From Cenarchaeum sp. (lineage in GTDB: Archaea > Thermoproteota > Nitrososphaeria > Nitrososphaerales > Nitrosopumilaceae), in contig OZ243037.1 of the NCBI GenBank assembly GCA_965212015.1, positions 896,001-960,000 on the forward strand: 64,000 nucleotides of DNA, given 5' to 3'. Shown here piece after piece: positions 1 to 64,000 of this stretch (the first letter of the stretch is position 1; the number at the start of each line of letters is the position of its first letter). The position numbers and the translations under genes were made by a program. The notes under the pieces were generated by a model. It made no database searches. It saw nothing but the letters and a program-made list of their open reading frames with translations, and was not told the DNA's origin.

Positions 1-1271
1 GCCGCACGCATTGTGGCATTTGTGAGACCGTATTGTGATCGATGTCCTTCATCCACCAAAACAAAACAGGATTCATCGGACACAGGATGAGGTTTCTCAT
101 CTTTAAAGAATGGAAATTTAAATACCGTACTCATTATGGTTTTTCCTCTATTGTTTTCTATCATTTCTTTTAGATTGTCCCGATCTTTAGCTCGAACTGG
201 GGTTGGAAATCCACATGATTTGAAAGTGTTATGAATTTGTTTATCTAGTTGTTTTCTATCTGTTACGATCAACACTGTGGGATTTTCATATAATCGTTTT
301 AATTTTAATGCCAACCAAAACATAGTAAGTGATTTTCCAGAGCCTTGAGTATGCCAGATCACACCGCCTCTTTCAACCGGAATTTTTCCTGTATCTATCC
401 TTCGAATTGTTTTTTGTACAGCTCTGAACTGCTGATATTTAGCAATTTTCTTGGTTTTTTCACCTTCTTCTATTTGGAAAACAGTAAAACTTTTTACCAA
501 TTCCAATAAGTTTTTTTTTGTAAGCATTCCATCGATTAAGATTTCTTGCTGTCGTGATCTATTCTTTTGTTTGATATTTTCTAACGGATATGAATCTTTC
601 CATTCTCTGTAGTTGTGAGATGATGCAAAGGTTGGAGCATATCTTGCCTTAAGTCCACATGTTGCAACTAGGATTTGTACATAGTAAAATAGACTCTCAT
701 ATCCTGTTTTAGGCTGCTGATATCGATACAGATTGTTGTTTATCGCCTCACTAAGTGGATTTGATATATATGGTGATTTGCATTCTATTACCACTAATGG
801 TATTCCATTAACAAATATTACAATATCTGGAAGTATGTCATTTTTGTACCCTTTGAGGAAGTATTGATTTGTTACAAAAAAGTCATTTTTTTCGATCTTT
901 TCAAAATCAATAATTTTTACAGTACGTGGCTTGTTGCCATCACCAAGGTTTTGCATTACAGTGATTGGTCGTAATCGGCCTGTAGAGAGCCCTATTATTC
1001 TTGCATGTATTATTTCATTTGCGTCAATCGCAATATTGCTATCAAATTTTTTAAATTCTCTTACAACATCGTCAATTCCCTGATCATCGATCCAGGGATT
1101 TAGACGTAATATTGCCTTCTCAAATCTATCAATTAAGAGGGGCTCTAGATCAGACTTGCGTGTTTTGTCCAATTCTGACCTAGTTTTATATTCAAATCCA
1201 AGCTGTTTTAGCTGCTCTATTGCAGGCATTTCTGATTGTTCCTTTTCAGGACCATGTTCTTGTACACTCAT
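1..1271 (-). CDS. hsdR: Type I restriction enzyme R subunit (5' part; runs off window start)
   Basis: Not in ORF track. Manual translation MSVQEHGPEKEQSEMPAIEQLKQL..., with GGVIWHTQGSGKS (Walker A) and LVDEGHRSQY (DEAH-type). ATG overlaps the hsdS stop (ATGA). Confidence 0.93.
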   Translation of the reverse strand, partial: MSVQEHGPEKEQSEMPAIEQLKQLGFEYKTRSELDKTRKSDLEPLLIDRFEKAILRLNPWIDDQGIDDVVREFKKFDSNIAIDANEIIHARIIGLSTGRLRPITVMQNLGDGNKPRTVKIIDFEKIEKNDFFVTNQYFLKGYKNDILPDIVIFVNGIPLVVIECKSPYISNPLSEAINNNLYRYQQPKTGYESLFYYVQILVATCGLKARYAPTFASSHNYREWKDSYPLENIKQKNRSRQQEILIDGMLTKKNLLELVKSFTVFQIEEGEKTKKIAKYQQFRAVQKTIRRIDTGKIPVERGGVIWHTQGSGKSLTMFWLALKLKRLYENPTVLIVTDRKQLDKQIHNTFKSCGFPTPVRAKDRDNLKEMIENNRGKTIMSTVFKFPFFKDEKPHPVSDESCFVLVDEGHRSQYGLTNATMRA

Positions 1272-2458
1272 GTCTTTACACGTATCTTCCCAGTTAGAAG
1301 GTTTTGCATAAGTCCTTTTTTTAAACGTTCGAGTTTTTCTTTATATACTTGATTTTTTTGAATGTACGCATCAACTCCTGACAGAATTGATGCAATTTTT
1401 TGTTGTTCTTTAATGTTTTTAGGAACTTTTATTTTAAAAGAATGTAGATGATTTCTATTTAATGTAGGAACACTAGTTCCTGAATTGAATTTTTCGTAAT
1501 TTAAATTTTGAAGTAAATAAAAAACAAATTTTGGAAATGATGAACGAAATTCTTTTACATATAATGACGTATTCAATGGCCAATAATTTTCTACAACATA
1601 ATATGTTTTTCCTAAAGTGCCACTTCGTCCAATTATTACTCCAGGACCATTAGATTTGTATTTATTATGGTATCCAACAACACCATTTGAACCTATTACT
1701 GGAATTTTACCAATTTTACGTTCATGTTTTGGTAAATCATGACCTCTTTGAAGAAAAATTATAGAATCTAACCTAGAAAATTTAATCAATGAATTTTTAA
1801 TTCCTTTTGTGAGCAGCTGCTGCATCAGACCTTTTTTCAGCCTCTCGGTCTTTTCGATTATTCCTTGTGTGGATTCGATCAATGCATCAACATTAGAAAG
1901 AATTGATGCAATTTTTTGTTGTTCTGTAATATTGGGAATCGGAAGAATAATTTTTTTAACACTATTTAAATCTAAATGTAACACTGTGGTTCCAGCACTA
2001 AAAGAAAATGAACTTTTGTGAAAAAATTCACTAGAAAATAAATAAAATAGAAATTTTTTATATATTAATTTGGTGTTTATTTTACAATGAGCTGTATCCA
2101 TAGAATGAAAAACTTTCTTTATATTATGAAAATTTGGTATTATTAATGGAAATCCAATTACATTACCATCACGAGTTACATCAGTGATTGAGATCAGGAT
2201 TTCGTTTGTAGCTATTGAACATTTATTTGTCTTGCCAGTGAAATATATGATACCTTTATCTACAAATCCTCCTAATTTTTGAAAGCAATTGAGATTAATG
2301 AGAATATTGCCAATTTTTTCTGAATTGATTTCTTGGCTGCTGTAGCTTATTCCTCGAATTAATTCCATTAATTGATCGAGTTGAATAGTGTCATATTCCT
2401 CTGGGATTTTAATTTCCAAAAATCGTGGTTTAAGAACTAATTTCTTGAATTTTGCCAT
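1268..2458 (-). CDS. hsdS: Type I RM specificity subunit, two TRDs
   Basis: Two TRDs, each followed by EQQKIASILS...KKGLMQ.LLT conserved helices; ends GKIRVKT. Confidence 0.95.
   Translation of the reverse strand: MAKFKKLVLKPRFLEIKIPEEYDTIQLDQLMELIRGISYSSQEINSEKIGNILINLNCFQKLGGFVDKGIIYFTGKTNKCSIATNEILISITDVTRDGNVIGFPLIIPNFHNIKKVFHSMDTAHCKINTKLIYKKFLFYLFSSEFFHKSSFSFSAGTTVLHLDLNSVKKIILPIPNITEQQKIASILSNVDALIESTQGIIEKTERLKKGLMQQLLTKGIKNSLIKFSRLDSIIFLQRGHDLPKHERKIGKIPVIGSNGVVGYHNKYKSNGPGVIIGRSGTLGKTYYVVENYWPLNTSLYVKEFRSSFPKFVFYLLQNLNYEKFNSGTSVPTLNRNHLHSFKIKVPKNIKEQQKIASILSGVDAYIQKNQVYKEKLERLKKGLMQNLLTGKIRVKT
1367..1394 (-). repeat. dif-like dyad site A (TGCATCAATTC-TGTCAG-GAGTTGATGCG on minus strand)
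   Basis: Part of a 44-bp inverted repeat 1368-1411 / 4521-4564 with one mismatch; 11-bp arms, 6-bp spacer. Confidence 0.8.
1883..1910 (-). repeat. Variant dyad site B in hsdS central conserved region (spacer TTTCTA)
   Basis: Same arm cores TGCATCAA/TTGATGCA with a different spacer; 27 bp (1899-1925) identical to 1383-1409. Confidence 0.65.
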
Positions 2459-2514
2459 ATTTCCACCTTGTAGTCAGCACAACCCCTATAAATCAGTTAA
2501 AAATATAATGGTTG
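2459..2514. promoter_or_regulatory. Short divergent promoter region hsdS<- ->hsdM
   Basis: ~55-bp gap between divergent starts, with TATA-like TTTATA (minus) and TATAAAT/AATATAA (plus). Confidence 0.5.
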
Positions 2515-4005
2515 ATGGCCGAAAAGCTGACCTTTAATAAGCTAAAAAATCACTATTGGGACGCGTCTGATATCTTAAGAGGCGGTCTTGATGCGAGTGA
2601 ATATCGTCAGCCAATAATGACACTATTATTTCTAAAAAGATTAAATGATCAATTTCAGGAAAAAGCTGAAAAGCTGGAAAAAGAAGGTAAACCAAAAAAA
2701 ATAGCTTATGAAGATACTGACTACCACACATTTTTTGTGCCAAAAGCATCAAGATGGAATGTATTATCAAAGGCTTTTGAAAATATTGGTGAAAAAATAG
2801 ACAAAGCTTCTGTTGCATTAGAGCGCGCCAATCATTCACAGCTTGAAGGCGTTTTAACCAATATATCATATAATGATAAGAAAAAATATTCTGATGAAGA
2901 TCTTTTAAAACTTGTAAGTCATTTCAGTAAATACAGATTAAGAAATTCAGATATTGAAAATGAAGATATTTTTGGTCAGGCTTATGAATATCTCTTAGAG
3001 CAATTTGCTGATTCAGCTGGGAAAAAAGCTGGTGAATTTTTTACCCCACGAGAAGTGGTAGAATTATTGGTAAAGATTTTGGCACCTACAGAAAAAATGT
3101 CGATTTGTGATCCTACATGTGGTTCAGGTGGGATGTTAATCTGGTCTAGGCAATATGTACAAGAACACAAAGGAAATCCAAAAAATCTTTCATTGTATGG
3201 ACAAGAGAGAAATTTTGGAAATTATGGGATGTGTAAAATGAATATGATCCTGCACGGTATTGAAAATTTTAAAATTAAACAAGGAAATACCTTATCAAAT
3301 CCACTTTTTGTAAAAGGTGGAAAATTACAAGAATTTGACAGAGTTGTAGCTAATTTTCCTTTTAGTATGGATTGGAATAATACACAAGCTGCACAAGATA
3401 GATATAATAGATTTGAATTTGGAATTCCTCCATCTAAAGGAAAAGCAGATTTTGCATTCATTCAACACATGTATTCATCACTTAACAAGAAAGGTAAAGC
3501 CACAATTGTCTGCTCACAAGGTATTTTATTTAGAGGAAATATAGAAGGTAAGATTCGTGAAAATTTTATTAAAAATGATATAATTGAAGCAATAATTGCA
3601 TTACCGGCTAATTTGTTTTTTGGGACAGGAATTCCAGCATGTGTTTTAGTTCTAAATAAAGCAAAACCTGAGAAAAGAAAAAACAAGATTTTATTCATTT
3701 ATGCTGCAAAAGATTTTCTTGATTTAAAAAAACGTGATATTCTTAGAGATGAAGATATTAAAAAGATAATTTCATCATATGAAAAATTCAAGGATATAGA
3801 AAAATATTGCCATATCGCTGATTTAGATGAAATAAAAGAAAATGAATTTAATCTAAATGTGCCAAGATATGTGGATATTTCTGAGCCAGAAGAACAAATT
3901 GATGTCCAGGATGCATATAATGAATTAAAAAAATCATTTAAAGAACAAAATATACTTAAAAAATCTATAGAGGTAGATCTAAAGGAATTGAATATTAAAC
4001 TTTGA
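2515..4005 (+). CDS. hsdM: Type I RM N6-adenine methyltransferase
   Basis: GEFFTPREVV, DPTCGSGG (motif I), ANFPF (motif IV variant), FNLNVPRY. Confidence 0.96.
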   Translation: MAEKLTFNKLKNHYWDASDILRGGLDASEYRQPIMTLLFLKRLNDQFQEKAEKLEKEGKPKKIAYEDTDYHTFFVPKASRWNVLSKAFENIGEKIDKASVALERANHSQLEGVLTNISYNDKKKYSDEDLLKLVSHFSKYRLRNSDIENEDIFGQAYEYLLEQFADSAGKKAGEFFTPREVVELLVKILAPTEKMSICDPTCGSGGMLIWSRQYVQEHKGNPKNLSLYGQERNFGNYGMCKMNMILHGIENFKIKQGNTLSNPLFVKGGKLQEFDRVVANFPFSMDWNNTQAAQDRYNRFEFGIPPSKGKADFAFIQHMYSSLNKKGKATIVCSQGILFRGNIEGKIRENFIKNDIIEAIIALPANLFFGTGIPACVLVLNKAKPEKRKNKILFIYAAKDFLDLKKRDILRDEDIKKIISSYEKFKDIEKYCHIADLDEIKENEFNLNVPRYVDISEPEEQIDVQDAYNELKKSFKEQNILKKSIEVDLKELNIKL

Positions 4006-4682
4006 ATGATATTTTAGAACCTAAAGCAAAATATAAGAAAGTACAAAACTTTTTTAAAAAATATTTTATTATACCAATTGATTGGGAATATCCAAAATTT
4101 GCTTCAGTAATATATGTAAATCCAAAAACTAAAATATTTTCAAAAACTGCACCATATGTTCCAATGGATGCTGTAAACACTAATTGTAGAATGGTAGATT
4201 ATTATGAGAATAGGAATGTATCAGATCATTCAAATTTATCAAAATTTATAGAACATGATATATTATTTGCTAGAATTACTCCTAGTACTGAAAATGGAAA
4301 AACTGCTTTCATTGAGAATTTTAAACATGTTGGTATTGCATCATCTGAATTAACTATTTTACGACCTACAAAAAAAATTATTCCACAATATTTATATTAT
4401 TACATAAAATCACACAGGATCAGATCATTTGCTATTTCACAAATGCTGGGCACCACAAATCGCCAGAGAGTTCCAGAATATGTTTTTGAAAAAGATCTGA
4501 ATTTTGAATTGCCATCTATCAAAGAACAGCAAAAAATTGCATCAATTCTGTCAGGAGTTGATGCATATAAAAAAATTATATATATCATAATATTGAATAT
4601 TTTATATATAAAATTAGCAATATATTTGATAATGTTCACTGCTGATGTATTTAGATTTGGATCTAATCAAATACATTATTAA
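4002..4682 (+). CDS. hsdS: Half-size HsdS (one TRD); conserved C-terminal helix replaced by a hydrophobic AT-rich tail
   Basis: IPIDWE start motif, single TRD, EQQKIASILSGVDA; similarity to the other hsdS stops at the dyad site. TTG start overlaps hsdM stop. Confidence 0.85.
   Translation: MNDILEPKAKYKKVQNFFKKYFIIPIDWEYPKFASVIYVNPKTKIFSKTAPYVPMDAVNTNCRMVDYYENRNVSDHSNLSKFIEHDILFARITPSTENGKTAFIENFKHVGIASSELTILRPTKKIIPQYLYYYIKSHRIRSFAISQMLGTTNRQRVPEYVFEKDLNFELPSIKEQQKIASILSGVDAYKKIIYIIILNILYIKLAIYLIMFTADVFRFGSNQIHY
4538..4565 (+). repeat. dif-like dyad site C (TGCATCAATTC-TGTCAG-GAGTTGATGCA)
   Basis: Arms are 10/11 self-complementary; spacer identical to site A and in inverted orientation. Confidence 0.8.
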
Positions 4683-4750
4683 ATCTACTTACAAAAAACA
4701 CCATATTCATAAACACATATGTAAAAATAGTTATCATACAAGCAACATAC

Positions 4751-5662
4751 ATGATAATAGCCAAGCAGAGAAGCACCAAATTATTTGAGGAATCCATAAA
4801 ATCAAAATATACAAAAAGAAACTGCAATAATAATCTAAGACAATTTCAGAAATTCGTCATCAGATATACATCAAAAGATCTGTCAGATATCAATGTTGAA
4901 AATCTACAGAATTTACTGGAGGACTATATCATCGAGCTAAAACATACTTCACATCCAAACTCCATACCGTCAAAATTCCAGGGAATAAAGCATTTTTGTG
5001 TAATGAACCGAATCAATCTCAACTGGGACATCATACACAAGATGTTCCCCCAGAAACAAAAAACACAAAATTTGAGATCCTATACCTCAAAAGAGGTCAA
5101 AAGACTATTAGTCGGCACAAAAAGCGTCCGAAATCAAGCCTTGGTTCATTTTCTAGCATCAACCGGCGCAAGAATCGGCGTATTTGACCACGAATTATTA
5201 ATCAAACATATGAAAAGGATGCCCAGCAAATGTTGTGCAGTCAAACTCTACGCCGGAGACATGGAAGAATATTGGTCATTTCTCACTCCTCAGGCAACGA
5301 AGATACTGGATTTGTATCACGAGCAACGTAAGTTAGGCGGAGAATCATTATGTGATGAAACACCCATTTTTGCGACAAGCTTCGGGCAACTTGGATGGAA
5401 TGGTGCAAGATCTGTCGTATATCGAGCCATATCAAAAAGTGGCATTGACAGAAACAAGCGGAATAACCGTTATGACGTACAGGCAGACCATGGCCTCAGA
5501 AAAAGATTCAACACCATACTAAAATTGGACAATTCTATAAACTATAACATTGCAGAAAAGCTTATGGGCCACAAGAACGGTCTAGATGGAATATACCTGA
5601 CACCCACAATTGACGAATTATTTGCAGAATTCAAAATAGTCGCACACAAATTGGAGATCTGA
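4751..5662 (+). CDS. Tyrosine recombinase/integrase
   Basis: STGARIG (R), HGLRKRF (HxxR), LMGH and downstream Tyr (GIYL). Confidence 0.92.
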   Translation: MIIAKQRSTKLFEESIKSKYTKRNCNNNLRQFQKFVIRYTSKDLSDINVENLQNLLEDYIIELKHTSHPNSIPSKFQGIKHFCVMNRINLNWDIIHKMFPQKQKTQNLRSYTSKEVKRLLVGTKSVRNQALVHFLASTGARIGVFDHELLIKHMKRMPSKCCAVKLYAGDMEEYWSFLTPQATKILDLYHEQRKLGGESLCDETPIFATSFGQLGWNGARSVVYRAISKSGIDRNKRNNRYDVQADHGLRKRFNTILKLDNSINYNIAEKLMGHKNGLDGIYLTPTIDELFAEFKIVAHKLEI

Positions 5663-5831
5663 GTGATTATTCTTGTGTGCCCAAATGGATAATAATCCCA
5701 AATGGCGATTAGTCAGCAAATAGCATCAAATCTCCTACAATGATCGGCAATTCCAACAATCAATCTAACTTATCAATGAAAGACAGCGATAGCTTTATAG
5801 AATCCTCACCGCTAGTATCATAATTCCAATC

Positions 5832-8135
5832 TTGACAATTCCAGTATGGCAGATGATTCGTGAGGCAATAGATGCCCTTGGAGGTACTGCAACCAATAGT
5901 AAAATTCGGGATTACATAAATTCCAAGTATAAAGGAGTCAATCAAGGAACTATTAATTGCCAAATTATCTCTTGTACCGTAAACAGGGCATCCAGGGTAC
6001 GTTTTCCAAAAAATTTCAAACCCAGAAAAGCAGACACAGAATATGATTTTTTGTATTCTGTAGGGAGAAGCAAAGTGATTCTTTACAAGCCAGAGATACA
6101 TGGAGATTACGAGATAGCAATACATGATGGAAAACCAAAAGTTTTGACCAACGGAGGAATCATTGATAACAGCATAGAATGCGCTCTCTTAGAATTTATT
6201 CAAAACGAGATGGAAATGGATACAAATTATCAACCCATAATCATAAAGACTTTGTTGGAAAGTGGGAATGAAAACAGATTTGAGTCCGACAAGGAATTAA
6301 TCCAAGAAAAACTTCAGGAATTAAACTTTGAGAAGCAATTTGATTTTGATAATATGTTGGAATCCATAAGAAAAGATCTAAATGGATTTGTTACCTTTGG
6401 TAACAGAATTATAGGTTTACATTTTGATCAATTTTCATCCAAAGACATACCGGAATGTTTGAAAGCATGTGGACAAAAAATCGCACAATGGCATATGGAT
6501 AATTATCAAATAGACATGTGGTCAATGCTGCCTGGCAGAACAAGGGAAAATTATCCATTTTTGGATGAATTTTTACAAACCAATTCAATTGGTGTCGGAT
6601 GGAATCGAATCAAGGATATTTCTGATCTCACAAAAAACCAAATACTCAAAGAGTTTAATAGACGATATCCTGAGGAAGACAGTGCAAGCTTTAGCGATTT
6701 TACAAGAATAGACAAAAAAGATCTGATTGTACTGACCAGAGGACAAAAGGAGATTGTAGACTATGGGATTGTCACCGGTGATTACCACTATGAATCCAAA
6801 AGCCCCTCATATACACACAGAAAGAAGATTGTCTGGCTAAAACGAGGTCCTGTCTTGCCAAAAGAGTTACCAAACCCCACTTTGGAAGGATTTATGCGCA
6901 CATGCATTAAAGTCTTAAAGCGGAGAGAAGAGCTGATTCAGGTATTGCTTGAAAAACACACAGTTAATAATATAGTTCCTGCCGATAATTATACAGTGGA
7001 GCAAAAGCTAGAAAAAATACTAGATCTGAAAAAACAGTTGATTCTGTACGGCCCTCCTGGAACTGGAAAAACATACCATGCCATGCGTCTTGCACAGCAT
7101 TTAATCAGAAATAACTCTTCGAGACAGGCTCTGACTTTTAGATCCGCCACAATACAGGTTCTCAAAGAAACTGGTAAACCTATGCATTACAAAGACATTT
7201 ATCAAAAAATCAAAGATCAGAATTTGATTCAAAGTGCAGGTCAGACGCCAAGAGATACCATGCGAGCAATAATATACAGGGATATAAAACACAAGGGATC
7301 AGATTCAATCTTTAAAAAAACTGACAACGGAACATATGAATTAAATCAAGATTCACAAGAATATGAAATCAAATTCAGTGATGAAATTCCAGATGATCAG
7401 CCAAAATTCATTCGTAGCGTGACATTTCACCAATCATATTCCTACGAGGATTTTATCGAGGGCATAAGGCCTACTGCAATCAATAATCAGATATCCTACG
7501 ATCTAGAAGACGGTATTTTCAAACAGATTTCCGAGGAAGCTCGGGCCGATCCCTTGAACAAATATGTGCTGGTAATAGACGAAATCAATAGAGGAAACAT
7601 CTCCAAGATCTTCGGCGAGCTGATTACATCGATTGAAAAGGACAAACGGGAAAACCACACACTACAACTGGCCTACTCGAAGGAAGAATTTACAGTCCCA
7701 AAAAACCTATTCATCATAGGTACGATGAACACTGCAGATCGCAGCCTGATTCAAATTGACACAGCACTGAGGCGACGATTCTCATTTCATGAATTAATGC
7801 CAGAACCTGAATTATTGAGTCAAATAATCGAGGGGATTCCTGTGAGGGATATTTTGACCATGCTCAATCAGCGAATCAAACAGGAGGGACTACGTGAGCG
7901 GCAAATAGGTCATTCATATTTCATGAGCATATCAGATCTAGATGGACTACAGTTTACCTTTGCCCACGACATTGTGCCACTGCTCCAGGATTATTTCTTT
8001 GATGACTATAAAAAACTGGAAAATGACATTCTAAGCAGTGATTTTGTTGATTCCGACAATATGAAAATCAAAACGGACTGGCATGATGATCCGCAAAAAT
8101 TCCTAGAAATTCTAAAAAATATTCTCCAACAATGA
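5832..8135 (+). CDS. mcrB: McrB-like AAA+ GTPase with multiple putative DNA-reader domains
   Basis: GPPGTGKT, VTFHQSYSYEDFIEG, IDEINRGN, MNTADRS, ALRRRF. Confidence 0.93.
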   Translation: MTIPVWQMIREAIDALGGTATNSKIRDYINSKYKGVNQGTINCQIISCTVNRASRVRFPKNFKPRKADTEYDFLYSVGRSKVILYKPEIHGDYEIAIHDGKPKVLTNGGIIDNSIECALLEFIQNEMEMDTNYQPIIIKTLLESGNENRFESDKELIQEKLQELNFEKQFDFDNMLESIRKDLNGFVTFGNRIIGLHFDQFSSKDIPECLKACGQKIAQWHMDNYQIDMWSMLPGRTRENYPFLDEFLQTNSIGVGWNRIKDISDLTKNQILKEFNRRYPEEDSASFSDFTRIDKKDLIVLTRGQKEIVDYGIVTGDYHYESKSPSYTHRKKIVWLKRGPVLPKELPNPTLEGFMRTCIKVLKRREELIQVLLEKHTVNNIVPADNYTVEQKLEKILDLKKQLILYGPPGTGKTYHAMRLAQHLIRNNSSRQALTFRSATIQVLKETGKPMHYKDIYQKIKDQNLIQSAGQTPRDTMRAIIYRDIKHKGSDSIFKKTDNGTYELNQDSQEYEIKFSDEIPDDQPKFIRSVTFHQSYSYEDFIEGIRPTAINNQISYDLEDGIFKQISEEARADPLNKYVLVIDEINRGNISKIFGELITSIEKDKRENHTLQLAYSKEEFTVPKNLFIIGTMNTADRSLIQIDTALRRRFSFHELMPEPELLSQIIEGIPVRDILTMLNQRIKQEGLRERQIGHSYFMSISDLDGLQFTFAHDIVPLLQDYFFDDYKKLENDILSSDFVDSDNMKIKTDWHDDPQKFLEILKNILQQ

Positions 8136-9403
8136 CTGTTATCACTTTAAAAGAATACGAAACATTCCCATCTAATCAAGGAATATCTGATCCAGTGTCT
8201 TTAAAACATATTCGCGGATTGAAGCTTGAGGAACAAGATAAAAAATTAAAAAAAGAACTACAAAAGAATATACTTTCCATCAATGTCGATCCTTTTCAGG
8301 AAGGATTATTGCAGTTTAAGGCATATAGCCACATAGGTGTGGCACAATTTACAAATTTCTCCATCTCTATAACACCTAAATTCTCAGAAATTGGAAAATT
8401 GATTGAACTGATTGACTATGTCTATGATCTTGATCTTGAAATATTCCCAGAAAGTGAATCCAAATTTGAAGGAGAAAGACACATGATATCGGAGATTATC
8501 ATAACCACATTCGTAAAGAAATGCCAAAAGCTGATCCGGCAAGGACTCTTCAAATCATATAATAATCACGAGGATGATCTACCGTTTCTGCGAGGAAAAC
8601 TGCTTGTATCACAGCAAATACGTAATCAGGCCAATACTAAGCTCCAATTTTCATGTAAATATGATGAATTCGAATATAATAATCTGGACAATCAGATCAT
8701 TTTATACTGTTTGAGACGGATCTATTATCTGACCATAAATGAGAAAAGAAAAAAAGAAATCAGAATATTGATTCAAGAATTTTCAGATCTAGTCGATGAT
8801 ATTGGAATTTCATCAGATGACTTTGCTAAAATCAATTACAATCAAATGAATAGCCACTATAAAAAAATCCATGAATTATGTCGTCTGATCATAGGAAATA
8901 TTCAAATTACTAATTTTTACAAACAGAAATTACGCTTTATCAATTCATTTTTTATAGACATGAATATTGTATTTGAAAAATTCATCTTCAAGCTATTTGC
9001 AGAATTTTATCCATTGCATGCCAAAGATCAAGAGAGTGATATTGCTTGGAAGACGGAGAATGAAGGAAAGACTATCCAATCTATTACAGATATTTTAATT
9101 TTTGAAAAGGACCAAAATACCGTACATACTATAATAGATACAAAATATAAAACTGATCTTACAAATGCCGATCGATATCAATTAGAGCATTATATACACG
9201 ATCATAAGAAAACAGAAGCATATGTAATATTGCCCGAATTTAAAGATGCAAAATATAACAGCTATATTGCAACAAGACAGGATATTCAAATCAAAGTCAG
9301 ACATGTCAATATAGACAAAGTATTAGAATATATCAATCTCAAAGATCCAAGATCGAAAAAAGACAAAATCAAGGAATTATTGATAGAAGTTATTCCACTG
9401 TAG
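8132..9403 (+). CDS. mcrC: McrC-like PD-(D/E)XK nuclease
   Basis: ATGA overlap with mcrB; LRGKL, DMNIVFEKF, TDI...IIDTKYK, DRYQL motifs. Confidence 0.9.
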   Translation: MTVITLKEYETFPSNQGISDPVSLKHIRGLKLEEQDKKLKKELQKNILSINVDPFQEGLLQFKAYSHIGVAQFTNFSISITPKFSEIGKLIELIDYVYDLDLEIFPESESKFEGERHMISEIIITTFVKKCQKLIRQGLFKSYNNHEDDLPFLRGKLLVSQQIRNQANTKLQFSCKYDEFEYNNLDNQIILYCLRRIYYLTINEKRKKEIRILIQEFSDLVDDIGISSDDFAKINYNQMNSHYKKIHELCRLIIGNIQITNFYKQKLRFINSFFIDMNIVFEKFIFKLFAEFYPLHAKDQESDIAWKTENEGKTIQSITDILIFEKDQNTVHTIIDTKYKTDLTNADRYQLEHYIHDHKKTEAYVILPEFKDAKYNSYIATRQDIQIKVRHVNIDKVLEYINLKDPRSKKDKIKELLIEVIPL

Positions 9404-10070
9404 AATTCTGCATATCAGATTAAGATCATTCAAAGAACAGATGACCGAAAATTCAACCAAATATCGCAATAGATCGGATAAACAGTGGATTCCTGCCAGT
9501 ATGGCATTTCATTATCCCAACAATGACTTGTCCTCGGGTTTGGGATTTCCTGCCATGTATTCCTTGAAAAGATCGAGCCATCATTTTTTCAGATCAAAGC
9601 GGATGTGCGATCTGAATCAAATTCTTTAATTTGTTTGTTGATAAATTTTTCCACCCATGTGTGATCGGTTTTGTTCTCTTTTTTCATAAGCCTCTGGATT
9701 TTTCTCCAAATGGACCATGATGATCCTGTCCATCCCCAGTATATAATCTCAGGTCTGCCACTCATCAGGTTTTGTGTGGGTCACGAATATTCGCTAGTAC
9801 GCCCAAAAGGCTGTTTTTCGTGATTTTGAGCCAAATCCTCGAAAACACCCACCTGCCCACCAGAGCACAGAATAAGTAGGTTCAAAAGGAATATTTGGCA
9901 CTGTAAGCGTGGAATCTAGCCGTTTATGCCTCCAGCAACCACAATATTTTTATTATGAATGTGTGTATTATAGTCATGGTGAGAATGGATTTGGGCGGCG
10001 GCGGAGTTTCTTAACATAATCGGATATCATTATAACCACCTCTTAAAATAGCCCAACATGTACTGTAAAT

Positions 10071-11276
10071 GTGTTGTCTGAACTCCTTTCTACATTTCGT
10101 ACTCTAATTGTGTGCACTCTAATAATACTTGCAAGTGGACTCGTACTAACGTTCTATTCCCATATGCAAGAAAGCAAAGATTTCTATACCGATCTAGCAC
10201 ATTCAGTTGGACTTACGCTAATATCTGCAAGTGTGGTAGGTGTTGTAGCCGAAGTTTTTATCATGTCGTTATTTACAAAAAAAGTGTTAAAACTGGAGGA
10301 ATCTTTTCTTAACAGAGTCATTCCATCAATAATTAACACAACGCATGAATGGATAATTAGTAAAAGTAAAACTATACCGATAGATAAAACTGCATTGTAT
10401 AATCTCATCCGTATTGGTGTATTGCAATGGTTTATGAAAGAAAATTTTGAAAAGATAGGAATATCATCAAATAAAATAGCAGAATTATACCAAGATCTTC
10501 AATTATCTGAATTCAAAGAACCGATAATAATAGATTTTTCAACCACACTAAGATATGAGGGAAAAATTAATGAAGAGATATCCGGCAGGAAAGGATTGAT
10601 TGATTTACATACTCAGACACAATATACGGCATTCAATTCTTCTAATTCAGAAACTCGATATGTGAATACCAATGGTACTATATTACTACATGCTTTTGAC
10701 ATATTTGGAATTTTTCCAAAAAATGAAAAGGAAAAACAGGAATTTGTTAATAGTTTAAAACTCAAATTGAGCATTACAATAGATGATGTTAAGATAGAAT
10801 ACGAGACAATTCCAATATATCTAGATTTGAAAGATATATCAAGATTGGAAGAAAAAAAACCATCCGAAATTATTCAGATCATAGAGAACAAATTAGATAC
10901 AAAAATAAAAGATAATACAACTTATTTATTCTATAGTTTTAGAGGTAATGAACTAGATGATATCAAACGATTCATCTATTCAGCATTTTGTACATATACA
11001 ATAAAACCTCAAGAACGTATATTGGTTTCATATGATATTCATGAATCCTTCGCCGAGAACGATTATCTCTTTCACACCATGAAGAGTATTACTAAAGGTG
11101 TTAGTGTAAATTTGATTGGATTTGAAGATAGATTTGACACTACAATTCTAAAATATTTCCTAAATGACAAAGAAGATACTATAAAACAAACAACTAATAT
11201 CCTTACAACTTCCTCATTAATGCTTCCTAAAAGCATCATAATTATTTCTTGGCAAAAGAAACTGGAATCTTTGTAA
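10071..11276 (+). CDS. Hypothetical protein with two N-terminal TM helices and a large soluble domain
   Basis: 401-aa ORF, AT-rich like the defence island; hydrophobic segments near aa 10-30 and 45-68. Confidence 0.7.
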   Translation: MLSELLSTFRTLIVCTLIILASGLVLTFYSHMQESKDFYTDLAHSVGLTLISASVVGVVAEVFIMSLFTKKVLKLEESFLNRVIPSIINTTHEWIISKSKTIPIDKTALYNLIRIGVLQWFMKENFEKIGISSNKIAELYQDLQLSEFKEPIIIDFSTTLRYEGKINEEISGRKGLIDLHTQTQYTAFNSSNSETRYVNTNGTILLHAFDIFGIFPKNEKEKQEFVNSLKLKLSITIDDVKIEYETIPIYLDLKDISRLEEKKPSEIIQIIENKLDTKIKDNTTYLFYSFRGNELDDIKRFIYSAFCTYTIKPQERILVSYDIHESFAENDYLFHTMKSITKGVSVNLIGFEDRFDTTILKYFLNDKEDTIKQTTNILTTSSLMLPKSIIIISWQKKLESL

Positions 11277-11468
11277 AGGATATGGAATATTAGAATCTAT
11301 ATGTATTGCTTTTGTCATTTAGTCAAATATATATCAGTATCAATGATTTATCAAACCTCGTTATATGAACAGACATTTACATACATCGATAAAAAATATG
11401 ATTAAAATATGCACGTTAATACATCAATATCCATCACACAGGTATCGCAGACAAGTACAATAATCAAT

Positions 11469-12890
11469 TCATGCAGTAGGGTCCAACAGCCGTCCCATGA
11501 ACAGTATCATGCCGCTCTCATCATCCTGTATTATGAACAAAAACGGGTGATTCGCAGTAAAGTCCGGGGGCACAGACGTTACGGACGTTATCGTGGTTAC
11601 CGCAGCAGCTTCCGTACCCTCCTCGTTTACATCAACGAACGCGTCCTGGGTTGCCTTGCCCACATACAGGTTTCTTATGTCAGTCGTGTCTGCAATTGAC
11701 AAAAGATTCGCATAATATTCATCAAAGACATCAGTCATTCCAAGATTTTTCAGGAATTCGCCGAGATTATATTTTGTCTCCATGGTAAACTTTGGCATGC
11801 TTACGGCCAATTCGGCATCAGACATGTTCTGGTTCCACTGCGATATCATCTCTGAAGATATGGACTCCTCAAGTGCGGCAATACCGTCCCGATCACTTGG
11901 AAGAGCCACCAGCATGGAGAGTCTGTCCCCCTTGTACGGCAGCTTTAGCACCTGCACACCATCATGCCGAGTGTGATTGAATATTCCCGTAACATGCATA
12001 AAATCCGCATTCACGCTTTCCGCGCCGCTTGTCCAAAAGCCGGCCTGTTGCGTGGCCTCTGTAGGAAACTGCGTCACCCATGTCCCCTTGAAGTATATTG
12101 CATTTGTGATTACCATGGCGGTAAGATGATTCACATCTTCGGAGCCGAGTACCGTCTTTATCTTTTGGTTGGTGTTATCAGATGCCCATGTGTTGATCTT
12201 TTTTACGCCATCATCCATGAAATCCACCGACTCTACGCTAGAAAGATACGTTCCGCGCGCGACATCAAGGTACGACTCGTACGGTGAAAACCAGTCTGCA
12301 AGCCATAACGCGTTTGCCATGGCCAGTGTCGCATGCGGGTCGTCCCGGTTGAGGGATTCCATGGCACGCGCCGTGTGATTGTGGCGCACATCGGCATCAG
12401 ATTCAAAGCCAAACACGTCCTGCATCTGCTGTGCAGTATTTCCCCTTGCCCCCTCGTACAGCACGGAAAATGCCACATACATTCCAGAAGGTGAAAAGAA
12501 CAGATTGGCATCGTTATCAGATATCTGCCTGTAAAAATCCACTGCAAAAATATTGTTTGCAGTTGTAATATTTTGCGGGATTGTAAAGTTTGCCTGTGGA
12601 TTGTCTTTTGGAATCGTGGAATGATCCTGTGGGCCTGGCACACCGTCAATTACATCTGCCAAATCCTGCAAAACAATCTCCCATCCGCGCGATTCCAGTT
12701 TCTTTGCCGTATTCTCGTACACGCAGGCAGGTTTTCCGGACTGTGACTGCACCAGTGTTTTGTCGGCACTGCATTGGATCTCATTTAACGGGGTGCCGTT
12801 TTCTAATTGTTGTAATGGAGTGGATTCTGCAAACACGGGAGTCAAAACCACGATTGACAGCAGTGCCAATACGCATGCCAGATACATCAC
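11469..12890 (-). CDS. Serpin with signal peptide and N-terminal Cys-pair domain
   Basis: NLFFSP, NAIYFKGTW, hinge EEGTEAAA, FTANHPFLF, ILFMGR. Confidence 0.95.
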   Translation of the reverse strand: MMYLACVLALLSIVVLTPVFAESTPLQQLENGTPLNEIQCSADKTLVQSQSGKPACVYENTAKKLESRGWEIVLQDLADVIDGVPGPQDHSTIPKDNPQANFTIPQNITTANNIFAVDFYRQISDNDANLFFSPSGMYVAFSVLYEGARGNTAQQMQDVFGFESDADVRHNHTARAMESLNRDDPHATLAMANALWLADWFSPYESYLDVARGTYLSSVESVDFMDDGVKKINTWASDNTNQKIKTVLGSEDVNHLTAMVITNAIYFKGTWVTQFPTEATQQAGFWTSGAESVNADFMHVTGIFNHTRHDGVQVLKLPYKGDRLSMLVALPSDRDGIAALEESISSEMISQWNQNMSDAELAVSMPKFTMETKYNLGEFLKNLGMTDVFDEYYANLLSIADTTDIRNLYVGKATQDAFVDVNEEGTEAAAVTTITSVTSVPPDFTANHPFLFIIQDDESGMILFMGRLLDPTA

Positions 12891-13093
12891 GGATTAACAC
12901 AAAATTTATGATATTTATGATGTTCGCATAATTGCATCGAAGGTATGATGGTTTTGAATAGACAAAAAACAGAGATCCTGCCAGTTTCATCCGAAATGCA
13001 TGAGGCGCATGCTTGATTTATCGTATAATGTCGGATGTTGCCACCTTACAGCATCCGTCATATAGGTCTCTTGCAAATCAGAATGTAATCAAT

Positions 13094-14416
13094 TCATGCA
13101 GTAGGGTCCGACAGTCGCCCCATGAACAGTATCGTACCGCTCTCATCATCCTGTATTATGAATATGAACGGGTGGTTTGCATCAAATGTAGGGGATCCAC
13201 TTTGTGCAGTTATCGATGCGCCCGTTACTGCGACTGCTTCTGTGCCCTCTTCGTTTACATCAACGAACGCATCATGAACCGCCTTGAACACGTAAAGATT
13301 TTTGCCAGACGTATCTGCAATTCCCGAGAGATCCGCATCATTAGGTGAAAAGACGTCCACCATCCCCAGATTTTTCATGATTTCTTCTAGTTCATAGTGC
13401 GTTCCCGTCGTGAATTTGGGCATAGAGACATGTATGTATATGTCGCTCAGATCTTGATTCCATTGTGTTATCATCTCGGAGGATATGGATTCCTCAAGTG
13501 CGGCAATACCGTCCAGATTTCTTGGAAGAGCCACCAGCATTGAAAGCCTGTCCCCCTTGTACGGAAGCTTTAGCACCTGCACACCATCATGTATGGTGTG
13601 ACTGAATTTGCCTACAACATGCATAAAATCCGTATTCACAGTTTTCGAGTCATTTATCCAAAAGTCATCCTTATACGTGGCCTCTGTACGAAACTGTGTC
13701 ACCCATGTCCCCTTGAAATATATGGCATTGGTCATCACCATGGCAGTCAAATCATTTACACTATCAGACTCGAGTACTTTTTTTATTTTTTTATTAGTAT
13801 TGTCAGATGCCCACGCGTTGATCTTTTTTACGCCGTCACCCGTGAAATCCACCGACTCCACACTAGAAAGATACGTTCCGCGCGCAACATCAAGGTACGA
13901 CTCGTACGGTGAAAACCAGTCTGCAAGCCATAACGCGTTTGCCATGGCCAGTGTCGCATGCGGGTCGTCCCGGTTGAGGGACGCCATGGTCTGTGCCGAG
14001 TAATTGTGCCTGGCATCCGTATCAGATTCAAAGCCAAACACGTCCTGCATCTGCTGTGCAGTATCATTTTTTGCCCCCTCGTACAATACAGAAAAGGCCA
14101 CGTACATTCCGGAGGGAGAAAAGAACAGATTGTCATCATTATTAGATATCTGCCTGTAAAAGTCCACTGCAAAGTCATTGTTTGCCACGGCTATATCCTT
14201 TGGAATAACTCCGGATCCTGGTTGTATGCTGGCAACTATGTACTGCGGAAGATTCACAATATGCGATGAAATGTATGGTAACAGCTCCCCGCTAAATAGC
14301 AATTCTAGCGCATAAATGATCGTATTAGGATAATAAACCGTGCCCAGAACAAAACTCACGCCAAATACGACCAGTATGGTAAAAACCACCAGAGGAATCT
14401 TGTATCTTTTTCTCAC
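13094..14416 (-). CDS. Serpin with N-terminal membrane anchor
   Basis: Same serpin motifs; hinge EEGTEAVA; paralogue of the adjacent serpin. Confidence 0.95.
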   Translation of the reverse strand: MRKRYKIPLVVFTILVVFGVSFVLGTVYYPNTIIYALELLFSGELLPYISSHIVNLPQYIVASIQPGSGVIPKDIAVANNDFAVDFYRQISNNDDNLFFSPSGMYVAFSVLYEGAKNDTAQQMQDVFGFESDTDARHNYSAQTMASLNRDDPHATLAMANALWLADWFSPYESYLDVARGTYLSSVESVDFTGDGVKKINAWASDNTNKKIKKVLESDSVNDLTAMVMTNAIYFKGTWVTQFRTEATYKDDFWINDSKTVNTDFMHVVGKFSHTIHDGVQVLKLPYKGDRLSMLVALPRNLDGIAALEESISSEMITQWNQDLSDIYIHVSMPKFTTGTHYELEEIMKNLGMVDVFSPNDADLSGIADTSGKNLYVFKAVHDAFVDVNEEGTEAVAVTGASITAQSGSPTFDANHPFIFIIQDDESGTILFMGRLSDPTA

Positions 14417-14624
14417 AATATCCGGCCAATCCTCGGATCGGATTTAAACATCACTATCATTTAAAATGAGAGTAATAAAATCCATCCCGAATGCGGCGCG
14501 GATCTAAAATGCAGCATCAACTCTACATCGTTCTGGGGCCAAAATCCCAGCCTCGACACCATAATCACGATAAATTCCTAGAAAATCTAAAGCCACCTTT
14601 GGGATATGATTAATCCGATTTCCG

Positions 14625-14779
14625 AACTTCAGTGTTTTCAGGTATTTAAAGAGGCCAACTTCAGTGTTTTCAGGTATTTAAAGAGGCCAACTTCAGTGTT
14701 TTCAGGTATTTAAAGAGGCCAACTTCAGTGTTTTCAGGTATTTAAAGAGGCCAACTTCAGTGTTTTCAGGTATTTAAAG
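14625..14779. repeat. Perfect tandem repeat, 32-bp unit x4.8 (AACTTCAGTGTTTTCAGGTATTTAAAGAGGCC)
   Basis: Copies start at 14625, 14657, 14689, 14721, 14753 (last partial); no spacers. Confidence 0.97.
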
Positions 14780-14974
14780 CGCCAGAGATTGCAGTTCCCA
14801 CGGTATAGTCCCAAAATTGCCCCCATACACCACCGATTCGGAGCCAAAATACCCCCAAGGGCCAGAATCCGGCCGCAAAACTCCCAAATCGCACGCCTAT
14901 GTTAAATGGGTTTTACTCACAGATAACACAAATTACACTTGGATTTTAAAAGTGAACTATTTCATACATGTAGC

Positions 14975-16519
14975 ATGAAAAGGGCACTTGCAATGGCAGT
15001 CATATGCGCATTTTTCACGCTAATGCTCAACCCGGCATATGCCGAGGTAAAGACAGTGGAGCTGGGCCAGCCCTCCTATTCCAACGAGGAATCCATAAAG
15101 TTTGTTGGAACCAACAAAAAGGACAATACCTCAGTCGTGGTAATGATCAGGGATTCGGCAGGAAAGTTCGTGGCAGGACTCGACGACCCGTTCCCGGATT
15201 CTGACGGGACGTTTGAGACGTCCTCAAAGAAAGTCAAGGACGCATTCACAACGCCGGGGATATACAATGCCACAGTCTTTGCCAACAACCAAAAGGAGGC
15301 AGACGGAACCGTGATACGGCTGCAGTACGACGGGGACAAGGTGTTTCCAATGCCGGACTTTATCCTAAAGCTAGAAAAGATCAGATTCAAGGCGGCAGAC
15401 GAGCATGTGACACTAGAGTTTACCGTACAGCTCACAAAAGATTCCGTTGACGGGGCGACATTCAGCCTGGACGGCGAGCCTGCCGGCGCGGCAATCGACT
15501 CAAAGACGGGCAAATTTACGTGGACTCCCACCGGCAAGCAGGGCAGTATAAAGGGGACGAGTTACAGCTTTGACATAATAGTAAGCAAGGGCACCGTACA
15601 GGACACAAGGCAGGCCAAAGTCACGGTGTTTGAGGCAGAGCCAAAGCCGGCCATACCAAAGATGATCCTCGAGCCCATCGCACAGCCTGCTGCAGCACAG
15701 GAGGACAAGGCCGCAGAGCCGGAAATCATACAGGCAGACGAGCTTGGCGTTGCCACGTTTGTAGACGAGTCAAAGGATCCGTTCCACTATATCAACAGGT
15801 ACAACAATGAACCGGCATATCAAAAGTGGTTTGATGAGAATTATCCAGAGTATGATTCAATATACGAGGCAGTCGGCCTAAAGGGCGTTGCCGACTTTGT
15901 AGAGTCCGACAAGATTCCACAGTACTATATCGACAGGTACGACAAAGAGCCGGCATACAAGAAATGGTTTGATGAGAATTATCCCGAGTATGACTCGATA
16001 TACGAGGCCGTAGGCGCCAAGGAGCCCGGAACATCAAATGTTCCAGACGAGTCCAACAAGCCGATATTCGGCGAGTGCGGAATCGGCACCAGCCTTGTGG
16101 ACGATCACTGCGAGATTGACAAAAAGCCCGGCGGATGCCTGATTGCCACTGCAGCATACGGCTCTGAGCTGGCACCGCAGGTGCAGATGCTGCGCGAAAT
16201 ACGGGACAATACGCTGCTCTCCACGGAATCCGGCGCGACATTCATGTCCGGATTCAGCGACGTATACTATACATTCTCACCCGGTATAGCAGACCTTGAG
16301 AGGCAGAATCCGGCGTTCCGGGAGGCAGTAAGGCTGTTTATCACCCCGATGCTGGCCACCCTGTCCATAATGACGCTGGCCGAAGAGGGCTCTGAATCGC
16401 AGGTGCTGGCACTCGGAATATCAGTCATTGCCCTGAACCTCGGAATGTACATTGCGGCACCCGCACTGGCAGGCATGAAGATCAGAGACCACATTAGAAA
16501 GACAAAACACCCGCTTTAG
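14975..16519 (+). CDS. Surface protein with Ig-like domain, internal duplication and CFI-box C-terminal domain
   Basis: Signal peptide; AAIDSKTGKFTWTP Ig-like motif; 2x YNNEPAYQKWFDENYPEYDSIYEAVG-type repeat; GGCLIATAAYGSELAPQVQMLREIRD and C-terminal TM. Confidence 0.85.
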   Translation: MKRALAMAVICAFFTLMLNPAYAEVKTVELGQPSYSNEESIKFVGTNKKDNTSVVVMIRDSAGKFVAGLDDPFPDSDGTFETSSKKVKDAFTTPGIYNATVFANNQKEADGTVIRLQYDGDKVFPMPDFILKLEKIRFKAADEHVTLEFTVQLTKDSVDGATFSLDGEPAGAAIDSKTGKFTWTPTGKQGSIKGTSYSFDIIVSKGTVQDTRQAKVTVFEAEPKPAIPKMILEPIAQPAAAQEDKAAEPEIIQADELGVATFVDESKDPFHYINRYNNEPAYQKWFDENYPEYDSIYEAVGLKGVADFVESDKIPQYYIDRYDKEPAYKKWFDENYPEYDSIYEAVGAKEPGTSNVPDESNKPIFGECGIGTSLVDDHCEIDKKPGGCLIATAAYGSELAPQVQMLREIRDNTLLSTESGATFMSGFSDVYYTFSPGIADLERQNPAFREAVRLFITPMLATLSIMTLAEEGSESQVLALGISVIALNLGMYIAAPALAGMKIRDHIRKTKHPL

Positions 16520-16573
16520 CCCAAAAATCCGAATTATCAGATTATTTAATTAGCGTATGTCCGGGGTCATATC

Positions 16574-17872
16574 ATGACAAAATGGGCCGATTACCTCGTA
16601 TCTGCCGTACAGTACGACCGCGCACGGCAGGTGACCCGGCTGAGGAGGCACGCAGATACAGGTGAGATAGGTACAGGTGAGATAATCGACAAGGCCACCG
16701 CAGTGTCTGACATTTCCAGGGGGGTCTCGTACATGACAATCCACGGCACGATATCGAACTGGAAGCTCGGAGAGAGGATCAGGGCCCCGCAGGTCGGGGG
16801 GCAGTTCCGGCTCAGGGCAGACGACAACAAGGTCGAATATGACAATCTCGGAAGCGTACTGGAGCTGGAGACAGACCCGGTACCGGATGCTGCCAGGCCG
16901 GCAAAGGCAGTCAAAAAGCGCCAGCTGCACATATCGGCAAAAGACAAGGCAATGCTCAAAAACATGGGCGCCGCCCCCGGTGATGTCTCACAGGCACACA
17001 CCGAGACCAGTCCGCAACCAGAGCTGGAAAACATCCGGCACGGTTCGCCGCGCGGGGCACTGCCTAAGGGATTTGAGGATACTGCCCGCAGGGACGCACC
17101 CGCAGATGATGCGCGCGACACAAAGGATGACGGACCAAAGGTTTCTACTCATGGCACGCTGCCAAAGGGTTTTGATACCGTACAAGAATCGCACAAAACC
17201 GCAAAGGATGACGGGCCGCAGGTTTCTACTCATGGCACGCTGCCAAAGGGTTTTGATAGTACAACTAACAAGGATGCACCCGCAAAGACAGAATCCCCCG
17301 ACACGCTGCCAAAAGATGATGCCGCACAGAAGGAATCTTTGCACGAAACCGTAAAGGATGCAGAGCCTCCGCGCAAGACTCCGCCAAAAGAGACGAGCAA
17401 GATTCCTCCGAAAGATATTCCAAAGGACGCAGAGCCGCCGCGTAAAATTCCGCCAAAGAAAACACCCAAAAAGGCAGAGCCTCCGCGCAAGACTCCGCCA
17501 AAAGAGACGAGCAAGATTCCTCCGAAAGATATTCCAAAGGACGCAGAGCCGCCGCGTAAAATTCCGCCAAAGAAAACACCCAAGGCAGAGCTGCTGCGCA
17601 GCACCACTCCCAAAAAAAAGCCAAAGGCCAAGGATGCCAAAAAGCCAGATGCAAAGCGCAAGGAGAGCCTGGACGACATCAGAAGACAGATTCTCGCGCT
17701 AAAAAAAGAGATAAAAAAATTCGACCGGGGCTCAGTAGAGATATACTGTGCAAAATGCAAAAAGAAAAGAACCATCAGGGATGCAAAGCGCACCAGAGAG
17801 GACGGGATATCGGCGCTCAGGGGCACGTGCCCCACATGCAAGGGCGGCGTGTATCGCGCAGTAAAGCACTAG
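16574..17872 (+). CDS. DUF3892-like N-domain, Pro/Lys repeat linker, C-terminal zinc ribbon (DUF5679-like)
   Basis: WADYLVSAVQY start; 114-bp and 81-bp period internal repeats; YCAKCKK...GTCPTCK. Confidence 0.7.
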   Translation: MTKWADYLVSAVQYDRARQVTRLRRHADTGEIGTGEIIDKATAVSDISRGVSYMTIHGTISNWKLGERIRAPQVGGQFRLRADDNKVEYDNLGSVLELETDPVPDAARPAKAVKKRQLHISAKDKAMLKNMGAAPGDVSQAHTETSPQPELENIRHGSPRGALPKGFEDTARRDAPADDARDTKDDGPKVSTHGTLPKGFDTVQESHKTAKDDGPQVSTHGTLPKGFDSTTNKDAPAKTESPDTLPKDDAAQKESLHETVKDAEPPRKTPPKETSKIPPKDIPKDAEPPRKIPPKKTPKKAEPPRKTPPKETSKIPPKDIPKDAEPPRKIPPKKTPKAELLRSTTPKKKPKAKDAKKPDAKRKESLDDIRRQILALKKEIKKFDRGSVEIYCAKCKKKRTIRDAKRTREDGISALRGTCPTCKGGVYRAVKH

Positions 17873-17956
17873 TCGGGATTTTTGGGCAGCAGCTTGACTG
17901 TGGCCTTTTGTATTCCGTACGTCCTGTCGTTTATTCCCTTGTAGCGTATGGTGTGC

Positions 17957-18325
17957 TCACACGGTACTGACATTCCAGGTATTGTCAATCCATACCCCCG
18001 CAACATCCACCCCGAGGTTCCACGATTCGGCCACCCGTACTGCCTGCCGGATGCACTCCATATGCTGCTCGTCAGACACCGGATTGCCTGCGCACTCTGC
18101 GTGGCCGGATACCACTATCAGCCCCGACTTGTGCGCCCGAATCGAGATTACGGCCTTTTTTCTCAGGACCTCTGCAGTCTCTGGATCCGAGATCCTCTTG
18201 TCAAGGCCGGGCTCTGTTATCGTATCCACATAGTCTACAGTATAGTTTTTTTTAATCCAGTCCGCAACCGGCCCCTGAATCCTGCCGTCAATGCAGCTAA
18301 TCGAGGTCGCAAAGATCCCTGCCAT
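17957..18325 (-). CDS. Small beta-carbonic-anhydrase-like protein
   Basis: CIDGR and GHAECAG zinc-ligand motifs (CxDxR / HxxC). Confidence 0.75.
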   Translation of the reverse strand: MAGIFATSISCIDGRIQGPVADWIKKNYTVDYVDTITEPGLDKRISDPETAEVLRKKAVISIRAHKSGLIVVSGHAECAGNPVSDEQHMECIRQAVRVAESWNLGVDVAGVWIDNTWNVSTV

Positions 18326-18366
18326 ACGCGTTGCTTTTTAAGGCCTGCAAATAAAAATGATTACGG

Positions 18367-18675
18367 ATGAACCCGTTATTCCAGCTCAGCACAAGGACGT
18401 ACGACAAGGAGATTGTCCTGGTGAAAAGAGCCATGGACGAATTGGGGGCAAAATGCGGCATAAAGGACGGCTATAGGCTCGGCGAGCCAAAAAACACCGC
18501 CGGATGGACCTTTTTTGACGTACAGCTAGGCCCGGAAATGTTTGCGGCAATAGAGACCTCCGGAATGATGGAGGGCGCACGCGGATACAGGATTGGTGAG
18601 CAGACAAAGAACTTTTTGGGGCATTTTCTGGAACAGTACGGAAGCCGCGTCCGGATAAAGCAGATAGGCTACTAG
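18367..18675 (+). CDS. Hypothetical protein
   Basis: 102-aa ORF with core-like codon usage. Confidence 0.7.
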   Translation: MNPLFQLSTRTYDKEIVLVKRAMDELGAKCGIKDGYRLGEPKNTAGWTFFDVQLGPEMFAAIETSGMMEGARGYRIGEQTKNFLGHFLEQYGSRVRIKQIGY

Positions 18676-18773
18676 CGGCGCACCCAAGTCCTGCGGATTT
18701 TTAGATAGTTTTCTGGCGCATCCGGGTTTTGCAGGCCTGTGGGCAAAGTAGGCGTGAATGGCGCAAACGCACC

Positions 18774-18983
18774 CTAGTATTCGTCGTATTCCTCATCGTC
18801 GTCCTTGTTTTCAATTATTTTGCCGTCCTTTACTGCCAGGGTTTCCATCACCATGTCCCCGTCCTTGAACGTGAGACGGTCGCCCCATACCGCTTTTGCC
18901 CGATCAGTCGGCCTGAAATTTTCATCCAGCCATTCTACGGGCAATTCCAGAGGTTCGTCCCTGGATTCATCATCTGAATCCAT
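18774..18983 (-). CDS. Small acidic hypothetical protein
   Basis: 69-aa ORF, D/E-rich, ATG start. Confidence 0.6.
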   Translation of the reverse strand: MDSDDESRDEPLELPVEWLDENFRPTDRAKAVWGDRLTFKDGDMVMETLAVKDGKIIENKDDDEEYDEY

Positions 18984-19167
18984 TTTTTTTAGTGTCCTTG
19001 GATTCCATGTACGGTGAATGCCTGAATATCCTATATGTCTTTAGAATCGTTTGAGGCTTTGCCCAAAAATATCCAAAACACGCAATGTCCCGAATTATGT
19101 CGCAGATGGCAAATGCTTGGCAGGGGTTGCCTCAAAATTTAAAATAACACATACTTGCAATGACATC

Positions 19168-19452
19168 ATGAAAACGACGTATACGAAAAATGACAAGCTT
19201 TTACTGCGGATGGTCAGAATGAGGATTAATAGCAAGAACCCGATGTACTGTGACGGGATTAGCAAGGACTGGCTGATAGCCACTATACAAAGCTTGGGTC
19301 AGGAACTGGATGATGGCGATGTGGATACGGCCATACGGGAGGGGATGCTGGTTGACTCAGGAAAAAATTTTCTCGGTCAAAAAATATACCGACCTGCAGA
19401 ATATGTGTCTGATGATAAAAGCGTTCAAAAAAACCCAATTACAAAACCCTGA
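19168..19452 (+). CDS. Hypothetical protein
   Basis: ATG downstream of a TTTAAA box; 94 aa. Confidence 0.5.
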   Translation: MKTTYTKNDKLLLRMVRMRINSKNPMYCDGISKDWLIATIQSLGQELDDGDVDTAIREGMLVDSGKNFLGQKIYRPAEYVSDDKSVQKNPITKP

Positions 19453-19683
19453 AAAGCACAAAAGTACAGGCAAAAAACGGCATGAACGCCAAAAACCCGG
19501 CAGACTGGCCAGTCAAGAAATTACAATGCCGCACGCAGGTATGAAAAACTTGAGAAAAAAAGGCATGCAGAAAAGATCACATTGACTGGGACGATCTGGA
19601 GGACAGATCCAGAAAAGATGCCTGTGATTATGTGGTTTTTCAGGCCGGCAAAACCTTTTATCATACAATTGTAGAGGGCTTAC

Positions 19684-19977
19684 ATGAAAGATAATAATGG
19701 CAATTCCACAAAACCGCACACCAGGCAAGAGCTGATTCTTGCCGCCATGAACAGCAAGAGCAGAATCCACATCCTGCACACGCTCGATTCAGAGGGATCA
19801 CTGGCACTGTCCAGACTTGCCTCCCTGGCAGGGTTTGCGTCAAGTGAAAATGCCGGAAAATTCGAGTTTCACGTAAAAAAGCTCTCTACATCACGCCTCG
19901 TAGAGCTAGACGGATCAAACGTATGCAGCATTACTGACACTGGCAGAAAGGCCCTGAATTTTGCAAGACAGCTCTGA
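19684..19977 (+). CDS. Winged-helix (ArsR-like) regulator
   Basis: RIHILHTL...LSRLASL...FEFHVKKL...LVE...SITDTGR pattern. Confidence 0.75.
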   Translation: MKDNNGNSTKPHTRQELILAAMNSKSRIHILHTLDSEGSLALSRLASLAGFASSENAGKFEFHVKKLSTSRLVELDGSNVCSITDTGRKALNFARQL

Positions 19978-20181
19978 GCTGCAGGCAATCCAGTAAAATC
20001 CGGGCGCGCGAACTTTGGTATGGTTGTGTTCGCAGTCACATATCATTTGGGTGTTTGAAAAACACGGACCATACACCGCCTGCTGCCGGCCACTACAGAG
20101 TTTTAGACTGTGTGCCCGGGCCAGAACCCTGCATAATCCGAATCTAGAGGTTATAAATACGGGAGTATGCGCAGTACCGGC

Positions 20182-20313
20182 ATGCCAAGCATGAAATGCG
20201 TATCGTGTGGGATTGGATTCTTTTCCCCCACGGGATCAGACAGGTGCTCAAAGTGCTCAGAAAAAGAGACACAGCAGGGCCACGACTCTTGTGGCTGCGG
20301 ACACAGCCACTAG
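20182..20313 (+). CDS. 43-aa Cys/His-rich microprotein
   Basis: Manual translation MPSMKCVSCGIGFFSPTGSDRCSKCSEKETQQGHDSCGCGHSH; TTATAAATA ~25 nt upstream, T-tract after the stop. Confidence 0.75.
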   Translation: MPSMKCVSCGIGFFSPTGSDRCSKCSEKETQQGHDSCGCGHSH

Positions 20314-20328
20314 GGATTTTTTTTTACA

Positions 20329-21294
20329 CTAGAGCGAATCTACCATCAGCGCTATGAACAGCACCGCAAGGTACGGGCTTGAAAACTTGAAGAGCGTCCA
20401 TGACGCCCTCTCTGTCGGCCTTGCCACAACCCATGCGGACAGTGCTATCATTAATCCGCCGGATGCCACGGCAGTCCACATGTACACCGGACCCACCGCG
20501 TCGAGGGGAATCATGCCGGCAATAATCCCGGTGCGGTCATCATAAACCGGCGTCTCTATTGCCAAAAATATCGGCGCCATGCTGAACAGAAACATTACCA
20601 CGGTAGATGCGGCAATTATCCGCGCAGAGGTCTTTTCGGACTGAACCGCGGTGAGCATCGGCACGTTCACCTTGTTGTAATCGTCCTTAAAGTGGAGCGT
20701 CAGCGCCCAGATGTGCATCGGAATCCAGATAAATACAAGCCCGGCCATTACCAGACCCATGGTCCACAGCTCAGTCACGGTGACTGCAACCCAGCCTATC
20801 AGTGGCGGCATGCCGCCGCACAGCCCGCCAAGTATTATGTTCAGGCGGCTGCGCCTCTTTAGCAGGTATGAATAGATCAAGACATTGTTAAAAAGTCCGA
20901 ACGCAATGAACGCACCTGCCAGCATTCCCTGTATAGGGCTCGTCGTAAAAGACATTCCAAACGCCATTGCAAGTGAGATTCCCGCAAGCACAAACCCAAA
21001 GTTGCGCGCATTTACAGCAGTAATCCTGCCGGAGGGAATCGGGCGCTTTTTTGTGCGCTCCATTATCCCGTCAATGTCCCTGTCGTGATAGTTGGTCAGC
21101 ACGTTTGCAGCAGCCGATCCGGCTGCCACCGATCCCAGCATCAGCGCCCACGTGGCACCGGAGATTGGAATGTCATAAATGTTGGAGGCCGTGACGGCGG
21201 CTCCGATCGCAGTAAACACCAGCAAGTACCATATCTTTGGCTTGCTTAGCTCGTAATATACGGCTGCCCTTGATTGCGTCTTTTGTTTCTGCAC
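20329..21294 (-). CDS. ctaB: Protoheme IX farnesyltransferase (heme o synthase)
   Basis: DRDIDGIMERTKKRPIPSGRI, UbiA-family multi-TM. Confidence 0.93.
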   Translation of the reverse strand: MQKQKTQSRAAVYYELSKPKIWYLLVFTAIGAAVTASNIYDIPISGATWALMLGSVAAGSAAANVLTNYHDRDIDGIMERTKKRPIPSGRITAVNARNFGFVLAGISLAMAFGMSFTTSPIQGMLAGAFIAFGLFNNVLIYSYLLKRRSRLNIILGGLCGGMPPLIGWVAVTVTELWTMGLVMAGLVFIWIPMHIWALTLHFKDDYNKVNVPMLTAVQSEKTSARIIAASTVVMFLFSMAPIFLAIETPVYDDRTGIIAGMIPLDAVGPVYMWTAVASGGLMIALSAWVVARPTERASWTLFKFSSPYLAVLFIALMVDSL

Positions 21295-21304
21295 CCATCT
21301 CCAC

Positions 21305-21763
21305 CTATTTTGTTGGCATATATGGCATTGCTTTTTCCCTGCTCTTCATCTCGATAAAGCTCTCGGAGGATATTATGCCGTCTATCTTTCCAATCTCGTC
21401 GGAGACTATCCCGTGCATCTCGTCGAGTGCGCGGGCGTATATCGTAACTAGCACGTCGAACCTGCCGGTCACCTCTGCAATCTTGCGCACGCCGCCTATC
21501 CCAAATAGCGCGTCAATCACGCTGTCCCTCTTTTTGGAGTCCATGTTCAGCCCGATCAGCGCCTTGACCTGGTATCCGAGCTCGTGGTCGTTTACCACTA
21601 TGGTGAACCGCTCGATGAGCCTTCGCTTTACCAGCCGCTTTATCCGGGAGTATACCACACTAGAGTTTATGTTGATCTTTTCGGAGAGCTTTGGCACAGA
21701 GATTGACGCATCCTCGGAGAGCTCTGAGAGTATCATCAGGTCCAGCTTGTCCACCTTTATCAT
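21305..21763 (-). CDS. Lrp/AsnC family regulator
   Basis: VDKLDLMILSEL...RIKRL; EVTGRFD RAM domain. Confidence 0.9.
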   Translation of the reverse strand: MIKVDKLDLMILSELSEDASISVPKLSEKININSSVVYSRIKRLVKRRLIERFTIVVNDHELGYQVKALIGLNMDSKKRDSVIDALFGIGGVRKIAEVTGRFDVLVTIYARALDEMHGIVSDEIGKIDGIISSESFIEMKSREKAMPYMPTK

Positions 21764-21829
21764 ATAATCACGCCCGATTCAAAACCACGTATGGAATTTA
21801 TAAATCTTAAACGGTTTTTGTGAAAAAAA

Positions 21830-22908
21830 TTAGATTTTTTCCCTCTTGAGGAGCATTTCTGCCAGCAATACTGCGCCCTTGCCGGATCCCATCTTTTTGT
21901 TGTGCGAGAACAGCATGTACTTTAGGCCGTTATCAAAGAGATCCTCCCTTTCGACTCGGCCTATGGTGGTAGTCATTCCGCCGCCCACGTCGATCTCCAG
22001 CCGGGGCTGCGGCCTGGTCGGATCCTCGTGGAACGCGTAATAGTACTCCGGCGCCGACGGCAGGCCCGATACTGTCGTCTTTTTGTTGTACTCGTCGAAC
22101 AGCTCCTTTGCCTGCTCCGGGGTTATCGGCTTTTCTGTCTCTACTAGGACCGATTCTGTGTGGCCGTCTACTACGGGCACCCTGGTGCAAGTCGCACTCA
22201 CCTTTATGTCGGCATCATCTATTTTGCCCTCACCTAGCCTGCCGAGTATCTTTCGGGTCTCAATTCTCACCTTTTTCTCCTCGTTTGGAATGTACGGAAT
22301 AATGTTTCCCATAATGTTCATCGCAGACACGCCCGGGGATCTGCCTCCGCCGGAGATTGCCTGCATGGAGGTCATCATTACCCTTTTTACGCCGTACTTT
22401 TCGTGCAGCGGCTTTAGCGTTATTGCCAGGCCCGTCGTGGTGCAGTTTGGCAGCGGCGCCACCCATCCCTTCCAGTTCCTGTTTTTTTCTGGGCCTCTAG
22501 CAGATCAGTCTGATCGTCGTTGATTCCCGGAATAAGTATCGGGACGTCCCGCTCGTACCTGTAGGCGGAGCTAGTAGATATCACCGGAACGTCGGCTGCA
22601 AACCGGGTCTCAATGTCCCTTGCCGCCCCGGACTCTATTGCAGAGAATACCAGGTCCAGCTGCGTTGCGTCTATCTCCTCTATCGTCCTTACGGTCATTG
22701 ACTTTATGTACTCTGGAATCTCGCCGCCTATCTCCCAGTTTATGATGCCGCCGTCGTCCCGGATGGCATCCAGATAGTTCTTTCCGGCAGAGCGCTCAGA
22801 GGCGGCAATCTGCGTCACCTCAAACCACGGGTGTCCGTCGAGGGACTGGACGAACTCTTGGCCCACAGAGCCCGTGACTCCCAGAATTGCCACCCTTTTT
22901 TTGTCCAT
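21830..22908 (-). CDS. asd: Aspartate-semialdehyde dehydrogenase, frameshifted in an A7 run (~22482-22488)
   Basis: ILGVTGSVGQ N-half and PNCTT/QAISGGG/RVPVVDGH C-half lie in different frames; adding one A gives QKKNRNWKGWVAPLPNC. Confidence 0.9.
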
Positions 22909-23136
22909 GCGGGGTTTTGCCATACCGAACTAATATTTGTTCAGTCCTGTGCGCCTGCAGGAGGGCGGGCCCGTACAAGTTGCGCAGATGCAGGCATTGC
23001 TGCAAAATTTGACTTGAACTACAAATCTGGTCGTTCTGGCCCCGTCACATCGGGATCATTGGCACGTGTACTGATGAGAAGAAAGGCAGTGCCGGCAGAC
23101 TCTGTAGTTATTTACTGGTTTATATGCACGATTCCC

Positions 23137-23236
23137 CCATCATGCGCAGTTACCGTCCAGCAGGGAAATGGGGCGGCCAGAGGCGGCAACATCTGCGTAA
23201 ACGATGGTGACTGGAACTTTAAAACCGGTACCAGTC
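23137..23236 (-). ncRNA. Candidate structured RNA downstream of DUF3800-like gene
   Basis: Hairpin GACTGG/CCAGTC, then long stem CCATCGT..CGCA..GTTGCCG / CGGTAAC.TGCG..ATGATGG with G-U pairs on the minus strand. Confidence 0.45.
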
Positions 23237-23294
23237 CAGGTGGTTTGAAGATTCCAGACAGGGCATTTGGCCGTTTTCTCACCGTTTTTAGATG

Positions 23295-23995
23295 TCAGTG
23301 TGTTATGAAATTCCCATGACGACAATAGGCTATGTCCATCACGTGTTTTTTTAACGCACCGCACAAGATGTCCGTAGTTTGGACGGGTTTAGATTCGTGG
23401 GAATGTTTTATGACATGTAATGGCCCATATGCACCACAGTCAGCCAAAATTCTTACAAATTGCCGGACTATTTTATCTGACGTAAGCGGCTGAAAATCAG
23501 GATCACAGTGAATCGTGGTCTTGTTGACAAAATTAAAGAGTGTTTTTCGCAGCTGTATACGAATTCCACTCTTGTATTCATAATTTGTAAACCAGCCGCT
23601 GATTAATTTGATAAAGACGTTCAAAAGCCTCTCGTCAGGGGACTTGATGCATTGGTTTTGATCATCATGACACCGAAACAGGATATTTTTAATAATATTT
23701 CAAGATTTTCATCTATGAGTTTTCTATATTCGGGGTTGAGTTTATGCCATTTGAATTCAGGATCGGGCAATTCATTGGATTTGGGAATGTGGAGAATGTT
23801 ATCCAAAATGATAACCTGCCAAATAATTGTCAAATAATGCAATGCAGACATGTGTATGTTCATCATCACTGCTTGTATCGATTCCGACAGAAGGTGAATC
23901 CAGAATGGGGACAAGAAAAACACTGTTGTTTATTTCATATTGTTTGACTTTTCCGTCATTGCCGCTTTTCTCAATCCACCCATGTTTTTGGCGGC
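23295..23995 (-). pseudogene. Decayed DUF3800-like gene
   Basis: Fragments in several frames: degenerate DESG-like start, PEFKWHKL, IHCD, SHESKPVQTTDILCGA. Confidence 0.55.
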
Positions 23996-24505
23996 ATAAT
24001 TAGCTTTTAGCCATGCGTTTAAAATTGGGCGAAAGTCCTGCAAATAACCTGTTCATTTGTGTTTTTGATCCAAACTTAGGGCAGGATCGTATCAGGTCAT
24101 ATTTCCGCAGGACTGTCGGCTCTAGCGTGTGCTGTCTGCCACAAATTATCTGCTTGCCTCCCAAAAAAGAACATCGTACCAGTTCGACAAAAAGATCATG
24201 GGATTCTGCCAATCATGATTTTTGCTTGATCACACACATTTGATGTTACCATGTAGGCCGTCGCGTAATCTCAAACCGCAAATCCGGCCTTTTTTGCACC
24301 GTCGCATTCGGATCAAGCTCCGCCCCAATTACCGATCAGAGGCACGGTGCCCCAATTGTGCGGCTTGCAATTAATGAGACGATCCGAGGCAGGGCCGCAT
24401 ATTCTACGCTTGTCCCACATTGCAGACCCGCAGGATCATCCCCGAGATTGCCGATACGCCGTGTTACCAAAACACACTAAATTACCCCCCGAGTAACACC
24501 ACCGT

Positions 24506-25568
24506 ATGAAGCTTGCAGGCGCGATTGCATCGCACAGGCCCGTGCCCCACGGGGGGCCGTTCTCAGTCAGGAGGCCGGATGCGGCAATACTGGACTTTAG
24601 CTCAAGTGTCTCGCCTGCCGGCGCGCCGCCGCTGGTAAAAAAATACCTGAGACGGCAGCTCGACGTGATCGACGTGTATCCCGACCCGGATTCTGTCAGC
24701 CTCAAAAAGAGCCTCAGCTGGTACACCGGCCTTGGCAGCTCGCAGATAACGGCAGGCAACGGCGCAACTGAGATAATCTACAACTTTGGGCGCGCGTTTC
24801 TCTCAAAAAACACGCGTGTCCTGATTGCCGTCCCCGCCTTTGGCGAGTACGAGGCCGCCGCAAGGCTGCAGGGCAGCAGGATCTCCTTTTTCAAAACGAT
24901 GAATATTGGTGATGATATCGCAGAGTTTTCAAGGCGCATCCCGAAAAACGGATGCGTCTTTGTGTGCAATCCAAACAACCCCACCGGCGCGCTGGTCTCA
25001 AAAAACGACATGTCATATATGATAGAGTCTGCCAGGAAAAAATCCGCACTTGCGTTTGTTGACGAGTGCTTTATAGAGCTGGTGCCGGATGCAGACGAGT
25101 CAGTGGCCGGACTGGTAAAAAGATACGACAATCTCTTGGTGCTGCGCTCGCTTACAAAGTCCTTCGGGCTGGCAGGCGCCCGCATAGGGTACGCGCTGGG
25201 ATCAAGGGGCATAATCGGCACGCTGGAGAGGATAAAGATTCCCTGGAACGTCTCGGGGCTCGCCCAAAAGGCGGCAGGCGCCGCAATATGCCACTCGTTT
25301 CACCTCAAAAAGGCAAAAAGAATAATCAAAAAAGAGTCGCAGTTTCTAAGAAAAGAGATATCCGGAATTGACCCTCGATGGCGCGGCCAACTTTATCCTG
25401 GTGAGGACCAGGCTAAAGCCGGGCACCGTAAAAAGCAGGCTGCTAAGGCGCGGCATACTGGTGCGCGACTGTAGCTCCTTTAGGGGGCTTGCGGGAAACC
25501 ACATACGAATCGCAGTGAGGACCAGGCAGGAGAACAGGAGGCTCATCAGGGCCATGAAAAAGATATGA
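24506..25568 (+). CDS. cobD: Threonine-phosphate decarboxylase (PLP aminotransferase I/II), frameshift near 25370
   Basis: HGG start, GNGATE, CNPNNPTG, VDECF, RSLTKSFGLAGARIGY; C-terminal ANFILV...LVRDCSSF...IRIAVR is in another frame. Confidence 0.85.
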
Positions 25569-26395
25569 AGTCCCTGATGGTACAGGGGACGTCCTCAGGT
25601 GCGGGCAAGTCCATACTGGTGACGGCGCTGTGCAGGATATTCTCAGACTGCGGGCTCTCAGTTGCGCCATTCAAGTCGCAAAACATGTCGAGGCTCTCGT
25701 ACAGCTGGGACGGCCTTGAGATCTCGCGCGCGCAGGCAGTGCAGGCGCTCGCGGCAAGGACGGATATCACCCCGGACATCAATCCAATACTGCTAAAGCC
25801 GGAGGGGGACAATTACAGCGCCGTATACCTGAACGGAAGATACCGCAGCAGGATGAACGCAAAAGAGTACTATGCCGGATTTGCAACCGGTACGGGAATC
25901 AGGGCGGCGCTAAGATCGCTAAGGAGGCTGCAAAAAGGCCACGACATTGTGGTAATCGAGGGCGCCGGATCGCCTGCCGAGATAAACATGCAAAAGTTCG
26001 ACATTGCAAACATGGCAATAGCGCAGGAGGCCCGGTCCCCCGTGGTGCTAGTGACAGACATTGAGCGCGGCGGCTCCTTTGCAAGCCTGGCAGGAACGCT
26101 CCTGCTGCTAAGCAAGAGGCACCAGAGACTAGTCAGGGGGTTTGTCTTTAACAAGTTTCGCGGCGACGCAGAGATACTCGAGCCCGGACTGGCAAAGATC
26201 AGGCGCATTACCGGCAAAAAGACATTCGGGGTCATACCCAAAGTCGACGTGGGAATCCCTTCTGAGGACTCGCTTGACGGCAAAGGCGGCCGCTTTGTGT
26301 GGAATGCGCGCAAGCTGGACTCTGAGATTGACAAGATAAGCGGGATTGTAAAAAAAAGCCTGGACATGGGCGCACTGGAGGAGATTATCCGGTGA
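25565..26395 (+). CDS. cobQ: Cobyric acid synthase (short form)
   Basis: QGTSSGAGKS, PFKSQNMS, EGAGSPAEIN, NKFRGD. Confidence 0.92.
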   Translation: MKSLMVQGTSSGAGKSILVTALCRIFSDCGLSVAPFKSQNMSRLSYSWDGLEISRAQAVQALAARTDITPDINPILLKPEGDNYSAVYLNGRYRSRMNAKEYYAGFATGTGIRAALRSLRRLQKGHDIVVIEGAGSPAEINMQKFDIANMAIAQEARSPVVLVTDIERGGSFASLAGTLLLLSKRHQRLVRGFVFNKFRGDAEILEPGLAKIRRITGKKTFGVIPKVDVGIPSEDSLDGKGGRFVWNARKLDSEIDKISGIVKKSLDMGALEEIIR

Positions 26396-27357
26396 TGGAG
26401 GTGCTGCTGGTACTCGCACTCGCACTCGCACTAGATCTTGCCGCAGGCGATCCCAGAAACAGGTTCCATCCGACTGCGTGGATTGGAAGGCTGATTGGAG
26501 TAATGGTGCCGCGCTGCAAGACCGGCTCGCCGTACTCCGAGCGGGCCCTCGGCGTTGTTCTGGTCTGTGTGGTGACGGGAATAGTAATGTCGGTCCTGGT
26601 TGCGATAAATGCGGGGGCCGGCCTTGTCACGGGGTATGTCGGCGCCATAATATCGGTGGCCATGGGAGTGGTCCTGCTAAAGTGCACGATTGCAATGCGC
26701 GGCATGGAGGAGCACGCCAAGGCAGTGCTGAAATGCCTCGAGGCAGGCGACATTGAATCCGCACGGGGGCGCCTGGCCGGAATAGTAAAGCGCGACACTG
26801 AAAATCTTGACGAGCAGCACGTGCTGTCAGGGGTGCTTGAGAGCATATCGGAAAATACCGTCGACGGGGTCACAGGGCCGCTGTTTTATTTCGGGTTTTT
26901 CGGAATCTTTGGCGCGTTTGCCTACCGTACCATAAGCACGTTTGATTCCATGATAGGATACCGCACAGAAATGTTCGGCAGTATCGGGTGGTTTGCCGCA
27001 AACTGCGACAAGATCCTCAGCTATGCGCCCGCCCGGCTGACTGCGCTTGCCATGATCCTCGGCGCACTAGTGCTCCGGACCAACTGGAGGGACTCGTACA
27101 GAATAGTACTGCGCGACGGATCAAAGCCGGACAGCCCCAACTCTGGATACCCCATAGCGGCACTCGCCGGCGCACTTGATGCCACGCTTGAAAAGCAGGA
27201 CTGCTACAAAATAGGCAGCGGCGGCGCCGTTTTGCGCGCCTCGCACGTCAGGCAGTCAATCCGGCTGATGAAGACGGCATCCATACTGTTCTGCGGAATG
27301 GTGACGGTGCCGGCAGCGGCCGTACTGTACGGCCTGGGATGGTGGCTGCATGCTTGA
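26392..27357 (+). CDS. cbiB: Adenosylcobinamide-phosphate synthase
   Basis: GDP..HP, ESISENTVDG, DSMIGY, PARL, SPNSGYP. Confidence 0.92.
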   Translation: MMEVLLVLALALALDLAAGDPRNRFHPTAWIGRLIGVMVPRCKTGSPYSERALGVVLVCVVTGIVMSVLVAINAGAGLVTGYVGAIISVAMGVVLLKCTIAMRGMEEHAKAVLKCLEAGDIESARGRLAGIVKRDTENLDEQHVLSGVLESISENTVDGVTGPLFYFGFFGIFGAFAYRTISTFDSMIGYRTEMFGSIGWFAANCDKILSYAPARLTALAMILGALVLRTNWRDSYRIVLRDGSKPDSPNSGYPIAALAGALDATLEKQDCYKIGSGGAVLRASHVRQSIRLMKTASILFCGMVTVPAAAVLYGLGWWLHA

Positions 27358-28078
27358 GGGAATCAGATCCGTGCTGTCGTTTCTGAGCGTTATTCCGTCC
27401 GGTAATGGGGACATTCGGACCGTATCAAAAAACATGCATCTTTTTCCGGTGGCCGGGGTGGTAATAGGCCTGGTTGCCGGCGCCGCAGGCTTTGGGCTCT
27501 CTGAAGCCGGGGTGGATCCGCTAATAGTGGGCCTGCTGGTGGCAGCGGCAATCGCCGTAATTACCGGCATGCACCACACCGACGGCCTTGCCGACTGGGC
27601 CGACGGCCTCATGGCCGGCGGCTCTAGGGAGAAAAAGCTAGCCGCAATGAAGGATGTTGCCACGGGATCTGCAGGCGTTGCCGCAATAATCATATATTAT
27701 ACGGGAATGACAGTCGCACTCTCGCAGACTGCAGGAGTCGAGCTGCTCACCGTCATAATACTGGCCGAGGTTGCAGCAAAGTTTTCAATGGTGCTGATGG
27801 CAGGCGCCGGCAGATCGGCTACCTGCGGCTCGGGCTCGCACTTTGTGAACTCGATGAGGGACAGAAAAAAGCTCGCACTTGCGTTTATGGTGACTCTGGG
27901 CATCTTTGTAATCGCAGGAGCAGGCACCCTGCTTGTCATGCTTGCAGTAGGAATCATGGTGCCGCTGTTTCTTGCGGCGCTTGCATCCCGCAGCTTTGGC
28001 GGGGTAACAGGCGATGTGATGGGCGCTGCAAACGAGCTTGTGCGGCTCTGCTGTGTGGTGGTGTTTGTGTCGGTATGA
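27350..28078 (+). CDS. cobS: Cobalamin-5'-phosphate synthase
   Basis: GMHHTDGLADWADG, MKD, GGVTGDVMGA. Confidence 0.93.
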   Translation: MLEGIRSVLSFLSVIPSGNGDIRTVSKNMHLFPVAGVVIGLVAGAAGFGLSEAGVDPLIVGLLVAAAIAVITGMHHTDGLADWADGLMAGGSREKKLAAMKDVATGSAGVAAIIIYYTGMTVALSQTAGVELLTVIILAEVAAKFSMVLMAGAGRSATCGSGSHFVNSMRDRKKLALAFMVTLGIFVIAGAGTLLVMLAVGIMVPLFLAALASRSFGGVTGDVMGAANELVRLCCVVVFVSV

Positions 28079-28653
28079 TCGGAATCGTCATGGCCGGCGG
28101 CAGGGGCAGCAGGATGTGCATGGGAACAGAAAAGCTCCTGTTACGGTACGAAAAGCCGATCATACTCTGCGTGACAGACGCAATGAGGGACTCTGGATGC
28201 TTTGGGAGAATGATTGCGCTTACCAGCCCCAACGCGCCGGAAACAAAAAAACTTCTCTGCAGGAATTCAATAGAGGTAATGGACACGGCGGGGGACGGAT
28301 ATGCGGCGGATCTGGGATGCGCACTTGCCGGCCTGTCCGGCATGGTCCTGGTCGTCTCCGGCGACCTGCCGCTGCTTGACGCACATATCGTAAAAAGACT
28401 CGCAGCAGGCGCATCCGCTGTCTGGCGGAGCTATATAGTGACAAAAAAGTTTCTTGATTCTGCTGGACTGTCGCCTGCGCATAAGGTTACGCATAATGGT
28501 GCGCAGTGCTCGTATACCGGCGTGTCGCTAGTCAACGCAGACCGCATACGCTCGTGCGACACGATAGACGAGCGTCTCGAGATAGTCGACGACCTGAGGA
28601 TTGCGCTTAACGTGAATACGAAAAAAGACTATGACCTACTCTGTGCCGTCTAA
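28075..28653 (+). CDS. cobY: Adenosylcobinamide-phosphate guanylyltransferase
   Basis: MAGGRGSRM..EK, GDLPL, NVNT; lies in the cob operon. Confidence 0.85.
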   Translation: MIGIVMAGGRGSRMCMGTEKLLLRYEKPIILCVTDAMRDSGCFGRMIALTSPNAPETKKLLCRNSIEVMDTAGDGYAADLGCALAGLSGMVLVVSGDLPLLDAHIVKRLAAGASAVWRSYIVTKKFLDSAGLSPAHKVTHNGAQCSYTGVSLVNADRIRSCDTIDERLEIVDDLRIALNVNTKKDYDLLCAV

Positions 28654-28833
28654 GACCTTGCCGTTTAGCCTCGCCACAGAGCCAGTCGGGCTAGCAAGCT
28701 CGTTGCCGCAAGAGTTGCACGTGACGCTAGTCGATGAATGCGAATACACCACCTGTATCTCGCCGCACTCGCCGCACGCCACCCTCAAAAAGCTGCTAGT
28801 CGGCTCTGGAATCGACGTGTGGTTTCTCTTCAT
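28636..28833 (-). CDS. rps27e: 30S ribosomal protein S27e
   Basis: PEPTSSFLRVACGECGEIQVVYSH...CNSCG...PTG. Confidence 0.93.
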   Translation of the reverse strand: MKRNHTSIPEPTSSFLRVACGECGEIQVVYSHSSTSVTCNSCGNELASPTGSVARLNGKVLDGTE

Positions 28834-29111
28834 GCGGCCACCAGCTCGAACTTTTTCACCCTGATTCCGTACGTGTTGGACTTTTTCTTGCACTCAGGAC
28901 ATGCCAGTATGCGCGTGACCTTTTTGGTGACCTTTGCCGGCTTTGCAAGCTTTGGAAACTTTTGGCCGCCGTACCCCTTTTTGTCCTCGGCGTGGCGCCT
29001 CTCCCCGATGGCAGACGCCCTGCGCTTGCCGGCCTTGTAGATGGAGACCTTTTGCAGGGTGTGCTTTTTGCACTTTGCGCAGTACCGCTTTATCTGCTTG
29101 GGATAGTTCAT
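28830..29111 (-). CDS. rpl44e: 50S ribosomal protein L44e
   Basis: MNYPKQIKRYCAKCKKHT...KGYGGQKFP...AKVTKK. Confidence 0.95.
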   Translation of the reverse strand: MNYPKQIKRYCAKCKKHTLQKVSIYKAGKRRASAIGERRHAEDKKGYGGQKFPKLAKPAKVTKKVTRILACPECKKKSNTYGIRVKKFELVAA

Positions 29112-29178
29112 ATCAAAAAATGCCCGTCCACTGTAATTTAAGTTGAATCTATAATAGGCGGCGCTGCCAACCATTCCG

Positions 29179-30933
29179 GTGAATCCCCTTTCAGAGTCCG
29201 CCTCAGATCTCAACCGGACTGCCATGGGCGACAAAAAGGCCGACATGCTGCTTTGCAACTGCAGGCTGGTCTCTGTGTACACAAACGAGGTAATAGAGGG
29301 CACCGACATTGCCGTGTCAGGCGGAAGGATTGCGTACGTGGGCCCCGACGGCTCCCACACGGCAGGCGAAAAGACCAGGGTGGTGGATGCCGGCAAAAGG
29401 TACGTCACGCCGGGCTTTGCAGACCCGCACATACACGTGGATCAGTTCGTCACGCCGCACGAGCTTGCAAGGAGGCTGGTACTGTGCGGGACCACCTCGG
29501 TGTTCTCCGATCCAATCGACATCGTAGGCGTTACGGGGTACAGGGGATTTACAGAGTTTGTAAGGATGACACGGGACCTTCCGGTGAGGTTTTTTCACGT
29601 GGTTCCCGGCGGCGTTCCAGTCGACAGAAGGTTCGGCCACGGAAGGTCCATGACGCCCCGCGAGGAGGCATCGGCCGCAGGGCAGCCCGGCGTGGTGGGA
29701 CTCGGCGAGGTGTTCTCGTGGACAAAGGTAATCCTGCGCGATCCGGCCACTATGAAATCCATATCGTCAATGCTGGAGCGCGGCCTTGCAGTCAACGGGC
29801 ATACAGCCGGCATGTCCGGAAAAAAGCTCAACGCATATGTCGCATCCGGGATATCGTCGTGCCACGAGCCGGTCAGCTGGGAGCAGGTACTGGAGAGGCT
29901 CCGCCTTGGAATGTGGATAATGATGCGCGAGGGGACGGTGCGCCGGGATCTTGCGCACATAATACCGGGACTGCTAGGATGCGGGGCGCACATTGACAGG
30001 CTGATGTTCTGCTCAGACGGCGTGGATCCCGTGCACGTGCAGGAGCGCGGCCACATCGACCACTGCATAAGGGAGTCAGTCAGGCTGGGAATGGACACAA
30101 TTGACGCCATAGTGATTGCCACGCGGAACTGTTTTGACTATTACAACATGGACGAGCTGGGCGGGATTGCGCCGGGCAAGATTGCCGACATGCTGGTGCT
30201 CGACGACCTTGACGCAGCGAGGCCAAGGGACGTCTATGTAGGAGGCAAGCTTACCGTATCGGGCGGCAAGCTAGTAGGGGAGCCGCGCAAAAAAAGAATC
30301 CCCGCGTGGATGGGGGACACCATACTGCTGGACAAGTTTTCAAAAAAGGACTTTGCCGTAAAATCAAAATCCGCAGTGGCGTCGGCAAACACCATATCGA
30401 TGGTAACTGAGATAATCACGGAGCTCGGTTCGGCCGAGCTTGCAGTAAAAGACGGCAACGTAAAGGCCTCTTTGGACGGGGACGTCTGGAAGGTGGCCGC
30501 ATTTGAGAGGATATTTGGCACCAAAAAGCGCACAGTAGGGTTTTTGCAGAACTTTGGCGCAGACATTGGCGCCTTTGCGTCCACGTGGAGCTTTCATGAG
30601 AATGATCTCGTCGTGATAGGCTCAGACGAGTCGGACATGGCAGCGGCCGCCAACGCCCTGATCCGCGCGCACGGCGGCATGTCGCTGGTCAGGGACGGCA
30701 AGCTCAGGACCATGCCGATGCGGCTTGGCGGGATAATCTCCACTGAGCCCTTTGAGAGGGCATTGGCCGACTTTGAAGGCATTACCGGGGCCATTACCGA
30801 CGCCGGATGCAGGTTCAAGAGGCCCCACATGATACCGCTGTTTCTGCCGTTTCTAGCCCTGCCGGCTGTGCGCATAATGCACGGCGGAATAGTCGACGTC
30901 AAAAGGCGCTCCCTGATACCTGCCATAAACTAA
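29179..30933 (+). CDS. ade: Adenine deaminase
   Basis: PGFADPHIHVD, GLGEV, SCHE, REG, FCSDG, GGIAPGKIAD. Confidence 0.9.
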   Translation: MNPLSESASDLNRTAMGDKKADMLLCNCRLVSVYTNEVIEGTDIAVSGGRIAYVGPDGSHTAGEKTRVVDAGKRYVTPGFADPHIHVDQFVTPHELARRLVLCGTTSVFSDPIDIVGVTGYRGFTEFVRMTRDLPVRFFHVVPGGVPVDRRFGHGRSMTPREEASAAGQPGVVGLGEVFSWTKVILRDPATMKSISSMLERGLAVNGHTAGMSGKKLNAYVASGISSCHEPVSWEQVLERLRLGMWIMMREGTVRRDLAHIIPGLLGCGAHIDRLMFCSDGVDPVHVQERGHIDHCIRESVRLGMDTIDAIVIATRNCFDYYNMDELGGIAPGKIADMLVLDDLDAARPRDVYVGGKLTVSGGKLVGEPRKKRIPAWMGDTILLDKFSKKDFAVKSKSAVASANTISMVTEIITELGSAELAVKDGNVKASLDGDVWKVAAFERIFGTKKRTVGFLQNFGADIGAFASTWSFHENDLVVIGSDESDMAAAANALIRAHGGMSLVRDGKLRTMPMRLGGIISTEPFERALADFEGITGAITDAGCRFKRPHMIPLFLPFLALPAVRIMHGGIVDVKRRSLIPAIN

Positions 30934-30974
30934 ATCTTAAAAAGGGGCATTTTAGGCAGGTTTTTTGAAAACAC

Positions 30975-32588
30975 ATGGCGTCAATACAGCAAACCCCGCA
31001 GGGCCCCGTTTTGGTCCTAAAGGAGAGCGCCCTGCAGCAAAAGGGCAGGGATGCGCAGCAAAACAACATTGCGGCAGCAAAGCTAGTCTCCGATCTGGTC
31101 CGCTCCAGCTTGGGCCCGAGGGGCCTGGACAAGATGCTGGTAGACTCGCTAGGCGACGTTACGATTACAAACGACGGTGCGACGATTCTCAAAGAGATAG
31201 ACGTGCAGCATCCGGCGGCAAAAATGATGGTAGAGATTTCAAAGGCGATGGACAACGAGGTGGGCGACGGCACCACCTCGTCAGTGGTGTTCGGCGGCGC
31301 CCTGCTGGCAAAGGCCGAGGATTTGCTCAAAAAGGACGTGCACTCTTCTGTCATTGTGGACGGCTATCAGGCAGCAGCCGAAAAATCACTGGACATTCTG
31401 TCCGGGCTGGCAAAAAAGATACAGCCTGACGACAAAGAGTACCTGATAAAGATAGCAAAGACCAGCATGCAGTCAAAGCTAATCTCGGAGGACAGCGGCC
31501 CGCTCTCAAAGATCATAGTGGATGCCGTAATGAGTATTAGCGCAAAAAGGGACCAGGCCTACTCTGTCGACCTGGACAACATAAAGGTGGAAAAAAAATC
31601 CGGCGGCTCCATCCAGGACACGCAGCTAATCCAGGGAATAGTGCTGGACAAGGAAATAGTGCACAGCGAGATGCCAACAAAAATCCAGGGCGCAAAGATT
31701 GCCCTGCTTAATACCGCCCTAGAGGTCGAAAAGACCGAAATGAGCGCGGAAATTAGAATAAACGATCCCACACAGATGCAAATGTTCCTGGAGGAGGAAA
31801 ACAGGATGCTAAAGTCAATGGTCGAAAAGATACACGACTCTGGCGCCAACGTGCTGCTGTGCCAAAAGGGCATTGACGACATTGCGCAGTACTATCTTGG
31901 CAAAAAGGGCATACTTGCAGTCAGGCGCATAAAGGAGAGCGACATGGTAAAGCTAGGCAAGGCCACCGGGGGCAGGGTCACTGCAAACGTGGACGACCTT
32001 ACGCCGGCCGATCTGGGAAACGCGAATCTGGTCGGGCAGAAAAAGGTAGAGTCAGACAAGTGGGTGTTCGTAGAGGGATGCAAAAACCCCCAGTCAGTCA
32101 CGCTTTTGATAAGGGGAGGCTCGCAGAGAATAGTCGACGAGGTCGACCGCTCCATTCACGACGCACTCATGGTGGTAAAGGACGTAATTGAAAAGCCCGC
32201 TATAGTCGCAGGCGGGGGCGCGCCAGAGTCATTCATCGCCGCGCAGCTCAAAGAGTGGGCCGACAGCTTTGACGGAAGGGAGCAGCTTGCAATCAAAAAG
32301 TACGCCGAAGCCCTAGAGACCATACCGCTTACGATATCAGAGAATGCCGGAATGGATCCCATAGACACGATGGCAAGCCTGCGCGCAAAGCAGAACCAGG
32401 GCAAAAAGTGGACCGGCATTGACGCAAGAAACGCAGGCATTGCAGACATGCTAGAGCTTGACATCGTAGAGCCCGCAGTGGTAAAGGAGCAGATTATAAA
32501 ATCGGCCACAGAGACTGCGTGCATGATACTGAGAATCGACGACGTCATTGCGGTATCTGGCGGTCCGGCAGCCGGCCCGCCGATGTGA
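30975..32588 (+). CDS. ths: Thermosome (group II chaperonin) subunit
   Basis: SLGPRGLDKM, TNDGATIL, GDGTT, ILRIDD. Confidence 0.97.
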   Translation: MASIQQTPQGPVLVLKESALQQKGRDAQQNNIAAAKLVSDLVRSSLGPRGLDKMLVDSLGDVTITNDGATILKEIDVQHPAAKMMVEISKAMDNEVGDGTTSSVVFGGALLAKAEDLLKKDVHSSVIVDGYQAAAEKSLDILSGLAKKIQPDDKEYLIKIAKTSMQSKLISEDSGPLSKIIVDAVMSISAKRDQAYSVDLDNIKVEKKSGGSIQDTQLIQGIVLDKEIVHSEMPTKIQGAKIALLNTALEVEKTEMSAEIRINDPTQMQMFLEEENRMLKSMVEKIHDSGANVLLCQKGIDDIAQYYLGKKGILAVRRIKESDMVKLGKATGGRVTANVDDLTPADLGNANLVGQKKVESDKWVFVEGCKNPQSVTLLIRGGSQRIVDEVDRSIHDALMVVKDVIEKPAIVAGGGAPESFIAAQLKEWADSFDGREQLAIKKYAEALETIPLTISENAGMDPIDTMASLRAKQNQGKKWTGIDARNAGIADMLELDIVEPAVVKEQIIKSATETACMILRIDDVIAVSGGPAAGPPM

Positions 32589-32607
32589 CGGGACTATCAG
32601 ATTTACA

Positions 32608-33462
32608 GTGAACCGCGTCGGAATCGACCTGGGCGGGACAAAGATCGAGGGCGTTGCGACTGACGAATGTTTCAACATAATTGACAGAATGAGGGTTGCA
32701 ACCCCTGGCGACTATACCGGGATACTGCACGCCATACGCGACATGATAGCAGAGCTGCACAAGAGTGATGCGGTAATAGGCGTCTGCGCGCCGGGCACTG
32801 CGCCGGCAGACACTGGCCTCATCCGGAACAGCAATACGCAGTGCCTGATGGGGCGGCCGCTCAGGGCGGATCTCGAGCTGCTGGCGGGGCAAAAAATAGC
32901 AATGGAGAACGACGCCAACTGCTTTGCGCTAGCAGAGGCGGTAATGGGCGCCGCAAAGGACTATCGGACCGTCTTTGGCGTTATACTGGGGACCGGCGTG
33001 GGCGGCGGGATTATAATTGATGGCAAAATCCACCACGGAAGGGCCGGCATTGCCGGCGAGTGGGGCCACCACACGCTGCACCATAATGGCATTGCGTGCT
33101 ATTGCGGCCGCTCCGGGTGCGTCGAGCAGTACATCTCTGGGCCCGCGTTGGAGAAAAGATGGCGCGAGCTAGTCGGCGGGGGGCGCAAGCTGCGCGACAT
33201 TGCCGGCAGCATGCACGAGAAAAACGCGCAGAAATGGAAGGACGAGTTTCTTGACTGCTTTAGCTCCGGCCTTGCAAATGTAATTGACATACTTGATCCG
33301 GACGCAATAGTGCTCGGCGGCGGCGTCTCAAACGTGGAATTTCTGTACGACGAGGGCAGGGATCTCACGCTGCAAAAGGTGTTCGGCGGCATGGCAGACA
33401 CGCCCATACTCAAAAACGCCATGGGCGACTCGGCCGGCGTCATTGGCGCGTGCATGATATGA
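32608..33462 (+). CDS. ROK family sugar kinase
   Basis: GIDLGGTK, ENDAN, GTGVGGG, GEWGH, CYCG..GC. Confidence 0.92.
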   Translation: MNRVGIDLGGTKIEGVATDECFNIIDRMRVATPGDYTGILHAIRDMIAELHKSDAVIGVCAPGTAPADTGLIRNSNTQCLMGRPLRADLELLAGQKIAMENDANCFALAEAVMGAAKDYRTVFGVILGTGVGGGIIIDGKIHHGRAGIAGEWGHHTLHHNGIACYCGRSGCVEQYISGPALEKRWRELVGGGRKLRDIAGSMHEKNAQKWKDEFLDCFSSGLANVIDILDPDAIVLGGGVSNVEFLYDEGRDLTLQKVFGGMADTPILKNAMGDSAGVIGACMI

Positions 33463-33466
33463 GTGG

Positions 33467-34990
33467 CTATTGCGGCTCTATCGTGGCAGGCGGCTTGCTG
33501 GATACTGCGTACGTGACCCACGTGACGTCTTCTAGCTCGTTTGTAATCCGGTTGCTTATGGCCTCGAGCAGCTCGTGCGGCAGCCGCGTCCAGTCCGCAG
33601 TCATTGCATCAACGGAATCGACCACCCTCACAGTTACAATGTTTCCGTGCCTTCTATAGTCGCCGACTACCCCCACTGCCATGTCATCGCCTACTGCCGC
33701 ATACGCCTGCCACACCATATCGTACAGTCCGGCCCGCTCCAGCTCTTCCTCGACAATCCTGCTTGCAATCCGGGATATTTCCAGCTTTTTGGGCGTCACC
33801 TCGCCGATTATCCGCACAGAGAGGCCGGGGCCGGGAAACGGGTGGCGGGTGACAAGCTTGTGCGGTACGCCCAGTATTGCGGCGACGCGCCGCACCTCGT
33901 CTTTGTACAAGTCGCGCAGCGGCTCTAGTATCTCGAGCTTTAGCCAGTCCGGAAGCCCTCCTACATTGTGGTGCGACTTTATGACAGACGCCGGTCCCGC
34001 AGATGCGCCGCTCTCTATTACATCCGGATACAGCGTGCCCTGCGCCAGCCAGCGGAACGGGCCGCGTTTTTTTGCAAACTCTGAGAATACCGCAACGAAC
34101 TCTTCGCCGACAATCTTTCTTTTCTGCTCGGGGTCTGCCACGCCGCGCAGCCTCTCCAGGAACCGCCCGGATGCGTCGATTGCAGTAAAGTCCATCCCAA
34201 AGTTGTCCCGGAACATTGACTCTATCTCTGCGGGCTCGCCGAGCCGCATCAGGCCATTGTCCACAAAGACGCACTTTAACCGGTCCCCGACGGCCCTGTG
34301 GATTAGCAGGGCGGCCACCGTAGAGTCTATCCCGCCGCTCACGCCGCACAATACGCCGCCTTTTATCTGCGATATTTTGGCCACTGCGCCGTCCACAAAG
34401 GCCTCCATGGTCCACTGCTGTTTTGCCCCGCAGATCCGGACTGCAAAGTTTTTGAGCATGTCCGGTCCGCGCGGCGTGTGCGCCACCTCGGGGTGAAACT
34501 GGATTCCAAACACGGACCCGTCCCCGTTTGCGATTGCGGCGGATTTTGCGCCCTGCGTGTGCCCGATCACCGCAAAGCCGTCGGGAATCCGCTCTGCCTC
34601 GTCGCCGTGGCTCATCCACGCCCGAGTAGAGCCGCCTATTCCGCCCAGCAGGCCGCCGCCGTCATCAACTGTCAGCACAGACGAGCCGTACTCTTTGTTT
34701 GCCCGCTTTACCTTTCCGCCAAAATGCTCGACTATCAGCTGGTGGCCGTAGCATATCCCGAGCACGGGCACCCCCAGATCAAAGACTGACCCGTCCGGAT
34801 GCGGCGCGCCCGGATCATAGACGCTTGACGGCCCTCCTGACAGTATTATCCCCGCCGGATTGCGCGCGCGCAGCTCTGCTGCCGGCGCATCATACGGGAC
34901 AAGCTCTGCGCGCACAGAAAAGTCCCGGATTCTCCTGCAGATAAGGTGGCTGTACTGCGAGCCAAAGTCCAGCACCAGTATAGGATTCAT
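33467..34990 (-). CDS. guaA: GMP synthase
   Basis: LDFGSQY, GICYGHQ, QFHPEV, SGGIDS, KSHHNVGG, KPPATIE. Confidence 0.97.
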   Translation of the reverse strand: MNPILVLDFGSQYSHLICRRIRDFSVRAELVPYDAPAAELRARNPAGIILSGGPSSVYDPGAPHPDGSVFDLGVPVLGICYGHQLIVEHFGGKVKRANKEYGSSVLTVDDGGGLLGGIGGSTRAWMSHGDEAERIPDGFAVIGHTQGAKSAAIANGDGSVFGIQFHPEVAHTPRGPDMLKNFAVRICGAKQQWTMEAFVDGAVAKISQIKGGVLCGVSGGIDSTVAALLIHRAVGDRLKCVFVDNGLMRLGEPAEIESMFRDNFGMDFTAIDASGRFLERLRGVADPEQKRKIVGEEFVAVFSEFAKKRGPFRWLAQGTLYPDVIESGASAGPASVIKSHHNVGGLPDWLKLEILEPLRDLYKDEVRRVAAILGVPHKLVTRHPFPGPGLSVRIIGEVTPKKLEISRIASRIVEEELERAGLYDMVWQAYAAVGDDMAVGVVGDYRRHGNIVTVRVVDSVDAMTADWTRLPHELLEAISNRITNELEDVTWVTYAVSSKPPATIEPQ

Positions 34991-34994
34991 GCAA

Positions 34995-35522
34995 TCACTT
35001 TGTCTTTTCAAGCATCCTTGTCAGCGACCACCCGGCGGTGTTTATGATCTCCTTTACCCTCTCCTGCTGGCGGTAGTTTTTAATCAGTATCTCGCGTATG
35101 TGCGGGCCGTTTTTGTTAATCGTAAATCCAATGACGGACTCTTTTTGGATGGTGCCGTCCCTTACCTGCGCCTCGTCCTTTCTTTTCATCTCGCCGATTA
35201 TCCTGTCAATAAAGAACGACCGGAACGGCGGCGTCTCGGGATCCACGCCGACCCCGTCGCCTATCACTATCGATACCTGCCCCGGCGTGACGTACGCGTT
35301 GGCAATAACACCGCCCCCCGTGCCGTTTGTTATCGGAATGGAATCAGGTGCGGCATCCGGGCGGAGCGCCGATGCCTTTGTAAAGCTGGTCTTGCCTAGC
35401 ACCGAGTCGAGTACCTCCAGGTTCCTTCTGAGAAACTCTGCCTCCTCCTCGTGCCTTTCAAGCTTTTGCGTTATGCGATCCTTGAGCTCGAGTATCTCGT
35501 TGATCTTTTCGTCAGGCTCCAT
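34995..35522 (-). CDS. Hypothetical protein upstream of guaA
   Basis: Coiled-coil N-terminus, core codon usage, 4 bp from the guaA start. Confidence 0.75.
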   Translation of the reverse strand: MEPDEKINEILELKDRITQKLERHEEEAEFLRRNLEVLDSVLGKTSFTKASALRPDAAPDSIPITNGTGGGVIANAYVTPGQVSIVIGDGVGVDPETPPFRSFFIDRIIGEMKRKDEAQVRDGTIQKESVIGFTINKNGPHIREILIKNYRQQERVKEIINTAGWSLTRMLEKTK

Positions 35523-36096
35523 GGCATGGCTCATGGCACATGGGTATTAAAACGCACTCTGGGCAGCCAGAATTCCGGCAGTTATTCCGATGAATGTCGG
35601 CAGCGGGTATGCCCAGGACCTGCCTCTCTGGCTTTTGTCCATAGGCAGATACCATATGGCAGGACGGATCTGGGCAGGCAGCAATGCGGAAAGTTGTGAT
35701 CAGGATCACGTGGCGCAGAGACGTAGATGCCACGGTATGAGCCGGTCATATTGTGATCGGCCATATCGGATATTTGCAACATGTCGATCTTTTTGTCCCG
35801 AAATTTTAAATGTCACGATGGGAAAAGTAAAACATGGCATTCCATGATTTTACTTTCAAAACTGTGGATTGTTATTCTAGGCATATATTGAGTAATAAAA
35901 GGCCAAAATTCAGGGTTAAAATTAAAGGCAAAATTCAAGTTTCTCTGCAATTCCCATCAGGCGTGCCCTGAAGTAAAACGGGTTTTAAAAGATCTTGGTT
36001 TTACGGATTTCAAGGATTTGGATAATTCCCCATCATTTGATATTCTTGCAAAATTTGAACTAGACGAAGGAGTAGAAAAAATCGCCAAAAGAATCC

Positions 36097-36393
36097 TTGA
36101 GCAGTGCAGGGAAAAAGTCCAGACGATTCAGATCACTACATAGATCTGCAAGAAAGATATTCCCAGGCATGCCAAACATTCGTTTACGGCTACATCTCAA
36201 AGAGCAACTCGACAAATCCATGTGTAAGGAATTCCAAAAAATGCTCAAGCTGGAGAAAGATCTAACCGATACAAGGGTAGAAATTGCAAACAAGTATCAC
36301 AGATACAGGTGGGAAATCAGAGTAAAAAAAACCAAGCGCGCACTGGCAACATACCAAGGGAACAATCCCGACACGGGTATTTTCCCAGAGTAG
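36097..36393 (+). CDS. Hypothetical basic protein or gene remnant
   Basis: ORF in a lower-GC insert between core genes; upstream fragments in other frames. Confidence 0.35.
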   Translation: MSSAGKKSRRFRSLHRSARKIFPGMPNIRLRLHLKEQLDKSMCKEFQKMLKLEKDLTDTRVEIANKYHRYRWEIRVKKTKRALATYQGNNPDTGIFPE

Positions 36394-36415
36394 ATACATC
36401 CCCGACTAGATTCAT

Positions 36416-37150
36416 CTAGACAACTATTCCGCCGACGTCCCGGCGGGAGATTTTTTCAAACCCCGCAATCGGCGAGGACATTGTGTACAGCTCGCAGCGC
36501 GACTTTGTGGCCAGCCATTCCAAAAGCGCCCTGGCCCTGCGCAGCTTTGCGCGCTTTGTCGCCCTGTCTGACGGCGCAGTGTCAGAGGGCCCGCCGATGC
36601 GGCCCTGCAGATCCATTCCCACCAGGATTATCTTTTTTGCGCCTAAGGCATCGGCCATAAAGACGCACCTGTCCCCGTCGGTAAAGCCGCCAAAGTTGCG
36701 CAGGCGCCCCGTCTCTTTTGCCTGCGTGGTGCCCAGGCAGTTTTTGAATTTTTTCGCCATGTGCAGCCTTTTCATATTGTCGCCGTGCGCGTGGACCAGC
36801 ATTATCGAGCCTGTCCTTGCGGTTTTTTCAAGGGATTCGGCGTGGCCGTCAAGATCGGTCACCACAATGTCCGGCCGGATTCTGCCCTCAAGCAGGACCC
36901 GGACTGAGCTGTCGGCTGCAATCCTCGCCACGCGCGGATGCTCCCTGAGCACCGGCAGCAACGACAAAAGCGAGTGGCCAGAACCAATGACAAATACCGT
37001 TCTGCCGCGCAGCATTGCGCCTATTGCGCCAACAGGGACGGGCCTGCTTATCATACAGTCAAGCATGGCCGCCGCCTCGGCATCCCGCCTCCTGCTAAGG
37101 CCGAACTCGCGCGCAATGCCGGAATATCGCGCGGCCCACCCCCTGATCAT
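36416..37150 (-). CDS. mptE: 6-hydroxymethyl-7,8-dihydropterin pyrophosphokinase (MptE/DUF115)
   Basis: IAAD, VVTDLDG, VHAHGDN, NFGGFTDGDR. Confidence 0.88.
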   Translation of the reverse strand: MIRGWAARYSGIAREFGLSRRRDAEAAAMLDCMISRPVPVGAIGAMLRGRTVFVIGSGHSLLSLLPVLREHPRVARIAADSSVRVLLEGRIRPDIVVTDLDGHAESLEKTARTGSIMLVHAHGDNMKRLHMAKKFKNCLGTTQAKETGRLRNFGGFTDGDRCVFMADALGAKKIILVGMDLQGRIGGPSDTAPSDRATKRAKLRRARALLEWLATKSRCELYTMSSPIAGFEKISRRDVGGIVV

Positions 37151-37184
37151 ACAACTCAAATTTGCGCGCCGTGCCATAAACCAT

Positions 37185-38033
37185 GTGAAGCTAGGATCAG
37201 TCCGCGTCGGGGGCGCCAACCCCACCAGGATCATGGGCATCCTCAACGTGAGTCCAGAGTCGTTTTACAAAAAATCCATAGAGACTACGGACGGCGGGAT
37301 TGCGCGCGCAGTCGGCAGGATGGAGCGGCACGGTGCGGACATAATCGACGTCGGCGCAATGTCCAGCGCGCCATACCGGAGGACGCTGATTCCGGAGCGC
37401 GAGGAGTCAAGGCGGCTTGCCTGTGCAATCAGAGTCATCCAGAGAACGTCAAACATTCCCATATCAGTCGACACGTGCAGGGCCGGCGTGGCACAAAAAG
37501 CACTTGAGCTTGGGGCGGACATTGTCAACGACGTGACCGGCCTGACCTACGACAAAAAAATGCCCGGCGTGCTGCGGCGCTACGGGCCGTCCGTGGTGCT
37601 GTGCGCGCACGGCCGCGCGGCAACGGGTGGAGTCCGGGAGACAAAAAGGCTGCTGGAAAAAGGCATAGCGCGCGCAAGAGACGCCGGGGTGCCGCCGGGG
37701 CGCATCACAGTCGATCCGGCAATCGGGTTTTTCAGAAGGTCCGGTGCGGGCAGGCTGCACTCCAGGATAGGATCGGACTGGGCCCGCCGCGATCTCGGTA
37801 TTCTCAGGTGCCTGCGGGATCTGGGGGCGGATCATCCCGTGATGGTCTCTGTGTCCAGAAAGTCGTTTCTTGGCGCAATACTGGGCCAGAGGGATCCCGC
37901 CGGCAGGATCTCCGGCTCGCTTGCATGCGAGATGCTCTCAGTCATCAACGGGGCAGACGTGATACGGACCCACGACGTCCAAGAGTCCGGACGCATAGCC
38001 GCCCTCGCGAACAGGACAAACAAAAGCTTATAA
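37185..38033 (+). CDS. folP: Dihydropteroate synthase
   Basis: IMGILNVSPESF, SVDT, NDVTG, DPAIGF, SRKSF, IRTHDV. Confidence 0.93.
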   Translation: MKLGSVRVGGANPTRIMGILNVSPESFYKKSIETTDGGIARAVGRMERHGADIIDVGAMSSAPYRRTLIPEREESRRLACAIRVIQRTSNIPISVDTCRAGVAQKALELGADIVNDVTGLTYDKKMPGVLRRYGPSVVLCAHGRAATGGVRETKRLLEKGIARARDAGVPPGRITVDPAIGFFRRSGAGRLHSRIGSDWARRDLGILRCLRDLGADHPVMVSVSRKSFLGAILGQRDPAGRISGSLACEMLSVINGADVIRTHDVQESGRIAALANRTNKSL

Positions 38034-38062
38034 CGGATTTGCCGTTTTCGGTATAGGGTTTC

Positions 38063-39490
38063 ATGGAATTCAGGGAGGGTCTGACTTTTGACGACGTTCT
38101 CCTCGTCCCCAAGTATTCTGACATTACCAGCAGGGCGCAGACCGACCTGAGCACGAGACTCTCTAGAAACATTTCACTCAAAATCCCGCTTGTCAGCGCA
38201 AACATGGACACTGTAACAGAGTCCTCCATGGCAGTGACCATGGCAAGGGAGGGCGGCATTGGAATCATACACCGGTTCCTGACGGTAAAGGAGCAGGTGG
38301 CAGAGGTCCTCAGGGTAAAGCGCTCCGGCAGCGTGGTGATTGAAAACCCGTACGTCATCGGCCCGGGGCAGACAGTCGGCGAGGCAGTAGGGTATGCCAC
38401 AGACAAGAACGTCTCGGGGCTGCTGGTGACTGATGCCGACTCAAAGCTGGTAGGCATCATTACTGACCGCGACCTGATATTCGAGTCCGGCTCGAGCCTG
38501 ATAGGGGACGTAATGACAAAGGATATTGTCACGGCAAGGCCGGGAATCGATCCCGACGAGGCAAAGAGGATACTGCACGAGCACCGCATAGAAAAGCTCC
38601 CGCTTACAGACGAGTCGGGGCGCATCAGGGGATTAATTACAAGCAAGGACATAACAAACAGGGAAAACTATCCGAATGCCACCAAGGACAAAAAGGGCAG
38701 GCCGCTAGTCGGCGCCGCAGTCGGGGTAAAGGGGGACTTTATGGAGAGGACCGAGTCCCTGCTTGACGCAGACGCCGACGTCATTATAGTCGATATCGCC
38801 CACGGGCACAGCGAGAATGCGATTTCCACCGTACGCAACATCAAAAAGGCGTTTCCAAGCTGCGAGCTGATAGCGGGAAACGTCGCAACGTCAGACGGGG
38901 CGGCAGACCTGATAAGGGCCGGAGTCGACGCAGTCAAAGTCGGCGTGGGCTCGGGCTCCATATGCATCACGCGGGTGGTGACCGGCTCTGGCGTGCCGCA
39001 GCTGACTGCCGTAATAGAGTGCGCAAAGACGGGGGAGGACAGCGGAGTTCCGGTGATATCCGACGGCGGAACCAGGACGTCTGGTGACGCCACCAAGGCA
39101 CTGGCCGCAGGCGCATCATCGGTGATGGTCGGAAGCATAATGGGCGGAACCGACGAGTCGCCCGGCTCGGTGCTGACCAAAAACGGCAAGCGCTTCAAGG
39201 TCTACCGCGGAATGGCCTCGCTGGGCGCATCGCTTGGAAGAAAGTCAAGGGAGCCAGGCGGCATGCCGGCAGACGACCTGAACGACTATGTCGCAGAGGG
39301 CGTCGAGGCCATGGTCCCCTACAAGGGCAGCGTCACGGACATTCTAAAGCAGCTCACCGGCGGCATCCGATCCGGGCTTAGCTACTGCGGGGCGCACACC
39401 ATACCGCAGATGCAAAAAAACGCAGAGTTCATAAAAATGTCCGGGGCGGGCTTTGCAGAAAGCCAGTCGCACGACGTCTCCCTGATGTAG
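38063..39490 (+). CDS. guaB: IMP dehydrogenase
   Basis: LTFDDVLL, CBS pair, KVGVGSGSICITR, YRGMAS. Confidence 0.97.
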   Translation: MEFREGLTFDDVLLVPKYSDITSRAQTDLSTRLSRNISLKIPLVSANMDTVTESSMAVTMAREGGIGIIHRFLTVKEQVAEVLRVKRSGSVVIENPYVIGPGQTVGEAVGYATDKNVSGLLVTDADSKLVGIITDRDLIFESGSSLIGDVMTKDIVTARPGIDPDEAKRILHEHRIEKLPLTDESGRIRGLITSKDITNRENYPNATKDKKGRPLVGAAVGVKGDFMERTESLLDADADVIIVDIAHGHSENAISTVRNIKKAFPSCELIAGNVATSDGAADLIRAGVDAVKVGVGSGSICITRVVTGSGVPQLTAVIECAKTGEDSGVPVISDGGTRTSGDATKALAAGASSVMVGSIMGGTDESPGSVLTKNGKRFKVYRGMASLGASLGRKSREPGGMPADDLNDYVAEGVEAMVPYKGSVTDILKQLTGGIRSGLSYCGAHTIPQMQKNAEFIKMSGAGFAESQSHDVSLM

Positions 39491-39526
39491 TTAATTTTTT
39501 ATGCGTGGGCGCAGGACGGACTTGTA

Positions 39527-39994
39527 ATGTTTACAAAGCGCACCGTCATCGGAACCGCCATAGGCTGCACGATAATCGCCATCGGAGTGGCGGCGTTTGT
39601 CGGGGACCTCGGGCTGCAGACTGTACTGGTGGATGACACGCACGCCACAGGCGAGCAGGCCTCGTACAGGTTTGGCGCAGCGGCCAACTCGACTCAGAGC
39701 CTGAAAATCACAGGCGAGCTATTCGATGTAGAGATTGCAACGCCAGACGGCGGCCTGCAGGTGCCCCTGACCGAATACAAGGACGAGGCAGTCTTTGAGT
39801 GGACGCATGCAGCAGACGGCGTGAGCAGCATCCGCATACGCAACACCGGCTCGACTGACCTGGCAGTCACGGGGGAGCTTGGCATCAGCACGGATCCAAT
39901 CTATTTTACCTATCACGTGCTAGTCATGATATCAGGAATAGTCATCGTGGGCTTTAGCGCCGGCTTTAGCATAAGAAAGCCGCGCGGGTTCTAG
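39527..39994 (+). CDS. Hypothetical membrane protein (N- and C-terminal TM)
   Basis: Hydrophobic termini, ends RKPRGF. Confidence 0.75.
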   Translation: MFTKRTVIGTAIGCTIIAIGVAAFVGDLGLQTVLVDDTHATGEQASYRFGAAANSTQSLKITGELFDVEIATPDGGLQVPLTEYKDEAVFEWTHAADGVSSIRIRNTGSTDLAVTGELGISTDPIYFTYHVLVMISGIVIVGFSAGFSIRKPRGF

Positions 39995-40803
39995 GCAGGA
40001 TCCGACATTGGGTATGATCCGAGCACCCGGAAAAAAAGCGAGTCCTTTTTTATCGCATCAAGCATCTGCGAGATTTTCTGCTCCCCGCAGCCGCCCTCAA
40101 AGTCCACGTAAAAGTTGTACTCCCATGCGGTATCCCTTTTTGGCCGCGACTCTATCTTTGTGAGATTCACGCCGCTCTTGTGAAAGCACTCGACTATCCG
40201 GTACAGCGCGCTTGGCCGGTGCCTCACCGAGAACACTATCGAGGTCTTGTCCCTTTCTGTCGGCTGCGCCGTATTTTTGGACAGTACTAAAAACCGCGTA
40301 TAGTTGCTGGCGCTGTCCGCAATGCCGGTGCGTATCACCGGAACCCCGTGTATCTCTGCTGCGTTTTTGCTTGCAATGCACGCAGCATCTGCCCTGCCGA
40401 GCTTTTTTATCATTGCAACGCTGCCTGCCGTGTCGTACGTGGGAACGGTCCTCATGGAGTTTTGTGCGATGAACTTTCTGCACTGTCCGAGCGCCTGCGG
40501 GTGCGAGTATACCGTGGTTATCCCGCCTAGCTCGCCGGTGCCTATCAGGCAGTGCTCGATTCTGTGGTATGTCTCGGCAGTCACGTGCAGCGGCGTCATG
40601 TAGAGCAAATCGCTGCTCTCGCCCACGCCGCCTTCCAGCGAGTTTTCCACCGGAAGGATGGCACAGTCGGACCTTGCCTCTATGGCACACTCGAGGGCGT
40701 CATGAAACGTGGGACACGGAACGGTCTGCGCCCCTGCAAAAAGCGATACTGCCGCCTCCTCGCTGTATGCGCCCCGCTCGCCCTGAAACGATACGCGCGT
40801 CAT
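39991..40803 (-). CDS. pheA: Prephenate dehydratase
   Basis: FQGERGAYS, PVENSLEG, SHPQALGQC, NYTRF, TKIESRP. Confidence 0.95.
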   Translation of the reverse strand: MTRVSFQGERGAYSEEAAVSLFAGAQTVPCPTFHDALECAIEARSDCAILPVENSLEGGVGESSDLLYMTPLHVTAETYHRIEHCLIGTGELGGITTVYSHPQALGQCRKFIAQNSMRTVPTYDTAGSVAMIKKLGRADAACIASKNAAEIHGVPVIRTGIADSASNYTRFLVLSKNTAQPTERDKTSIVFSVRHRPSALYRIVECFHKSGVNLTKIESRPKRDTAWEYNFYVDFEGGCGEQKISQMLDAIKKDSLFFRVLGSYPMSDPA

Positions 40804-41345
40804 GTGCACAATGCTTCTAGGTTGCCAAAGCCAGAGGACATTTTCCTGTCGTCCTTCCAGCCGCATTCCGTGCATTTCACCCCGTCGCGAATCGGAATCA
40901 CCTTCATTCCGCACTTTCTGCACTTTGTGTGCAGCACCCCGAGCTCCGGCTCGCCTATCGAGGCGTGAATCGTCCCGTTGAGCCGGCTGATTATCTTTAG
41001 CGCAACTAAATCATTGACTAGCGCCACCGTCTTTTTGCGCATGTTTCTAGTGGAGCATATGCACTCCACGCCGGAGCTCACCGCGTTGCCGTTTATCCTC
41101 TTTATGGCCACGGCAATCATCGAGGACATTACTGCGGCCACGGTGCCGATTACGACGTCGTCGGCCTTTGGGACAGACGAGTTCTTTGGGTTGCTAATGC
41201 TTGCAATCCTGAGCTTTTTGTCAATCTCGGCTGTTCCCACCGCGGCTGCGCGGACCTTGTCGCCGTCATCAAACGTGTTGGGGCCGGACTCGTACTCCTC
41301 AATAGAGGCAATCTCGTCGCCGGGCATGCAAAGCGGGCCAGTCAT
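40800..41345 (-). CDS. csl4: Exosome RNA-binding subunit Csl4
   Basis: PGDEIASIEEY, S1 domain, ELGV, C-terminal CRKC..CTEC..RK. Confidence 0.9.
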   Translation of the reverse strand: MTGPLCMPGDEIASIEEYESGPNTFDDGDKVRAAAVGTAEIDKKLRIASISNPKNSSVPKADDVVIGTVAAVMSSMIAVAIKRINGNAVSSGVECICSTRNMRKKTVALVNDLVALKIISRLNGTIHASIGEPELGVLHTKCRKCGMKVIPIRDGVKCTECGWKDDRKMSSGFGNLEALCT

Positions 41346-41422
41346 GGGGTTGGTTCTGGCGCTTGAATTATAATTGTTTGCGGTTTGGCAACCGGTATGA
41401 GACGTGCGGCAGGCGACGGGCC

Positions 41423-42487
41423 GTGAGGGCGCTAGTCTATGACGAATATTCCACAGACGACGATTTTGCGGGGATTCTCAGGATAAAAGAGCTAGACGAG
41501 CCTCGCGCAGGCCCAAACGACGTGGTATTCAGGGTCAAGGCAGTGGCGCTAAACTATGACGACATTTGGGCCATGAGGGGCAGGCCAATCAGGGTGCCCA
41601 TGCCGCACATATCGGGCACAGATGCGGCAGGCGAGGTAATAGAGGTGGGCAGGGACGTAAAGGGTGTAAGGGTCGGCGACAGGATAGTCTCGCACGGCAA
41701 CATTTCGTGCAGGGTCTGCGGCCTTTGCACCAGCGGACGCGAATACGACTGCAAAAGCAGGTCCATCTGGGGCTTTCAGACGGGGCCGCTGTGGGGCGGG
41801 TACTGTGAGATCAGCCACCTGCCGGAGATCAATACGCTGAGGATTCCAGAGAACATTAGCTACGAGCAGGCCGCAGCTGCATCCATGACGCTCATGACGT
41901 CGTGGCACATGCTGGTAGGCCGCGCAGGAATAAGGCCGGGGCAGACCGTGCTGGTCATGGGGGGCGGCTCTGGAATGGGAATCTTTGGAATCCAGATTGC
42001 AAAGCTGTTCGGATGCGACGTGATTGCCACTGCAAGCGCAGGCAAGCTAGACGGGTGCATCAGGCTCGGTGCCGACTATGCAGTGGATCACCGCAGGGAC
42101 GGATGGCACCGGGAGGTAATGGACATTACGCGGATTCTGGCGCAAAAGGGCAAGAGCCCCGGAGTCGACGTAATATTCGAGCACATTGGCGGCTCGCACT
42201 GGGGCAGGGAGCTGGGCCTGCTGAAATACGGCGCCACCATAGTCACCACCGGCGCGACTACGGGATACGACGTCAGGACGGATCTGCGCGAGGTGTTCTC
42301 AAAGGGGATAAACATACTTGGCTCCACGCAGGGCACCAGGGCGGAGCTGGAGCGCGGCCTGTACTGGATGTCGCAGGGAAGGATAAGGTCGGTGATAGAC
42401 TCCGAGTATCCGCTGGAACAGGCAGCGCAGGCGCATGCAAGGATGCTTGGCGGCGATATTTTCGGCAAGATAATCATAAGGCCGTAG
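41423..42487 (+). CDS. Zinc-binding MDR-family dehydrogenase/reductase
   Basis: PHISGTD, CRVCGLC..C, GGGSGMG, GKII. Confidence 0.88.
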   Translation: MRALVYDEYSTDDDFAGILRIKELDEPRAGPNDVVFRVKAVALNYDDIWAMRGRPIRVPMPHISGTDAAGEVIEVGRDVKGVRVGDRIVSHGNISCRVCGLCTSGREYDCKSRSIWGFQTGPLWGGYCEISHLPEINTLRIPENISYEQAAAASMTLMTSWHMLVGRAGIRPGQTVLVMGGGSGMGIFGIQIAKLFGCDVIATASAGKLDGCIRLGADYAVDHRRDGWHREVMDITRILAQKGKSPGVDVIFEHIGGSHWGRELGLLKYGATIVTTGATTGYDVRTDLREVFSKGINILGSTQGTRAELERGLYWMSQGRIRSVIDSEYPLEQAAQAHARMLGGDIFGKIIIRP

Positions 42488-42489
42488 CG

Positions 42490-43485
42490 CTAGAGCCAGT
42501 GCGGAATCTGCATGTATTTGCCAATGTCCTGCTTTTTTAGCACCCTGAGCAGCGCAAGTGCCTGCGGCGTCGAGAGTACCGGCACGTCAAAGCGGTTGTC
42601 CGTCGAGATGCGCGGACACGCCACCTGAATGAACGCATCTATCCCCCCAAAGTTTTGCAGCCTGTCGTTGGTAATGTCCGTCATTGCAAAAAGCAGCACG
42701 GTCTTGCCGGCCCCCTCAAGCTCCCTTTTGAATTTCAGCGCGGTGGTCTTTGATAGCTGTCCCTCCTTTAGGCCGACTATAACGCCAAACGTTTCTGCGT
42801 CGGCGGCCTTGTATATTGCCAGCGTCGCCTTTTTCTGGATTTTTTGCGCAAACTCGGTGACCTCCCTTACCTCGTTAAAGTACGGATCCAGCACGTACGT
42901 GGGAAGGCCAGTCGACAGCGCGATTCCGGCGGCATGAAAGTTGCTCTGGCCCAAAAACACGTTTGCGTCTGCCTCCAGCCTGTTCTCCATTGCCGGATAA
43001 AACTCGCACCCAAAGACCTGCCCGTCGTTGAGCTGGCCCTTTGCTGCGCCGACCCTTACTGTGACCCCGCCGGACTCGAAAATGCCGCGCACCGTATCCA
43101 TCTGACAGAGGTGCTGGCTGTCCGTGACTAGCGACACGGTCCTGCCTGAGAGCCGCCCTACAGCCTTGAGTGCGACCCTGTCAAATGCCACGTCATCAAA
43201 GGCGTCTATCAGAAATACATTGTCCCCGTACTGCTCTGTGTTTATCGTGTGTCCCAGGTTAAAGAGAATCTCTGCTGCCAGCGTCCTTGCACCGTTCGAG
43301 TTGAGATCGCATGTGCCCCACGTGGTGTCCGCCAGAATGTACGCCGGGATTCCAAACCTGCCCATGATTTTAGACGCCGTATCTTGCACCTGCGCCAGCA
43401 TCCCGTCGGGCCCGTTGAGGGCCACAGAGGCGGGCTTTTTCCGGGATATGATCTCAAATATCCTCTCCTCGTCCACTATGATCAT
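42490..43485 (-). CDS. dph2: Diphthamide biosynthesis protein Dph2
   Basis: WGTCD, GQVFGC, ACPRIS, VLSTP. Confidence 0.92.
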   Translation of the reverse strand: MIIVDEERIFEIISRKKPASVALNGPDGMLAQVQDTASKIMGRFGIPAYILADTTWGTCDLNSNGARTLAAEILFNLGHTINTEQYGDNVFLIDAFDDVAFDRVALKAVGRLSGRTVSLVTDSQHLCQMDTVRGIFESGGVTVRVGAAKGQLNDGQVFGCEFYPAMENRLEADANVFLGQSNFHAAGIALSTGLPTYVLDPYFNEVREVTEFAQKIQKKATLAIYKAADAETFGVIVGLKEGQLSKTTALKFKRELEGAGKTVLLFAMTDITNDRLQNFGGIDAFIQVACPRISTDNRFDVPVLSTPQALALLRVLKKQDIGKYMQIPHWL

Positions 43486-43564
43486 TTTCCAGCTAAAGGC
43501 GGGGCGATTTTAATTTAAACCAAGCTGGCAAAGCCAAAAATGGGAAGGGGCCGCACGCCGTACA

Positions 43565-44881
43565 GTGAAAGAGACCGTAATGCACATTGGGTTTGACGAC
43601 ACCGACTCGCCGGGCGGAATGTGCACCACGTATCTGGGCTTTAGGCTGGCAGGCGCCCTGCGGGACATGGGGGCGAGGTTTTTGGACTATCCCAGGCTGG
43701 TCCGCTTTAATCCAAACATCCCGTGGAAGACGCGCGGCAACGGGGCGGTGGGGCTAAAGATAAGCACCGACAATCCCGGGGCGGTCAAAAAAAAGGCCGC
43801 GCGCATGGTAAGGGAGAACTCGCAGGTTAATGACGGCGCAAATCCGGCCGTCGTCTTTTACGAGAGCGGGGATGTGCCAGAATCCATCACCGAGTTTAGC
43901 AGGGCGGCCCTGTGGAGGCTCATCGGCCGCAGCCAGGCAAAAAGATTCGTCAGGCAGAACAATCTCGAGTCGTTTTATTTTGGGAACGGGCAGGGGCTGG
44001 TAGGCGCAGTGGGCGTCATCGGCTACGAGTTCGGAGACGCGACCCTTGAGCTGCTGCGGTACAGAAAAAAAGAAAAGTTTGGCACGCCGCGGAAGATTTC
44101 CGCTGACAGCGTGAGGAGGATGCAGGAGGCCACATACCCCGGCACGTTTGGAAGCTATGACGAAAAAAAACGCAGGGTAATGATTGCGCCGCACGGGCCG
44201 GATCCCGTGCTTTACGGAATCCGCGGCGACGATCCGGCAGTGCTGCTCCGGGCATCAAAGATGATCAGGTGCGCCGAGCGGCCGGGCGGATACATGCTAT
44301 TCAAGTCCAACCAGGGAACCTCCGATCACCTGAGAAACGGGCTGGACGCAAAAGACCTGAGGCCGTACGCATCAGGCACGCTTGAGGGCACCATACAGTC
44401 AAGGCCCGTCACGGAGCGCGGCGGCCACGTGTTTTTTTCGCTGCGCTGCAGTGGCGGCGCAGTCCGGTGCGCCGTGTACAAAGAGTCCGGAATGGCCCGC
44501 CACATCGCAGAGCTTAATGCAGGCGACAGGGTAAGGGTGGGCGGAGGAGTCCGCAAGGCAAGCAAAAGACATCCAAGGGTGCTAAACGTAGAGTTTGTCG
44601 ACGTCACAGGCCTGGTCCGGGGGCGCCGCATGGCAAACCCGCTTTGTGCGGGATGCAAAAAAAGGATGAAGTCCAGGGGAAGCGGGCAGGGCTTTGCGTG
44701 CGCGCAGTGCGGGGCGCAAGGCGCCTCAAAGATAGCCGAGGCGGTGGAAAGAAAAATCAAGGCGAAAACGTACATGCCGGTAATCTCGGCGCAGCGCCAC
44801 CTGACGCGGCCGCGCCAGCGCATAAAGAAAAGAAACGAGGCGCCATTTGGCGGCTCTGTCAGGTGGTTTAGTGTTAGGTAG
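43565..44881 (+). CDS. tiaS: tRNA(Ile2) agmatidine synthetase
   Basis: GFDDTDS..GMCTT, NPNIPWKTRGNG, PHGPDPVLYGIRG, SNQGT, NPLC..C, HLTRP. Confidence 0.93.
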   Translation: MKETVMHIGFDDTDSPGGMCTTYLGFRLAGALRDMGARFLDYPRLVRFNPNIPWKTRGNGAVGLKISTDNPGAVKKKAARMVRENSQVNDGANPAVVFYESGDVPESITEFSRAALWRLIGRSQAKRFVRQNNLESFYFGNGQGLVGAVGVIGYEFGDATLELLRYRKKEKFGTPRKISADSVRRMQEATYPGTFGSYDEKKRRVMIAPHGPDPVLYGIRGDDPAVLLRASKMIRCAERPGGYMLFKSNQGTSDHLRNGLDAKDLRPYASGTLEGTIQSRPVTERGGHVFFSLRCSGGAVRCAVYKESGMARHIAELNAGDRVRVGGGVRKASKRHPRVLNVEFVDVTGLVRGRRMANPLCAGCKKRMKSRGSGQGFACAQCGAQGASKIAEAVERKIKAKTYMPVISAQRHLTRPRQRIKKRNEAPFGGSVRWFSVR

Positions 44882-44968
44882 CGGGGAGTAGATTTGAACT
44901 ACTGATTTGCGGGTTATGAGCCCGCCGGGATGACTTTGTCCACAAGTGTCTGACTTCCCCACCCCGCT
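44879..44968 (-). tRNA. Initiator tRNA-Met(CAT) with ~15-nt D-loop intron
   Basis: AGCGGGG...CCCCGCT-A (A1:U72); GCGGG-CTCATAA-CCCGC; T-loop TTCAAAT; removing ACACTTGTGGACAAA restores D-loop GG and 75 nt. Confidence 0.9.
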
Positions 44969-45063
44969 GAAACACGAAAAACGCCATAGGTATATACACC
45001 TTATTTTGAGGATTCTGGTGCCGGCCTGCCATCTATAAATTAGGCCCCAAATGGCACAAGTCC

Positions 45064-46452
45064 TTGAGCATCACCACGGTCAATCCCGCAACGGGGGAGC
45101 CCATATCCACCTATGCTGCGATGGGCAGAGACGAGGTATGGCGGCGCGTCGAGACTGCAAGGCGCGCGTTTCCAGAATGGAGGTCGGATCTGGAAAAAAG
45201 GCGCGGCTGCGTGTATAATCTTGTAGAGCACCTGAGGGCCAACAGGGACAGTCTTGCCGGCGTAGCCACGCGCGAGATGGGCAAGGTAGCAAAAGAGGCG
45301 GCAGGCGAGATTGAAAAATGCGCATGGACGCTAGAGTTTTACGCAGACCACGCTGCAAGCTTTCTTCACGAGGAGGTCCTAAACACGGACGCCCGGAAGA
45401 GCTTTCTTGTGTTCGAGCCGATAGGCGTGATAGGCGCAATCATGCCGTGGAACTTTCCCTACTGGCAGGTGCTGCGGTTTGCGGCGCCGACTCTGATGGC
45501 GGGAAACACCATAGTCATAAAGCCCTCGAGCGTCTCGGTGCAGTGCGGAATAGAGATGGAGCGGGCCTTTGCGGAATCCGGCTTTCCTGACGGCGCATTT
45601 CAGGTGGTGGTAGGCGGCGCCGATACGGCAAACCACCTGATAGACTCCGGCGTCGGCGCAGTAGCCTTTACCGGCAGCACCGGCGCAGGCTCCAAGGTGG
45701 CGCGCCGCGCCTCGGCCAACCTGAAAAAATGCGTACTTGAGCTTGGCGGAAGCGACCCGTTCATAGTGCTGGAGGACGCCGACGTCGAAAAGGCAGCAGA
45801 CGGGGCAGTCAAGGGCAGGTTCATCAACTGCGGGCAGAGCTGCATTGCCTCAAAGCGCTTTTTTGTCGCAAAAAAGATAGCAGACGAGTTTGTCGAAAGG
45901 TTCATCAAAAAGGCATCAGACATCGCAGTCGGGGATCCCACGTCGCAGCAAAGCGACATGGGGCCGCTTGCAAGCGCCGGCGGCCTTGAGACCATCTCCG
46001 GTATAGTCGACGACGCAAGCTCAAAGGGCGCAGAGATTCTGCTTGGCGGTAAACGGATGGACGGGCCGGGGTACTTTTACGAGCCCACGATACTCGAGGG
46101 CGTCGCGCCGCAGATGAGAATCGCAGGCGAGGAGACGTTCGGGCCCGTTGCGCCGATCACAATAGTTGACGGCCCCGACGAGGCAGTCAGGCTTGCAAAC
46201 AAAGTCGAGTTCGGCCTTGGTGCGAGCATCTGGTCTGCCGACCTGGGCATGGCAGAGGATCTCTCGCGCAGAATCGAGGCGGGAATTGTCAGCGTAAACA
46301 ATGTGGTAGTGTCTGATCCCAGGATTCCGTTTGGCGGGATAAAAAACAGCGGGTTTGGGCGGGAGCTCTCGCGGTACGGCATGCTAGAGTTCATAAACAT
46401 AAAGTCCGTAAGGTTTTACGACAGCCTGGTCCACCACCACTTTGTAGAGTGA
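45064..46452 (+). CDS. NAD(P)-dependent succinate-semialdehyde/aldehyde dehydrogenase
   Basis: MPWNFP, FTGS, LELGGSDP, GQSC, EETFGP, PFGGIKNSG. Confidence 0.92.
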   Translation: MSITTVNPATGEPISTYAAMGRDEVWRRVETARRAFPEWRSDLEKRRGCVYNLVEHLRANRDSLAGVATREMGKVAKEAAGEIEKCAWTLEFYADHAASFLHEEVLNTDARKSFLVFEPIGVIGAIMPWNFPYWQVLRFAAPTLMAGNTIVIKPSSVSVQCGIEMERAFAESGFPDGAFQVVVGGADTANHLIDSGVGAVAFTGSTGAGSKVARRASANLKKCVLELGGSDPFIVLEDADVEKAADGAVKGRFINCGQSCIASKRFFVAKKIADEFVERFIKKASDIAVGDPTSQQSDMGPLASAGGLETISGIVDDASSKGAEILLGGKRMDGPGYFYEPTILEGVAPQMRIAGEETFGPVAPITIVDGPDEAVRLANKVEFGLGASIWSADLGMAEDLSRRIEAGIVSVNNVVVSDPRIPFGGIKNSGFGRELSRYGMLEFINIKSVRFYDSLVHHHFVE

Positions 46453-46992
46453 TCAGATCTTTTTTACCAGCACGAACCTCGGCTTTGCGGGATCAATGTC
46501 CTCGTGCATCTCTACGTTGCTGATTATCCTGACTTTGTATGAGAGCCACTTTTGGTACATGTCCCTTCCCCTGCTGCGCGAATCCGGCCCGTCGCAGCCA
46601 AGCTCGCAGTTGACAATGTATCTTTTCGAGACGCGGAACATCTCGGCGAGCGCCGCGTCCACCTGGCCGTCATCCAGATAGTTGAAAAACCCGTGGGTAA
46701 AGACAATGTCGACTGAGGCATCGGCGTACGGCATGTCTACTGCGCTGCCCGTCCGAAAGTCAAACGACGCCAGCCTTTGCCTTGCAATGTCTACTATTTT
46801 CTGGCCGATATCCAGGCCGTGCACCTCCGTTGTCCCAGAAAACAGCCGCAGGTCGTTGCCTGCATTGCAGCCCACCTCAAGGACGCTTGCGCACCTGAGC
46901 GATGCGGCAAGGTCCCTGATGAATTTTGCAAACTCTTCGTTATAGTGCGAGTCGGCATCGGCGGCATAGTCCTCCCAGAACCTCCCGTCCAT
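46453..46992 (-). CDS. Class I SAM-dependent methyltransferase
   Basis: VLEVGCNAG, GLDI, MPYADASVD. Confidence 0.85.
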   Translation of the reverse strand: MDGRFWEDYAADADSHYNEEFAKFIRDLAASLRCASVLEVGCNAGNDLRLFSGTTEVHGLDIGQKIVDIARQRLASFDFRTGSAVDMPYADASVDIVFTHGFFNYLDDGQVDAALAEMFRVSKRYIVNCELGCDGPDSRSRGRDMYQKWLSYKVRIISNVEMHEDIDPAKPRFVLVKKI

Positions 46993-47150
46993 TACGCCCC
47001 CCCGTGCCCGCACCGGCACCGGATCATCTTTGTGTCAAACGCGCAGTCGTGCGGCCCGTCGGATCTGGCATCCACCGGAATCATCCCCATGCATTCGGCG
47101 TGGCGGCCCTTTTTGCAGAACCAGCAGGTCTCCGTGTTTGAATTATTCAT
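46992..47150 (-). CDS. 52-aa Cys/His microprotein
   Basis: Manual translation MNNSNTETCWFCKKGRHAEC...HDC...CRCGHGGA; TAATG overlap with the methyltransferase start. Confidence 0.7.
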   Translation of the reverse strand: MNNSNTETCWFCKKGRHAECMGMIPVDARSDGPHDCAFDTKMIRCRCGHGGA

Positions 47151-47183
47151 GCAGGTGCGCGGTGCCGTTTCACGTAAAAATCT

Positions 47184-48098
47184 TCAGATGTACCTGAGCC
47201 AGGGCAAAAACCTGTCATTGCGGCCCATGGTAATGTCGGCAAACGACTTTTGCAGTGCCCGCGTGACCCTGCCGGGCTTGCCGCCGGAGATCTTTGCCCT
47301 GTCTATCTGCGTTACGGACTTTACCTCCGCTGCGGTGCCCACCATGAACACCTCGTCGGCAACATACAGGTCCTCCCTGTCGATGTCCCTCTCTATTACG
47401 AATCCGCCGTTCTCCTCTATTATCTGCATGACGCTGTCGCGCGTGATTCCGTCCAGTATTCCCGAGTCAAGCGGCGGCGTGACTATCTGCCCGTCCTTGA
47501 GCATAAAGATGTTCTCGGCGCTTCCCTCGCCCACCTTGCCGTCGGAGTTTAGCATTATCGCCTCGTCGTATCCGTCCTCTAGCGCCTCGAGCCTTGCCAG
47601 CGCGGCGTTTGAATAGTTGGCGGCGGCCTTTGCCTTTACCGGCTGGGATCTAGAGTCTATCCGGGTCCAGCTTGAAATCTTGCACTTTGCGCCGGACTTT
47701 TTTCCGGCGCTTGACTCGCCCATCTTCCACTCCCAGCACGCAATGGAGACGTCTATCTTGTTCTTGGACGGGGTGAGGCCCATGTTGCCGTACCCATAGT
47801 ATGCAATCGGCCTAATGTAGCATTCCCTTAGGCTGCTGGCCCTCACCGTCTTTATTATCGCCTCTGTGATTTGTGCCTTGGTGTACGGGATTCTCATCGA
47901 GTACATCTTTGCGGATCGAAACAGCCTGTCGACGTGATCCGGGAGCCGGAATATCGCCGAGCCGCCCGGCGTGTCATAGCACCGCAGCCCCTCAAAGACC
48001 GCAGTGGAATAGTGCAGTGCGTGCGTCAGCACGTGTATTTTGGCGTCCTTGAACGGAACCAGCCTGCCGTTCATCCAGATTTTTCCGACCTCCCTCAT
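47184..48098 (-). CDS. ilvE: Branched-chain amino acid aminotransferase
   Basis: HALHYSTAVFEG, YIRP, KAAANY, EGSAEN, LDGITR, GTAAE. Confidence 0.96.
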   Translation of the reverse strand: MREVGKIWMNGRLVPFKDAKIHVLTHALHYSTAVFEGLRCYDTPGGSAIFRLPDHVDRLFRSAKMYSMRIPYTKAQITEAIIKTVRASSLRECYIRPIAYYGYGNMGLTPSKNKIDVSIACWEWKMGESSAGKKSGAKCKISSWTRIDSRSQPVKAKAAANYSNAALARLEALEDGYDEAIMLNSDGKVGEGSAENIFMLKDGQIVTPPLDSGILDGITRDSVMQIIEENGGFVIERDIDREDLYVADEVFMVGTAAEVKSVTQIDRAKISGGKPGRVTRALQKSFADITMGRNDRFLPWLRYI

Positions 48099-48174
48099 GC
48101 CGGTGCTAAGGACGGCTGGCAATTTAAAGAATTACGTGTGAAAGACAGATATTCCCGCGCCATACACCAGTGCC

Positions 48175-48381
48175 GTGATATGGGAGCTTGGCGTACCTGC
48201 AATCGTGCTGCTCGTAATAGGCCTGGTTGGACAGGGCTTTGAGATGAGAAGGATCAGGCTGGAGGGGGAGGCATCGGCAGGCGTTTTTGCAGACAGGCGG
48301 AACTTCAAGTGGTATGCCGTGATTGCAGCCGGGGTGGTATTATGGTATATTGCCGAGCGTGGCGGCTACGGATCTATATAG
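48175..48381 (+). CDS. Small two-TM membrane protein
   Basis: Two hydrophobic segments flanking GQGFEMRRI...RNFKWY. Confidence 0.7.
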   Translation: MIWELGVPAIVLLVIGLVGQGFEMRRIRLEGEASAGVFADRRNFKWYAVIAAGVVLWYIAERGGYGSI

Positions 48382-48417
48382 ATCAAGCCTAAATAGCTGA
48401 GCCGTGCATGATAAGAC

Positions 48418-48515
48418 AAGCGTGTTTAGGGTAACGCCGGAACTAAGTCTAGATAAGGTTCAAGAACAAACCCAGGTTGGTCAGACTGGTGAAAATCCAG
48501 TTAAGCCAACTTTTT
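48418..48515 (+). ncRNA. Candidate ~95-nt structured ncRNA with tRNA-like T-arm
   Basis: TATA-like CTAAATA ~25 nt upstream, three hairpins, T-tract at the end; lies between convergent genes. Confidence 0.5.
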
Positions 48516-49929
48516 AGATAAATTTTATCGCCGGCCTCTCCGAATGTATGGCGCGGATTGCAGCCTCGATGTTCTCACCAGAGTCCTCGACTACCAGTAT
48601 GATTCGCGAGGTCTCCTCCTGGGCGTCCATGTTCAGTATGTTCAGGCCCGCCTGGCCCAGCCTGTGGCTTGCCTTTGATGCCACGTGCTGCACGCGCCAC
48701 ATCTCGTCGCCAATCATCGTAATCACCCCCCTGTCGTAGGTAATCGCGGCAAGGGGGTCAAACCCGAGAAGGTATTTCTCGTTGCGCCTCACATAGTCGG
48801 CGTCCAAAAACAGGATTCTCGTAAACTCGGTTCCGTCCCTTGTAAACGGCGAGAGGATGACAAACTCGCCGTACCGCCTGTCCTCTTCTAGCGAGGCTAG
48901 CAGGCCCGCTGCCGCATGCGTCTCTATCCTGAATATGGCGCAGTTTTTCCTTCCCGTTACGATCTTTAGCGGATGGCCGCTTTGCGAGCCGGGCACCCGC
49001 TTTATCGTGGTGGTGTTTTGCGGGTTTTTCATGTCAGATACGGTTATCGGAATGTCCACGCCGTTTTCGAGTATCTCCTTGATTGCTATCGGATCCAGGA
49101 TCTTCATTCCGAACATTCCGGCCAGCCGCGCCTCGTTGTACGAGAGCTGCTTTACCCCGCTCAGGCCGTCGCGTACAATCTTGGGATCGGCAGACACCAC
49201 TGCGCTGTCCTTTTCAAAGTCTATTCTTACATTGTATTTTTTGTGCAGCAGTATGCCCAGATCGGCCGCCGTGCGATCAGAGCCGCCCCTCTCGTAGGTC
49301 GTGATTATATCATCCGTCGTTTTTCCTATGAACCCGCCGATTGTGACAATGTCGTTTTCCTCAAGCAGCCGCTCCAGTACGGAGGTGTGCGCAGCCGACT
49401 CGGAGTACAAAAAGTTTGTCGATTCTATGTTTTTGTCGGTAATGATCGGCCATGAATCAAACGGCACGACCTCGGATCGCATTTTCCTGCCCTTCAGTAT
49501 AAGGTTCATTATATGGGACATTAGTATTTCGCCTGCAAATGCAAGGGAGCTTGAGCGGATTTCGTTTGCAAACTCGCGCCCCTTTCGCGCCGCATCAAGG
49601 GAGGCAGATACCCTTTGAAGAAAGTCCGCTGTCAGCTTTGTGCATTCGGCCTGGTATTCAGAGCTTACCATCCCCAGGATTTTTTCATAGGCGCCCCTGA
49701 CCTTGTCAAGGCCAAAATCCTGCCCGGATTCGGCCCTTTTTCCCATGTCCAGTACAATGTCCGTAATGGAGCGGGTTTGTCCGCCGTCTGCAGTCAGCGG
49801 GGCGGAAAATACGCATATTATCTTGGAGTCCTTTTTCAGGTCCGTTATCCTCCGGATTATGACCGGGATTAAGAGCCCGTCAGGACCGATCGCGCTTCCC
49901 CCGAATTTTGCAACAACCAGATTTGCCAT
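48514..49929 (-). CDS. lysC: Aspartokinase
   Basis: VAKFGGS, VFSA, GGFIG, RGGSDRTA, ADPKIV, LSYNEA, C-terminal ACT-like domain. Confidence 0.9.
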   Translation of the reverse strand: MANLVVAKFGGSAIGPDGLLIPVIIRRITDLKKDSKIICVFSAPLTADGGQTRSITDIVLDMGKRAESGQDFGLDKVRGAYEKILGMVSSEYQAECTKLTADFLQRVSASLDAARKGREFANEIRSSSLAFAGEILMSHIMNLILKGRKMRSEVVPFDSWPIITDKNIESTNFLYSESAAHTSVLERLLEENDIVTIGGFIGKTTDDIITTYERGGSDRTAADLGILLHKKYNVRIDFEKDSAVVSADPKIVRDGLSGVKQLSYNEARLAGMFGMKILDPIAIKEILENGVDIPITVSDMKNPQNTTTIKRVPGSQSGHPLKIVTGRKNCAIFRIETHAAAGLLASLEEDRRYGEFVILSPFTRDGTEFTRILFLDADYVRRNEKYLLGFDPLAAITYDRGVITMIGDEMWRVQHVASKASHRLGQAGLNILNMDAQEETSRIILVVEDSGENIEAAIRAIHSERPAIKFI

Positions 49930-49957
49930 ACGGAAAAAAAGATCCGGATGCCGTCTA

Positions 49958-50986
49958 TTAAGCATTTGATTTGCCGAGGGCCTTTTCAATGACCCCGCAT
50001 GCTTGCTGTGCGCCGTCGTTTGCGGCTGGATTTCTTTTCTGTTTTATTTTTTCAGAGATCAGGCCCTCCAGGCGGTTCAGGTCCTCGTGCGAGAATCCCT
50101 CGTCTTTGGCGTTATCCTCCTGCTCAAAGTGCCCCAGAATTGGAATGAATATTGCCGGCGTCCCGTACGCGCGGCCTTCGTCTATGGTCGACTTGCCTGC
50201 AAGAGATACCAGCACGTCTGCTGCAAAAATCAGCTCGTGCAGGTTTGCGACAAAGCCCAGGTTTCTTATCCCCTCTCCGCACTCTATTTTCAGGGCAGGC
50301 CCCGTTGCCAGCACGATTTGCATGTCATCCGGCAAATTGGGCGCAATCCGGAGCATTTTCCGGATGAGAAATCCCCCCGCATCCGTTCCCCCGACGCTTA
50401 CCAGGATTGTCTTTCCCTCAAACCGGTATTTTTTTCGGAGCTCCTCCCTGGAACTGCTCGTCTTTCTTGTTATCGGGCCCACTCGGATAATGTTGCCGTT
50501 ATTTGCCCCGCGCTCCGGAAGTATTACCGCATTGCATTTTCCGGCCAAATCCCGCATTGAGCGGTTCATCCTTTTTTCAATCAGGCCGCCCACGCCGCTT
50601 GCAAACCTAGTCTCCAGAATGTCCGTAACCAGGATTGTCCGGATGCCTCTTTCCTGTGCGACTGCAAGTGACGCAAAGTCCTCGTCGCTTATTACCAGTT
50701 CTGGCTTGTGGCGTGCGATGATTTTTTCCGAGATTGACTTGCAGTCGTTATAGTACCGATAGTATCTCCACAGCCACCGTAGCTTGCCTTGCAGCCGGCC
50801 TCCCCGGACATCAAAGGCAGGCGGGCTGTACGCGTCGTCTGCATCAAAGCGCCCGGCAAGGAATTTTGCCGCATGGCCCCCCGATACAAACCTCAATGAG
50901 GCGCCTTTGAGGCACCCGGCAATGGCAGAATCCCTCGTGGCATGGCCCAGGCCTATCGGGCTGGAGAAAAAAAGAATGTCCGTCAT
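49958..50986 (-). CDS. GT28/MurG-like glycosyltransferase
   Basis: GLGHATR, VGGTDAG, AGKSTIDE, HFEQEDNA. Confidence 0.85.
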   Translation of the reverse strand: MTDILFFSSPIGLGHATRDSAIAGCLKGASLRFVSGGHAAKFLAGRFDADDAYSPPAFDVRGGRLQGKLRWLWRYYRYYNDCKSISEKIIARHKPELVISDEDFASLAVAQERGIRTILVTDILETRFASGVGGLIEKRMNRSMRDLAGKCNAVILPERGANNGNIIRVGPITRKTSSSREELRKKYRFEGKTILVSVGGTDAGGFLIRKMLRIAPNLPDDMQIVLATGPALKIECGEGIRNLGFVANLHELIFAADVLVSLAGKSTIDEGRAYGTPAIFIPILGHFEQEDNAKDEGFSHEDLNRLEGLISEKIKQKRNPAANDGAQQACGVIEKALGKSNA

Positions 50987-51063
50987 GGCAGGTTTGGGCC
51001 GGCAATCACATTTCTAGATTTTTATTCTCAAAGCTTAAATGGGTTTTAATGGTCAGAATTGCT

Positions 51064-51138
51064 GGGCTCATAGTCCAGATCGGTTATGACGTCGCCCTTA
51101 CACGGCGAAGATCCGGGGTTCAAATCCCCGTGGGCCCA
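51064..51138 (+). tRNA. tRNA-Val(TAC)
   Basis: GGGCTCA/TGGGCCC-A acceptor; TCGCC-CTTACAC-GGCGA; GGTTCAAATCC; CTTAAAT box upstream. Confidence 0.96.
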
Positions 51139-51415
51139 CTCTTCTCCCACCTAGCCGCCCCGTAGCCGGAAGGATATTCTGATCGGCACGGAGCTGATCG
51201 ATACTATATTTTATGGAATTGTAAAACATTTGATCATGTGTGATTTTTCAGCATGTATTGAGAATGAGGATTGTCAGATTTGGTATGGCGAGAGTTTGAA
51301 AACCTCTATCGAGTCGCTCGATTCGCGGGTTCAAATCCCGTCCCTGACGCGGTTATTAGAATACTGGGAATTAAAAAGGTATCTTGGCGAGTCAGGCGTG
51401 GCCACAGGTCTGGTC
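51139..51415 (+). repeat. Left direct repeat containing pseudo-tRNA (51264-51349)
   Basis: Near-identical core to 58004-58276; begins immediately after tRNA-Val. Confidence 0.9.
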
Positions 51416-51441
51416 ATTGGGAGGCCCTTGATCCATCAGGT

Positions 51442-51705
51442 GTGACGTCTCCGGTGGGGGCTCTGGCTAGAACAGAATCCGTAGCCTCACGGCGTTTGGC
51501 TGGTGGTGGAGAAAGCCTCTGGCATCTACGGTTGTCTTTGGGCATCTAGACTCTGGCTTGTAGGGGCATCTGTCAGCCTGTACTGACCACAAAAGGGTCG
51601 TTTTTCAAACTCTCCAAGCAGATTTCCAGCTCGCAGTTACCTCACAAACCCCAAAACAACGACCTCCATTCAGCTTCTTCAACGTCTTTTTCCTAGGACT
51701 CCCTG
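51442..51705 (-). mobile_element. IS200/IS605-type (tnpB) 3' remnant, copy A
   Basis: Minus strand ends GCCAGAGCCCCCACC-GGAGACGTCAC; similar to 54471-54661; degenerate LKKLNG..KSAW fragment. Confidence 0.5.
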
Positions 51706-51717
51706 ACGGGAAGGCCC

Positions 51718-51853
51718 GCCTGCGATTCGAAATATACAATCACCAAAAAGCTTGTGATGATCAGGGTTATCTGAAATGCAACTAAAATCCCAACCTTGGG
51801 CTTGGCATCCGTGGCGTGAAAATCATTCCCAACAATAAAAATTTAGCACATGT
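51718..51853. repeat. 136-bp duplicate of 53106-53242 (5' end of sensor pseudogene)
   Basis: Near-identical direct repeat seen by eye. Confidence 0.9.
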
Positions 51854-52026
51854 GGCTTGCAGGGACATCTGTCATCCCAGAGGGTCTGATGTGCATTTTG
51901 TAATGCAGTAGGACCCCAAAATGGAGGCTTTTTGAGTAGCCTGAAGGGATTTCATAGAATATTCTCGCTTTGTCTGTCCGCATATACATGCATCTATGAT
52001 TTCTGGCCTCGATAAACAATCCAATG

Positions 52027-52701
52027 CTACGGGATGCCGGCAGTCGTGTTTATGTGATCGTATACAGCACGCTTTTGCTCGTCTGTTTGCTCATTATAGC
52101 CTATCTCACCTACGTATGTTAGGTGTGGCTTGTAGTGAAATGATCTGACATCTATGGAGTTTTTTATTACATCTGGATAATTGCACGGCATGTAGGTGTT
52201 AAGTTCCGCAGGCGCATGAAAGAATTTGTAAGACATGATGCCGTCCCTATCAGGCGTAGTTCCCAAATACTGCAGAAACTCCACATACGAGGTAGTATTG
52301 GTGGGTTCAGTGCAAATTCTCCTGCTATATCCGTCGACATTATGGCACAATTCATCGCGGGCCTCCAGAGTCAGCGGATAGCATAAAACTGCAAATGTCT
52401 GATTTATCAGGATATTCTCGGAATGCGTAAACGTGGGTACTAGTCTTGACGGGCCAGTATGACCGTTCTGTGAGAAATATACCTGTATGCTACCGTCGTG
52501 CAGGGGAGCGATCCTCTCTATTGTGGCATAGTGTCTTTCATCGGTAATTGGCTCATAGTGTATGTCGACGATATCTGGTACGATAACGGAATCCCTCATC
52601 GGGATTACATAGGTCTGCCTTTCATGCTCGGATGTGACATACAATGACACAAGCGTGGCTATGAATAAACATGCGACAATCGCGGAGATCCGCCTCTTCA
52701 T
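52027..52701 (-). CDS. Membrane-anchored hypothetical protein
   Basis: MKRR plus TM helix, 4 Cys in the soluble part; TTTTATA box upstream. Confidence 0.7.
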   Translation of the reverse strand: MKRRISAIVACLFIATLVSLYVTSEHERQTYVIPMRDSVIVPDIVDIHYEPITDERHYATIERIAPLHDGSIQVYFSQNGHTGPSRLVPTFTHSENILINQTFAVLCYPLTLEARDELCHNVDGYSRRICTEPTNTTSYVEFLQYLGTTPDRDGIMSYKFFHAPAELNTYMPCNYPDVIKNSIDVRSFHYKPHLTYVGEIGYNEQTDEQKRAVYDHINTTAGIP

Positions 52702-52732
52702 ATGTAAAAAGGTGGGTTTTAAGATATAAAAA

Positions 52733-53200
52733 CTAGCTCTCATATGTCGCTGCTTTGGCATCAACTTCTAGAGAAAATGTTCCACAATTATGTTCACGGC
52801 CACCACATCTAATGTCAAGATTAATGCTCTCTATTATGGATATACTGTCAGTTCCAAAGCGTGGACCAATATTACGCTCTCCATGCGTATATCCATGAAC
52901 ACTATATCGGGATTGAACTCGGAATATTTTGCAATTGCCTCCCTCGGTCTTGAGAAAATTAATGTTATCTGAAAGATCCACAAGCGACCCTAGCACCATA
53001 TCTTGTGTCTGGTTGTGAAACAGGACGTGGTTTAGCTCTACTAGGACCATGCTGGTAAGCACCCTGTTTTTTCCCGCCACGTTTACAATGTTTCCGGCAA
53101 GGCCAGCCTGCGATTCGAAATATACAATCACCAAAAAGCTTGTGATGATCAGGGTTATCTGAAATGCAACTAAAATCCCAACCTTGGGCTTGGCATCCGT
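52733..53200 (-). pseudogene. Truncated PilJ/NarX-type sensor-domain gene
   Basis: TM segment then VNVAGKNRVLT (P-box-like); no in-frame start, and similarity is lost after ~65 aa. Confidence 0.5.
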
Positions 53201-53343
53201 GGCGTGGAAATCATTCCCAACAATAAAAATTTAGCACATGTGCCAGTTACGGGGAAATTTGGTGCCTGACGGATGAAAAAGAAGCATACCCCAACCCGAT
53301 ATATCGCCTTATATAACCGTGCAGGTTTACTGAATGTAATAAT

Positions 53344-54252
53344 ATGAACAACGCAAAAATAACTTTAGCAATACCTCTTCTAGCATTGATTTTGTTTGTT
53401 CCTACGGGATTGACAAATTCTATAGCTCAAGAAGTACCAGACAAAATAGATGGCAATACAATAGCATATGCAATTGAAGACATAGAACATTCCTTTTCAG
53501 TAATGGAGCAACATGTCATTTATGATGAAAATAAAAACATCACATTTGATATACTCAATGCAATAAATGACCAACATGTAACACAATTAGATATTGATAT
53601 TGTGTTAGATTTTGCAATTCATAATAACGATATTATGAATGCTGTAGTAGGATCAACAGGGCAAGTAGATGAAACCCAAACACGAGACAATGAGCAATTA
53701 AAGCAAGCTATAGAGGAATTAGAAAATGGAAAATTCAGATCTCTCTTTGGATATGAAACAGGATCTACAAATGATATCACGCTTGTTGGTTATAATCCAA
53801 TACATACTCCGGTCATTTCTGCATTTGGAATTTCTGAATATGTTGATATATATCCAACTAGACACAGTAGTTCGAGTAGTTCATCATCGTTAGCTTGTGG
53901 TGGTAGCTATCGAAATCCACATCCTGTAGATTCTACCCCAACAACAATAAATGGATTTAGTTCATTGAGTGACGTTCAACGAGAACTATATAGAAATGGA
54001 TACCACATGGTTTCAGCATATGCCTCTTGGGGTGGTGACAGCACACAACATATTGACTTTGCAAAAGTTGTAACATCAGGCGCTCCTGACAATTGCAATA
54101 ACGGACCATTCCGTGATCAAGCAACTATCAATCGACACACACATAGTTCATACAGAATTACTGAGAATGAACCAAATCCAGAAGTTCTAAGTTATGTGTG
54201 GCCTAAATTATGGTGGGGTCCTTATGTGCAATGGTGGCATGACAACTTTTAA
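53344..54252 (+). CDS. Secreted protein with poly-Ser linker and Cys/Trp-rich C-terminal domain
   Basis: Signal peptide, acidic N-part, RHSSSSSSSSLAC, ends WPKLWWGPYVQWWHDNF; CTTATATAA box upstream. Confidence 0.8.
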   Translation: MNNAKITLAIPLLALILFVPTGLTNSIAQEVPDKIDGNTIAYAIEDIEHSFSVMEQHVIYDENKNITFDILNAINDQHVTQLDIDIVLDFAIHNNDIMNAVVGSTGQVDETQTRDNEQLKQAIEELENGKFRSLFGYETGSTNDITLVGYNPIHTPVISAFGISEYVDIYPTRHSSSSSSSSLACGGSYRNPHPVDSTPTTINGFSSLSDVQRELYRNGYHMVSAYASWGGDSTQHIDFAKVVTSGAPDNCNNGPFRDQATINRHTHSSYRITENEPNPEVLSYVWPKLWWGPYVQWWHDNF

Positions 54253-54457
54253 AACTTCTTTTTTTCTTTTTACTATAATAATTTCAGTTATAATATCAAT
54301 CATCATCATATTTAATTTTGAATTATTTTGGAATATTATGGTGCATGGCACGATTTCAGGCAATTGTGTTTGGCCTTCAGACTATGTTGCAGCAGGAGAC
54401 GATTTTTCGAATTTGATATGGGATGAAGACTTGGAATGTTATTTGGAGAAGGATTAA
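54239..54457 (+). CDS. Small membrane protein overlapping the upstream gene
   Basis: Ile-rich TM followed by a 2-Cys acidic tail. Confidence 0.55.
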   Translation: MTTFKTSFFLFTIIISVIISIIIIFNFELFWNIMVHGTISGNCVWPSDYVAAGDDFSNLIWDEDLECYLEKD

Positions 54458-54470
54458 TTTATAATAACTC

Positions 54471-54661
54471 AGGTGGGGGCTCTGGCCAGAACAATACTCG
54501 CGGTTCCACGGCGTTTGGCCTGTCCTTGAGAAAGTCTCGGGTATTCACTGTCGTCTTGGCATACGATAGTTTTCCGCTAGGCTTGCAGGGACATCTGTCA
54601 TTCCTAGCCTATTGTGCTTAATATTCTATCCTGCATTATCAGGATGGTGATGGCCGCATGA
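54471..54661 (-). mobile_element. tnpB 3' remnant, copy B
   Basis: In-frame SCGHHHPDNAG*NIKHNRLGMTDVPASL (cf. CG..AD.NAA.NI), followed by a right-end-like GAGCCCCCACC. Confidence 0.55.
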
Positions 54662-54782
54662 CGTCATACCGGCGCGGATTGGGACTGCTCTGGGACGGGC
54701 GAGAGGGATCACGTTATGAGGTAAGGGAGTTGTGACACGGAGCAATTATAGTTAATATTGCCCCATATTTCTTTGTTATATT

Positions 54783-55130
54783 ATGAACAAAAAAAGCATC
54801 TTGATATCATCATGTTTTACTGTTATGGTTGGACTCCTAATTGCTTATGCGGTTGCATTGGACAATAAACAACAAGAGTTATTCATACATAGTGATATAT
54901 CAGGATACACATGGCATTTAATGCGTATGGAATATTTTGAAAATGGAATGGATCCATTAGATTTTAAAAACCTAATAACAGAACATGAAGATCGATGGTG
55001 TGAGATTGTAAAGGGTACTTGGAACAAAGAGACACGGGAATGCCGAAATATAACAGATTATTATTGTTTGATAATTACAGGTACGATGCAAAGTAGGCCA
55101 GACGGTTCTACTGTTTGTATCATTGCATAG
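54783..55130 (+). CDS. Small exported/membrane Cys-containing protein
   Basis: N-terminal TM; repeated C...G.W/M...C pattern. Confidence 0.65.
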   Translation: MNKKSILISSCFTVMVGLLIAYAVALDNKQQELFIHSDISGYTWHLMRMEYFENGMDPLDFKNLITEHEDRWCEIVKGTWNKETRECRNITDYYCLIITGTMQSRPDGSTVCIIA

Positions 55131-55134
55131 TTTG

Positions 55135-55520
55135 CATATGCCGCAGATCAGAGCCGCAGTTTTTGCAGCTGTGATCGTCAGCGGTGCGCTTTTCATCGAC
55201 GCAGTCCGGCTTTTTTCTGCTGTTTCTGCCGTGTTTTGTGTGGGATTTACCAGTAACAGTTTTTTTTGTACGCTGGATGCCGATGTTTTTTGCCGCAAGG
55301 GCGGATATCGTCTCTTTTTAGTGCGGCCATGTCGGCATTTTGGATGCGTTTGTCCGCCTCAATTATGGATATCCTTTGCCCGAGATCTCTGTTTTCCGTC
55401 TTGATCTGCTGGTTTTCCATCTGGACTGCTCATTTTCCGCATTGCACTCCAGATCTATGTCCTCAAGACGTGTATATTTGTCTTGTAGATCCTGATATTT
55501 CTCTTCAATTTGCGTACATC
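55135..55520 (-). pseudogene. Possible IS66-like transposase N-terminal remnant
   Basis: Broken coiled-coil frames (EEKYQDLQDKYTRLE; ENQQIKTENRDL) followed by HSCKNCGSDL. Confidence 0.35.
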
Positions 55521-55688
55521 TGTCGCGATAATGCTAGAGATTATCAGGCATGGTTGCTGTCCGTCGATCTGATCAGAAAAGGTATTGGTTAAAAATAACA
55601 GACTAGAAGATCTAACTTCAAAAACCTAGATGGATACGCTTCATTATGTATGGTTGATAGTGCGGGGTTTATTTGATTTACTCTTGTG

Positions 55689-55928
55689 TTATTTTATGAT
55701 CCCAGAATCATAATCTTCAATAAACTCCTCTCTACTGATTGTGATATTACTTAATATTTTTAATAACAAACCAATGCCTAATTTGTGATTTTTTGCAGGA
55801 ATTGTCGTAAATAATTCATTATTTCTTAATGTGACGTGACTGCCTTTTCTATGTGTTACGACGTATCCATTTTTGATGAGATATTTTATCATCTCATTGC
55901 CCGAAACTTTGGGGATTTTACTTGGCAT
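55689..55928 (-). CDS. hicA: HicA toxin
   Basis: GY...RKGSHVTL...TIP...LGIGLLLKIL. Confidence 0.9.
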   Translation of the reverse strand: MPSKIPKVSGNEMIKYLIKNGYVVTHRKGSHVTLRNNELFTTIPAKNHKLGIGLLLKILSNITISREEFIEDYDSGIIK

Positions 55929-56139
55929 GTTTGCTGACTATTAACATGTTAAAATCATCCGTGTTGCCGCTTTCTTCTACAGCGCATTCTACAGCTTCTT
56001 TGATATTTTCCATGATTTCACCATATGTTTTCCCCTGCGAATTTGCATGTAATTCATCACATTGTCCAATGAAAAGATTATCTGTTTCGTCCTTTGTTAT
56101 GACAATCGTATATGCCTTCTTTTGTATCATCGAACTCAT
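55918..56139 (-). CDS. hicB: HicB antitoxin (short, upstream of hicA)
   Basis: YTIVITKDE...SQGKTYGEIMENIKEAV. Confidence 0.88.
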   Translation of the reverse strand: MSSMIQKKAYTIVITKDETDNLFIGQCDELHANSQGKTYGEIMENIKEAVECAVEESGNTDDFNMLIVSKHAK

Positions 56140-56365
56140 AATATGTTGTAGGAGTAGAAAGTAATAAACTTATTGTTAGTGGGGCTGTAACCGGTTAGGT
56201 TCAAGAGGGATATTTGGATCTACAGGCACGGGACCTAACCGATCACGTGGGGCTGTATAGTTATCGTCGCCTAGACACGAAGGATTTTTCTTCCAATTTA
56301 TCGATTCAGCCGAATTTGCTTGATCGAAGATTGACAAAGGGTCACAAAATCACCCAATCGTCAGA

Positions 56366-56893
56366 TTATGCGGGATAATACTGTTTTATTATTCGGTTAA
56401 CATCGCCCGGATCATCGGAAACACCATATGCCCACGTTCCAGAGCGGCCATCTGCATTTACTGCTTTTACCCACTCTGCTAGACCCTCATGTTTTACATC
56501 GCTTTGTGAACTCTTTTGACCCTTGACTTCCAATACTAGCATGATGAATCTTTTTTCCTTATTTCCCAACCTTACCAGAAAGTCTGGATAGTATTCCATA
56601 ATGTGACCCTCATATTGGTAGGTAATGGCAAATCCAATTCGATCATTTTTTACCCATGATTCTACTCTATCATTTCTTTCAAACTCCACAGATGCTTCCT
56701 TTTCCCATTTATTATCATAAGGAGATGGACTTGTGTGGGATTTTTTTATATTATCAATAACACCCTTGGTGGTAGACCACGGATTAACCTCGTTAGTTGA
56801 TCTTTCTTTTTTACTGGATCCAAAGATAAGTTTCTTAGATTTTATATTTTCATTCTCGATGTTTTTGGTTATATGATTAATAACAGCCTGCAT
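56366..56893 (-). pseudogene. C-terminal nuclease fragment of a type III restriction subunit
   Basis: WE..A..E, SWVKND, YYPDFLVR, VLEVKG; helicase part missing. Confidence 0.7.
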
Positions 56894-57205
56894 ATTAGAT
56901 CGTATGCGTAATCACATCAATTAAAGACTTGTAATTCCACGGCTTTGTATAATTCCAAGTAAAGAACAATCATACCCGGTTTCTATTTTTTTAAAGTTAT
57001 GGATTCGGAGATCCGTGCCTACCATGCGTTAAGTTAACAGAACCCCGCTATCCTGTCCTCTGTTCTGCCGATCTTTTTGTACGTGCGGTTCCAGGCATGC
57101 AAAATCCGTGCCTAGGAATCCAAAACAGGTCTCACAAAGACTCAGATCCTGTGGGTCCACCCTACGTCCCTTTAGCACCAGTATTCATGATATCAGTTAA
57201 AGTGA

Positions 57206-57487
57206 TCAGTCGCCGCCATAGGCGGATTTGTGATCACACACACGGAGAAACTCTATCGTATTGTTGCTCCAGTTGATGTTATAGATTATCCTGTACTTTC
57301 TTCCAAGATCATACGAGAATACCCTTTTGCACTGCTTGTATCTGCCAAGTTGTGCGGGGTTTTCCGAATTCCTCAGCTCCTGCACCGCACTGTTGACTCT
57401 GATCTTGATTTGGGGATCCAGATTTTTGTACTGTTTCTTGAACTGTGCCTTGGCTTCAAATCCCCATTTGCTTTTCATCCTAGTCAT
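57206..57487 (-). CDS. RelE/ParE family toxin
   Basis: FKKQYKNL...YRIIY...FLRVCDHKSAY. Confidence 0.85.
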   Translation of the reverse strand: MTRMKSKWGFEAKAQFKKQYKNLDPQIKIRVNSAVQELRNSENPAQLGRYKQCKRVFSYDLGRKYRIIYNINWSNNTIEFLRVCDHKSAYGGD

Positions 57488-57611
57488 TTAACCATGTGAT
57501 GAATTCGTCTGATGTCTTGAATTTCTTTTTGCCGTCATCGTTTGCATAAAACTCGTCAATGTCTTTGATCTCTTCTGGTGTCAGGTCGTCTGCCTGGCGC
57601 GTATCGGACAT
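57480..57611 (-). CDS. 43-aa acidic antitoxin
   Basis: Manual translation MSDTRQADDLTPEEIKDIDEFYANDDGKKKFKTSDEFITWLND; overlaps the toxin start. Confidence 0.75.
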   Translation of the reverse strand: MSDTRQADDLTPEEIKDIDEFYANDDGKKKFKTSDEFITWLND

Positions 57612-58003
57612 GCTTTGTCTAGCATGCATCCACTAAAAAAAGACTGCGTTGGGCCGGAATCAGCCGATAATTCGTCATTTTCCCCAAATAACCGGCGTTT
57701 TGTGCGATCAGCCCGGACAAACGGCATGCAAAATCCGTGCCTAGGAATCCAAAATAAACCCCATAAAGATTCAAACCCGCGTGAGCCCATTAGGAAATCA
57801 TGCGCAAAAGGCAAAATGATGCAAAAAAAGCCCCGGCAAAACCCTCTGCCTTTTTTGCAGGATCCCAGAGGGCAAAAACACACCGGAGGGCAATTTTGAC
57901 ACCCAAACGGATCTTTTACATCCAGAATTACGGGGTTTTTCACTTGCATTACCCGTAAAACCACCACAATGGGTTTTTTCTAAAACAGAATCTACTCTGG
58001 CGT

Positions 58004-58276
58004 CTCCTCTCCCACCTGACCGCCCCATGGCAGGAATGACATTCTGATCGGCAGAGATGATCGATGCCATATTTTATGGAATTGTAAAATATGATCATGT
58101 GTGATTTTTCAGCATGTATTGAGAATGAGGATTGTCAGATTTGGTAGGGCGAGAGTTTGAAAACCTCTATCGAGTCGCTCGATTCGCGGGTTCAAATCCC
58201 GTCCCTGATATGGTTATTAGAATACTGGGAATTAAAAAGGTATCTTGGCGAGTCAGGCGTGGTTCTAGGTCTGGTC
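58004..58276 (+). repeat. Right direct repeat containing pseudo-tRNA (58125-58210)
   Basis: Matches 51139-51415. Confidence 0.9.
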
Positions 58277-58566
58277 GTGGATGATCCGGCAGATCAGACG
58301 CCGTAAGAATGTCAAACCTTTACGTGCATCCCGACATGTGGGACACGCATCCTGCTCAGGGCCTGCCAGACTTGTCCCATACGGACAGACTGCCAAAAAA
58401 ATGCCAGACCCTCGCGTCCGGAATGTGTAACATAGCAAGACATCAATAAGAAATCCCGCCAAGCTTGGAGTTTGACCAATTCTTTAATACAGGAAATTCC
58501 AACAACAAAAATAATGACCGACCCCAGCACGTCTTGCCGTCAAGTCACCAAATACGAGGAAAGATT

Positions 58567-60036
58567 ATGCTTTCCATAACACAGTCAAAAAGGACGCATT
58601 TTGGCCTTGTTGCAATCATACTGATACTGTCCGCATACGTACATTTGTGGAATCCCGCGGGTTTTCCGGATATCTTTTTTGATGAAGGAATCTATATGCG
58701 CAGGGCAGTCAATGTGCTAGAATCCGGCAATCCGCAGGAGGGGGTGTTTTATGATCACCCGTATTTCGGCCAGCTCGTGCTTGCGGGATTTCTAAAGCTT
58801 GCCGGCTTTCCGGATTCTGTCCAGGCATCGCTTGAGGCGTCGTACCTGGTTCCAAGGGTACTGATGGGCGTGTTTGCCGTGCTAGACACGCTTCTAATCT
58901 ACGGGATTACGCAGAAAAAATTCGGGAAAAAAATAGCAGTCCTTTCCGGCATCCTGTTTGCAGTAATGCCGATTACCTGGCTGTTTAGAAGGATTCTGCT
59001 AGACACCATACTGATGCCGCTGCTGCTGTCGTCGATACTCTTTGCGCTGCATTCAAGGGACTCCCAAAGGAGGGGGATGCTGGTCCTATTCTCCGGAATA
59101 TTTCTGGGGCTGGCCATATTTACAAAGATTACCGCAGTTACAATGGTGCCGCTAGTCGCATACTTGATATTTTTGAATCCCGGCAGAATTAGGCATCTTG
59201 TGAGGTGGTTTGCCCCCGTGCTTCTCATCCCGCTCGCTTGGCCCGGCGTAAGCGTGTACCTCGGACAGTTTGATCTGTGGCTGAATGACGTGTTATGGCA
59301 GGCGGGGCGGAATACCGGGGATTTCCTTGTAGTGCTGGGATACCTTTTCAACATAGACGCCGTGATCATGGGTCTCGGACTCGGATCGTTTGTTTTTGCG
59401 GCAATAAGAAGGAACGTATTCCTGATTCTGTGGTTTTCCCCGTTTTTGCTGTTTGTGGCAAATATCGGGTTTTTGCAGTACTTTCACTATATTCTGATCA
59501 TACCGGTGATTTGCATCAGCACGGCATTTATGCTGCACTGGATAACGGACCGCATAACAGGGCCGAAAATCCGCAGTTACACGTTTGCAATAACGTGCGT
59601 AGCGGTCGCAGTTTTTGGCACGAGTGTTTCAGGCGTCATGATAAATACGGATGCAAGCTCGTCGCAGTTTGAGACCCTGAGGTTTTTGCTGGCCAATTTT
59701 GACGACAGCGACACCACGATCCTTGCAGGGCCGGCATACTCTTGGATTCTTGACGACGTGTACGGCAAAAACAACGTGCCAACCGACTATTCCCTAATCC
59801 TGTTTGAGCCAGTCAACACCGAAAAAGTCATCCTGGTTGCGGATTCACATTATGTTTCGGATATTAATCGGGACGAAATATTTCAGCGGACATATGACAG
59901 ACTGAACAACACGTACGAGATATACGGGGAGACAAGCAGAAACACCGTCTTTCCGTTTGAAGGCACAAAGTTCACAGATGGCGGGATCATCGAGATAAAA
60001 AGAAACTGGGACGGGGAATGGAATACGGCGCCGTGA
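58567..60036 (+). CDS. ArnT/PMT-family (GT-C) membrane glycosyltransferase
   Basis: FDEGIY, YDHP, LAIFTK, multi-TM. Confidence 0.85.
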   Translation: MLSITQSKRTHFGLVAIILILSAYVHLWNPAGFPDIFFDEGIYMRRAVNVLESGNPQEGVFYDHPYFGQLVLAGFLKLAGFPDSVQASLEASYLVPRVLMGVFAVLDTLLIYGITQKKFGKKIAVLSGILFAVMPITWLFRRILLDTILMPLLLSSILFALHSRDSQRRGMLVLFSGIFLGLAIFTKITAVTMVPLVAYLIFLNPGRIRHLVRWFAPVLLIPLAWPGVSVYLGQFDLWLNDVLWQAGRNTGDFLVVLGYLFNIDAVIMGLGLGSFVFAAIRRNVFLILWFSPFLLFVANIGFLQYFHYILIIPVICISTAFMLHWITDRITGPKIRSYTFAITCVAVAVFGTSVSGVMINTDASSSQFETLRFLLANFDDSDTTILAGPAYSWILDDVYGKNNVPTDYSLILFEPVNTEKVILVADSHYVSDINRDEIFQRTYDRLNNTYEIYGETSRNTVFPFEGTKFTDGGIIEIKRNWDGEWNTAP

Positions 60037-60290
60037 TGCCGGCGGTGATTCCGCATGGCCGGGAACGCAGGAAAGCACAAAATATTCACCGGGCACGGCA
60101 TCGATCCAAAATCAAGCTCCGGCTCGCGGATGGATTTGCATTGTCCCCCGGTCCGGCCATGCCGGTACTGTATGACTGTGATTTGAGATCGGCCAGACCG
60201 GATTGGGCCGTAATTTGATCGTCATCTGGCCTGCAACTTCACGGCACCTGCCATAGACACAGTTATCTATGCCCGTTTCCCACAAAACCC

Positions 60291-60476
60291 ATGACAAGCT
60301 ATGCAAGCCAGGTAGCTGCAATACACAAAAGATTCAACGCGCAGATCAAGAGGGCAAAATCACGCAGGGCGCTTCAGAGTGCATACACAAAGCACAAGGC
60401 AGACCACGGGCGGATTTTGAAGAGGCACCTGAAAGAAGAGATGGCCACAGTCAAGAGGCTCAAAAACAAAATCTAA
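60291..60476 (+). CDS. Small basic helical protein
   Basis: 61 aa, K/R/H-rich, core codon usage. Confidence 0.65.
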   Translation: MTSYASQVAAIHKRFNAQIKRAKSRRALQSAYTKHKADHGRILKRHLKEEMATVKRLKNKI

Positions 60477-60547
60477 CCCAATTAAGCCCCCGGCCAAATC
60501 CCCCTTTTATTTACAATACAGCATGCCGGTGCCGCATTCGGCGCGGG

Positions 60548-60886
60548 CTAGCCGGGTTTTTCCTGCTTTTTCCCAAGCCGGGACGAGACAATCTCCCTGA
60601 GCTCATCATCAGTCTTTGAATCGGGGCTTATTCCAAGCGACTTTGAGATTGTCTCGAGCTTTTGCCTCTCGTTTTGCACGGGGCCGTCGACCTCCACTGT
60701 CTGATCCGCAAGCCCCTTTACCTGGCTTTCGACGTCGTTTTTGGCCCTGTTGTACTCGCTTACCACCCTGCCGAGCTTTTTGGCCGCATCCGGAAGCCTG
60801 TTTGTGCCCAGAATGAGGACCAGCACCGCAAATACTATAATCACCCATTCGCCCCCCGCTATGTTCAGCGCATGCCCGAGCATCAT
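60548..60886 (-). CDS. tatA: Twin-arginine translocase TatA/E
   Basis: GGEWVII...LG..RLP..AKKLG. Confidence 0.88.
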   Translation of the reverse strand: MMLGHALNIAGGEWVIIVFAVLVLILGTNRLPDAAKKLGRVVSEYNRAKNDVESQVKGLADQTVEVDGPVQNERQKLETISKSLGISPDSKTDDELREIVSSRLGKKQEKPG

Positions 60887-60917
60887 CCAGTACGTGCACG
60901 CCCATCAATTAAAATCA

Positions 60918-61619
60918 TTAGGCGCGGGCCGGGCCCTTGTAGGCGGCGACCATTATCGCCCCGCCCAATAGTTTCTTTTCAAACTCTACCCTCGGGAACT
61001 TTTCTCGCAGCAGCTCCTCGAGCTTTTTGTTCTGCGGCCACCGCCGGTAGGTGCCGTAAAGCGCGGCAAACTTTAGTCCGAGGCGCCCCCCCGCGGCATA
61101 CGCAATCAGCGGCAGGATTGCGCGCAGGTAAAACGACACCCCGAGCCTCAGCAGCGCGCAGTCCGGCTTGCCAAGATCCACTATTACAAACCTGCCGCCG
61201 TTTTTTAGCACCCGGTGGACCTCCGATATCGCGATTCGGAGGTTTATGGCGTCACGAAGCGAGTATCCGCACATTACTGCGTCAAACCCGCCGTCGGCAA
61301 ACGGCATGTGCTCAAAGACCCCGCACGACACGGCGTGGTTTGCAAGGTCGTCCCCGGTGTTTTTCAGCATCGGCACGAGCGGATCATACAGCACCACCTG
61401 CAGGTTTTCGCCGCACACCTCGCCTGCGGTCCGCGACATGTTTCCAAAGCCGGATCCCGCATCCAATACCACGTCCCCCGGCATGATGCGTCCCCTGATC
61501 CCCGCGCGCCTGTGCTTTGCGTCCCTTCCCAGCGAGATGCACGAGTTGACCCTGTCGTATACCGGAATAATATCCCGCAGGACACCGATTACCTCCGGCC
61601 AATATCCTGCAAGCCCCAT
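60918..61619 (-). CDS. UbiE/MenG-type methyltransferase
   Basis: YDRVN..ISLG, LDAGSGFG, MPF, RVLKNGG. Confidence 0.85.
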   Translation of the reverse strand: MGLAGYWPEVIGVLRDIIPVYDRVNSCISLGRDAKHRRAGIRGRIMPGDVVLDAGSGFGNMSRTAGEVCGENLQVVLYDPLVPMLKNTGDDLANHAVSCGVFEHMPFADGGFDAVMCGYSLRDAINLRIAISEVHRVLKNGGRFVIVDLGKPDCALLRLGVSFYLRAILPLIAYAAGGRLGLKFAALYGTYRRWPQNKKLEELLREKFPRVEFEKKLLGGAIMVAAYKGPARA

Positions 61620-61646
61620 CAGTTCACACCGTCCCGGCGCAAGAGG

Positions 61647-62372
61647 CTAGACCTTGAATTTCTGCGACGCGGTTTTGGAGTATTTTTCCAGGTCCTGCTC
61701 TGTGACTTTTTCAAGCTGGCGCTTTTCGGTTGTAATCCTTGCCATCTTTAGGTGCTTTGCGTCATCCCGGGCCTCGGTCTTTAGGTTGATTGCCGCCACC
61801 GCAAGCGTGGCTGCGTCATCCAGGCTCATGTCAGGGCTGTATGTCTTTTCCAAAAATTCGTTTACCTCTTCGGAGCCGGCACCGATTGCCACTGCGGAAT
61901 ACGGCACAAACGTGCCGCTTGGATCCGTGACATAGATGCGCTCCCCCTTTTGATCCACGCCGGCGATTATCAGCGCCACCCCGTACGGCCGGACGCCGGA
62001 ATACTGCGTGAACTGGTGGCACTGATCCGCCAGGTGCTTGGCGACAGTCTCCACCTCTACGGACTCGTCGTACGTCATTTTGTTTCCCTGTGAGAAATAT
62101 CTCGCATTGTCCACCTGAACCCGCGCATCCGGTATGTATCCGGCTGCGGCCACGCCGATGTGCCTGTCTATTTGGAATATTTTCTGAGTGATATCTGATG
62201 CCTGCAAGGCGCGCGGCTTCTCCTCGACTGCGACTACCACGCCCTCCTTTGTCCTGATGCCGATTGCCAGCGTGCCGCGCTTTACCGTCTCTATGGCGTA
62301 TTCCACCTGGTATATGCGGCCGTCTGGCGAATACATGGTGGGCGTCATGTCATACCCGCGCGATGTCATCAT
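61647..62372 (-). CDS. psmA: Proteasome alpha subunit
   Basis: GYDMTPTMYSPDGRIYQVEYA, RPYGV, TDPSG. Confidence 0.97.
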   Translation of the reverse strand: MMTSRGYDMTPTMYSPDGRIYQVEYAIETVKRGTLAIGIRTKEGVVVAVEEKPRALQASDITQKIFQIDRHIGVAAAGYIPDARVQVDNARYFSQGNKMTYDESVEVETVAKHLADQCHQFTQYSGVRPYGVALIIAGVDQKGERIYVTDPSGTFVPYSAVAIGAGSEEVNEFLEKTYSPDMSLDDAATLAVAAINLKTEARDDAKHLKMARITTEKRQLEKVTEQDLEKYSKTASQKFKV

Positions 62373-62479
62373 GTATGGTCGTGAATTTCCAGCAAATTTA
62401 AGGGTAATTATCAGAAAACCGGCCGAATATGGAACAGAACTGGCAATAACGCTATATTGGAAACGGCCGCACCACACCC

Positions 62480-62863
62480 ATGAGTGCAGGCCAGCTAGTA
62501 GAGTTCAAGGCGATAATCAGGACCAGAAATCCCGGCCCCAGAAGGCCCGACAGGCAGGCAAGAAAGCTGCTGCTATACCTCTTTACTGGCACGAGGGGCG
62601 GCTTTACCAGGCTGAGGATAATCATGCTTTTGCTGGACAGGCCGTACAACACGCACCAGCTTGCGCAAAGGATCGGCATGGACTACAAGGCAGTCCAGCA
62701 CCACATGCAGGTACTGGGCAAAAACAACCTAATCTCCAAGTCCGGCGACAGGTATGGCGCAGTCTTTTACCTGTCAAACTTTTTGGAGATCAACATAAAC
62801 GCCCTGGAGGAGGTAATCGAAAAGCTGGAAAAAAGCATGAGCTACAAAAAGGTGTACATTTAG
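62480..62863 (+). CDS. ArsR-family winged-helix regulator
   Basis: GTRGGFTRLRII...NTHQLA...DYKAVQHH...YGA. Confidence 0.88.
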   Translation: MSAGQLVEFKAIIRTRNPGPRRPDRQARKLLLYLFTGTRGGFTRLRIIMLLLDRPYNTHQLAQRIGMDYKAVQHHMQVLGKNNLISKSGDRYGAVFYLSNFLEININALEEVIEKLEKSMSYKKVYI

Positions 62864-62983
62864 AAACGCGCGTCCCTGTCCTCCAAATGGCAGGCGTACC
62901 GGGGCGATCAAGCCTGGGCATCCGCGGGGATGACAGACGGGACACAAACTTAAAATATTATACGGGGTTTGATTACTGCAAGA

Positions 62984-64000
62984 TTGATAAAAAACGATCC
63001 TTTTGCAAACGCGACAAAGCAGGTCAATGACGCGTGCGATATTTTAAAGATAAAAGACGAGGGCCTGAGGGAATATCTGGCAATGCCAAACAGGCTCCTG
63101 CGGGTCAAGATTCCAGTCAGGATGGACGACGGAAAGATCCGCATCTTTACTGGGTTCCGCTGCCAGCACAACAACGACCGCGGCCCGTACAAGGGCGGCA
63201 TACGCTACTTTAACCCCAAGGGCGGAGTCGAGTACATGGAGCGCGAGGTCATGGCACTCTCTTCATGGATGACGTGGAAGTGCGCCATCGTGGACATACC
63301 GCTCGGCGGCGGCAAGGGCGGGATTTACGTCAATCCAAAGACAGAAAAGATAAGCGACGCAGAAAAGGAGAGGATTACCAGGAGATTCGCATACATGATT
63401 GCCGAAGTCATCGGGCCAGAAAAGGACATTCCCGCACCGGACGTCTATACCACGGGAAAGGAAATGACGCAGATAATGGACGTGTACGGCAAGATGAACG
63501 GAAACAGGTATCTGCCCGGCGTCATTACCGGCAAGCCGATTCCGATGGGCGGCTCGCTTGCGCGAAACGTGGCAACCGGACTCGGCGCCGCATACTGTAC
63601 GAGGGAGGCGGCCGGAACGCTAAAGATCAGCATAAAGGGCGCAAAGGTGGTGCTGCAGGGGTTTGGAAACGCGTCGACCTTTGCGGGCGAGTACCTTGAA
63701 AAGATGGGCGCCAGTATAATCGGCGCCAGTGATTCAAAGGGATCAATAATCGTACCCGGCGGCTTCAAGGTGGCAAAGCTGCTCGAGCACAAGCGTAAAA
63801 ACGGATCAGTCGTGGGATTTGCCGGCAGCAAAAAGGCAAGCACGGAGGAGCTGCTTACGACAAAGTGCGACGTCCTGGTTCCCGGCGCGCTAGAAAACCA
63901 GATCGACGCAAAGATTGCAGCAAAGCTGCAGTGCAGGATACTGACCGAGGCCGCAAACGGGCCCACGCTTCCGGAGGCAGACCCGATAATACACAAGAAA
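62984..64000 (+). CDS. gdhA: Glutamate dehydrogenase (partial, runs off window end)
   Basis: Not in ORF track. TTG start MIKNDPFANA..., RGPYKGGIR, GGGKGG, DIPAPDV, TGKP, QGFGN, EAANGP. Confidence 0.96.
   Translation, partial: MIKNDPFANATKQVNDACDILKIKDEGLREYLAMPNRLLRVKIPVRMDDGKIRIFTGFRCQHNNDRGPYKGGIRYFNPKGGVEYMEREVMALSSWMTWKCAIVDIPLGGGKGGIYVNPKTEKISDAEKERITRRFAYMIAEVIGPEKDIPAPDVYTTGKEMTQIMDVYGKMNGNRYLPGVITGKPIPMGGSLARNVATGLGAAYCTREAAGTLKISIKGAKVVLQGFGNASTFAGEYLEKMGASIIGASDSKGSIIVPGGFKVAKLLEHKRKNGSVVGFAGSKKASTEELLTTKCDVLVPGALENQIDAKIAAKLQCRILTEAANGPTLPEADPIIHKK

Follow-up and report, generated by a model that had tools for sequence, protein, structure and literature searches.

A candidate invertible restriction-enzyme specificity switch in an archaeon of the marine ammonia-oxidiser group

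Switching of type I restriction-modification (RM) specificity by DNA inversion is well studied in bacteria. In the SpnIII (ivr/cod) locus of Streptococcus pneumoniae with its PsrA/CreX tyrosine recombinase, as well as in the bacterial "epigenetic invertons" surveyed by Huang et al. 2020, opposed hsdS genes contain inverted repeats and a tyrosine recombinase is encoded at the locus, so that inversions change the HsdS composition (PMC4948785; PMC7096588; PMC7672463). Inverting hsdS genes driven by a tyrosine recombinase are also present in the hsd loci of Mycoplasma pulmonis (Dybvig and colleagues). There, the hsdS genes flank hsdR and hsdM, which therefore lie inside the invertible DNA. In Neisseria gonorrhoeae, NgoAV displays phase variation between a one-TRD HsdS with a symmetric target (GCAN8TGC) and a fused two-TRD HsdS (GCAN7STCA) (PMC9577141).

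In contrast, such switching is essentially uncharted in archaea. One systematic scan states that archaea were left out (PMC9881135), and a long-read survey included 42 archaeal data sets, all labelled Euryarchaeota or Crenarchaeota, and calls archaeal invertons minimally investigated (PMC10028968). A 2024 review of archaeal RM holds no word beginning with "inver" or "recombinase" (PMC11033074). In line with the original prediction, which knew of no characterised archaeal example, literature searches found none. The locus described here differs from the known phase-variable type I RM systems in its archaeal host.

The locus was found in a window of 64,000 nucleotides from Cenarchaeum sp. (GCA_965212015.1, contig OZ243037.1, positions 896,001 to 960,000), and the host has archaeal rRNA. 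It sits in a roughly 15-kb island of about 30% GC in a 51% GC genome. The original prediction described an hsdR and an hsdS gene on the minus strand, followed by hsdM and a half-hsdS on the plus strand and by a recombinase, with a 44-bp inverted repeat at the same codon phase in both hsdS genes. This observation was confirmed exactly. The ORFs and their Pfam domains show intact HsdR, HsdM and HsdS, two hsdS genes in opposite orientation with inverted repeats inside them, and a recombinase encoded at the locus (Table 1).

Table 1. Features of the locus, with positions in the window.
Position	Strand	Feature	Remarks
1..1271	-	hsdR	The 5' part lies in the window; whole gene of 984 aa at 5317-8271 of locus L001; HSDR_N, SWI2_SNF2, T1R_D3-like, T1RH-like_C; its ATG overlaps the hsdS stop as ATGA; fixed outside the invertible segment
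1268..1366	-	HsdS C-terminal coiled-coil tail	Only copy; fixed next to hsdR, outside the invertible segment; closely resembles the true tails of relatives (L020, L023, L030, L037)
1367..1394	-	Core site B (11-6-11)	Spacer at 1378-1383; start of the distal conserved region of the two-TRD hsdS; one mismatch to site B', at the last base of the right arm
1365..1414		Left arm of the inverted repeat	50 nt, 94%
1268..2458	-	Two-TRD hsdS (396 aa)	Two Methylase_S stretches; complete in the assembled state
1883..1910	-	Orphan core-like site	Central conserved region; spacer TTTCTA; no partner with this spacer in the genome
2459..2514		Divergent hsdS/hsdM spacer	Single TATA-like box (TATAAA at 2487-2492); inside the invertible segment; promoter role inferred
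2512..4005	+	hsdM (497 aa)	N6_Mtase 372.6 bits, HsdM_N; inside the invertible segment
4002..4682	+	One-TRD hsdS (226 aa)	One Methylase_S stretch; TTG start overlaps the hsdM stop; lacks the coiled-coil tail in this state and reads into non-coding DNA after 4565
4538..4565	+	Core site B' (11-6-11)	Spacer at 4549-4554
4518..4567		Right arm of the inverted repeat	50 nt, 94%
1381..4551		Predicted invertible segment	About 3.17 kb between the spacer centres; carries the 5' parts of both hsdS genes, hsdM and the divergent promoter region
4566..4750	+	Read-through tail and leader of the recombinase module	Last ~50 nt before the ATG conserved in relatives
4751..5662	+	Tyrosine recombinase (303 aa)	Candidate invertase

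Within the limits given by the original prediction (1368-1411 / 4521-4564), the repeat comprises 44 nt with one mismatch at 1403, and it includes an exact stretch of 35 nt. The core reads TGCATCAATTC-TGTCAG-GAGTTGATGC(A/G), where the spacers of both sites are identical and the arm symmetry is 10/11 and 9/11. Both copies encode ..EQQKIASILSGVDAY in frame, and similarity stops 2 nt after the core. Chance is excluded as an origin of this arrangement, since at up to 3 mismatches the core gives 2 matches in the window, against 0.00 expected from 100 shuffles. At up to 6 mismatches the 1.76-Mb genome holds only 3 copies, the third being the central conserved region of the full hsdS (1882-1910), with 5 mismatches that all lie in or beside the spacer. 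The real null hypothesis is conservation of paralogous coding sequence, which is addressed by the comparative data below.

The recombinase contains the catalytic Arg, His-x-x-Arg, His/Trp and Tyr nucleophile of the tyrosine recombinase superfamily as R141, H247, R250, H274 and Y282, which are invariant in alignments of 19 and of 74 homologues, whereas the catalytic Lys was not assigned. The AF2 model (pLDDT 86.1, pTM 0.75) displays a two-domain tyrosine-recombinase fold like that of Cre, Xer or lambda Int. A Foldseek search gave 68 PDB matches at E<=0.001, with XerA (5hxy) as the best hit at E 3.3e-9 and Cre-loxP (2hof_B) at TMq 0.68. On sequence level the protein is very divergent, as no PDB sequence hit was obtained up to E=10 and Pfam PF00589 reaches only 20.2 bits against a gathering score of 27.1, although many homologues carry a precomputed PF00589 hit. 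The sites had been called dif-like in the original prediction. This holds for the 11-6-11 layout only, since the enzyme scores 47.6 bits against a cut-off of 220 for archaeal XerA (NF040815) and is not a Xer orthologue.

Comparison with relatives from Nitrosopumilaceae records links this recombinase clade to specificity genes. Of 42 loci whose recombinase is >=53% identical, 24 have an HsdS ORF within 2.5 kb, against 0 of 37 loci with <=48% identity. Of the 18 close-clade loci without an HsdS ORF, six have a short flank and one (L031) is a type IIG case, in which the same clade is flanked by 236-nt, 99% inverted repeats in a type IIG enzyme gene. A strict dyad consensus occurs in 26 of the 42 close loci, against 0 of the 37 distant loci. 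Furthermore, 41 of 43 HsdS ORFs in those loci, plus both window genes, carry the dyad at the start of each conserved region, always in the same codon phase (79 sites).

Opposed partner genes share the 6-nt spacer in 14/14 central pairs and 13/14 distal pairs, while the central and distal spacers differ within every gene that has two sites. Spacer identity between partners could, however, partly reflect gene conversion of longer repeats. Homology ends 0-8 nt beyond the core on the tail side in 14/14 distal pairs, and in the loci L006, L023 and L037 the repeat is the core plus at most 7 nt. Exactly one true tail and one read-through tail are present in 14/14 loci with two distal sites. The arm codons are frozen (Ser TCA 35/35 and 39/39, Val GTT 33/33, Ile ATT 39/39), whereas the spacer Ser varies (TCA 15, TCG 9, TCT 5). 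An HsdS with a related TRD (L097), from a genome where the recombinase was not found at E<=1e-90, lacks the dyad.

An alternative would be that the recombinase is the integrase of a cryptic integrated element carrying the RM genes as cargo, and that the repeat is only conserved coding sequence of paralogous hsdS genes. Type I RM S, M and R subunits, an M48 peptidase and XerC/D-like integrases are indeed common in thaumarchaeal integrated elements (PMC6563490), and the window has a YgjP-like peptidase and lies in a low-GC island. Nevertheless, no flanking direct repeat (attL/attR) longer than 11 nt was found between the island borders, and in relatives the enzyme sits between opposed hsdS genes. 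The shrinkage of partner homology to the bare core, the frozen synonymous positions in the arms and the missing dyad in L097 also speak against this possibility, which is considered very unlikely.

It is also conceivable that rearrangement occurs by general homologous recombination or gene conversion between the repeats and not by the neighbouring recombinase. Rearrangement of spnIII is reported to be independent of known recombinases (PMC6620402), and some relatives have long repeats of 100-236 nt. However, the window repeat is only 50 nt and some partner repeats are 28-35 nt, and the site has a recombinase-type dyad layout with spacers that match between partners. This explanation is likewise regarded as very unlikely.

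In silico, inversion across the two spacers yields what the original prediction had proposed. The minus strand then carries hsdM (497 aa), an hsdS of 220 aa with one TRD plus the true C-terminal tail, and hsdR, with 4-nt overlaps, whereas the two-TRD gene (402 aa) reads into non-coding DNA. The position of hsdM inside the flipped segment has parallels among the relatives (L002, L003, L007). In the present state, the 226-aa product has no full conserved helix, since it lacks the helix after ..GVDAY, while the in silico flipped product contains it. Natural one-TRD HsdS proteins with true tails exist as well (proteins P0126, P0128, P0129, P0130 and P0133). A homodimer model of P0129 scores an ipSAE of 0.85, against 0.34 for the best of 3 controls, with 100% agreement of contacts between runs, a partner pLDDT of >=90 and the antiparallel helix 174-217 as the interface. 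The mark was reached by 20 of 30 proteins solved as pairs of one chain and by 1 of 23 solved as single chains, but these counts hold only roughly, since a custom alignment was used, and the pass may rest on likeness to solved HsdS structures. No near-identical alternative form of the half-HsdS is present in the protein database, where the best non-self hit is 70% identical.

Counting both orientations in sequencing reads had been proposed in advance as a test of flipping. The only runs found (X1 and X2, from one study, X1 being probably the source sample) are kept as Logan contigs, which break at all three conserved-region repeats. Since the 35-nt exact repeat is longer than the 31-nt words, these contigs speak neither for nor against the presence of both orientations in one population. 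Alternative methylation motifs were not measured, which needs SMRT or nanopore kinetics. A comparison of orientation in related genomes had been suggested as well. Here, none of 4 same-genus genomes has the cassette. The loci L019 and L078 carry a homologous read-through tail on opposite partner genes, although this is not a clean single inversion.

Taken together, the comparative evidence is strong, a site-specific inversion system is the best reading of it, and the interpretation given in the original prediction is supported, with the restriction on "dif-like" and with the remark that an "epigenetic switch" in the sense of gene regulation is no better supported than plain switching of defence specificity. 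With fair confidence, the locus is viewed as a horizontally acquired type I RM locus built as a two-state DNA-inversion switch. It is a real feature, but its activity is unproven. Against this view stand, among others, the lack of read-level evidence, the 18 close-clade loci without an HsdS ORF and the difference between the two cores at the last arm base. In this view, the recombinase would pair the two 28-bp core sites, exchange strands in the spacer and flip the segment. In the assembled state, the single tail completes the two-TRD hsdS, which is co-transcribed with hsdR, while the one-TRD hsdS behind hsdM should be inactive. In the flipped state, hsdM, the one-TRD hsdS with the tail and hsdR would form one overlapping operon and the two-TRD gene would lose the tail. 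The one-TRD subunit would act as a homodimer and recognise a symmetric bipartite target, and the cell population would alternate between two restriction/methylation specificities. While the anatomy, the fold and catalytic residues, the family-wide site architecture and the in silico products rest on the present analysis, it is only inferred that recombination occurs in this host, where the strands cross over, that the read-through forms are inactive and what the target sequences are.

A fossil switch, which descends from an invertible system but no longer flips in this host, would also fit some of the data, for example if the recombinase is silent after transfer or accessory parts were lost, so that the assembled two-TRD state would be fixed. 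The island is foreign to the host and absent from the 4 same-genus genomes, so that expression and activity in this host have not been established. The window furthermore lacks the two small ORFs (one HicA-like) that lie between the silent hsdS and the recombinase in several relatives. In addition, one partner has a single TRD, the central site is an orphan and no alternative-state sequence was found in the contigs or the protein database. On the contrary, all genes are intact, the recombinase keeps every invariant residue, the cores share the 35-nt exact stretch with identical spacers and the ~50 nt upstream of the recombinase are conserved. This explanation appears unlikely, although less so than the other two.

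A wider reading, considered slightly more probable than not, is that marine ammonia-oxidising archaea possess a portable specificity-flipping module, in which a divergent tyrosine recombinase acts with a 28-bp core site written into the coding sequence of RM specificity genes. The module would serve two HsdS families and a type IIG enzyme and would follow a single-tail rule, where two full-length specificity genes compete for the one C-terminal helix and exactly one is functional at a time. This would give two-way switches, as in this window (two-TRD against one-TRD), or four-way switches. It would be the first programmed DNA inversion system shown in Thaumarchaeota, diversifying methylomes and virus defence in a globally abundant group. 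If the system is active, single archaeal lineages carry mixed methylomes and mixed virus-resistance states. The site, the enzyme clade and the logic are defined well enough to be tested directly. The ammonia-oxidising Nitrosopumilaceae are abundant and ecologically important and have few genetic tools. A compact 28-bp site with its own recombinase is also a candidate tool.

Compared with the thaumarchaeal cryptic integrated elements, the locus shares the host group and the presence of RM, M48-like peptidase and tyrosine recombinase genes in foreign islands. There, the recombinases are treated as integrases and the main text holds no word beginning with "invers" (PMC6563490), whereas here the enzyme is tied to opposed specificity genes. 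The Xer/dif system with archaeal XerA has the 11-6-11 layout in common with the locus, but the sites described here lie in inverted pairs within hsdS coding sequence and not as a single intergenic dif site per chromosome. NgoAV, a bacterial system, switches by polyG slippage and not by inversion. In M. pulmonis, the recombinase is encoded elsewhere and also serves the vsa locus.

With respect to SpnIII and the epigenetic invertons, the first difference is the archaeal host, since the consulted passages of the survey name only bacterial phyla (six invertase clades, 16 phyla). The second is the strong divergence of the recombinase. Moreover, the site is one compact 28-bp dyad in a fixed codon phase rather than repeats of differing lengths, both partners are full ORFs with start codons that compete for a single C-terminal tail, and in the window hsdM and the promoter lie inside the flipped segment.

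The gene order that was originally predicted is confirmed by the ORF list and by Pfam. Here, the stop codon of the two-TRD hsdS overlaps the start of hsdR as ATGA, and the TTG start of the one-TRD hsdS overlaps the hsdM stop. The spacer between the divergent hsdS and hsdM starts harbors a single TATA-like box, located 29 nt from one start codon and 23 nt from the other, so it may be a shared bidirectional promoter for leaderless mRNAs, although no consensus scan for promoters or terminators was performed. The coordinates of these and of further features are summarized in the table.

Coordinates of the features at the locus and in related loci. Loci designated L are those returned by the scan of the genome collection; L001 is the locus of the window itself with its flanking DNA.
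Feature	Reference	Position	Strand	Remarks
Low-GC island	window	about -3500 to 11500		about 15 kb, roughly 30% GC
hsdR	L001		-	984 aa (whole gene)
Two-TRD hsdS	window	1268-2458	-	396 aa
Core-site spacers (simulated crossover)	window	1378-1383 and 4549-4554		TGTCAG
Divergent hsdS/hsdM spacer	window	2459-2514		56 nt
TATA-like box	window	2487-2492		TATAAA
hsdM	window	2512-4005	+
One-TRD hsdS	window	4002-4682	+	226 aa
Recombinase gene	window	4751-5662	+	303 aa
McrB-like GTPase and McrC	window	5832-9403		McrB-like GTPase 767 aa
Contig breaks	window	1376-1397, 1872-1924 and 4535-4559
Junction in one contig of run X1	window	4701 to 1896		depth 2.16
Tandem repeat	L001	4432-4513 (window about -2568 to -2487)		perfect 25-nt tandem repeat, three overlapping 32-nt copies
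YgjP-like metallopeptidase gene	L001	4628-5320
ORF without family match	L001	17071-18276		401 aa
Serpin gene	L001	18469-19482
Related locus with the read-through tail	L019	8715-10943
Two small ORFs	L023	7414-7925		similar in L006, L010, L011, L030, L036, L037
Type IIG-like locus	L031	4445-9999
Related locus with the read-through tail	L078	1-7030

The inverted repeat is real, and the observation behind the original prediction holds. A repeat search revealed 50 nt at 94% identity, and the 44 nt with one mismatch that had been predicted were recovered, the mismatch being at position 1403. The 28-bp core consists of two 11-nt arms (symmetry 10/11 and 9/11) around the same 6-nt spacer. With up to 3 mismatches this core occurs twice in the window in comparison to 0.00 expected from shuffled sequences, and with up to 6 mismatches it occurs three times in the 1.76-Mb genome. 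The third copy is the central conserved region of the full hsdS, which has a different spacer. Both partner copies lie in the same reading frame (..EQQKIASILSGVDAY), and similarity ends 2 nt after the core.

The genome is a single contig of 1,764,220 bp at 51.1% GC, contains archaeal SSU and LSU rRNA, and its 16S is up to 96% identical to genomes of the same family. In contrast, the cassette lies in an island of low GC content, which also holds a YgjP-like peptidase gene following hsdR and, directly after the recombinase, an McrBC pair, in which the McrB-like GTPase displays DUF7669 and HARE-HTH domains ahead of AAA_5. Together with the RM cassette the McrB-like GTPase and McrC form a small defence island. 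A tandem repeat is present near the left border, downstream of the YgjP-like gene, and a serpin gene sits at the right border where the GC content returns to the host level. None of 4 same-genus genomes has the cassette. Close recombinase homologues (E<=1e-90) occur in 24 of 401 sampled family genomes, the window's own included, and seventeen of these belong to one genus of 99 genomes. Records with related loci are almost all titled Nitrosopumilus or Nitrosopumilaceae. Two loci (L024, L073) are found in records titled as bacterial bins (Hyphomicrobiaceae, Phycisphaerae), but these are short contigs and binning errors are possible. The island is read as a horizontal acquisition from low-GC relatives, which is an inference. 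As an alternative, the recombinase might be the integrase of the island with only incidental paralogue repeats in the hsdS genes. Thaumarchaeal integrated elements do carry such genes (PMC6563490); nevertheless, a search for att sites at the island borders was negative, with no repeat longer than 11 nt, and this explanation is considered very unlikely.

On sequence level the recombinase is very divergent. The Pfam Phage_integrase model scores 20.2 bits, which is below the cut-off of 27.1, the archaeal XerA model scores 47.6 bits against a cut-off of 220, and a PDB sequence search with the recombinase profile gave no hit up to E=10. Even so, R141, H247, R250, H274 and Y282 are invariant in alignments of 19 and of 74 homologues. 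In a fold search, used instead of the PDB sequence search, an AlphaFold model (pLDDT 86.1) matched XerA (E 3.3e-9) and Cre-loxP (TMq 0.68). It is therefore a tyrosine recombinase, but not a Xer orthologue. The genome has one copy of this clade. Since the two other tyrosine-recombinase-like genes of the genome have no NCBIfam match, the true XerA was not identified.

A scan of the genome collection returned 80 loci, and the comparative evidence obtained from these suggests that the dyad is a recombination site. Of the 42 loci whose recombinase is >=53% identical, 24 have an HsdS ORF within 2.5 kb, whereas none of the 37 loci with <=48% identity does. A loose dyad pattern (up to 2 mismatches per arm) proved to be unspecific, hitting 16 of 37 distant loci, whereas a strict consensus occurs in 26 of 42 close loci and in 0 of 37 distant loci. 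Furthermore, 41 of 43 HsdS ORFs carry the dyad at the start of each conserved region, always in the same codon phase, and the two ORFs without it are fragments of 60 and 88 aa. The dyad is found in two different HsdS families, ..IASILSGVDA.. and ..IESIFxxIDA...

Typical loci contain two opposed hsdS genes around the recombinase with nested site pairs, as in L006, L023, L030 and L037. Partner sites share their spacer in 14 of 14 central pairs and in 13 of 14 distal pairs, and central and distal spacers differ within every gene that has two sites, which is the pattern expected if strand exchange needs spacer identity. On the tail side, homology between distal partners ends 0-8 nt after the core in 14 of 14 pairs, and in L006, L023 and L037 the whole repeat is the core plus at most 7 nt. 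Generic paralogue conservation cannot explain that. Homologous recombination without the enzyme is regarded as a very unlikely rival.

The arm codons are frozen, with Ser TCA in 35/35 and 39/39 sites, Val GTT in 33/33 and Ile ATT in 39/39, while the Ser codon in the spacer varies (TCA 15, TCG 9, TCT 5). Since the sites were picked with a DNA pattern allowing 2 mismatches per arm, this count is partly circular. A search for the third TRD type of the window in 401 family genomes gave only 5 matches including the window's own. As a control, an HsdS with a TRD 60% identical to this third TRD, from a genome in which the recombinase was not found at E<=1e-90, keeps the protein motif but has no dyad; this control is effectively a single case. 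A homologue of the recombinase with 56% identity (L031) sits between inverted repeats of up to 236 nt at 99%, which lie in the C-terminal part of a 1157-aa Eco57I/MmeI-like type IIG enzyme and in an opposed 269-aa ORF. This is probably a specificity shufflon for a type IIG enzyme, and the clade is therefore tied to flipping of specificity domains more generally.

In 14 of 14 loci with two distal sites, one gene continues into a proper coiled-coil tail, whereas the other reads into unrelated, mostly hydrophobic sequence. The window follows this single-tail rule. The read-through stretch is itself homologous among loci and across both HsdS families and lies just upstream of the recombinase module, so it looks like translated leader DNA rather than a protein domain. 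In several of the related loci this module also holds two small ORFs between the read-through hsdS and the recombinase. The second matches HicA_toxin (27.8 bits against a cut-off of 27), and the first appears HicB-like only by visual inspection, as Pfam found nothing. The window lacks both.

The products of an inversion were examined by simulating a crossover in the two spacers. The minus strand then carries hsdM (497 aa), a 220-aa hsdS (one TRD plus the true tail) and hsdR with 4-nt overlaps, while the plus strand carries a 402-aa two-TRD hsdS ending in the read-through tail. Natural one-TRD HsdS proteins with a homologous TRD (60-65% identity) and true tails exist, namely the database proteins P0126, P0128, P0129, P0130 and P0133. 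A homodimer model of P0129 passes the control test with an ipSAE of 0.85 against 0.34 for the best of 3 controls. This mark was reached by 20 of 30 proteins solved as pairs of one chain and by 1 of 23 solved as single chains, although these counts hold only roughly since a separately built alignment was used. Furthermore, the pass may reflect likeness to solved HsdS folds. The runs agree in 100% of contacts, and partner pLDDT is >=90. The predicted interface is the antiparallel helix 174-217, which is the part that the present half-HsdS of the window lacks.

A count of both orientations in sequencing data, and a comparison of orientation in related genomes, had been proposed in advance as tests of the switch. 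For the former, two runs of one study hold the stretch, of which X1 is probably the source sample. These are present as contigs that break at each conserved-region repeat, and since the 35-nt exact repeat exceeds the 31-nt word length, recombinant junctions make no new words, so that the orientation is not readable from them and no direct proof was obtained. One contig of X1 at depth 2.16, in comparison to about 615-700 for the main contigs, joins two distant positions with one extra T. One of these, position 1896, lies inside the orphan central site, and this junction is unexplained. No near-identical alternative protein form is present in the protein collection, and activity in this host is therefore inferred. 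A fossil switch is the strongest of the rival explanations, but is considered unlikely.

For the comparison of relatives, L019 and L078, which come from records with the same isolate label and are 92–95% identical in their shared parts, carry the homologous read-through tail on the recombinase-proximal gene in one locus and on the distal opposed gene in the other. This is as expected for opposite switch states, but the two loci differ in other ways too. L005 and L017 share a 4.3-kb block at 99.3% identity that ends about 26 nt past a distal site; here, however, the TRD modules are rearranged in a way too complex to be read as one inversion.

In the literature, the main texts of PMC7394358 and PMC7383803 contain no words beginning with 'archaea', and PMC7672463 mentions archaeal species with several hsdS genes once in its introduction, while only bacterial phyla were seen to be named for its invertase clades. 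In PMC9881135 it is stated that archaea were not scanned. Searches for Nitrosopumilus with hsdS, and for Thaumarchaeota with type I restriction and tyrosine recombinase, found nothing on inversion, although supplements were not covered and archaeal entries in survey tables can therefore not be excluded, and PMC11033074 contains no word beginning with 'inver' or 'recombinase'. PMC10028968 includes 42 archaeal long-read sets, all labelled Euryarchaeota or Crenarchaeota, with 12 invertons, and cites Atack et al. as hinting at archaeal type I invertons.

The feature is real and well defined, and the interpretation of the locus as a candidate inversion switch between a two-TRD and a one-TRD HsdS is supported by the analysis. 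The gene anatomy, the sites and their distribution among the related loci were observed directly, whereas switching itself was not demonstrated and is inferred. The mechanism as such is known from bacteria; what is new is its archaeal version, which has a sharply defined core site and a single-tail logic.
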